Shown: positions 1-32,376, numbered from the stretch's first letter. The stretch: DNA of 32,376 nucleotides from a virus (IMGVR_UViG_3300032237_000707:1-32376), one strand, 5' to 3'. Program-made: numbers and translations. Notes: generated by a model not told the origin, from the sequence alone.

Positions 1-63
1 CCCCGACCCCAGGCTTTCTCCCCCTACGGGGTGCGGCGGTTTGGCAAAACGCGAGGTTCAACC

Positions 64-459
64 ATGATCACAATAAGCAAGAACCCGCCCCGGAAGAAGC
101 GAGGCGAGACGCCGACGATTGAAGTCGTCGCGTTGCCATCGCCGCCGACCGTCGAACGCGACCGCGTCATCGACATAGAGCGCCAGATCCTCCATATTGA
201 CCATCTGTTGAAACTCGCCGAGGATCGCGACCTTCAGGGCATTGCTCGCCTCATGGGTACACGTCGCGGACTCGCCGAGGACCTCCGGGTCGAGCTTGAG
301 CGGCGCGAACAAGTGTCGACTTCCGGCAACGCGCGCGAGCTCGAGGAGGCGCTTGTCGCGGCGCTCGCCGAGGTCGACGAGGATCGGCTCGCCCGCGTGC
401 TCGGAGAGGTTTCGCGTCGACGCGGCCGCGACCTCGCGTCGCTTATCGGGGGTGAATGA
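64..459 (+). CDS. Probable terminase small subunit (131 aa)
   Basis: GAGG upstream of ATG 64; helical protein; ATGA overlap with the terminase large subunit; function by synteny only. Confidence 0.55.
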   Translation: MITISKNPPRKKRGETPTIEVVALPSPPTVERDRVIDIERQILHIDHLLKLAEDRDLQGIARLMGTRRGLAEDLRVELERREQVSTSGNARELEEALVAALAEVDEDRLARVLGEVSRRRGRDLASLIGGE

Positions 460-1901
460 TGGTCGCCGACCTCGCCGCCCTCCGTCGAGCGGCCACCCTC
501 GCCACCGAGCTCGCCGCGAGGGATACCGCGTGGGACGTCGACCACGTCAGATGGACGCCGCCGCAGGGCGTGTTCCTTCGCTCGACCGAGCCGATCGTTC
601 TCCTTCGCACGGGGAACCAGTGGCTTGGGAAGTCGACGGTCGGAATCGCCGACGTGATCCTCCGATGCCTCGGTCGACATCCGGCCGATCCTCGAGGTCA
701 GCGGCCGCCGATCATCGCATGGGTCATCTCGCCGACGAACACCCACTCGGTCGGAATCCAAGGTAAAGCCTGGACCCTCGCCCCGAAACACGAACTGGCG
801 CCCGGTCAAGCCTATGACGACGTCAAGGGGTTTCGCGGCCGATATGCGGCGTTGCGATTCGGAAACGGGTCCATCATTCACTTTCGCACCGACCGTCAGG
901 GCGCGCTCACGCTGTCGGGGGCGACGATCGACCACGTCCTCATCGACGAGCTGTGCAGCCCGCGCGTTTACCAGGAACTCAAGAAGCGCGTCGCCCGTCG
1001 AAACGGTAGCATTCGCCTAACCTTGACCCCGATCAACGCGCCGGCCGACTGGCTCCGGGAGATCGCCGCGCAAGGCGAGGTGGTCGACCTGCATTTCAAG
1101 TGCCGCCCCGAGTACGCCATTCCCGAGGGGGAGGTCGAACCACTCCGCGATCCGAAGTCGGGCCGGCCCATGGACGCCGACTGGTTCGCGGAGTTTCGCG
1201 CATCGTCACCAGAGGACGAACGCCCGGTCGTGATTGACGGAGAATGGCAGATCGAACATAAGGATCGCGAGCTCGCCGGGTGGAGTGACCGATATATCTA
1301 CACATCCCATGACAGCCTGCCCCGATTCGCGGAGTACGGGCTCGGGATCGACTACGGGCAAGCGAGCGACCGAACCGTCGCGATCCTTGCGGCTTACTCT
1401 CCCGAGCGGGGTGTCTACGTGCTCGAAGAATGGGTGGGCGACGGCAAGGTTCCGATCCTCGAGCAAGCCCAGGCGATCCGCCGAATGATCCGCCGTCGCG
1501 GCCTGCACATCAAGGACATTGGCCACCGGATCGGGGATATCAACAGCGCCGGCCTCCTCGGCTACATCGGCAGCATGAACGAGGCGCTGACCGAGGCGAT
1601 GCGCACCGTGGTCAAGGCCGAGCGAGATCCGGCCCTTCCGCCGGACTGGGGATTCGTCTCGGCAAACAAACGGCGCGGAAGCGTCGGGTATCGCCTCCGA
1701 CTGTTGAACGGCTCGCTGGCCGCCCAGCGATTGTGGGTGCATGAATCGTGCAACCGCCTGATAACGTCGATGCGAACGTATAAACCCGGACTAAAATCGT
1801 CGCTGATCCTCAAAGATCCGCTCGATGCTCTCGGCTATGTCGCCGAGACCTGGATGCGGAGCGCCACTCCGCAGCCGACCGCGATCGAACTTCGCCGGTA
1901 G
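456..1901 (+). CDS. terL: Terminase large subunit
   Basis: Walker A-like GNQWLGKST, Walker B HVLIDE, motif III LTLTP, RNase H-like nuclease GIDYG and C-terminal DPLDALGY. Confidence 0.92.
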   Translation: MMVADLAALRRAATLATELAARDTAWDVDHVRWTPPQGVFLRSTEPIVLLRTGNQWLGKSTVGIADVILRCLGRHPADPRGQRPPIIAWVISPTNTHSVGIQGKAWTLAPKHELAPGQAYDDVKGFRGRYAALRFGNGSIIHFRTDRQGALTLSGATIDHVLIDELCSPRVYQELKKRVARRNGSIRLTLTPINAPADWLREIAAQGEVVDLHFKCRPEYAIPEGEVEPLRDPKSGRPMDADWFAEFRASSPEDERPVVIDGEWQIEHKDRELAGWSDRYIYTSHDSLPRFAEYGLGIDYGQASDRTVAILAAYSPERGVYVLEEWVGDGKVPILEQAQAIRRMIRRRGLHIKDIGHRIGDINSAGLLGYIGSMNEALTEAMRTVVKAERDPALPPDWGFVSANKRRGSVGYRLRLLNGSLAAQRLWVHESCNRLITSMRTYKPGLKSSLILKDPLDALGYVAETWMRSATPQPTAIELRR

Positions 1902-1946
1902 CCGGCCGGGCTCCGACGCGATACGCAAGCGACGAGGGGACATCTC

Positions 1947-3680
1947 ATGTACCTGCCGATCCCGAGTCATGAGCGCGCGCGAATCGAAGAGGGCGAGCTC
2001 CGAATGAGCCTGCTCGAGGGCCGGTGGGATGGCGCCCTTCGCGAGCGCATGGGCCGGTTCTTCGCCGAGTCCGTTCGGGATCGAATCAGCTCGGCCGTCG
2101 ACATGAGCCGCGCGCCGTTCAAATACTCGATCGACGCATTGAACCTACTTTATCTCGACGCTCCGACCGTCGCGGCGGGTGACGCCGACCTGTCGCCTCT
2201 CTCCGGCGCGACCCTGTGGCCGATCCGACACCAGGCCCACCGGATCGTCCTCGGTCTCGGCGAATGCCTCATTCGGTGGGATGTATCCGAATCGGGCGGG
2301 GTGCGCCGTCTCACACATCGACTCGTTCTCCCGCACCGGTGCGAAGTCGTCACCGATCCGCGAGATCAGTTTCGGGTCCTCGTTATTCGCGAGATGATGG
2401 AGGTCCCGCAACCCGATGGTCGACACTGTCTCTACCGTGAAACGCACGATGTTCGCCCAGAAGCGCCGACGCCGTATATGGTCGAGGAGTGGGTGAGCGA
2501 TGAGTCGGGCGCGCATCAGTGGGTTGACGTGACGGCCGAACAGACACGCGGCCTCGAGGGCGGGGTTCCCTACCGTGACTCGGCCGGCGCTCAGATCATC
2601 CCCTACGCGATCCACCATCAGTACCTCGGATCGCACACCTGGCAATGGCGCGTCTGGTCTGAGCTCGTCGCGGCGCAACTGCACTCGGGATGTCTCCAGA
2701 CCTGGTTGCTTGCCGGCATTCGCGACAACGCCTATCCAACTCGGGTAGCGATTGATCTCGACATTCCGAGCGGGACGGTGATCCCCGAAGGGTCGATCGC
2801 GGGGCAGGGCGGAAGCGCCTACATCACGATCGAGCCTTCGACGATCCTCCGCATGCGAACGGCGAACACGGCGACGGGCACCGGTTCGATCGCGACTCTC
2901 GCCGCGACCATGGACCCGGCGGCGGTTTCGGGTGTGATCGCCAGCTACGTTGAGCAGGCGCTTCAAGATGCGGGGTTGGGGCCGGCGGACGAGGCACCGG
3001 CGAAGGGCGTCAGCGGACACGCGATCTCGATCTCCCGTGACGCGCTGCGTCGCAGCCAACGCCAGCAAATCCCGGCCGCCCGCCTCGGGGATCAGGTCAT
3101 GCTTGCCCTCGGCGCGCGGCTCGCAAATCGCTACCTTGGAACGGCGCTTCCCGAAGATCCGGCGGCATACTCGCTGTCCTATCACGGCATCCCTTTGTCG
3201 ACTGCCGAGGTGCAGAGCACCGTCGATCGCGTGACCCGTCTCCTCGACGCTGGCCTGATGACTCGCGCGATGGCACTCCGTGAGGTCCATCCGTACCTCT
3301 CCGAGGCGGACGCCGCCCAGCTCGCGGACGAGATCGACGGCACAAAACCCGAGCCGGTCGCCACACCGGCGCCAGCGCCGGAACCCGCGCCCGTCGAGCC
3401 GGTCGACATGGCGGCTGACGCCGAGGAGGACGCGGGCGAGGTGGGGATCTCGCCGGACATGGTTGAACAGATCCTCGAGATCGTCGAGTCCGTCGCCGAG
3501 CGTGAGATCCCGCGCGCGTCGGGTCTCGCGATCCTGACCCGGATCCTCGGCGATGACGAGGAGGCCGCCGCCCGCATGCTCGCCGACGCCGGCGCCGGTT
3601 TCGCCCCGGCCGCCGAGCCGATCAAAGTCGACGTCGCGAGCACGCAGCCGGTCGGCGTGTCGATCGCCGTCGAGGAGTAG
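1947..3680 (+). CDS. Portal protein with acidic/Pro-rich C-terminal extension (577 aa)
   Basis: Follows terL; size; C-terminal GLMTRAMALREVHP..SEADA..L motif typical of portals; GAGGG RBS. Confidence 0.78.
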   Translation: MYLPIPSHERARIEEGELRMSLLEGRWDGALRERMGRFFAESVRDRISSAVDMSRAPFKYSIDALNLLYLDAPTVAAGDADLSPLSGATLWPIRHQAHRIVLGLGECLIRWDVSESGGVRRLTHRLVLPHRCEVVTDPRDQFRVLVIREMMEVPQPDGRHCLYRETHDVRPEAPTPYMVEEWVSDESGAHQWVDVTAEQTRGLEGGVPYRDSAGAQIIPYAIHHQYLGSHTWQWRVWSELVAAQLHSGCLQTWLLAGIRDNAYPTRVAIDLDIPSGTVIPEGSIAGQGGSAYITIEPSTILRMRTANTATGTGSIATLAATMDPAAVSGVIASYVEQALQDAGLGPADEAPAKGVSGHAISISRDALRRSQRQQIPAARLGDQVMLALGARLANRYLGTALPEDPAAYSLSYHGIPLSTAEVQSTVDRVTRLLDAGLMTRAMALREVHPYLSEADAAQLADEIDGTKPEPVATPAPAPEPAPVEPVDMAADAEEDAGEVGISPDMVEQILEIVESVAEREIPRASGLAILTRILGDDEEAAARMLADAGAGFAPAAEPIKVDVASTQPVGVSIAVEE

Positions 3681-3682
3681 AC

Positions 3683-3994
3683 ATGCCAGTTCCGCCGCTC
3701 GCCGTCCGTCGCGCCGCCGCCGATGGTCTCCGACTCCGAGAGCAGTACAACCGGGGCGGGACCGAGATCGGGGTAGCTCGCGCCCGCGACCTATCGGGCG
3801 GTCGGAACGTCAGCATCGACACATTACGTCGGATGATCGCCTACTTCGATCGCCATGAGATCGACCTCGACGCACCGGCGGCCCATCGAGGGAATCCAGG
3901 ATACCCGAGCGCCGGTAAAATTGCGTGGCTTCTGTGGGGCGGAGATCCCGGCCGGGCGTGGGCGAAACGCGAGTTAGCAGCGATTGAATCTTAA
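3683..3994 (+). CDS. Conserved phage head-region protein of unknown function (103 aa)
   Basis: Motifs GGTEIGVARARDL, TLRRMIAYFDRH, PSAGKIAWLLWGG resemble a small domain I recall from head modules of environmental phages; starts 2 nt after portal stop. Confidence 0.75.
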   Translation: MPVPPLAVRRAAADGLRLREQYNRGGTEIGVARARDLSGGRNVSIDTLRRMIAYFDRHEIDLDAPAAHRGNPGYPSAGKIAWLLWGGDPGRAWAKRELAAIES

Positions 3995-4007
3995 CACCGG
4001 AGATACC

Positions 4008-4601
4008 ATGGCAGACGAGACCGCCGACCAACCGCCCGAACACTGGCGCACCATCACCCCGGAGGCGAGCTGGCGTGAGCTGTCGTCGACGCGCGCGAAG
4101 CTCGCCGCCGAACGGGCCAGCGCACAGCAGGCCGTCGCTCGGGTCGCCGAACTCGAGGGGCTGATCAATCAGGTCGAACCGAAGCTTCAGCGGGTCGCCG
4201 ACCTCGAAGCGATGACCGCCCGCCTACAGTCTCGCCTATCCATGAGCCGGCTCGGGATCGTCGATGACGAGGTGGCCGAGATCGCGGAACAACGATTCAG
4301 CCGATACCAGTCGGCGGCGGGCAAGGATGCGAAGGCGCTTGACGCATGGCTCGCCGAGGAGGCGCGCGCCGATCGGATCCTCTCGCCGCTTCTCGCGCCG
4401 GCCGCGAGCGCGACCCCGACCGCGCCGCTCCCTCCGGTCCCGGTCGTCCCGGCGCCGACCGCGCCGCAACGAACGTCCGGAACCACGGCTGACGAGATCG
4501 CGCGCATCCGTGCCGCGAATCAGGGTCGAATCCCGAAGGAGGTACAGAAGGACCTCGGAACCCGAATCTCGCTCGGCGACTTGCTCGGCGGACGTCGATA
4601 G
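4008..4601 (+). CDS. Capsid scaffolding protein (197 aa)
   Basis: GGAGA RBS; coiled coil followed by Pro/Ala linker; directly upstream of major capsid gene. Confidence 0.68.
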   Translation: MADETADQPPEHWRTITPEASWRELSSTRAKLAAERASAQQAVARVAELEGLINQVEPKLQRVADLEAMTARLQSRLSMSRLGIVDDEVAEIAEQRFSRYQSAAGKDAKALDAWLAEEARADRILSPLLAPAASATPTAPLPPVPVVPAPTAPQRTSGTTADEIARIRAANQGRIPKEVQKDLGTRISLGDLLGGRR

Positions 4602-4609
4602 GGTAGCCT
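4581..4609 (+). promoter_or_regulatory. Sigma70-like promoter upstream of capsid leader
   Basis: TTGCTC (4581-4586)-N17-TAGCCT (4604-4609). Confidence 0.45.
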
Positions 4610-4647
4610 ACACGAAAGCACGACCGCCCGCTCCCGAGCTGCGTCAC

Positions 4648-4710
4648 CGCTCGCGTATCAGGTCATCATGATCACCGCCGCGCCATCACTGGCGCGCGAT
4701 ACGCGAGGCG
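4648..4710 (+). ncRNA. Structured 5' leader (three-way junction) of major capsid gene
   Basis: Outer stem CTCGCGTATC 4650-4659 / GATACGCGAG 4698-4707; inner GGTcATCATGATcACC 4661-4676 and CGCGCCA-TCAC-TGGCGCG 4679-4696; outer stem overlaps SD GAGG. Confidence 0.55.
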
Positions 4711-4714
4711 AAAC

Positions 4715-5659
4715 ATGGCGAACGAAGTAACTAACGCATCATTCGTGACGAACGGCGGCCGCACCGCCGAAATCTTGGCGGGCATCGTCCAGGAGGCGCT
4801 GTACGATCCGACCGACGTGCGGAGCACCGCGCTCATGGTCCCCTGGATTGCGGCCGGCTCGGCGAGCCTCGAGGCCCTCGTCGACGCCGCTCCCGGTGCC
4901 GGCGCGGCGGATTCCACCGAAATCGCCAGCGGCGCCAGCAACTCGGCGTACACGACCGCCGGAAAGAACATCACGATCGCTGGGTACACCCGGCAGTACC
5001 AGATCAGTGACCTGTTTGGCGTCACGGCCGGCGCGGGTCAGGTGGATGCGTCGCGGATCGCCATGAAGCTCGAGCGCGCGTTGACTCTCACCCTGACCGA
5101 CTTGATCACGGCGTTGTACACCGGTTTTGCGAACTCGGTCGGGACCTCGGGCGTCAACTTGTCGACCTCCGACATGTACTCGGCGATGTATCAGTTGATC
5201 AACTCGAACGTCCCGTTCGGTCCGACCTCGCCGGTGTTCTGCGTGTTGCATCCTCAGCAGTTCGTAGACTTCATGTCGTCGCTGCGCGGCGAGACCGGGT
5301 CGGACTCGCTCCAGGTCGACACCGCCCAGCAGCTCCGCTTCTCGGGCCCCGGCTATAAAGGCGTTTGGAAGGGAGTTCAGATCTTCACCTCTGACTCGGT
5401 CGTGTCGGCTAACGCGGGTGCGGACCGTGCGGGCGCGATGTACGGTCTCGGCGCGATCGGCTACACTCTCGGCGATGTCCGCCCGCTTGTCGGGCTCCAC
5501 ATCCCGAACGAGGACGTCCTGATGGCCACTCCCGAGATGATCATCGAACGCCGCCGTGCGACCGGTTCTGATCCGCTTTCGACGCTTGTTGCTCACTTCT
5601 TCCCCGGCGTCGTTGAGCTGGAAGATTTGCGCGGCGTCCAGATCGTCACCGACCTCTAA
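4715..5659 (+). CDS. Major capsid protein (HK97-fold expected, 314 aa)
   Basis: Position after scaffold; size; capsid-like motifs VLHPQQFVDF and GVWKGVQIFTSD. Confidence 0.85.
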   Translation: MANEVTNASFVTNGGRTAEILAGIVQEALYDPTDVRSTALMVPWIAAGSASLEALVDAAPGAGAADSTEIASGASNSAYTTAGKNITIAGYTRQYQISDLFGVTAGAGQVDASRIAMKLERALTLTLTDLITALYTGFANSVGTSGVNLSTSDMYSAMYQLINSNVPFGPTSPVFCVLHPQQFVDFMSSLRGETGSDSLQVDTAQQLRFSGPGYKGVWKGVQIFTSDSVVSANAGADRAGAMYGLGAIGYTLGDVRPLVGLHIPNEDVLMATPEMIIERRRATGSDPLSTLVAHFFPGVVELEDLRGVQIVTDL

Positions 5660-5663
5660 TCCT

Positions 5664-5726
5664 GGGTCGCGGGTCGCGGCGCCGGGCTCTCTCCGGTGTC
5701 GCGGCCGTCGCGATCCGCGACTCTTT
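5664..5726 (+). terminator. Long stem-loop after capsid gene (terminator or mRNA stabiliser)
   Basis: 5664-5680 pairs with 5707-5723 over 17 bp with three G-U wobbles; followed by only TTT. Confidence 0.55.
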
Positions 5727-5749
5727 GACCCGATACCGGAGAAACCACC

Positions 5750-6538
5750 ATGGCAACGCCACAACCGCTCCCAGCACCACAGGCATACCGTCAGAGCGAG
5801 GTCGACCACAGCGACCGCCTGTCACAGATGCGCCAGTCCCATCCTCGGTATGTCTACGCTCACCACTGGCAAGCGTGGGCGTATACTGAGGTCGCCGAAA
5901 GCGGCAAGGTCATCCCCGGCGAGGATCTCGGTCGCGGTCTCGGTCGCGGCGAGTGGGTCCCGGTGCTCCACCGCATCTTCGTTCGCAAGGGTTTGAGCGG
6001 GGCTTCGACCGATACCGACGTCGAAGCGCCAATCGCCAATGCGGTTCGGAAAGGCGCCAGTGTCATCCGACCTGGCGACAGTCGACTGGGTCAATGGGCG
6101 GATTATCTCAGGATCTATCGTGATATGTCCGGCGCGATTCACTACGTCGAGCAGACTGAGCAGGCCGTCCGACTCCCGAGCGGCGAGACCGTTCTGCGAC
6201 CGAACGAACAGAAGTATCACGCCTTCCTCGCGCACATTCGCGATCATGGCGTCGTCGATCCGATGAGCCCCATCGCCTATGAGGCGATCAGGACGCGGAT
6301 GGAAGCCGAGATCGAGTATCTCCGCGAGGCCGCCACCCGAACCGGGTCCTCGCCGCAACTCGAGCGCAAGCTCCGGATCCTTGCAGCGATGGACGCCGCG
6401 TGGCAAGCCGAGCAGGATCGTCAGGCGGGTCTCGCCGGCCCGGCCGTCGAGCTCGAGGTCGAAGTCGTCGACGCGCCCGATGCCGATCTCACTGCCGCCG
6501 AAATGGAACTTGCGCGCTCGAAGCGAGGAAAACGATGA
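5750..6538 (+). CDS. Hypothetical head-associated protein (262 aa)
   Basis: GGAGA RBS; ATGA overlap with next gene; no recognisable motif. Confidence 0.75.
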   Translation: MATPQPLPAPQAYRQSEVDHSDRLSQMRQSHPRYVYAHHWQAWAYTEVAESGKVIPGEDLGRGLGRGEWVPVLHRIFVRKGLSGASTDTDVEAPIANAVRKGASVIRPGDSRLGQWADYLRIYRDMSGAIHYVEQTEQAVRLPSGETVLRPNEQKYHAFLAHIRDHGVVDPMSPIAYEAIRTRMEAEIEYLREAATRTGSSPQLERKLRILAAMDAAWQAEQDRQAGLAGPAVELEVEVVDAPDADLTAAEMELARSKRGKR

Positions 6539-6774
6539 TCCCGGATCTCCGCATCAAGGGCCGGGCGGTTTCGCTCGCCGAGGTATCGGCAGCGCCGTCC
6601 CTGTCGCGGTCGGCGTTCGTCGTCCTACCGGACGAAACGCACTTCGGAGGCCGGAACCCGCTTGAGACGCGCGATAAGATGATCGCCCACTTGCGCGAGA
6701 CCGGCGAGACCTATGAGGCCGCACGGCATCATGCCGACCGAGCCGCCAGAATTCACGATCGCAGGAGCCGATAA
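6535..6774 (+). CDS. Hypothetical protein (79 aa)
   Basis: GAGG RBS; ATGA overlap upstream and TAATG overlap downstream. Confidence 0.6.
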   Translation: MIPDLRIKGRAVSLAEVSAAPSLSRSAFVVLPDETHFGGRNPLETRDKMIAHLRETGETYEAARHHADRAARIHDRRSR

Positions 6775-7109
6775 TGCCATTTGAATACGACCAGTTCAAC
6801 GCCGAGAAGCAGCGCTTCCCCGTGGCTGAAGTCAACGGCCTGGATGTTCGCACGCTGACGGGCGACGTGACGCTTTCCGAAAGGGACGGGCGCATGCACA
6901 TCTTCAATAACGGCGGCGCGGCGCGGAACGTGACCCTGTGGACTACCGGCATTGAAAGCCGAGGTCGCGTCGACACGTTCCATAACTCGGGTGGTGGCGC
7001 GTTTTCGCTGACGATCAAGGATTCGGCCGGAACGACGATCGCGACGATCGCGCAAAACGCTAGCTGTATGGTCGTCAGCAACGGCACGCTCCATATCCGG
7101 ATGCACTGA
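6774..7109 (+). CDS. Small beta-rich virion protein, possible head decoration/fibre (111 aa)
   Basis: AGGAG RBS; Thr/Gly/Asn-rich beta-strand pattern; head module position. Confidence 0.55.
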   Translation: MPFEYDQFNAEKQRFPVAEVNGLDVRTLTGDVTLSERDGRMHIFNNGGAARNVTLWTTGIESRGRVDTFHNSGGGAFSLTIKDSAGTTIATIAQNASCMVVSNGTLHIRMH

Positions 7110-7882
7110 TGGAGCGTCGCCCGTCGCTTCGGATTCTGCGCGGTGGCCCTGACCTGATTCAGCGGGCCACGACGCAGACCCTCGTTTGCGAGGTCGGCGA
7201 TCCGACGACGGGCGAGCGTCCGAGCATCAGCAGCGGGCCGGGTGCATCGACCACGTTTGACCTATGGGATGCGTCGGGTATCCAGGTAGTGACTGCTGGC
7301 GCCGGGACGGTGCTCGGCGCCGGCCGGATCGGCTACTCGTTGGCCGGCGCGACGATCCCCGCGACGACGCCGCTCGGTGAAGGCTGGCGGGAAGTCTGGA
7401 CTTTCACGATCAACGGGACGGCCTACACCGTTGAACGCGACGCAGCGATCTGTCGCCAGGTGCCGACCATCCAAATCGTCGCCGAGGACCTGTATGTCAT
7501 TGACCCATCGCTCGACGGCGCATGGCCGATCCGTCAGGCCGCCGAACACTGGCGACCGCAGATCGACGAGGCCGCGCGTCAAATTCATCAACGGCTCTGG
7601 GAGCAAGGTCGCCGACCTTGGCTGATCTGGTCGCAGGGCTCCCCGCGTCAAGCGGCGTTGCACCTGTGTTTGTCGCTGTGCTACGGCACCGTCGCGACCC
7701 GCCTCGGTGACAGCCGGTGGCATGAGGAGCGCCAAAAGCACATCGACGCTTACGAGCGCGAATGGGATCGCATCCGGTTCGACATCGACACCGACGATAA
7801 CGGCACGAGGAACCGCCAAGAATCGCAGCCGATGATCGTATCCTCGGCGGGTCCGCGCTGGTCGCTGTGGCGGGTGCGATGA
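7109..7882 (+). CDS. Probable head-tail adaptor with N-terminal Ig-like domain (257 aa)
   Basis: Beta-rich N-half (LGEGWREVWTFTING) plus helical C-half; synteny. Confidence 0.5.
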   Translation: MERRPSLRILRGGPDLIQRATTQTLVCEVGDPTTGERPSISSGPGASTTFDLWDASGIQVVTAGAGTVLGAGRIGYSLAGATIPATTPLGEGWREVWTFTINGTAYTVERDAAICRQVPTIQIVAEDLYVIDPSLDGAWPIRQAAEHWRPQIDEAARQIHQRLWEQGRRPWLIWSQGSPRQAALHLCLSLCYGTVATRLGDSRWHEERQKHIDAYEREWDRIRFDIDTDDNGTRNRQESQPMIVSSAGPRWSLWRVR

Positions 7883-8322
7883 CCAGCGCCGAGCTCCGCA
7901 GCCTCATCGCCGCGCGCATCCGAGTCGCGACGGGCTACCCCGAAGCCGACCAGCTCATCGGAGCCGAGGGCGCGCCGCGCACGATCGGGCCGCTGTGCTA
8001 TGAGGTCCGACTCGGCGCGTCGGTCCCGATGTCCTCGCGTCAGCGGTCGGGCGACGCGGTTGCGACCTATGTTCGCCGTTCGATCCAGGTCCGCGTGCTC
8101 TCGGCCGGCAACCCGGCGCGTCGCATCGACCAATGGGACGTCGTCGAGGCCGCAGAACAACGGATCCGTCGCGCGCTCCTGGCCTCGACCGATGACGGCC
8201 TTGCGTGCGTCGAGAACGCCCTCGTCTGGGAGGGCTCCGATGAGCCGCTATACCTCGACGGCGGCGCTTATCGCCTGTCGGTCCTACGCTTTCACGTGTC
8301 ACACCTAGAATCGTTGGAGTAA
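7879..8322 (+). CDS. Probable tail terminator/head-tail joining protein (147 aa)
   Basis: ATGA overlap; alpha/beta pattern; position shortly before tail tube. Confidence 0.5.
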   Translation: MTSAELRSLIAARIRVATGYPEADQLIGAEGAPRTIGPLCYEVRLGASVPMSSRQRSGDAVATYVRRSIQVRVLSAGNPARRIDQWDVVEAAEQRIRRALLASTDDGLACVENALVWEGSDEPLYLDGGAYRLSVLRFHVSHLESLE

Positions 8323-8324
8323 CC

Positions 8325-8804
8325 ATGGCAACTCAGATCCGCGTCAGCGTCCTCGTCGAAGTCACCGAAAACTATACGGGGGACCTGGGCAATCCAGGCA
8401 AGGTCCATCGATGGGCGAAGGACGTCACCTATTTGAACGGCAATGGTTCGAGCCAATACAACAAGGCTTATAGCGATATCGCGAGCGCAACTACGTCTTA
8501 CGACGTGGCGGCCGGTGTGACTGATGCCCAGGGCGCGGCGATCACGATGTCGAAGCTCGGCCTCGTCCTCGCCGAGAACCGGGGGACTACGTCGGGTGAC
8601 GTGATGCGGGTCGGCGGCAACGCCAACGCAGTCCCGCTGTTCAACCTCGCGGCGTCGTATTTCACGCTTGGTCCCCAGGGTTTCGCGCTCCTGGTCAATC
8701 CGGTCGACGGATGGACGGTCACGGCCGCGACTGGTGACCAGCTCGACCTCACCCACACGACCGGCACCTATGATCACGCGCTGATCGTCGCTGGTCGCAA
8801 CTGA
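8325..8804 (+). CDS. Virion structural protein, function unknown (159 aa)
   Basis: GGAG RBS; Thr/Gly/Ala-rich beta protein in tail module. Confidence 0.6.
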   Translation: MATQIRVSVLVEVTENYTGDLGNPGKVHRWAKDVTYLNGNGSSQYNKAYSDIASATTSYDVAAGVTDAQGAAITMSKLGLVLAENRGTTSGDVMRVGGNANAVPLFNLAASYFTLGPQGFALLVNPVDGWTVTAATGDQLDLTHTTGTYDHALIVAGRN

Positions 8805-8832
8805 TCACCCCTAACCCCTCCGAGGTGATCCC

Positions 8833-9327
8833 ATGCCTTGCACCGGCAACGACTACGTCACCAACTTTCGAGATGGAACGCTATATCTCATCGACGGCGC
8901 GGGCGTCAGCTTGACGATCCCGCTCGAGATGGGCGACGTCAATATCAGCGGGCTGAACGGCGACATGTCCGAGGTCTCGGTCTACCGTTCGCGAGGAAAG
9001 ACCGTCACGGTCAGAAAAACAAACGATCTCAACCCGACGATCAGCGCGTCGGCGATGCTGAATCGCTTCACGTCGACGACCAAGGATGTGATCGCCGACT
9101 TCATCCGATTCACGGGGAAGTATTCGAGTAACGTCCGGACGAGCGGAATTTGCGGCGACGTCAAGACGATCAATGCAAAGTGGGTGGTGAGCACTCCAGA
9201 TGGCGATGAGACGATCATCGTCCGCGACGTGTTGTTCAGCTTCGATCTCGCCGAAGGCGACCCGTCGAGCATCAGCTTGTCGGGCACCATCTACAACGCT
9301 GACGTCTCGATGAGCGGCGCGACCTGA
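8833..9327 (+). CDS. Probable major tail tube protein (164 aa)
   Basis: GAGGTG RBS; beta-rich; immediately precedes the frameshifting chaperone gene. Confidence 0.68.
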   Translation: MPCTGNDYVTNFRDGTLYLIDGAGVSLTIPLEMGDVNISGLNGDMSEVSVYRSRGKTVTVRKTNDLNPTISASAMLNRFTSTTKDVIADFIRFTGKYSSNVRTSGICGDVKTINAKWVVSTPDGDETIIVRDVLFSFDLAEGDPSSISLSGTIYNADVSMSGAT

Positions 9328-9335
9328 TAGACCTC

Positions 9336-9362
9336 GACTCGGTACCCGGTCGGTACCGAGTC
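9336..9362 (+). terminator. Perfect hairpin after tail tube gene
   Basis: GACTCGGTACC-cggtc-GGTACCGAGTC, 11-bp stem, no U-tract. Confidence 0.5.
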
Positions 9363-9383
9363 ACCACAGACACCGGAGACACC

Positions 9384-9773
9384 ATGGCCAGCGTGTATAT
9401 CCTTGGGACAGACCACGACATATCCGAACCGAAGCGACGTATCTACGTCGTCGAAGTCGGCGCTGAGCTCGGCTCTCGGCCGCTCCGAGCGTTCGCGGCC
9501 GCCCTCGGTCTCGGCTGTCGCGGCCTATGGGCGACGCGCGCCGAGCCGAAGTACGACGGCCGGGCTGCACAGTACGGCGAGGACGTGTTCGAGATCCTCG
9601 CCGATGCCGGAGCGACCTCGGATGAGATCACCACCGCCGGGATCCGGGTTTACCAGGCGTGGCTCGGGCTGTTACCGAGCGCGGAAGCGGTGAAAGAAGC
9701 ACGGGATTTTACGCCAGCCGACGCGGCGCCCTCGATCGCGAGCGTCGGCGCGTCGAGCGGTACCTCGGGCTGA
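9384..9773 (+). CDS. Tail assembly chaperone (gpG-like, 129 aa)
   Basis: GGAGA RBS; between tail tube and tape measure; in-frame slippery heptamer G GAT TTT at 9704-9710. Confidence 0.72.
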   Translation: MASVYILGTDHDISEPKRRIYVVEVGAELGSRPLRAFAAALGLGCRGLWATRAEPKYDGRAAQYGEDVFEILADAGATSDEITTAGIRVYQAWLGLLPSAEAVKEARDFTPADAAPSIASVGASSGTSG

Positions 9774-9895
9774 CATGGGGCGGCCTCGACGCCTACCCTA
9801 TTGAGGTCCAAGCGGAGATGATCGGATTCTGGGCGACGGAGGTTGTAGGCCATGAAAGTCGCAAAGATCCGAAACATGGACGCGGCAATCGCTGA
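9384..9895 (+). CDS. Frameshifted tail chaperone (gpGT-like, ~170 aa) via -1 ribosomal frameshift
   Basis: -1 frame open from slippery site to TGA 9893-9895 (YASRRGALDRERRRVERYLGLTWGGLDAYPIEVQAEMIGFW...). Confidence 0.68.
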
Positions 9896-10367
9896 CGTAC
9901 AGTCGCAGGTCGAGGCGAGCACGTCAGAGATCCTAGCGATCTTCGCGGATGAATGCATGGACTACGTCTGGGATCTATGGCCAGCAAAGACCGGAAAGTC
10001 GATCCGAAACCTCATCGTCAGCGTGTCGCCTGGCGGATCGGTAGCGATCGTGTGTCCCGAGGAACACGCGCCCTACATCCACATCGCAGGTGAGCGCGGG
10101 TCGGCGCTGTTTACCCGCTTGTTGCCGGCGATCGAGGACAATATCGATCGCATCACCGACGCGACGACACGCCGGATCGAGCGCGGAGAGGTCGAGCTCA
10201 TCCCGCGTCGAGTCGACCCAGGCCTCGTCGCCACCAAGATTGCAGCGAGCAAGGCTCGCGCAAAGCAGGCCGCGAAGGCGCGAGAGGATAGGATGAGCGA
10301 GGACGAGCGACGCGAACAGGATCGCCGGCGACAAGAACGTTATCGCGCGCGGAAGGGGGCACGATGA
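9852..10367 (+). CDS. HK97 gp10-like neck/tail completion protein (171 aa)
   Basis: WPAKTGKSIRNL and EHAPYIH resemble the family's PVxTGxLxxS / YAxYVE motifs; GGAGG RBS. Confidence 0.55.
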   Translation: MKVAKIRNMDAAIADVQSQVEASTSEILAIFADECMDYVWDLWPAKTGKSIRNLIVSVSPGGSVAIVCPEEHAPYIHIAGERGSALFTRLLPAIEDNIDRITDATTRRIERGEVELIPRRVDPGLVATKIAASKARAKQAAKAREDRMSEDERREQDRRRQERYRARKGAR

Positions 10368-12019
10368 AGGGCATAAAGGTACCGATCGAAGGCGATATCT
10401 CGCCGATCCTCGCCGAGTTCGCAAAGCTCCCCGGCCGCACCGACGCCGAGATGCAGGCGGTCGGAGCGGCGATCGAGCGCCAGATCCGAACCGGCTCGGT
10501 CGCAAAGGCATTTGCTGAGCTCCCCGGCGTCAGCGCCACACAGGCAAAGAAGGCCGCGAACGCGGTTTCACGCGAGATGGAACGCGCCGCCGCCGAGACG
10601 CGCAAGTCGTTCGGCGAGGTCAAGAAGGGCGCGACGGCGGTATTCGGTGGCATCATCGGGGATGTCGAGGACGTCGTCGGTGCGATCGGCGAGATGGGAC
10701 CGGCCGGTCTCATTGCCGCCGCCGGTGTCGGTGCGCTAGCCGTTGAGTTTGCGGCGATCTGGGCAGAGTACAAGGTCGTATCGATGCTATATGAGTTCGC
10801 CGACGCGACGGGCGAACTCGAGGGCGAACAGAAGGCGCTATCACAGGCGATCGACGACACCAAACAGGCGATCGGAACTCGGTTCGTCCCAGTGTTCGAG
10901 GCAATGCTCATCGGTGTGACGGCCGGCACGCTGGCGATTCGAGACTTTGCGCTCCGAGCGCTCGACGCCGGATCGGCGATGATCCAGTGGTATCAGTCGC
11001 TCGGGCCGCTCGCGAAATCCCTGGTCGGCAACCTCGGCGGCGGCATCTTGATGCAGGCCGACGCGATCGATAAGCTCTCGGCCGGGCTCCGGTCGGGGAC
11101 TATCGACGCCGGCGGCTACGTCGCACAGGCGCGGGCAATGGTGTCGATACAGGACGCGACGGCCGAGGCCGCGAAACGCACGACGAAGGCTACCGAACGA
11201 CAAGGCGCCGCGCACGATGCCGCCGCGAAGGCGACGAAGTCGCAAGCCGATGAACTCGCGCGGCTCCAGGGATCGCAGGCCCTCGCCGAGATCGAGGCGG
11301 ATCAGGAGCTCACGGATCAGATCCTCGCCAACATCCCGGCGATTGACTCGGCTCGCCAGGTGTCCGCCGAGAAACGGATCGCCCTCGCCGATAAGGTAGC
11401 CGTGGAACAGGCACGGATCGACGAGGAGGCCGCGACCCGCGCCGCCGAGCTCGCCACCGCGCAACGAGAGGCCGTCACCGGCTACGCGACCTCGGCGATC
11501 GATGCCGCCGCACAGATCGCACAGGCCGTCGCAAACGGCGCCGCCGAGGGGAGCAAGGCACAGAAGGAAGCGGCGCTTGTGGCGTTCCGAATCCAACAAG
11601 CGGCCGGGATCGGTCAGGTCGCGATGGACACGGCCGGCGCCGTGGTCAAGGCGATGGCGCTCTTTGGTCCGCCTCCAAGTCCCGCCGGTATCGCCGCAAT
11701 CGCAGCCGCGTCGGCGATCGGCCTTGCACAGGCCGCCCTCGTCGCCGCCCAACCGCCGCCCTCGTTCCATACCGGAGGCATGATCAGCACCGCCCCGCTC
11801 GCACCGGATGAAACGATGATCCGCGCGCGCAAAGGGGAGGAGATCCGAACCCGCCAGCAACAAGGCGGCGGCGCCCCGATCCAGGTTCAGATGGTATATC
11901 AACATCGCGTGTTTGATACCTTCGTGGCCGACAACCTCAAACAGACGGGCAGTCCGCTACGCCGCGAGATAGGGTCTAGCTCAGGCCGCTTGCTCGGCCA
12001 TCGGGAGCGCGCGCGATGA
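10364..12019 (+). CDS. Tail tape measure protein (551 aa)
   Basis: Ala-rich helical protein with hydrophobic segments and C-terminal PSFHTGG motif; synteny. Confidence 0.85.
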   Translation: MKGIKVPIEGDISPILAEFAKLPGRTDAEMQAVGAAIERQIRTGSVAKAFAELPGVSATQAKKAANAVSREMERAAAETRKSFGEVKKGATAVFGGIIGDVEDVVGAIGEMGPAGLIAAAGVGALAVEFAAIWAEYKVVSMLYEFADATGELEGEQKALSQAIDDTKQAIGTRFVPVFEAMLIGVTAGTLAIRDFALRALDAGSAMIQWYQSLGPLAKSLVGNLGGGILMQADAIDKLSAGLRSGTIDAGGYVAQARAMVSIQDATAEAAKRTTKATERQGAAHDAAAKATKSQADELARLQGSQALAEIEADQELTDQILANIPAIDSARQVSAEKRIALADKVAVEQARIDEEAATRAAELATAQREAVTGYATSAIDAAAQIAQAVANGAAEGSKAQKEAALVAFRIQQAAGIGQVAMDTAGAVVKAMALFGPPPSPAGIAAIAAASAIGLAQAALVAAQPPPSFHTGGMISTAPLAPDETMIRARKGEEIRTRQQQGGGAPIQVQMVYQHRVFDTFVADNLKQTGSPLRREIGSSSGRLLGHRERAR

Positions 12020-15000
12020 GCCGAGACATCACCCCGTCACGATACTCCGCGCTCGTTGTCCCGTTCGATATCGAGATCTGGCCGGATCACACGACCATAA
12101 CCCAAGCCGGGCCGCGCGCCGGCGTGCCGGTGCCTGTCGATGGCGAGGGCGCGTCACGTCTCGCGCTCGCAGCTCGAGGGACGCAGACCGGCGATTTGCA
12201 GGTTCGGACCCAGCGGGGCGGGTTCGCGACGCGACAGGCGCGCGCCGACAGTGGAGGGACGCTCCGACTGGACAACGGCGCAGCGTTTATTTGGCGAACG
12301 GCCACAACAGTCGGCAGCACTACCACATATGGGGACTGGCGCGGCTGGGATCCACCACGGGCTGTGTCCCGCTACCAGAGCATCGTCGCATGCGACAACA
12401 CCGCGACCCTGACCCGGTATACAAAGGATCCGCACGCAATCAGGCTTGCGAACGGCAATATCCTCGTCGCCTGTGAGGCTCATGTCCCGGCGGCGGCGAG
12501 CCCGTATCAAATCGCGGTCTACCGGCGCTCGGGCACGAACGACACGTGGGCCGGCCGCACGTCGCCCTATGGTATCACGACGGTGCCGACATATCAGTTT
12601 TGCCCGACCTTATGTCAGCTCCCGAGCGGGCGCGTCCTGCTGTACCTCGCGATCTACGACTCGGCGACGCTGGCCCACCGCCTCCAAGGCTGGTTCTCGG
12701 ATGATGAGGGTTCAACGTGGTCAACCGTCGGGGACGGCCTCACGAACACCGTGTTTTCGGGCGTCCCGTATAAGCTCAGAGTCGCCTATAAGGACGGCCA
12801 AATCCTGCTGCTGGCTCGGCTCGAGTCGGCCGGCGTGTATCGCCTCGGTCAATATGCGAGCAGCGACCTCGGCAACACCTTCGATTTCGTCGTGTACGAG
12901 TCGACATGGGATCAGGTCAACTCGGTGGATATCGCAGTTGGGTCCGCTGGTTTCGTGGTTATCCAAAGCCTCGCGAACACAGCGGCGACGACCGACCCGG
13001 CCGTCATGATCCGGATCGTGCCGGATGCGTACCTCTCGATTGCGCTCAGCGATCCGGCCTATGCTCCAGGTCTGAGCGGCATCGGCGGCGGTGAGAGCGC
13101 GATCACGGTCGACGATACGGGCGTCATCTATGCCTACGTCCGCACGACGACGGATGCCGGCCTTGTTGGTCAGGTATTTGCCTATATGTCCTTCGACTCG
13201 GGGCTGACGTTTAGCCCGTTCTCGGACAGCCTCCCAGCCATCGACATCGCCGATACTGCCTTCCCTCGAGGCATCACAGCCGCGGCGTCTCTCGGCCAGG
13301 TCGTTCTCGTCGGAAACGCGACCGCGACCGGGACCGCACCGCCGGCGACCGCGCCCGCGACGCCGACCCCGACACAGCTCGATGACTCGCTGCATTGCTG
13401 GACTCTCGGCGGGTATACGGAGCTATGCCTTCCCAGGTTCGCCCGATCCTTTGGGTTCGGGTCGACTCAGGGCTGGAAAAAATACTGGACCCCAGTCGAA
13501 TATCCGGGCGCCGTCGGGTGGACGGTTGTCACCGCCGCGACCGCGACGCAGGATATCACCGTATCAAACCGGCTTGTGATCACGACAAACGCCACCGGCA
13601 CGATGATCTACACGATCACCCCAGTGGGCACGACATCTGACGGCCTCATGATGCGAGCCGTGCTCTCAGTGCAGACGCGCGCGACGATCGGTCAGCAGGT
13701 GTCGATGCTGCTGCAATTCGACGACGGAACGCAAACTGTAGGCATTCGAGCAGAGTTTGATACAACGCAATGGAGGTTGGTCGATAACGTCTCTGGCGTG
13801 ACGATCGGCGCTGCACAGGTCTATACCGCAGCGTCAGCGACGGTCGAAGTATTGCTCGCGATCAAGGGTCGCAATGGACGATCGTGGTGGCGCGAACCGA
13901 ACGCCGAAACCGAGGCCGGCGTCAGATCGTGGACGACCGGCCCGGCAACGACGACCCTCACTACGGCCGTGACTGGGGCTGGAGACGTGGTCGGGTGGGG
14001 TCATCGAGCGGCGGGGATCTCGACGTCAACGTGGTATGAGGTCGCCTATGCCGACGCGACCGAGATTCAGTCGAACCTTGCCGACGGTCAGACCTCGCCC
14101 AACGACCTCTTTGGTCGCCCGTATTCGAGCGCGGGTGATGGGGTCTACTGTTCGGCAGGCGCGACACTCGAGGCGAAGGGCGGCCCGACGTGGCTCGGTG
14201 AGAGCTGGCACGTTCGGCGCCGCTACGACTACGGGGTCGAGCGCGCGCTCACGTTCCCTTCGCCGCGTCATGCCTGGGTGTCGACCACCAACAGCGAGAC
14301 GATCTCGCTCCTATGGGATGACGGCGTCGCGCTCGGCACGAACAACTACGCCAGCCGTGGAATGCTTGCGATCTATCTCGCCAACTGCAACGCCGAGACT
14401 GTCTCGATCGCTTACCGCAACGTGGCCGGGGCGAGCTGGGTCAGCCTCGGCACCGCCGACCGCTGCGTCGGTCTAACCGGGCTAGCGTTCGACGCGATGA
14501 ATGCGAGCATCCGACCGACCACGGACGCGGGGATCTACCTCAGAACGAACGAGCTCACCGGGTCGTGGTTTATCGACGTCACCGGCGCAACGCAGACGTT
14601 GATCGCAGGTAACTCCGAGGGGCGTTGGTCGAGTGCCGCCCCGCTCCGCACGATGCTACATCTCGGCGCCACCGCCGGCACGACGACCGGGCGAACCGGC
14701 GGCAAGATCGTGCCGAAGGACACGGTGATCCTCGTTGACCTCAGCGGAATCAATACGCCAGGGATCCGGCTAATTTTGGCGAAGTCCTCGACAACGGCGG
14801 CGCTCCAGGTGGGCGTGCTCCAGGTGGGCGAGGTCATCGGGCTCGGGACTCGATACGACTGGGGACGCACCATCGACCTCGATCTCGGCGGCGCCGAAAT
14901 TGCCGAGGCTCGGGACCGGACTCGGCGCGCCATCGCGGCCGCACCGCCTCGTCGCACCGCCTCGATCGCGTGGGCGGACACCGCGATCGATCAAACCGCT

Positions 15001-15297
15001 GTCGACCGAGATGGCGATCCCGATTATCTCCTGGGCGGCACCGGTCAGGCCATTGCGGGCGTGCAGTCGACTGCCTACACGATCGAGGGCGTCGCGCGCG
15101 AGATCGAGGGCGCGACGACCCCGATCGTCTACCTACCGTCAGTCCCGGCCGGTGGGCCACTCCAAGTGATCAATCGCCGTCACCAGCTCCTATATGGGCG
15201 TGTGACGTCGGATATTTCGATCGAGAGTGTGCTGGGCGAAGAGGACGACAGCGAGCTTGTGCGGGTCGCGACGATGACGATTGAGGAGGAGGTATGA
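12016..15297 (+). CDS. Large tail-tip protein with BNR/Asp-box (sialidase-like propeller) repeats (1093 aa)
   Basis: Asp-boxes SDDEGSTW, SSDLGNTF, SFDSGLTF; Pro/Thr linker; directly after tape measure. Confidence 0.75.
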   Translation: MSRDITPSRYSALVVPFDIEIWPDHTTITQAGPRAGVPVPVDGEGASRLALAARGTQTGDLQVRTQRGGFATRQARADSGGTLRLDNGAAFIWRTATTVGSTTTYGDWRGWDPPRAVSRYQSIVACDNTATLTRYTKDPHAIRLANGNILVACEAHVPAAASPYQIAVYRRSGTNDTWAGRTSPYGITTVPTYQFCPTLCQLPSGRVLLYLAIYDSATLAHRLQGWFSDDEGSTWSTVGDGLTNTVFSGVPYKLRVAYKDGQILLLARLESAGVYRLGQYASSDLGNTFDFVVYESTWDQVNSVDIAVGSAGFVVIQSLANTAATTDPAVMIRIVPDAYLSIALSDPAYAPGLSGIGGGESAITVDDTGVIYAYVRTTTDAGLVGQVFAYMSFDSGLTFSPFSDSLPAIDIADTAFPRGITAAASLGQVVLVGNATATGTAPPATAPATPTPTQLDDSLHCWTLGGYTELCLPRFARSFGFGSTQGWKKYWTPVEYPGAVGWTVVTAATATQDITVSNRLVITTNATGTMIYTITPVGTTSDGLMMRAVLSVQTRATIGQQVSMLLQFDDGTQTVGIRAEFDTTQWRLVDNVSGVTIGAAQVYTAASATVEVLLAIKGRNGRSWWREPNAETEAGVRSWTTGPATTTLTTAVTGAGDVVGWGHRAAGISTSTWYEVAYADATEIQSNLADGQTSPNDLFGRPYSSAGDGVYCSAGATLEAKGGPTWLGESWHVRRRYDYGVERALTFPSPRHAWVSTTNSETISLLWDDGVALGTNNYASRGMLAIYLANCNAETVSIAYRNVAGASWVSLGTADRCVGLTGLAFDAMNASIRPTTDAGIYLRTNELTGSWFIDVTGATQTLIAGNSEGRWSSAAPLRTMLHLGATAGTTTGRTGGKIVPKDTVILVDLSGINTPGIRLILAKSSTTAALQVGVLQVGEVIGLGTRYDWGRTIDLDLGGAEIAEARDRTRRAIAAAPPRRTASIAWADTAIDQTAVDRDGDPDYLLGGTGQAIAGVQSTAYTIEGVAREIEGATTPIVYLPSVPAGGPLQVINRRHQLLYGRVTSDISIESVLGEEDDSELVRVATMTIEEEV

Positions 15298-17009
15298 GTC
15301 TCCTCGACAACGGATCGCCGGGCTACTCTCGCGACGTGCTCATCGACGGCGCGATCGTGTGGCTACTCGATGTGGAGTACGCCGGCGCGATTTGGCGATG
15401 GTCGTCCCGGCCGATCGACGTCAGCTCCGACCTCGGCACGCTGACCTATCCCGGCGGCCTCTCGGCGCTGGACGTCGAGGATAGCCTCGGCATCGTCTCG
15501 GAGTCGGGCGATGAACGCTCAATCTCGCTGTCGCTTCTGTGGCCGTCTCCCGGCGTCGCGCTGCTGATTCAGCGCGGACACGATCTCGCGGCCGCGCTCG
15601 GTCAACTCTCGTACCTGATCGAGGGTCAGTCGTGGGAGTCGCGGGTCGTCGTCATCCACGGCATGATCTCACAGCCGGAATATGAAGCCGATACCCAGCC
15701 TGTCTCCTTTACTTTAGTCGAGCGGCCATGGGACGACATCGCGCAGATCATCCCGCCCGAATACCGCATCGACGCAACGACGTGGCCGACTAGCCCGGTC
15801 GCGGCGACGAACCAGCGATACCCCGTGCCGATGTTCGGGGCGGCCGCCTCATCGCGTCGGGGTCCAGGCGGCTCGGCGGTCGGTCTGTCCCCAGCCTACC
15901 CGCTCGCGTTGAATGTCGGCGATGGAGGCGTCGATAAGCTCATCATCTCGGCGTATCCGGTCGCGGCCGCGACCGTCCAGGCCGGAACGATCATTGACAA
16001 TGTCTATGATACAGCCTCGTTTGCGGTGGCGTCGACGACAGACGCCCTTGGTCGCGAGGTCTATTACATTGACACGTCGGCGAGCTCGTCGACGATCCGA
16101 TATGCCTCGGCGTGGTACATCACCGACTGGAACGAGGGCGGCATCCTCGGAAATCTCGAACCCGGCCGGCCGATCACGACCGCAGGCGAGATGCTCTATT
16201 GGCTGGCCTCCAGGTCATCGGTGCGGGTCGATCTACCTCGGTTCGCCTCGGTCGTCGGCGCGCTGTCCTGGCCAGTCGAGGCATATATTGACGGCGACGC
16301 GAGCCCGCTCCAGTTCATCGTCGATCGCTTGTTGCCGATCCTCCCGGTCTCGTTGGTGTGCGGCCCAAACGGCATTCAGCCGGTACTATGGCGATATGAC
16401 GCGCGCGCGACGGATGCGGTTGAAACGATCGTGAACAATGTCAACTGTGCGCGGGTCGGCGCGGTGACCTACACGGCGAAGCCGAGCGACCTAATCCAGC
16501 GGATCGTGCTCGACTATGGCTGGGACGCGGGCGCCAACGACTATACACGCCAGCTCATGGTCGAGCCGATCCCGAGCGGGCCGGCGCCCTCCGGGTCAAT
16601 CGACCCGAGAAAGGTGCACAACGCATTCCTCAGGGCGGCCGCGAACCGCTACTCTGACGATGACCCTCGGCGATACCGGACTCTCGGCGTCCAGTCCGAT
16701 CTCATCGGCAGCGACGTGACCGCCGCGCGATTCCTCGCGTGGAAGTGCCGTCAGGTTGGGTATTCTCCGCGACTCGTCGAGTACGATGTCGGTCAGGAGC
16801 TCGGATGGCTGGAGCTCGGAGCGGTCGTGACCCTCACCGACTCGGAGCTATACCTCTCGTCCATCGTCGCGCTGGTCGTCGGGCGGGTCATCACCGACAC
16901 CGGCCTATGGCGACTGCGGCTCCAGATCCTCGATGACCTCGTCACCGCGACCGCCGTTGACCCGTCTCTTTCGCAGGACACACCGCCATCTTGGAGCGGG
17001 ACACAATGA
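15294..17009 (+). CDS. Probable baseplate hub/tail-tip protein (571 aa)
   Basis: GAGGAGG RBS; ATGA overlap; C-terminal LELGAVVTLTD motif like hub-protein OB-fold ends; synteny. Confidence 0.65.
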   Translation: MSLLDNGSPGYSRDVLIDGAIVWLLDVEYAGAIWRWSSRPIDVSSDLGTLTYPGGLSALDVEDSLGIVSESGDERSISLSLLWPSPGVALLIQRGHDLAAALGQLSYLIEGQSWESRVVVIHGMISQPEYEADTQPVSFTLVERPWDDIAQIIPPEYRIDATTWPTSPVAATNQRYPVPMFGAAASSRRGPGGSAVGLSPAYPLALNVGDGGVDKLIISAYPVAAATVQAGTIIDNVYDTASFAVASTTDALGREVYYIDTSASSSTIRYASAWYITDWNEGGILGNLEPGRPITTAGEMLYWLASRSSVRVDLPRFASVVGALSWPVEAYIDGDASPLQFIVDRLLPILPVSLVCGPNGIQPVLWRYDARATDAVETIVNNVNCARVGAVTYTAKPSDLIQRIVLDYGWDAGANDYTRQLMVEPIPSGPAPSGSIDPRKVHNAFLRAAANRYSDDDPRRYRTLGVQSDLIGSDVTAARFLAWKCRQVGYSPRLVEYDVGQELGWLELGAVVTLTDSELYLSSIVALVVGRVITDTGLWRLRLQILDDLVTATAVDPSLSQDTPPSWSGTQ

Positions 17010-17512
17010 TCAACTACCGTCGAGACGGCACCGCCGCCCAGCATTCGCTCCGCACTCTCGGCACGGGCGCGACACAGGCCGCCGCCGGCAACCACGGTCA
17101 CGGCGGCGCGACCATCACCGGGACGACCGGCGCGCTCGGCGACGTGCTGACGATCACCTCTACCAGCCCGCTCGAAGCGACGTGGCAAGTGCCGAGCGGT
17201 GGATCGGGATCGGGTGACGTCGTCGGGCCGGCAAGCGCGACCGACAACGCAATCGCTAGGTTCAACCTAGGGACCGGGAAGGTGATACAGAACAGCGTGG
17301 TCCTCGTCGGCGACACCGGGATCATCACCGGGGCGGAATGGCAAGGGACTCGGCTCACCGGAGCCTACGCGCCGATCCTCTCCGACGTGCAAGCACCGAC
17401 GGCGGCGGTGAACTTTGCACAACAACAGGCTACATCGTTCGTGATCGAGAACCGCACATCCGACCCCACCTCACCCGTCGCCGGTCAGCTCTGGCTTCGG
17501 ACCGACCTGTAA
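17006..17512 (+). CDS. Tail fibre-like protein (168 aa)
   Basis: Fibre motifs LGTGATQAAAGNH.H, GDVVGPASATDNAIARF and SDPTSPVAGQLW. Confidence 0.65.
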   Translation: MINYRRDGTAAQHSLRTLGTGATQAAAGNHGHGGATITGTTGALGDVLTITSTSPLEATWQVPSGGSGSGDVVGPASATDNAIARFNLGTGKVIQNSVVLVGDTGIITGAEWQGTRLTGAYAPILSDVQAPTAAVNFAQQQATSFVIENRTSDPTSPVAGQLWLRTDL

Positions 17513-17521
17513 GGAGATCCC

Positions 17522-17950
17522 ATGGCTATCGGCAGTATTGGCGTCCGCTCGTCAAACCTCACGATCAGCGCGGCGTCGCTCGAGATCCGAACGACGGCGG
17601 CGGTCCGCGCGACGCTGCTCGAGGTGAGCATCATCCAGGCGACCGGCACCGCCCAGTCACTTGGTCTCGGTCGACCGGCGGCGATCGGCGTAACTCCGGG
17701 TACGACCTCGACGTTTCAGCGCGACGAACCGGGCGCGCCGGCCTGCGTGACGACCACGGCGTTGAGCTGGGCGACCTCGCCGACCGCGCCGACCATCTAT
17801 CATCGGCGTTGGAACAGTGCTGCAACGATCGGTGTCGGGATCATCTGGACCTTCCCGCGTGGTCTCATTATCCCAGTATCTAGCTCGATCGTCGTGTTCA
17901 ACATCACCGCCGCCGTCGCATGCGACATCAACGTCGCGATTGACGAGTAA
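17522..17950 (+). CDS. Beta-rich virion accessory protein (142 aa)
   Basis: AAGGAG RBS; beta-strand pattern. Confidence 0.65.
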   Translation: MAIGSIGVRSSNLTISAASLEIRTTAAVRATLLEVSIIQATGTAQSLGLGRPAAIGVTPGTTSTFQRDEPGAPACVTTTALSWATSPTAPTIYHRRWNSAATIGVGIIWTFPRGLIIPVSSSIVVFNITAAVACDINVAIDE

Positions 17951-17953
17951 GCC

Positions 17954-18088
17954 GTGATCAACGTCTATATCGCCGATTCGGCCACCGATATCGTCGCATA
18001 CATCAACGCGCAGGGCATCGCGCGGACATCGATCGAGGCGATCCTATGCGATTCGTCGGGGCTGTACTCCCTCCTCTGGTGGTCGTGA
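17954..18088 (+). CDS. Small hypothetical protein (44 aa), not in ORF track
   Basis: GTG 3 nt after upstream stop; MINVYIADSATDIVAYINAQGIARTSIEAILCDSSGLYSLLWWS; TGATG overlap with next gene. Confidence 0.6.
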   Translation: MINVYIADSATDIVAYINAQGIARTSIEAILCDSSGLYSLLWWS

Positions 18089-18339
18089 TGCTCCCCAGCG
18101 AGATCGCGCGGATCAACCTCGTATTGCACGATACCGGCGCTATGTCGATCGAGGGCAACGTCGGAGACGTGCGGATGGCGATCCGGATGATCGACGCCGC
18201 GCGTGAGGCCGTCGCCGCTCGCCTCGGTCGACCGAGTCTCATCGAGCCGCACGGGGCCGGTCTCCAGATCCCGAGCTACGACGTCGGGGCGGCGCCCTCG
18301 CCGCTCTACCCGGTCCTCCCGGTCGGAGACCGCCCATGA
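18088..18339 (+). CDS. Hypothetical protein (83 aa)
   Basis: Coupled by TGATG upstream and ATGA downstream. Confidence 0.6.
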   Translation: MLPSEIARINLVLHDTGAMSIEGNVGDVRMAIRMIDAAREAVAARLGRPSLIEPHGAGLQIPSYDVGAAPSPLYPVLPVGDRP

Positions 18340-18830
18340 GCGGGCTCGTCAATGGCGCTGCCGTCGACCAGCTCTCGGCGTTCATCGGCGCGCTCGAGCG
18401 ACGGACGCAGGCTGCCTACCTGCCCGACTCGGCGAGCTCACAGATGCCGGTCTATGTGGAGCTCGACGCCATCGCGCCGGGATCGTTTGCGTCCGAATAC
18501 TGGCCTAGAACTGGGCTTTCGGACAACGGCAACGGCACGACGGTTCAGCTCGGCGTGAGCTGGGGCTTCTTCGATTCGGCCGCCGGCGCGTCGAGCCGAT
18601 ATGGGTTCATCGGCGTTACACGCGATCAATACGGGACGGCGGTCGGCAGCTGTGCGGTCAAGCTGTACCGCACATCCGACGACGCGTTGATGGATTCGAC
18701 GACCAGCGATCCAAGCGGCAACTTTCTACTCTCAACCGCCTACTATCCCGACACGCACTACATCGTCGCGCATAAGACCGGATCGCCCGACATTGACGGC
18801 GTAACCCCGAACACTCTGATCGGAGCCTGA
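18336..18830 (+). CDS. Protein with C-terminal prealbumin-like (carboxypeptidase-regulatory-like) beta-sandwich (164 aa)
   Basis: GVTRDQYGTAVGSCAVKLYR...STTSDPSGNF pattern. Confidence 0.6.
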   Translation: MSGLVNGAAVDQLSAFIGALERRTQAAYLPDSASSQMPVYVELDAIAPGSFASEYWPRTGLSDNGNGTTVQLGVSWGFFDSAAGASSRYGFIGVTRDQYGTAVGSCAVKLYRTSDDALMDSTTSDPSGNFLLSTAYYPDTHYIVAHKTGSPDIDGVTPNTLIGA

Positions 18831-18831
18831 C

Positions 18832-19233
18832 ATGCTCTCGGTCGTCCTCCGTCCTCGGTCGACGATCGGCGCTGACATCGCCCTATATCAGGGGCAGGTC
18901 GAGGCGAATGACGTCCGCATGTTCGCGGCGTCCTCGGCGTGGGGACCGTATGACGTCCGGCTTCGTCCTCGGCTCCCTGACGCGCCGCTTGCGCCGACCG
19001 CGCCGGCCTTCCCGGCGCAATTCGCCGGGCTCCGGGCCTACTATGGCGGTTCGGTGCGCGATCTGTGTCTCGTCGCGGTGGTCGACGCGCCGAGCGGGAT
19101 GGGCGGCGTGATGCGCGTCAGGAAGGGCGGGACAAGCTACGCGATATATCTCGTCGAGACCAGCGATCCAAACGCATCCCCGATCCGCATCCGCACCTCG
19201 GCGGGGACGAAGGCGATCCGCATCAAGACGTAG
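18832..19233 (+). CDS. Hypothetical tail-accessory protein (133 aa)
   Basis: GGAG RBS; starts 1 nt after upstream stop. Confidence 0.6.
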   Translation: MLSVVLRPRSTIGADIALYQGQVEANDVRMFAASSAWGPYDVRLRPRLPDAPLAPTAPAFPAQFAGLRAYYGGSVRDLCLVAVVDAPSGMGGVMRVRKGGTSYAIYLVETSDPNASPIRIRTSAGTKAIRIKT

Positions 19234-19277
19234 CGCAATGGCGCGTAACCGGCTACGCATGCGGTGAGGGGGCACCC

Positions 19278-19616
19278 ATGGCCGCGATTGTGATCAGTGC
19301 TGAGGACGGAATCCACAATATCGCCGCTCGAGCCGCCACTACCGTCCAAGAGATGAACCTCCCGAAGTGGACTCGACGCGTCTCTGTGGCGGTGAGGTCC
19401 GGTGGCGCTGATCTCGAGGTGGCATGGACGGGCACCGACGGGGCGGCGAGCTTCGCGACGGCGACCCTCTGGATCCTCTGCCCCGGCGGCGCATCCGTCA
19501 ATGATTTGGAAGTACCTCACAAGTACATCGAAGGCGCGACGATCGCGCTATTTGTGCGCTGTCAGGCCACGACTTCGACGACGATCGACTTTGTTTGCAC
19601 CGGAGCGGCGCTATGA
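19278..19616 (+). CDS. Hypothetical beta-rich protein (112 aa)
   Basis: GAGGGGG RBS; ATGA overlap downstream. Confidence 0.6.
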   Translation: MAAIVISAEDGIHNIAARAATTVQEMNLPKWTRRVSVAVRSGGADLEVAWTGTDGAASFATATLWILCPGGASVNDLEVPHKYIEGATIALFVRCQATTSTTIDFVCTGAAL

Positions 19617-20368
19617 GGTTCGCGGCGCCTGGCGCTGGCGGATCCGGCGTATTCGGTGGCGCGCCGGATGGCGGGTGGCGGTTCGTCAGCGTTGCACAAG
19701 CGACGGCAACGCAGAACACACTTCTCACCGGAACATTTACGGATCAAGCGAACAACGAGATCCGCGCGACCGTCGCTCTCGGCGCGAACAACGCCGGCGA
19801 AGTAAGCTCGGCGGGATACCTGATCATCCCGCTGACCGACACGCGCGGCCGCGCAGTCACGACCGCGTCGAACTGCCTCATCGAGTGGGAAGTAATCCCC
19901 GTAACCGCGCCGGCGAACGCCACATTCCCCTATTTTGTGGCGGGCGTGACATCGAAGATATCCACGGCAGCGATGACCGCCCAGCCCTGCTACGCGACGG
20001 CCGGCGTCAACTACCAGCCCGTCGCAAACCCGCGAGGGTACTACCTTCTCCGCGTCGCAGGTGGTGCCCTGGCGCCGCTGACAATCGGCGCCGGGTCGGC
20101 GATCGGGAACACCGGCGGGCGGGTGTATGGGTCGGGCAACTTCGTGCGATCAACGCTGTTTTTGACGGCGATGACCTCGACGATCTGGGATCAAACGAAC
20201 GCTGCACTCACCGGCGCCGCGTTCAATAACGTAGGATCGCTCGATAGTTCTGCGACGGCACTCCGGCTCATCGTCGCGGCTGGCTCCCTCGGCGGCGCGC
20301 TCGCGGCCGACACTACGATCGGATGCAGAGTCAGGTATCGCCTCACCAAACTGACCGAGGAGGCGTGA
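19613..20368 (+). CDS. Beta-rich protein, possible receptor-binding/lectin-like (251 aa)
   Basis: Ala/Thr/Gly-rich; last gene of the tail-accessory cluster; GGAG RBS. Confidence 0.55.
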   Translation: MRFAAPGAGGSGVFGGAPDGGWRFVSVAQATATQNTLLTGTFTDQANNEIRATVALGANNAGEVSSAGYLIIPLTDTRGRAVTTASNCLIEWEVIPVTAPANATFPYFVAGVTSKISTAAMTAQPCYATAGVNYQPVANPRGYYLLRVAGGALAPLTIGAGSAIGNTGGRVYGSGNFVRSTLFLTAMTSTIWDQTNAALTGAAFNNVGSLDSSATALRLIVAAGSLGGALAADTTIGCRVRYRLTKLTEEA

Positions 20369-20532
20369 TGGATCGCGCGGCATGGTCGGAGCTCTATGTC
20401 GAGTTCGGCGGCGCGGCGGTCTCGCTCGCGGTCGCCGATCTCGGCTATGACGAGATCCCCGAAGATCCGGCCGAGTCGGATGCGCTCGCCGAGATCGTGC
20501 GCGATTACCTCTCCGGCGCAATGGGGGTCTAA
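20368..20532 (+). CDS. Small acidic hypothetical protein (54 aa)
   Basis: GAGGAGG RBS; TGATG and TAATG overlaps. Confidence 0.6.
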   Translation: MDRAAWSELYVEFGGAAVSLAVADLGYDEIPEDPAESDALAEIVRDYLSGAMGV

Positions 20533-20708
20533 TGCCGCTCACCGCGAAAGAGATGGCCGCGCTCGCCGAAGATGCCGTAGCGATCTGCCAGGTGCTGCTT
20601 CGACTGGCGCACCCGCGCGCGGTTCAGCCCACGAAAGATGAGCGCAAGCAGATCGCGAGAATGCTCCGAGACTTCGCGCTCAAGCTCGCGATCGACCTGG
20701 TCGACTGA
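20532..20708 (+). CDS. Small helical hypothetical protein (58 aa), not in ORF track
   Basis: MPLTAKEMAALAEDAVAICQVLLRLAHPRAVQPTKDERKQIARMLRDFALKLAIDLVD; TAATG and TGATG overlaps; precedes endolysin. Confidence 0.6.
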   Translation: MPLTAKEMAALAEDAVAICQVLLRLAHPRAVQPTKDERKQIARMLRDFALKLAIDLVD

Positions 20709-21226
20709 TGGTCGATCTCACCCGTCTCCTCTCTCGGTCGTTTCGACTTTGCGAGCTCGCCGGTGCCGATGGTCAGTGGCGCGACGCCCAGCTCGCCGGC
20801 CTGCTCGTCTCGCCGGCTCACGGACCGCGCGACCGCGTGATCGACCGCCTCGAGGTGCTCGCCCGCACGGTGCTACAGCCGATTCGCGACCATGTCGATC
20901 GGCCGGTGCGCGTCAACAGCGGCTTCCGATGCCCGGCCAAGAACGCCGCGACACCGGGATCGTCGGCATCATCGCAGCATATGTATGGGGAGGCCGCCGA
21001 CATCGCGATCCCCGGCTACTCCGACGCCCAGCTCCGCGACCTCGCCGACTGGATCGGCATGTCCGGCGCGTTCCGGTTCGGTCAGGTCATATACGAGGAT
21101 GCAAGGCCGGGAACCGAGGGCGGCGCATGGATCCATGTCAGCCTCGGCGCGCCATATCGAGCGGCGAGTCGGTGCGGCGAACGATGGACTTGGACGCCGG
21201 CGACTGGCTATCGGAGGGCACAATGA
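20708..21226 (+). CDS. Peptidase M15A-family endolysin
   Basis: VNSGFRCxxxN, SQHxxGxAADI and WIHVS zinc-peptidase motifs. Confidence 0.88.
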   Translation: MVDLTRLLSRSFRLCELAGADGQWRDAQLAGLLVSPAHGPRDRVIDRLEVLARTVLQPIRDHVDRPVRVNSGFRCPAKNAATPGSSASSQHMYGEAADIAIPGYSDAQLRDLADWIGMSGAFRFGQVIYEDARPGTEGGAWIHVSLGAPYRAASRCGERWTWTPATGYRRAQ

Positions 21227-21591
21227 CCCAGGACGACCGACTATCGGCAATCCAGGACGCGATCGGTGGACCACAAGGGATCCAGGTCCGTATCGCGGTC
21301 GCCGAGCATGAGCTCGCAGCGATATCCCAGCAGGTTGGCGACCTTCGGGTGCAGCTCCAGGAGCATCGGCAAGTGAGCAACAAGGCACATTCTGACGCGC
21401 TATCCGAGATCCGGGCAATGCGAAGCGAGTCGATCCGCCTGGACTATTCGACCGCGAAGTGGATCGGGATCGTCGTCGCCACGGTCGCGAGTCTGCTTGG
21501 GGTAGGCGGCGTTGCGGCGACTCGAGCCTCGGCGCCGATCGACGTCGAGCCGCCGCGCGCCTCGGCTACTCCCCCGGCGGCCGCGCAATAG
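21223..21591 (+). CDS. Coiled-coil plus single-TM membrane protein, holin-like (122 aa)
   Basis: GGAGG RBS; ATGA overlap with endolysin; TM segment WIGIVVATVASLLGVGGVAA. Confidence 0.55.
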   Translation: MTQDDRLSAIQDAIGGPQGIQVRIAVAEHELAAISQQVGDLRVQLQEHRQVSNKAHSDALSEIRAMRSESIRLDYSTAKWIGIVVATVASLLGVGGVAATRASAPIDVEPPRASATPPAAAQ

Positions 21592-21982
21592 CGAAGTATT
21601 TCCAGGGGATCGGCATGCTTTTTTGACCGATTCCTCGAATATAGCCTCTTTGCGTCAGTTTGACGATCCAAGCTCCGGTGGTGGTCCTGTGGAACCCGAG
21701 CCGCTCGCATATCTCGCCTTGCGTCGTGCCGGGATTCGCAGCGATGAAGGTTAAGATCTGACGGGCATGAAGTGACATGGTCTCGCGGACTGGCTTTGGG
21801 CTGCTCACTTCTTTCGGGATTTGCACCGGTTTCGCGAGGCCCATGGCTTCGACCGCGTGTTTCGCGCATAGGTCGATCCGGCCGACGCCAGGGACGTGGG
21901 TTGGCATTGCTGGCGACGCTCCGCATAGGTTGTGATCGATTCGCCGAACACACGATAGCGCGTACTTCACGTATTGCTCCAT
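21566..21982 (-). CDS. Winged-HTH protein with N-terminal Cys/His segment (138 aa)
   Basis: ILTFIAANPGTTQGEICERLGFHRTTTGAWIVKLTQRGYI is MarR-like wHTH; start codon uncertain. Confidence 0.7.
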   Translation of the reverse strand: MEQYVKYALSCVRRIDHNLCGASPAMPTHVPGVGRIDLCAKHAVEAMGLAKPVQIPKEVSSPKPVRETMSLHARQILTFIAANPGTTQGEICERLGFHRTTTGAWIVKLTQRGYIRGIGQKSMPIPWKYFAIARPPGE

Positions 21983-22164
21983 TGATCGCCGAGAAGTCGG
22001 AATGCAAGCTGTCTCCGCTCGAGTTCGGCAAGGCACGCGAACACGCGGATCAGCGGCATCCGTGCGATCGCCGAGATGATCCCCGGCGTCGGCGCGTCAA
22101 TCATGCGGAGCGCGTCACGGACGCGGTCGATCTCCATCTCGCGGCCGAGGTCAGATGTCGACAT
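21967..22164 (-). CDS. Small winged-HTH-like protein (65 aa)
   Basis: VRDALRMIDAPTPGIISAIARMPLIRVFACLAELERRQLA pattern; overlaps both neighbours. Confidence 0.5.
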   Translation of the reverse strand: MSTSDLGREMEIDRVRDALRMIDAPTPGIISAIARMPLIRVFACLAELERRQLAFRLLGDQWSNT

Positions 22165-22834
22165 CGATGTAGCCCATGCGCGCGCCAACCTCACGGAGCA
22201 ACCTCACGTCTCCCTCGCAGTAGCCACGGATACGCTCCACCTCGCCGCGCAGAAAAGCAGGGTACACCTCGGCGCCGGTAAGACCGCCCTCCTTCGCCAG
22301 GCCGAGATAGGCCCCGAGCTCGGCAAGGGGCGGCGCCTTATCGCCCCATCCGACCGACAGATCGAGCCAGTGACGCGCATACTTGTCGAGAGGACCGCCA
22401 GGCAACCGCCACCGGAGCTCCGATGTGAAGCCCTGACGGAAGGCGGCGGCTCTCAAAAAATGAAGGTCAAACAACCGATACGACGCGCACTGATGGCTGC
22501 GAGCCTCACGGATCGATTCAAAAACGGCCTCCAGGATCCGACTCTCGACGCGGTCATAGACCGTCGGATCGCTGTCGCGCATCTCGAGATCGAGATCGGT
22601 CCAACCCTCGCTCATGATGGGGCCGTCGTCGATGCACCAAGCCGCGCACAAGATCCGGCCATGAATCGGCACCAGCGACAGGCCCCGATACGTCTCGTCG
22701 CGGTCGGCGGCGATCTTCGCCGGATCAGTCAGGCGCTTGTCGCGGCGGTGAGTGAGCGCAGCGTCGAGGCCGGGCGAGGTTCGGGGTGGCGGGACCGTCT
22801 CGAGGTCGATGTAAAGCATGGTATGTCCGGTCAT
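22151..22834 (-). CDS. Stand-alone 3'-5' exonuclease, DEDDy / PolB-exo-like (227 aa)
   Basis: ExoI YIDLET, ExoII FDLHFL, ExoIII YCEGD; ATGA overlap. Confidence 0.82.
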   Translation of the reverse strand: MTGHTMLYIDLETVPPPRTSPGLDAALTHRRDKRLTDPAKIAADRDETYRGLSLVPIHGRILCAAWCIDDGPIMSEGWTDLDLEMRDSDPTVYDRVESRILEAVFESIREARSHQCASYRLFDLHFLRAAAFRQGFTSELRWRLPGGPLDKYARHWLDLSVGWGDKAPPLAELGAYLGLAKEGGLTGAEVYPAFLRGEVERIRGYCEGDVRLLREVGARMGYIDVDI

Positions 22835-23088
22835 GATGAGAGGGAGTCGTAAATCTCGGCTAGTGTTTGCCTGGGCATCGGCGCGATCGAGAACACGCAT
22901 GAAGGATAAGGAGTTCGGTAAATCTTCCCTCGCTTTGCGAGCTCACACAGGTGGGCGTAAGTCGTTGCGCGGATCATGCCGGATGCTCGCGACATCTCGG
23001 CGACAGTCATCGACCCCTCACGCGCCAGGATCTCGAGGATCAATCGGCGCCGTTCTTTCGGCTTGTACTCATACCGCCCGAAGCTCAT
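22831..23088 (-). CDS. Winged-HTH protein (85 aa)
   Basis: RRLILEILAREGSMTVAEMSRASGMIRATTYAHLCELAKRGKI; ATGA overlap with annealase gene. Confidence 0.78.
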   Translation of the reverse strand: MSFGRYEYKPKERRRLILEILAREGSMTVAEMSRASGMIRATTYAHLCELAKRGKIYRTPYPSCVFSIAPMPRQTLAEIYDSLSS

Positions 23089-23903
23089 CCGTTCGACCCC
23101 ATCTCGGGAAGGGTCCCGCGCCAAGCGTAGTACGCATCGAGTGTCGCGCCTCGACCGAGCCAACCGACGAGCGCGGCGCGCTGGTCTCGGCTCATCTGTG
23201 AGGGGCGTGGCTTGCCAAGGTGGACGAGATACGCCGCGACCTCGTCGTAATCGAGACCACGATCGCGGAGATGCGCGCAGAACCCAGGCCGATCGCCTTC
23301 CCAGCTCTGGTCATGCTCCGATGGCGCCGCGACGACCTCGACGACGACGGGCTCGGGATCGGCAGCGCGCGCGACCTCGGCGCGGACGCGTGACTTCGGT
23401 TCGGGCTTCGATTCGCCGAGCTCGTCGGGGTCGTACAACCCCATGAGCAGATCGGGGTAAACGTCCCGAGCGAGAGCGGCTTTCGCGCGCGCCCGGAGCA
23501 TCGCCGCCGGATGCTGACGCCAAGTGTCCTTCCCGACGAGCCCGGCGGCCTTTGCATCGGCCATTGAGTAGGTCAGCCGCTGTGGTTGTGGCGCACCGAC
23601 TCGATGGGTCTCGACGATCGCGTGATCCGGCGTCGACTCGATCGTCGAGAAGTACGCGCAAACATCCTTGCGACCGAGACATACGGCGACCATGCCGTCG
23701 GCGCTCATCGTCGGGCGGCCGCTGACAACATGGAAGGCCCGGAGAGCCTGTGTATAGCTCAGGCCGAGATCGCGCCCGGCCATGGTCAGCATGAGCGCCT
23801 GGGTCGGGTTCTTTGCCCCGAAGAAGCCGGAATCAGCGGCGTCCTTGGCGAATGCTCGCAGTTCGGACATGTCGCGCGGGACAATGACGGGGAGATCGGA
23901 CAT
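23085..23903 (-). CDS. RecT/Red-beta-like single-strand annealing protein (272 aa)
   Basis: GRDLGLSYTQAL..FHVVSGRP and W..HP.AMLRARA....ARDVYPDLLMGLY..DE motifs; GGAGG RBS. Confidence 0.8.
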   Translation of the reverse strand: MSDLPVIVPRDMSELRAFAKDAADSGFFGAKNPTQALMLTMAGRDLGLSYTQALRAFHVVSGRPTMSADGMVAVCLGRKDVCAYFSTIESTPDHAIVETHRVGAPQPQRLTYSMADAKAAGLVGKDTWRQHPAAMLRARAKAALARDVYPDLLMGLYDPDELGESKPEPKSRVRAEVARAADPEPVVVEVVAAPSEHDQSWEGDRPGFCAHLRDRGLDYDEVAAYLVHLGKPRPSQMSRDQRAALVGWLGRGATLDAYYAWRGTLPEMGSNG

Positions 23904-23904
23904 A

Positions 23905-24003
23905 TCAATAGCCTCCGGTGAGGTGGATAAACAGGTGACATATGAGGGCGGTCGTTGGGGTGGCGATGAGAACGAAGCCGAGTAGATCGTCAAAGCGTCG
24001 CAT
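23905..24003 (-). CDS. Small hydrophobic protein (32 aa), not in ORF track
   Basis: MRRFDDLLGFVLIATPTTALICHLFIHLTGGY; GGAG 6 nt upstream; stop 1 nt before annealase ATG. Confidence 0.5.
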   Translation of the reverse strand: MRRFDDLLGFVLIATPTTALICHLFIHLTGGY

Positions 24004-24010
24004 GATGGCT

Positions 24011-24058
24011 CCAAACGCGCGCCCCTGAGAATACCCGGCAGGGGCGCGCGCGGTTTGG
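24011..24058 (-). terminator. GC-rich hairpin between first and second leftward genes
   Basis: CGCGCGCCCCTG 24016-24027 / CAGGGGCGCGCG 24039-24050, perfect 12-bp stem; TTTGG follows on the - strand. Confidence 0.55.
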
Positions 24059-24063
24059 GGTGA

Positions 24064-24375
24064 TCAGATCTGGCCGGCGGCGCAGTCGAAAGCGGCCTCG
24101 ACCTCGCCGTGGATCTCGCTGTTCACAGCGCAGATCCCGAGATCGCCGAGAATGCGGGCAAGCGTCGCCTCGTCCGCCCAGCGCACGTCCGCGCACCACC
24201 GCGACCAATCGGTGCCCTCGACCACGTCCATCTCGTAGTCGTACAGGTCGACCGCATCGGTGTGGCGGTCGTGCTCGGTGGTGACGAGGACATACTCGAC
24301 GCCGTCGATTTCTGCGACGCCGAGCTCGATCAAATTGAAGGCGAGGGCGGCGGTGGTGGTGGTGGTGGTGGTCAT
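24064..24375 (-). CDS. Highly acidic early protein with N-terminal poly-Thr (103 aa)
   Basis: GGAGAG RBS; about 21 D/E versus 4 R and no K; first gene of leftward unit. Confidence 0.72.
   Translation of the reverse strand: MTTTTTTTAALAFNLIELGVAEIDGVEYVLVTTEHDRHTDAVDLYDYEMDVVEGTDWSRWCADVRWADEATLARILGDLGICAVNSEIHGEVEAAFDCAAGQI
24352..24372. repeat. (GGT)7 trinucleotide repeat
   Basis: Seven perfect copies encoding Thr7 on the - strand. Confidence 0.9.
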
Positions 24376-24421
24376 GGTGTCTCTCCGGCGGGGCGGGGTG
24401 TTCGTCGCTCCCGACACCCTC

Positions 24422-24558
24422 CACATACTCCCCCCTGGCGATGAGTGCAAGTGTATGCACGAACATTCGTGCGAATAGCTGCACACGCGGCATTGATCCT
24501 ATACGATTCGGGTATATGCGTGCGATAGGTTGCACAGACTGTGCAGCGGGGATACAGT
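24422..24558. promoter_or_regulatory. Divergent promoters with palindromic operator candidates
   Basis: Rightward TTGCAC(24530-35)-N17-TACAGT(24553-58); leftward TTGCAC(24450-45)-N17-TATGTG; palindromes TGCACAG-a-CTGTGCA 24531-24545 and GCACGAA-ca-TTCGTGC 24457-24472. Confidence 0.65.
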
Positions 24559-24575
24559 CGAGACATGGAGGGCGC

Positions 24576-24821
24576 ATGTTTGCGGACCGGTTGCGGGATG
24601 CGATGACGGAGCGTGGGTGGACGACCGCCCAGCTCGCGGAGAGGATGTCAGCACACGCGAGCCGTCGCACCGTCTACGGATGGCTCGCCGGTGAGGCCCG
24701 TCCTGGCCTCGGTGCGCTCGTCGCGCTGCTCGACGTGCTAGGAGTCGACCGAGCTAGCGCGGCCGCCGTGGCGTGGCAGGATGACGCAGCACGGGGCATC
24801 GTGCGTGAGTCAGAGCGATGA
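24576..24821 (+). CDS. XRE/Cro-like HTH regulator (81 aa)
   Basis: FADRLRDAMTERGWTTAQLAERM...RRTVYGWLAGEARP; GGAGG RBS. Confidence 0.85.
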   Translation: MFADRLRDAMTERGWTTAQLAERMSAHASRRTVYGWLAGEARPGLGALVALLDVLGVDRASAAAVAWQDDAARGIVRESER

Positions 24822-25057
24822 GACACTCACCGTGGCCGTGGCGTGTCACTGGCGCTGTCAGTCCCATCATCCTAGACGCGGCAGGCGCCGAGGTCGCGAT
24901 CCTGTCTGGCGACCGACGCAACGCGGCGCTCATCGCGCATGCACCCGATCTGCTCCGACTCGTCCAGCAATTGCACGGCGCCGAGTCGTGGGGCGATGCC
25001 GAGCGGCTCCGAGACGTCGCCGAGGACCTCATCCGTGACTGTGGGGAGGTACCATGA
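24818..25057 (+). CDS. Conserved small phage protein (79 aa)
   Basis: HSPWPW...NAALIAHAPDLL resembles the common HTPGPW...NARLIAAAPEL phage motif. Confidence 0.7.
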   Translation: MRHSPWPWRVTGAVSPIILDAAGAEVAILSGDRRNAALIAHAPDLLRLVQQLHGAESWGDAERLRDVAEDLIRDCGEVP

Positions 25058-25191
25058 CCCGCCGGGACGTCATCCGACTGTGCTACGCCGCGATTGAGCG
25101 GTACTACGGGGACGGCGATCGGGCCGTCCTCGCGGCGATGCTGGTATGGGCTCATGAGCAACCGAGCTGGATCCTGATGGGGGAGGCATGA
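25054..25191 (+). CDS. Small hypothetical protein (45 aa), not in ORF track
   Basis: GGAGG RBS; ATGA overlaps at both ends. Confidence 0.6.
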   Translation: MTRRDVIRLCYAAIERYYGDGDRAVLAAMLVWAHEQPSWILMGEA

Positions 25192-25448
25192 GGATCGACA
25201 AGCCCGTCCCCGTCGAGGTGCTTCGGCGCGACTATCGTGACCTCGCCGATCAGTGGATCGCCGCAGGCGACGGCACCCGCGCCGACTTCGACGCGCTCGT
25301 TCGCGAGCTTGCCGACGCGCGACATGGCCGACTCGCGAGTCATCGGCCGGTCGACCTGGTGTTCGCAGCGCGGTTTATCTCGCTATCGCGAACAAATCAA
25401 CAGTATCAACGCTGGTTTACGGCATGGAGGTCGCGTGTTTCACCCTGA
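25188..25448 (+). CDS. Hypothetical protein (86 aa)
   Basis: GGAGG RBS; ATGA overlap. Confidence 0.6.
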   Translation: MRIDKPVPVEVLRRDYRDLADQWIAAGDGTRADFDALVRELADARHGRLASHRPVDLVFAARFISLSRTNQQYQRWFTAWRSRVSP

Positions 25449-25704
25449 CATATCTCAGGTCGTGCGTCGGCTCGTCGAGCTGGGTGTTCGCGGCGTCATC
25501 CGTGGCGACTCCATACACATCGACGGCGAGGAACGGGCGGCGGTGATCAGGCCACTCGGTCCCGAGCGCCACTGGTACGCAGGCGACGAGCGGATCGAGA
25601 TCTGGGGCCGGCTTGGATGGCAAGACGAGGCCGCCGAGGATGCGCAGGCGTGGGTCGAGCGCGGCGAGCGGGTGTACCGCGACGTCGCAAGGAGGCGCCG
25701 ATGA
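25435..25704 (+). CDS. Hypothetical protein (89 aa)
   Basis: GGAGG then GTG 25435; ATGA overlap downstream. Confidence 0.55.
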   Translation: MFHPDISQVVRRLVELGVRGVIRGDSIHIDGEERAAVIRPLGPERHWYAGDERIEIWGRLGWQDEAAEDAQAWVERGERVYRDVARRRR

Positions 25705-25937
25705 GGCCGGAGCTCGCGGCGCCACGAAAGTATGGTGCGTCCATAGAGGTCGAAACCGCGATCGTCGGTGGCAAGAAGATGAAGTACATCCCTGGCGACA
25801 CAACGCCGCCGCCTCGGATTCGGCGTTGTCGCCGCTGCAATGAGAGCTATGCCAGCGACACGGGTAAGACGTGCGGGTGCTGGGAAATTGAATACCGCGA
25901 GCACCTTGAACGCGAGAAGTCAAAGGAGAAGCCATGA
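25701..25937 (+). CDS. Small Cys-rich, possibly zinc-binding protein (78 aa)
   Basis: AGGAGG RBS; CRRC...CGC. Confidence 0.6.
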   Translation: MRPELAAPRKYGASIEVETAIVGGKKMKYIPGDTTPPPRIRRCRRCNESYASDTGKTCGCWEIEYREHLEREKSKEKP

Positions 25938-26398
25938 TCCTAGGTATTGACCCAGGGCTATCGTGCGGATGGGCGCTGCTCGACGGCGACGAGCGCATTG
26001 CGTCGGGCACGTGGGACCTCTCCGTTAGGTCCCGGTGGGAGGGCGCGGGGATCGGCTGGCTGCGGCTCCGGGCATCTCTCGGCCGGATGCTCGAGGACCA
26101 TCCGGTTCGGGCGGTCGCATATGAGGAGGTCCGACGACACGCGGGCACGGACGCCGCGCACGTCTACGGTGCGATCGTCGGCGTCGTCCAGTCGGTGTGT
26201 GAGGGGCGCAAAGTCCCGTACACGTCGATCCCGGTCGGGACCGCCAAGCGCATCGCGACGGGTCGGGGGAATGCGGGCAAGTCCGACGTCCTCGAGGCCG
26301 TCGTCGCGCGCTGGGGACACCGCGCCGAGACGGATGACGAGGCAGATGCACACTTCATCGCGCTGGCGTTGGTGCGAGACATCGGGGAGGGAACGTGA
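25934..26398 (+). CDS. ruvC: RuvC-like Holliday junction resolvase
   Basis: ILGIDPG, VAYEE, KRIATGRGNAGK, DDEADA motifs. Confidence 0.88.
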   Translation: MILGIDPGLSCGWALLDGDERIASGTWDLSVRSRWEGAGIGWLRLRASLGRMLEDHPVRAVAYEEVRRHAGTDAAHVYGAIVGVVQSVCEGRKVPYTSIPVGTAKRIATGRGNAGKSDVLEAVVARWGHRAETDDEADAHFIALALVRDIGEGT

Positions 26399-26796
26399 CA
26401 ACTAGACCAATCATGAAGCCATATGATGAATGTACAGCGGAGGAACGCGCGTCCTATCGGATGTTTCATGGACCAATGGCTACAACGCGGTGCCCTCGCA
26501 AACACTGTTGCACTGTTTGGATGGAGGTTGAGTTTCAGATCTGGGGGTACTACGGCCCATGCACCCCAATCAACGAATATCCTTCCTTGTGCATGCCACG
26601 GATGAAGGCAGGCATCAAAAGAATGGAGGAGTATTCATCGAAGTGGCAAGAAGTATGTGATCGGGTCGAACGAGACGGTGAGACCGCATGGGACACCTAT
26701 ATGCCTGAATGGGACAAGCCAGTTCGGTTTTATGTTGAACGTGTACGACTTGACATGATCAGATGGGATGAGCGAGACATCGGGGAGGGAACGTGA
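26374..26796 (+). repeat. 25-bp perfect direct repeat flanking one gene
   Basis: GCGAGACATCGGGGAGGGAACGTGA at 26374-26398 and 26772-26796; degenerate copy at 27016-27038. Confidence 0.92.
26395..26796 (+). CDS. Hypothetical protein, lower-GC insert (133 aa)
   Basis: GTG start inside repeat; about 50% GC in the part counted (26401-26460). Confidence 0.65.
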   Translation: MTTRPIMKPYDECTAEERASYRMFHGPMATTRCPRKHCCTVWMEVEFQIWGYYGPCTPINEYPSLCMPRMKAGIKRMEEYSSKWQEVCDRVERDGETAWDTYMPEWDKPVRFYVERVRLDMIRWDERDIGEGT

Positions 26797-27038
26797 TCGA
26801 ACCGTATATCCTAGGACATAGGTACTTTTTCGTCACCGAATACATGATCATCCGGGGACGGTTGCTTTGGGCAGGGAACAATGAGCTCATCATCGCCGAG
26901 GCCCAGACCATGAGCGGCGGAACGACCTGGTCATCGAGCGCGTTCGCCACGCGGCACGACATCGCGCCCCGAAACGACGAGGTTGTGATCCGGCGCTCGA
27001 AGGTGCATATCGCCTGCGAGATCGGGGAGGACCGATGA
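26793..27038 (+). CDS. Small beta-rich protein, possibly Sm/LSm-like (81 aa)
   Basis: LGHRYFFVTEYMIIRGRLLWAGNNELIIAEA and VVIRRSKVHI resemble Sm1/Sm2 spacing. Confidence 0.5.
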   Translation: MIEPYILGHRYFFVTEYMIIRGRLLWAGNNELIIAEAQTMSGGTTWSSSAFATRHDIAPRNDEVVIRRSKVHIACEIGEDR

Positions 27039-27400
27039 ACCCGCTCGGGTTGCGCGCCGTGCGCTGTGCTCGGTTTCGGTGGCTCGAAGGCATGCTATAC
27101 GACGACGGGCGCGACCTATGGCGCGTGACATCGCCTCGCCTCATCGATCTCCTTGAGGGCTCGCGGCAGCGCGTGCACATCGACCGCGTCCCCGTGCTCC
27201 AGGACCCCGCGACGATTGGATGCTTGGTCGCCCTCGTTCGCGCGGCATGGGATCACCCGGATCTGTCGGCGCATCGACACGGGATCGCTGGCGAGAGGGC
27301 GTGGACTGTGGAGGCAATGTTCTTCTGGGGCGGTGGCCGGGCGTGGTACGGCGAGTCCGAGGCCGAGGCGTTGATCGCGTGTCTCGAGGCTGCGCCGTGA
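27035..27400 (+). CDS. Conserved phage protein (121 aa)
   Basis: PVLQDPATIGCLVALVRAAW...SEAEALIACLEAAP motif recalled from other phage proteins; GGAGG RBS. Confidence 0.68.
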   Translation: MNPLGLRAVRCARFRWLEGMLYDDGRDLWRVTSPRLIDLLEGSRQRVHIDRVPVLQDPATIGCLVALVRAAWDHPDLSAHRHGIAGERAWTVEAMFFWGGGRAWYGESEAEALIACLEAAP

Positions 27401-28497
27401 AGGCGACCCTGATGGTCGGCGACTGTCGCGAGCGGTTGCGCGAGCTCGCCGACGCGAGCATCGACGCGGTCGTATCGGATCCGCCCTATGGTCTATCTTT
27501 CATGAACCGGGCGTGGGACTATGACGTGCCGAGCGCCGAGATCTGGCGTGAGGTGTGCCGCGTGCTCAAGCCGGGCGGACACCTTGTCGCGTTCTTCGGA
27601 TCGAGGACCTACCACCGGGGGGCGGTGGCGATCGAGGACGCGGGCTTCGAGATTCGGGATCAGCTCATGTGGTTGTATGGAAGCGGATTCCCGAAGTCCA
27701 TGGACGTGTCGAAGGCAATCGACAAGGCGGCGGGAGCGGAGCGGAACGTAGTAGGCACCAAGCTTGGCCTTCCGGGGTATTCTTTAGCCCCGGATAGGGG
27801 GAGGTCTGTCGCCTGCGTTCCACATACTGATCCCATATCCGAATGCAGCATCACAGCTCCCGCGACCGACGCCGCAAAAAAGTGGGCAGGATGGGGCACG
27901 GCTTTGAAGCCCGCGCATGAGCCGATCTGTCTGGCGCGGAAGCCGTTCTCGCGGACTGTGGCGGCGAACGTGCTCGAACACGGGACCGCAGCAATCAATG
28001 TCGATGGGTGTCGCATCCCGTTCGTTGGTCCGGATGGGGGATGGGGCGCGAAACAGGCGGCCTCAATGGGCTACCACTTCAGGACTGAGTCAAGCGAGTA
28101 CAAGACCAGCAAACACGATGCCGGGCGCTGGCCCGCCAACGTCCTACACGACGGGTCCGACGAGGTTGTCGAGCGGTTCCCGGAGGGCGCCGCCCGGTTC
28201 TTCTACACGCCGAAGGCAGACGCCGAGGACCGACACGATGGACTCCCGTCGAAGCTGCGGAACCGTCATCCGACGGTGAAGCCCATTGATCTGATGCGGT
28301 GGTTGGTGCGGCTCATCACGCCGCCGGGCGGGGTTGTCCTTGACCCGTTCATGGGGTCGGGGTCAACTGGGAAGGCATGCGCGGTTGAGGGCCGGGACTT
28401 CGTTGGCGTCGAGCTCGATCCGGAACACGTCAAGGTCGCCGAGGCGAGGATCGCGCACGCGGGCGGGTTGTTCGGATCGGTTGTGGTGCGGCCATGA
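27397..28497 (+). CDS. N6A/N4C DNA methyltransferase, beta class (366 aa)
   Basis: DPPY precedes HPTVKP and VLDPFMGSGSTG; GTGA overlap start. Confidence 0.92.
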   Translation: MKATLMVGDCRERLRELADASIDAVVSDPPYGLSFMNRAWDYDVPSAEIWREVCRVLKPGGHLVAFFGSRTYHRGAVAIEDAGFEIRDQLMWLYGSGFPKSMDVSKAIDKAAGAERNVVGTKLGLPGYSLAPDRGRSVACVPHTDPISECSITAPATDAAKKWAGWGTALKPAHEPICLARKPFSRTVAANVLEHGTAAINVDGCRIPFVGPDGGWGAKQAASMGYHFRTESSEYKTSKHDAGRWPANVLHDGSDEVVERFPEGAARFFYTPKADAEDRHDGLPSKLRNRHPTVKPIDLMRWLVRLITPPGGVVLDPFMGSGSTGKACAVEGRDFVGVELDPEHVKVAEARIAHAGGLFGSVVVRP

Positions 28498-29561
28498 TCT
28501 TTGGCTCCGTTTGTTCCGGCATTGAAGCGGCTTCGGTGGCGTGGCATCCGTTGGGGTGGCGCGCGGCATGGTTTGCGGAGATTGCCCCGTTCCCAAGCGC
28601 CGTGCTCGCTCATCGGTGGCCAACGGTTCCAAACCGTGGCGATTTTACGACCATAGGGGGAGACGATGCAATTGTCGATGTTCTCATCGGTGGAACGCCG
28701 TGTCAGAGCTTCAGTGTCGCCGGATTGCGCGGCGGTCTGGATGACGAACGCGGCGCCCTCACCCTTGAATATCTCCGACTGGTTGACCGCATACGGCCTC
28801 GGTGGGTCGTCTGGGAGAACGTTGCCGGTGTCCTGTCAACGGACGGCGGACGGGCGTTTGGAGCCTTCCTCGGGGGTCTGGAGAAACTCGGGTATGGGTG
28901 GGCCTATCGAGTCCTGGACGCTCAATACTTCGGAGTCGCCCAACGTCGTCGCCGAGTGTTCGTTGTCGCGCACGCTCGAGGCGCCTGGCAGCGTGCCGGG
29001 GCAGTACTATTTGAGCCCGCGAGCTTGTTTGGGGATCCTGCGGCGAGCAGAAGCGCGCGGCCGCGTGTTGCCGTTGACGCTCGCCGAAGCGCTGACAAGG
29101 GTAGCATCGCGCGAACCTTGACAACAAGCGGGCAACGTTTTGACGCGGATTCCGACACGTTCGTCGTTGATGTGTTGCCGTTTGACACTACACAGGTGAC
29201 ATCACGGGGTAACTATTCTGCTCCGAGGGTGGGCGATCCTTGTCATCCGCTCGCGGCCAGGGCTCACGCGCCCGCTATCTGCTTCAACGCTCGCCAGAAT
29301 CCAGACATCACCGGCGACATTTCGGACTGCCTCGGTGCGCAGGACAGAGGCCACGCCGTCCTTGCCGACACTGCGATCCGGAGGCTGACGCCGCGAGAAT
29401 GCGAACGGCTACAAGGCTTCCCCGATGATCACACGCTCGTACCCTATCGCGGGAAGCTGGCGGCTGATGGACCCCGCTATGCTGCGATCGGAAACTCCAT
29501 GGCCGTTCCGGTGATTCGATGGATTGGCGAGCGGATCGCCGCCGCCGACGCCGAGCCGTGA
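28494..29561 (+). CDS. C5-cytosine DNA methyltransferase (355 aa)
   Basis: Motifs I (SVCSGIEA), IV (GTPCQ), VI (WENV), VIII (QRRRR), IX (RRLTPRECERLQGFPD), X (GNSM). Confidence 0.93.
   Translation: MIFGSVCSGIEAASVAWHPLGWRAAWFAEIAPFPSAVLAHRWPTVPNRGDFTTIGGDDAIVDVLIGGTPCQSFSVAGLRGGLDDERGALTLEYLRLVDRIRPRWVVWENVAGVLSTDGGRAFGAFLGGLEKLGYGWAYRVLDAQYFGVAQRRRRVFVVAHARGAWQRAGAVLFEPASLFGDPAASRSARPRVAVDARRSADKGSIARTLTTSGQRFDADSDTFVVDVLPFDTTQVTSRGNYSAPRVGDPCHPLAARAHAPAICFNARQNPDITGDISDCLGAQDRGHAVLADTAIRRLTPRECERLQGFPDDHTLVPYRGKLAADGPRYAAIGNSMAVPVIRWIGERIAAADAEP
28666..29121 (+). CDS. Embedded alternative-frame gene, M.EcoHK31I beta-subunit-like (151 aa)
   Basis: +1 frame inside the C5 MTase; GGGGAG RBS; SLSRTLE...YYLSPRACLGILRRAEARGRVLP motif. 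Confidence 0.7.
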   Translation: MQLSMFSSVERRVRASVSPDCAAVWMTNAAPSPLNISDWLTAYGLGGSSGRTLPVSCQRTADGRLEPSSGVWRNSGMGGPIESWTLNTSESPNVVAECSLSRTLEAPGSVPGQYYLSPRACLGILRRAEARGRVLPLTLAEALTRVASREP

Positions 29562-29586
29562 CCATTCGGGCTCGCGGCGGTACAAT
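29558..29586 (+). promoter_or_regulatory. Sigma70-like promoter
   Basis: GTGACC(29558-63)-N17-TACAAT(29581-86). Confidence 0.5.
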
Positions 29587-29604
29587 GTGGCGAGGAGACC
29601 CGCC

Positions 29605-29862
29605 ATGACCGATCACGATCGCCCGATGGGAAAGAGCACGCTAGCCGTCGAGAAACAGAAGCTGATCCTGGAACAACGCAAGATCGAGCTCGCCGCCGAG
29701 GACCGCGCCAGGGATGACAGGCGGGCGATGATCCGGCAGATCCTCGCCGTCGTCGCCCTGCTCGCGGCGCTCGCTCTCGTCGGGGCGGCGCTGTATTGGG
29801 GACGGGCGTTCTCGTTCTCGGGGCTCGGGATCGAGGCAACGACCGGAGGTGCGCATGAGTGA
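29605..29862 (+). CDS. Single-pass membrane protein (85 aa)
   Basis: GAGGAG RBS; charged helix then ILAVVALLAALALVGAALYW. Confidence 0.7.
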   Translation: MTDHDRPMGKSTLAVEKQKLILEQRKIELAAEDRARDDRRAMIRQILAVVALLAALALVGAALYWGRAFSFSGLGIEATTGGAHE

Positions 29863-30328
29863 GCTACATATCTACGATTTCGATGCGACGCTGTATCGCA
29901 GCCCCGGGCCGCCAGAAGGTCAACCCGCCAGCGAATGGTGGGACAGTCCGGTCAGCCTGGACGGCGTCGGTCGTGCCGGATTCGATGATGGGTGGCGCAT
30001 GAACATCGTGCGCGACGCTCGCGAATCCATCGCTGACCCAGATGTCGAGGCCGTTGTGATCACCGGCCGGCGTCGGTTCGCTGGGATGACGAGGGCCGTC
30101 GAGCGGGCGCTCTCGCTCGCGGGCCTTCGATTCGACGACGTGATCTTGCGCCCCATGACCTCGACAGGAGACGTCTCCGCGTGGAAGGCCGCCGAGGTCG
30201 GTCGCCTGCTCGCAGGGATTGACGGGGCTGAGAAGGTCAAGATGTACGACGACAACTCAGATAACCTCCGGGCTGTGCGGGCGGTTGTCGAGCGCGCCGG
30301 CCTTGCGTTTGTCGCCAGCTCGCGGTAG
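29855..30328 (+). CDS. HAD-superfamily phosphatase, HAD_SAK/Pnkp-like (157 aa)
   Basis: IYDFDATL (motif I), ITGR (II), WK (III), YDD (IV); GGAGG RBS. Confidence 0.82.
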   Translation: MSELHIYDFDATLYRSPGPPEGQPASEWWDSPVSLDGVGRAGFDDGWRMNIVRDARESIADPDVEAVVITGRRRFAGMTRAVERALSLAGLRFDDVILRPMTSTGDVSAWKAAEVGRLLAGIDGAEKVKMYDDNSDNLRAVRAVVERAGLAFVASSR

Positions 30329-30331
30329 GGT
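30303..30331 (+). promoter_or_regulatory. Sigma70-like promoter upstream of VapE leader
   Basis: TTGCGT(30303-08)-N17-TAGGGT(30326-31). Confidence 0.45.
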
Positions 30332-30337
30332 GTTAGG

Positions 30338-30404
30338 GCCTCCTCGGCGCCGGAGTCATGATCCGGCCGCGTCGCCCCATCACGGGGCGGCGCTCCGAGA
30401 AGGC
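30338..30404 (+). ncRNA. Structured 5' leader (three-way junction) of VapE-like gene
   Basis: P1 30338-47/30395-404 (9 of 10 bp); P2 GCCGGA-gtcatga-TCCGGC; P3 GCGTCGCCCC-atcac-GGGGCGGCGC. Confidence 0.65.
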
Positions 30405-30420
30405 GAGACGAGGAGATAGC

Positions 30421-31935
30421 ATGACAGACCAACAGCCGGGCGACATCGCCCTCGGCGCGGCGCGTTCGCTCGTCGCGACGATACGATTACCCAGCGCGGA
30501 CTATACCGCCGCCGTCCGCGCATTCCTGGCCGCTCCGGGCGTCGCCGAGGACCTCGAGTACCTTGGCGAGCGCAAGGGGTGGCGCGAGCTCTCTGCCGAG
30601 CTGCGACTCGTCCCAGTCGTGTGGCGGGCGTTGTCGCCGCTGGTCAGGCCGAGACGACCGAGGGCAGACAAGCCAGCGCGGATCGACATCGCGGTCGAGC
30701 GCGCGATGAGTCCCGACATCTCCGGCGAGGGCGCCGTCGTCGGGCTGCTCCAGCGCGGCCGACCTCGCGAGGATGGTGGCGCGGCGCCGATCATTCGGAA
30801 CGGCTACAACCTCGGGATCATCCTCGGACATGACAGCCGGTGGCGAGGTCGAATCCGGCTCAATGAGTTTCGGTCCGACGAGGAGATCCGCGACGGCGAC
30901 CGATGGCGCGGCATCACCGACGTGGACGCGATCGAGATCGGGCGGTGGGTCTCGGAGCACTACCGACTCGATTACCAGACGGCGACGGTACATGAACAGC
31001 TCGTCGCGCTCGCTCATCGACAGCGAGCTCATCCCGTGCGTGACTACCTGCAGGCCCTGCTCTGGGACGGGGCGAAGCGCATGGACTCATGGCTCGGGGA
31101 CGTGTTCGGCGTCGAGCCGACCGTCGGCGCACATCGCGTCGGGCGTGCGTGGCTTATTTCGATGGTCGCGCGCATCATGGGCCCAGGCTGCAAGGTCGAC
31201 ACGGTCCCGATCTTGATCGGGAAGCAAGGGCTCCGAAAGTCGACGACGCTCCGGGCGATGATGCCGGATGCAACGTGGTTTAGCGACAGCGATATCCCGC
31301 TGCATCATTCCCAGGACAAGTATCAGGTCATTCAAGGCGTCTGGTTGTACGAGATCGCCGAGTTTGACCGATTCACGAGCAAGGCCGACGCCGCCGAGGT
31401 CAAGGCCTATGTGAGCTCGCAGCGGGACACGTTCCGGCGTTCGCACGGCCGGCGGGTCGCCAGCGTCGATCGTCAAGTGGTGTTTGCGGGCTCGACGAAT
31501 GCGGCCGAGTTCCTGGTCGATCCGACGGGTTCGAGGCGCTACTGGCCTCTCGTCTGCTCGCAGGCTGACCCGGATGTGATGCACCGGATCCGCGACCAGC
31601 TCTGGGCGGAGGCCGTCGCGGCCTATGAGGCTGGCGAATCGTGGTGGCTGTCGTCCGAGGTCGCCGCCGAGGTCGCCGAGATGGCTGACGCATTCCGGGT
31701 CGGCGACCCATGGGATGAGCCGCTCGGAGCGTGGCTCGCCGAGCACACCGCGACCGCTCGGATGTCGGGGCTGATCATGGCCGACATTCTGGCCGACGCA
31801 TGCGGCACCCCGATCGGGGTGGCGACGAAGCGGGAACAAGGGCGGGCGGGCGCCATTATGGTCAGGCTGGGGTGGGTGAAGAAGAAGCGGAAACACGACG
31901 TCCGGTGGTTCCCGCCGGTAGGTGGACACCTATGA
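30421..31935 (+). CDS. VapE (virulence-associated E)-family P-loop ATPase/helicase (504 aa)
   Basis: HPVRDYL, PGCKVD, Walker A GKQGLRKST, YEIAE, GSTN, DPTGSRRYW; GAGGAG RBS. Confidence 0.88.
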   Translation: MTDQQPGDIALGAARSLVATIRLPSADYTAAVRAFLAAPGVAEDLEYLGERKGWRELSAELRLVPVVWRALSPLVRPRRPRADKPARIDIAVERAMSPDISGEGAVVGLLQRGRPREDGGAAPIIRNGYNLGIILGHDSRWRGRIRLNEFRSDEEIRDGDRWRGITDVDAIEIGRWVSEHYRLDYQTATVHEQLVALAHRQRAHPVRDYLQALLWDGAKRMDSWLGDVFGVEPTVGAHRVGRAWLISMVARIMGPGCKVDTVPILIGKQGLRKSTTLRAMMPDATWFSDSDIPLHHSQDKYQVIQGVWLYEIAEFDRFTSKADAAEVKAYVSSQRDTFRRSHGRRVASVDRQVVFAGSTNAAEFLVDPTGSRRYWPLVCSQADPDVMHRIRDQLWAEAVAAYEAGESWWLSSEVAAEVAEMADAFRVGDPWDEPLGAWLAEHTATARMSGLIMADILADACGTPIGVATKREQGRAGAIMVRLGWVKKKRKHDVRWFPPVGGHL

Positions 31936-32207
31936 TGGGGTGTCCACCGGGGGTGTCCACCCAAAAGTGTGCGGTCTACCTATATGGTGGACAGGTGGAC
32001 ACCTGTGGACACCTACACGCACACATAAGAGAGATCTGGTGTGTGGCGCGCGCGCACACACGACAACACACACGCCCTGCAAGTACGCCGGAGGTGTCCA
32101 CACCTGTCCACCCTCAGCGCAAACGTAGCAACACAGCCGACGATCGCGCGTTGAGGGGGTGTCCACTGAGGTGTCCACCGGGGTGTCCACCGAGTAGGGG
32201 TGTCCAC
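31922..32207. repeat. Iteron-like array, putative replication origin
   Basis: 12 copies of core TGTCCAC/GTGGACA in both orientations at the 3' end of and downstream of the VapE gene. Confidence 0.8.
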
Positions 32208-32376
32208 CTCGAAGAGGAACGCATGACCGGAGGTAGCATGATCGTAGGTTGCACCGACCTTGTTAGCCCTGCTCGCACGCGCGCGCGGGGCGGTCGTGCG
32301 TCGAAGTGTAGGGTGTACCTACGCTATAACGCATGCACGGGGGTATCCCCCTTTTGTCACGGCCCGGGCCCCGACC

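Follow-up and report, generated by a model that had tools for sequence, protein, structure and literature searches.

A predicted two-state leader RNA with a palindromic loop upstream of a putative phage initiator-helicase gene

The 92-nt gap (30329-30420) in front of the ATG of a vapE-family gene in this virus raises the question of whether the RNA transcribed from it controls the gene downstream, and by what means. A first-pass annotation of the window, by which we mean the whole virus record of 32,376 bases (65% G+C), had read the gap as an undescribed translational switch controlling replication, built on a riboswitch-like three-way junction. Our analysis upholds an undescribed leader able to mask the Shine-Dalgarno (SD) sequence, together with its promoter and its lack of an Rfam match, but not the loop-loop kiss, the pairing of a loop with the start codon or the likeness to riboswitches.

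The vapE module and its genome

The structural model of the vapE product (pLDDT 81.9) had SaPI1 Rep (7PDS) as its best Foldseek match (E 4e-27, TM ~0.6). According to the accessible text of PMC9371898, SaPI Reps are initiator-helicases with 6-12 iterons right 3' of the gene, and the vapE module matches SaPI1 Rep/ori (7PDS; PMC9371898) both in fold and in the 12 two-orientation repeats that follow the gene. By analogy with this fold and layout, vapE likely encodes an initiator-helicase whose origin lies directly downstream. SaPI-type modules have a primase gene fused to rep or upstream of it; here no Prim-Pol gene was found (PF09250, 0/3 genomes), and the module belongs to a phage with head and tail genes rather than to a satellite. 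An AT-rich centre is a further trait of SaPI-type origins, and bins of 20 nt in the origin region reach 0.5-0.6 A+T, compared with 0.35 genome-wide. The Rep-like fold and the iteron-like repeats speak for the leader mechanism proposed below. The origin region also contains an alternating GT/GC/AC inverted repeat (window 32037-32074, also in G001) that could extrude a hairpin.

Two IMG/VR relatives, G001 (29.2 kb) and G002 (33.5 kb), are collinear with the window. Identical 8 bases stand at both ends of all three genomes (window 1-8 and 32369-32376), and a fourth contig, L127, also ends in them. The recurrence of these terminal bases in three genomes suggests fixed, cos-like ends and near-complete genomes, despite CheckV completeness values of 39, 97 and 43% for the window, G001 and G002; presumably the 8 bases resemble the lambda cos sequence. 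Tyrosine integrase, serine resolvase, ParA-type ATPase and Prim-Pol families were each found in none of the three genomes.

Several other features of these genomes were recorded. A large conserved gene (ORFs 1947-3680 and 3683-3994) is interrupted at window ~3336-3667 by ~330 bases that are absent from G001 and G002, possibly an intron or other insertion. The left operon (21566-24014, minus strand) carries MarR-type HTH, 3'-5' exonuclease and RecT-like genes. Between its genes lies a strong hairpin (~24010-24055), possibly a second regulatory RNA, whose stem differs in G001 and G002 and whose loop core GAATACC is retained. The palindrome GCACGAACATTCGTGC (~24455-24475) occupies a divergent promoter region, is kept in three genomes and is likely an operator; nearby are a Cro-like HTH gene and, at 24530, the promoter-like TTGCAC-17-TACAGT. 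GATC occurs 401 times in the window against 105 expected from base composition (~4x over-represented), and two methyltransferases are encoded. G002 has QueC-like and weakly TGT-like genes and a D12-class methyltransferase, none of them seen in the window (L258:5663-6828; L259:13124-14086).

A protein search returned ten vapE homologues of 72-93% identity, all sharing the start Met, after which identity falls to ~50%. The leader was present in all four relatives for which DNA was obtained, and we compared five leaders (window, L001, L126, L127 and L129), leaving about 20 further close homologues aside; contigs from six sequencing runs supplied extra variants. Leader identity (0.74-0.90) exceeded that of the first 300 coding bases (0.62-0.76) in 4/4 comparisons. 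The in-frame ATG at 30358, raised earlier as a possible translation start, is not the start, an in-frame upstream start being present in only one of the five leaders.

The promoter-like site in front of the leader, with its 17-nt spacer, is where the first-pass annotation placed it (Table 1). It is one of 12 relaxed-pattern matches on both window strands and was missed by a strict scan. The relatives have TTGACG (L001 and L126) or TGGACA (L129) as the -35-like hexamer and TATGCT or TAGACT as the -10-like hexamer, the latter at the same 6-nt distance from P1. Thus a TAnnnT hexamer, a pattern matching 0.3% of background positions, ends 6 nt 5' of P1 in all four leaders with upstream sequence despite differing upstream DNA (three contexts), and a TTG- or TGG-type -35 stands 17-18 nt from each. 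Homology sets in exactly at 30338 in blastn comparisons with L001 and G002, and 5/6 sequencing runs (X3-X7) show the same onset as loose ends. By these sequence comparisons the transcript likely starts at or near 30338, the P1 5' end, as had been proposed. Shortly 5' of the leader, a small membrane-protein-like gene (29558-29862) with its own promoter-like GTGACC-17-TACAAT is present in all four contigs that reach that far.

Table 1. Coordinates of the leader and neighbouring features in the window.
Feature	Position	Strand	Evidence or remark
HAD-family ORF upstream of leader	29849..30328	+	PF10307; absent from G001 and G002; context
-35-like hexamer TTGCGT	30303..30308	+	relaxed-pattern match
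-10-like hexamer TAGGGT	30326..30331	+	overlaps stop of upstream HAD gene
5' switching strand	30338..30347	+	anti-SD core CUCCUCG, 30340-30346; co-varies with both partners
P2 hairpin, 6-bp stem, 7-nt loop GUCAUGA	30349..30367	+	arms 30349-54/30362-67; 30/30 cells paired
Palindromic loop hexamer UCAUGA, predicted self-dimerisation (kissing) site	30356..30361	+	covariation, duplex energies
P3 hairpin, 10 bp, invariant core and loop AUCAC	30369..30393	+	arms 30369-78/30384-93, one U-G pair; 50/50 cells paired
P1 3' arm, ON partner of 5' strand	30395..30404	+	9/10 pairs with 30338-47, one C-A mismatch; mismatch always present
SD arm CGAGGAG, OFF partner of 5' strand	30409..30415	+	always perfect Watson-Crick complement
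vapE-family gene, 504 aa, predicted SaPI-Rep-like initiator-helicase	30421..31935	+	PF05272, E 8e-70
12 iteron-like repeats, core TGTCCAC, likely replication origin	31922..32207	both orientations	none elsewhere in window

Two competing folds of the leader

All helices and complementarities that had been described for the window are present (Table 1), so that the question became whether the competition of the P1 arm and the SD arm for the 5' strand is kept in relatives. The 5' strand and SD arm read CUCCUCG/CGAGGAG in the window and L001, CUCCCUG/CAGGGAG in L126, CUCCCG/CGGGAG in L127 and CUCCCGG/CCGGGAG in L129, giving an anti-SD helix of 6-7 bp in which 34/34 pairs across the five leaders are Watson-Crick. 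The P1 arm tracks the same 5'-strand changes by compensatory and G-U changes, with at least one mismatch in 5/5 leaders; a run contig with the 5' strand of the window has its P1 mismatch at another position (read by eye). Since the 5' strand co-varies with both partners in all five leaders, the two alternative folds are very probably under selection and the leader is, to judge by its sequence, a two-state element able to mask the SD. Pairs of P1 and the SD arm were counted by anchors, as automatic alignment misregisters both, and the shuffle test below covers the other pairs.

Across the five leaders P2 and P3 kept 80/80 pair cells, some as G-U. In P3 two pairs alternate between Watson-Crick and G-U around a core and loop that are invariant in 5/5, and in the P2 stem one pair is changed on both sides and one goes from A-U to G-U. 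G-U pairs are tolerated on the + strand in P1, P2 and P3, and the z-score is lower on the + strand in 5/5 leaders (- strand z -2.1 to -2.9). When the covariation analysis, including the loop self-pairs, was repeated on shuffles of this sample of five assembled and related leaders, the score was reached in 1/500 and the count of doubly changed pairs in 167/500.

The minimum free energy (MFE) structure of the window leader is the P1 fold (-50), and its centroid is the SD-paired fold (-48.7). The leader is stable (z = -3.17, with 1/200 shuffles as stable), but 6/216 genome windows lie below its z of -3.52 and stability alone is not exceptional; it is conservation and covariation in four other contigs that lift it above chance. 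ON and OFF come within 1.3-2.3 kcal/mol of each other when P2 and P3 are constrained. In simulated chain growth P1 dominated (0.82-0.98) until the SD arm emerged, after which anti-SD pairing reached 0.74-1.0 in 5/5 leaders; a rough path estimate puts the ON-to-OFF barrier at 11-13 kcal/mol. The monomer MFE of L126 and L129 is an OFF rod with P2 melted and the SD locked (-53.2 versus -45.2 for ON, and -48.8 versus -41.4 for ON). The corresponding P2 probability is 0.0 in L126 and 0.47 in L129; for the window, L001 and L127 it is 0.99-1.0 whichever state is formed. Predicted SD access at vapE (0.39) is mid-range among 22 gene starts in the window (0.02-0.87; one start off register).

Three other functions were considered and rejected. 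An RNA thermometer is at odds with window SD access of 0.14 to 0.37 over 10-55 C and no change in L126 or L129. phi29 pRNA is a packaging RNA, and a comparable role was set aside because the SD arm co-varies. P3 is no classical terminator, as only 1-2 U follow it in place of a U run. In unrelated contigs (L214, L219 and L228-L230) the P3 core hairpin precedes T runs in a terminator-like manner.

Searches for known or further members agree that the leader is undescribed. Rfam gave no match at gathering score over the window and three chance matches (12.8-14.2 bits) at E up to 10, and the Rfam models for the purine riboswitch and P1/P7 C4 had no match in the window. blastn of the leader returned nothing in phages and two short chance matches in plasmids. 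Viral contigs were scanned for the pattern three times: an overly loose version gave 120 loci without a leader, and two later versions gave 23 loci apiece, among which the two relatives already known were the sole true leaders. A covariance model limited to the pairs of P2 and P3 recovered no leader other than the five it was trained on from 91, 80 and 5 sources and from four whole genomes, the best outside score being 22.4 bits against 91-104 for the training leaders. A 401-genome sample of one phylum yielded distant vapE genes only.

The palindromic loop of P2

The first-pass annotation missed the palindromic nature of the P2 loop, which is kept through paired changes. In 5/5 leaders the loop consists of one 5' base and a palindromic hexamer: UCAUGA, UAGCUA (twice), UGAUCA or UUGCAA. 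The extra base (G in three leaders, C in two) is always on the 5' side and never on the 3' side. Loop self-pair cells are kept in 15/15 cases across four distinct palindromes; every one of the four Watson-Crick combinations is found at one position pair, and the neighbouring bases at the centre are AU in some leaders and GC in others. UGAUCA recurs in contigs of four runs from two studies in a window-like background, where two more stem pairs are changed on both sides. The iteron-like repeat is clade-specific, with GGTGTCCAC in the window versus GGTGTGCAT/GGTGGCCAT downstream of vapE in L127 and L129. As the P2 loop varies within each clade while the repeat is clade-wise, loop type appears to change faster than origin type.

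Palindromes make up 10% of T....A hexamers in the window and occur in one of 103 predicted 7-nt loops, namely the P2 loop itself. They occur upstream of 1/147 distant vapE genes (3/149 with the two relatives included). If changes are independent, three further palindromes would arise by chance with a probability of ~0.001. All four hexamers contain two G-C pairs (p ~0.04 under a uniform draw), and 63/97 comparable palindromes in the window contain four. Their self-duplex energies lie between -4.5 and -5.1, with cross-duplexes at -2.0 or weaker. The predicted gain from P2 homodimerisation is 10.2-12.4 kcal/mol and that from heterodimerisation 0-5.7, an order that follows by construction from any palindrome.

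Because adjacent central bases are unable to pair within one chain, their paired swaps point to two molecules. The same argument was made for OLE RNA, where, in the accessible part of PMC12286853, palindrome switching that includes the adjacent central bases argues for an intermolecular kiss and cryo-EM shows it. The loop hexamer of G001 occurs once in that genome, in P2 itself, so its sole full partner would be another copy of the leader; neither a second leader copy nor a co-varying partner hairpin was found in the three genomes. On this sequence evidence the P2 loops of two leaders probably kiss, the loop thereby dimerising with itself.

The partners that had been proposed for this loop fared less well. 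A UGAU/AUCA kiss between the P2 and P3 loops has duplex energies of -1.3 to +1.6 kcal/mol across the five leaders and is not conserved. GUCAUG does complement CAUGAC over the start codon (30420-25), but this pairing is strong only in the window; L126 shares this start region but has another P2 loop, so the pairing is not specific to a leader's own start.

Could the palindrome serve something other than self-dimerisation? A tight intramolecular loop is argued against by the swap from AU to GC of adjacent central bases that cannot pair in one fold. A DNA site for a dimeric protein fits poorly, since the symmetry axis of the stem arms is offset from that of the hexamer by half a base, the extra base always lying 5'; the P2 arms moreover tolerate G-U. 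A methylase site would suit phages that carry variable methyltransferases. Against it, the ORFs scanned in G001 gave no methyltransferase match, although G001 has the same loop as L126, where the end of a methylase-like gene lies upstream (compared by eye with the gene in the window).

Proposed mechanism, alternatives and precedents

In the mechanism we propose, transcription would start at ~30338 and the 5' strand would choose between the P1 arm, which leaves the SD free (ON), and the SD arm (OFF). According to the computed folding P1 would form first, as its arm is transcribed before the SD arm, and the full leader would then favour OFF, making ON a transient window. The P2 loops of two leaders would kiss through 6 bp, extendable to an 18-bp duplex. 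In the last and weakest step, dimerisation would open P1 and let the 5' strand choose again, so that ON-to-OFF conversion is sped by leader concentration; with linkers of 1 nt, the extended duplex excludes a P1 closed within one molecule. The initiator would thereby come under negative feedback that acts among phages with the same palindrome. That the leader switches the initiator ribosome binding site in this way, the self-pairing loop shutting translation as message accumulates, is a tentative reading of sequence and models to which we give slightly less than an even chance. The broader proposal that dimerisation sets initiator-helicase translation in either direction, with the palindrome as a self/non-self code between related phages, we regard as evenly balanced. 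A plasmid-like state that would need copy control finds no support, as no ParA-type gene was found in the three genomes.

Nearest-neighbour models gave equal SD access in monomer and homodimer for 5/5 leaders (window 0.25-0.34 in both), and a short 5' fragment did not close the SD in the model either. With access equal at equilibrium, dimerisation could reach the SD only by kinetic or steric means. Kissing and crossed pairings lie outside what such models describe, and kinetic coupling is therefore neither supported nor ruled out by this result. Strand exchange between the two tandem repeats may be fast without any partner.

The unaltered SD access also suits a folding timer, or a leader flipped by a protein, be it the helicase or a phage regulator bound to the P3 loop, with the palindrome serving one of the roles discussed above or a dimerisation that has no bearing on the SD. 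The P3 core and loop, invariant in 5/5, are what would be expected of a protein site. We nevertheless consider this explanation unlikely, as it leaves the equal duplex strength of all four loop variants unexplained and its DNA-site, methylase and intramolecular forms meet the objections given above.

Dimerisation could also act in the opposite direction: the monomer would be SD-locked, and a P2 dimer would stabilise the P1-P2-P3 junction and open the SD, switching replication on cooperatively above a threshold of genomes. The P2-melting, SD-locking rod of L126 and L129 fits this direction better than shut-off by a dimer, and IsrK activates translation on its own longer transcript, as the accessible text of PMC4825925 describes it. 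In the window, L001 and L127, however, P2 stands in both states, and dimer models leave the SD unopened in L126 and L129. We hold this direction to be less likely still than a timer or protein.

Control of the pT181 or pSK41 type, in which a counter-transcribed antisense RNA would flip the leader by kissing its P2 and P3 loops and the variable loop would set incompatibility, appears very improbable. A variable loop combined with alternative folds 5' of an initiator is the hallmark of such systems in the part of PMC5703833 available to us, and the - strand also folds well at the z-scores given above. However, opposite-strand TAnnnT hexamers number 2, 1, 0, 0 and 0 in the five loci at unrelated positions, none of them conserved, and a scan found no opposite-strand terminator at the leader. 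Pairing with an antisense RNA, moreover, needs no palindromic loop.

Least probable of all is a metabolite riboswitch with a kissing three-way junction: such a junction does stand where the transcript would begin, and it competes at nearly the same energy with a fold that sequesters the SD, but purine riboswitches form their ligand pocket from a conserved multi-nucleotide junction and have two kissing hairpin loops, whereas here the junctions are 1, 1 and 1-4 nt without a conserved pocket, the P2/P3 kiss is not conserved and Rfam gave only the three chance matches.

Returning to the self-pairing leader, its closest precedents are described here as far as the accessible portions of the cited papers go. 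HIV-1 DIS, oskar (PMC7357161) and OLE L9.3 (PMC12286853) have a six-base loop palindrome like that of P2, and conversion to an extended duplex is possible both in DIS-type loops and here. In contrast to DIS, the P2 loop has one flanking base (G or C) in place of unpaired flanking purines, its variants are weak (two G-C pairs), and it sits in a phage mRNA leader with an anti-SD switch and no evident packaging role. The rep leaders of pT181, pIP501 and pSK41 (PMC5703833) likewise place alternative folds 5' of an initiator, with a variable loop able to set specificity. They are controlled by an antisense RNA, whereas the predicted partner here is a second copy of the same strand, and a consensus scan found no conserved counter-transcript promoter and no attenuator terminator.

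Among phage RNAs, Gifsy-1 IsrK and P4 CI/seqA-seqC (PMC4825925) resemble the leader in acting on their own transcript, with one segment, two partners and near-isoenergetic folds that govern the RBS or replication genes. Here, however, the 5' strand precedes both of its partners, the palindromic loop would provide recognition, and with 1-2 U after P3 there is no terminator-like site for a short isoform. P1/P7 C4 (PMC5320573), which RNase P processes to a ~77-nt RNA, is about as large as the leader and, like the ON fold in 5/5 leaders, forms a three-stem cloverleaf that exposes two loops; its loops complement co-varying target sites, one of them over an RBS. The leader differs in that its own loops have no co-varying targets (in G001, no paired loop target site outside the leader's own opposite strand) and its SD is masked by a 5' stem strand rather than a loop. 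ARRPOF RNA (PMC12990946), which is bacterial, linked to replicon maintenance and forms domain-swapped homodimers, can be likened to the leader, but it is 255 nt long with pseudoknots, no SD switch is described for it in the accessible text, and the leader has no Rfam match.

A literature search, mostly of freely readable main texts, found no case in bacteria or phages of an mRNA leader under the control of its own dimerisation; the motif might be listed in motif catalogues (PMC8040213, PMC5737381, PMC2864571) or in phage RNA surveys outside Rfam. By analogy, the leader would work like an antisense-controlled rep leader whose partner is replaced by self, with a geometry like that of DIS-type loops.

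To our knowledge, wherever an RNA controls a replication initiator it is a separate antisense RNA, and the palindromic kissing loops described so far act in packaging, in localisation or in assembling large RNAs. If dimerisation is coupled to ribosome access, the message would itself sense how concentrated it is. Whether natural RNA multimers matter biologically is mostly unresolved according to the accessible text of a 2026 review (PMC12990946), and an 86-nt element with four natural, non-cross-pairing loop variants and a translational read-out would make that question cheap to address. If the mechanism proves true, these phages would sense their own number, controlling copy number or multiplicity without an antisense gene or a protein.
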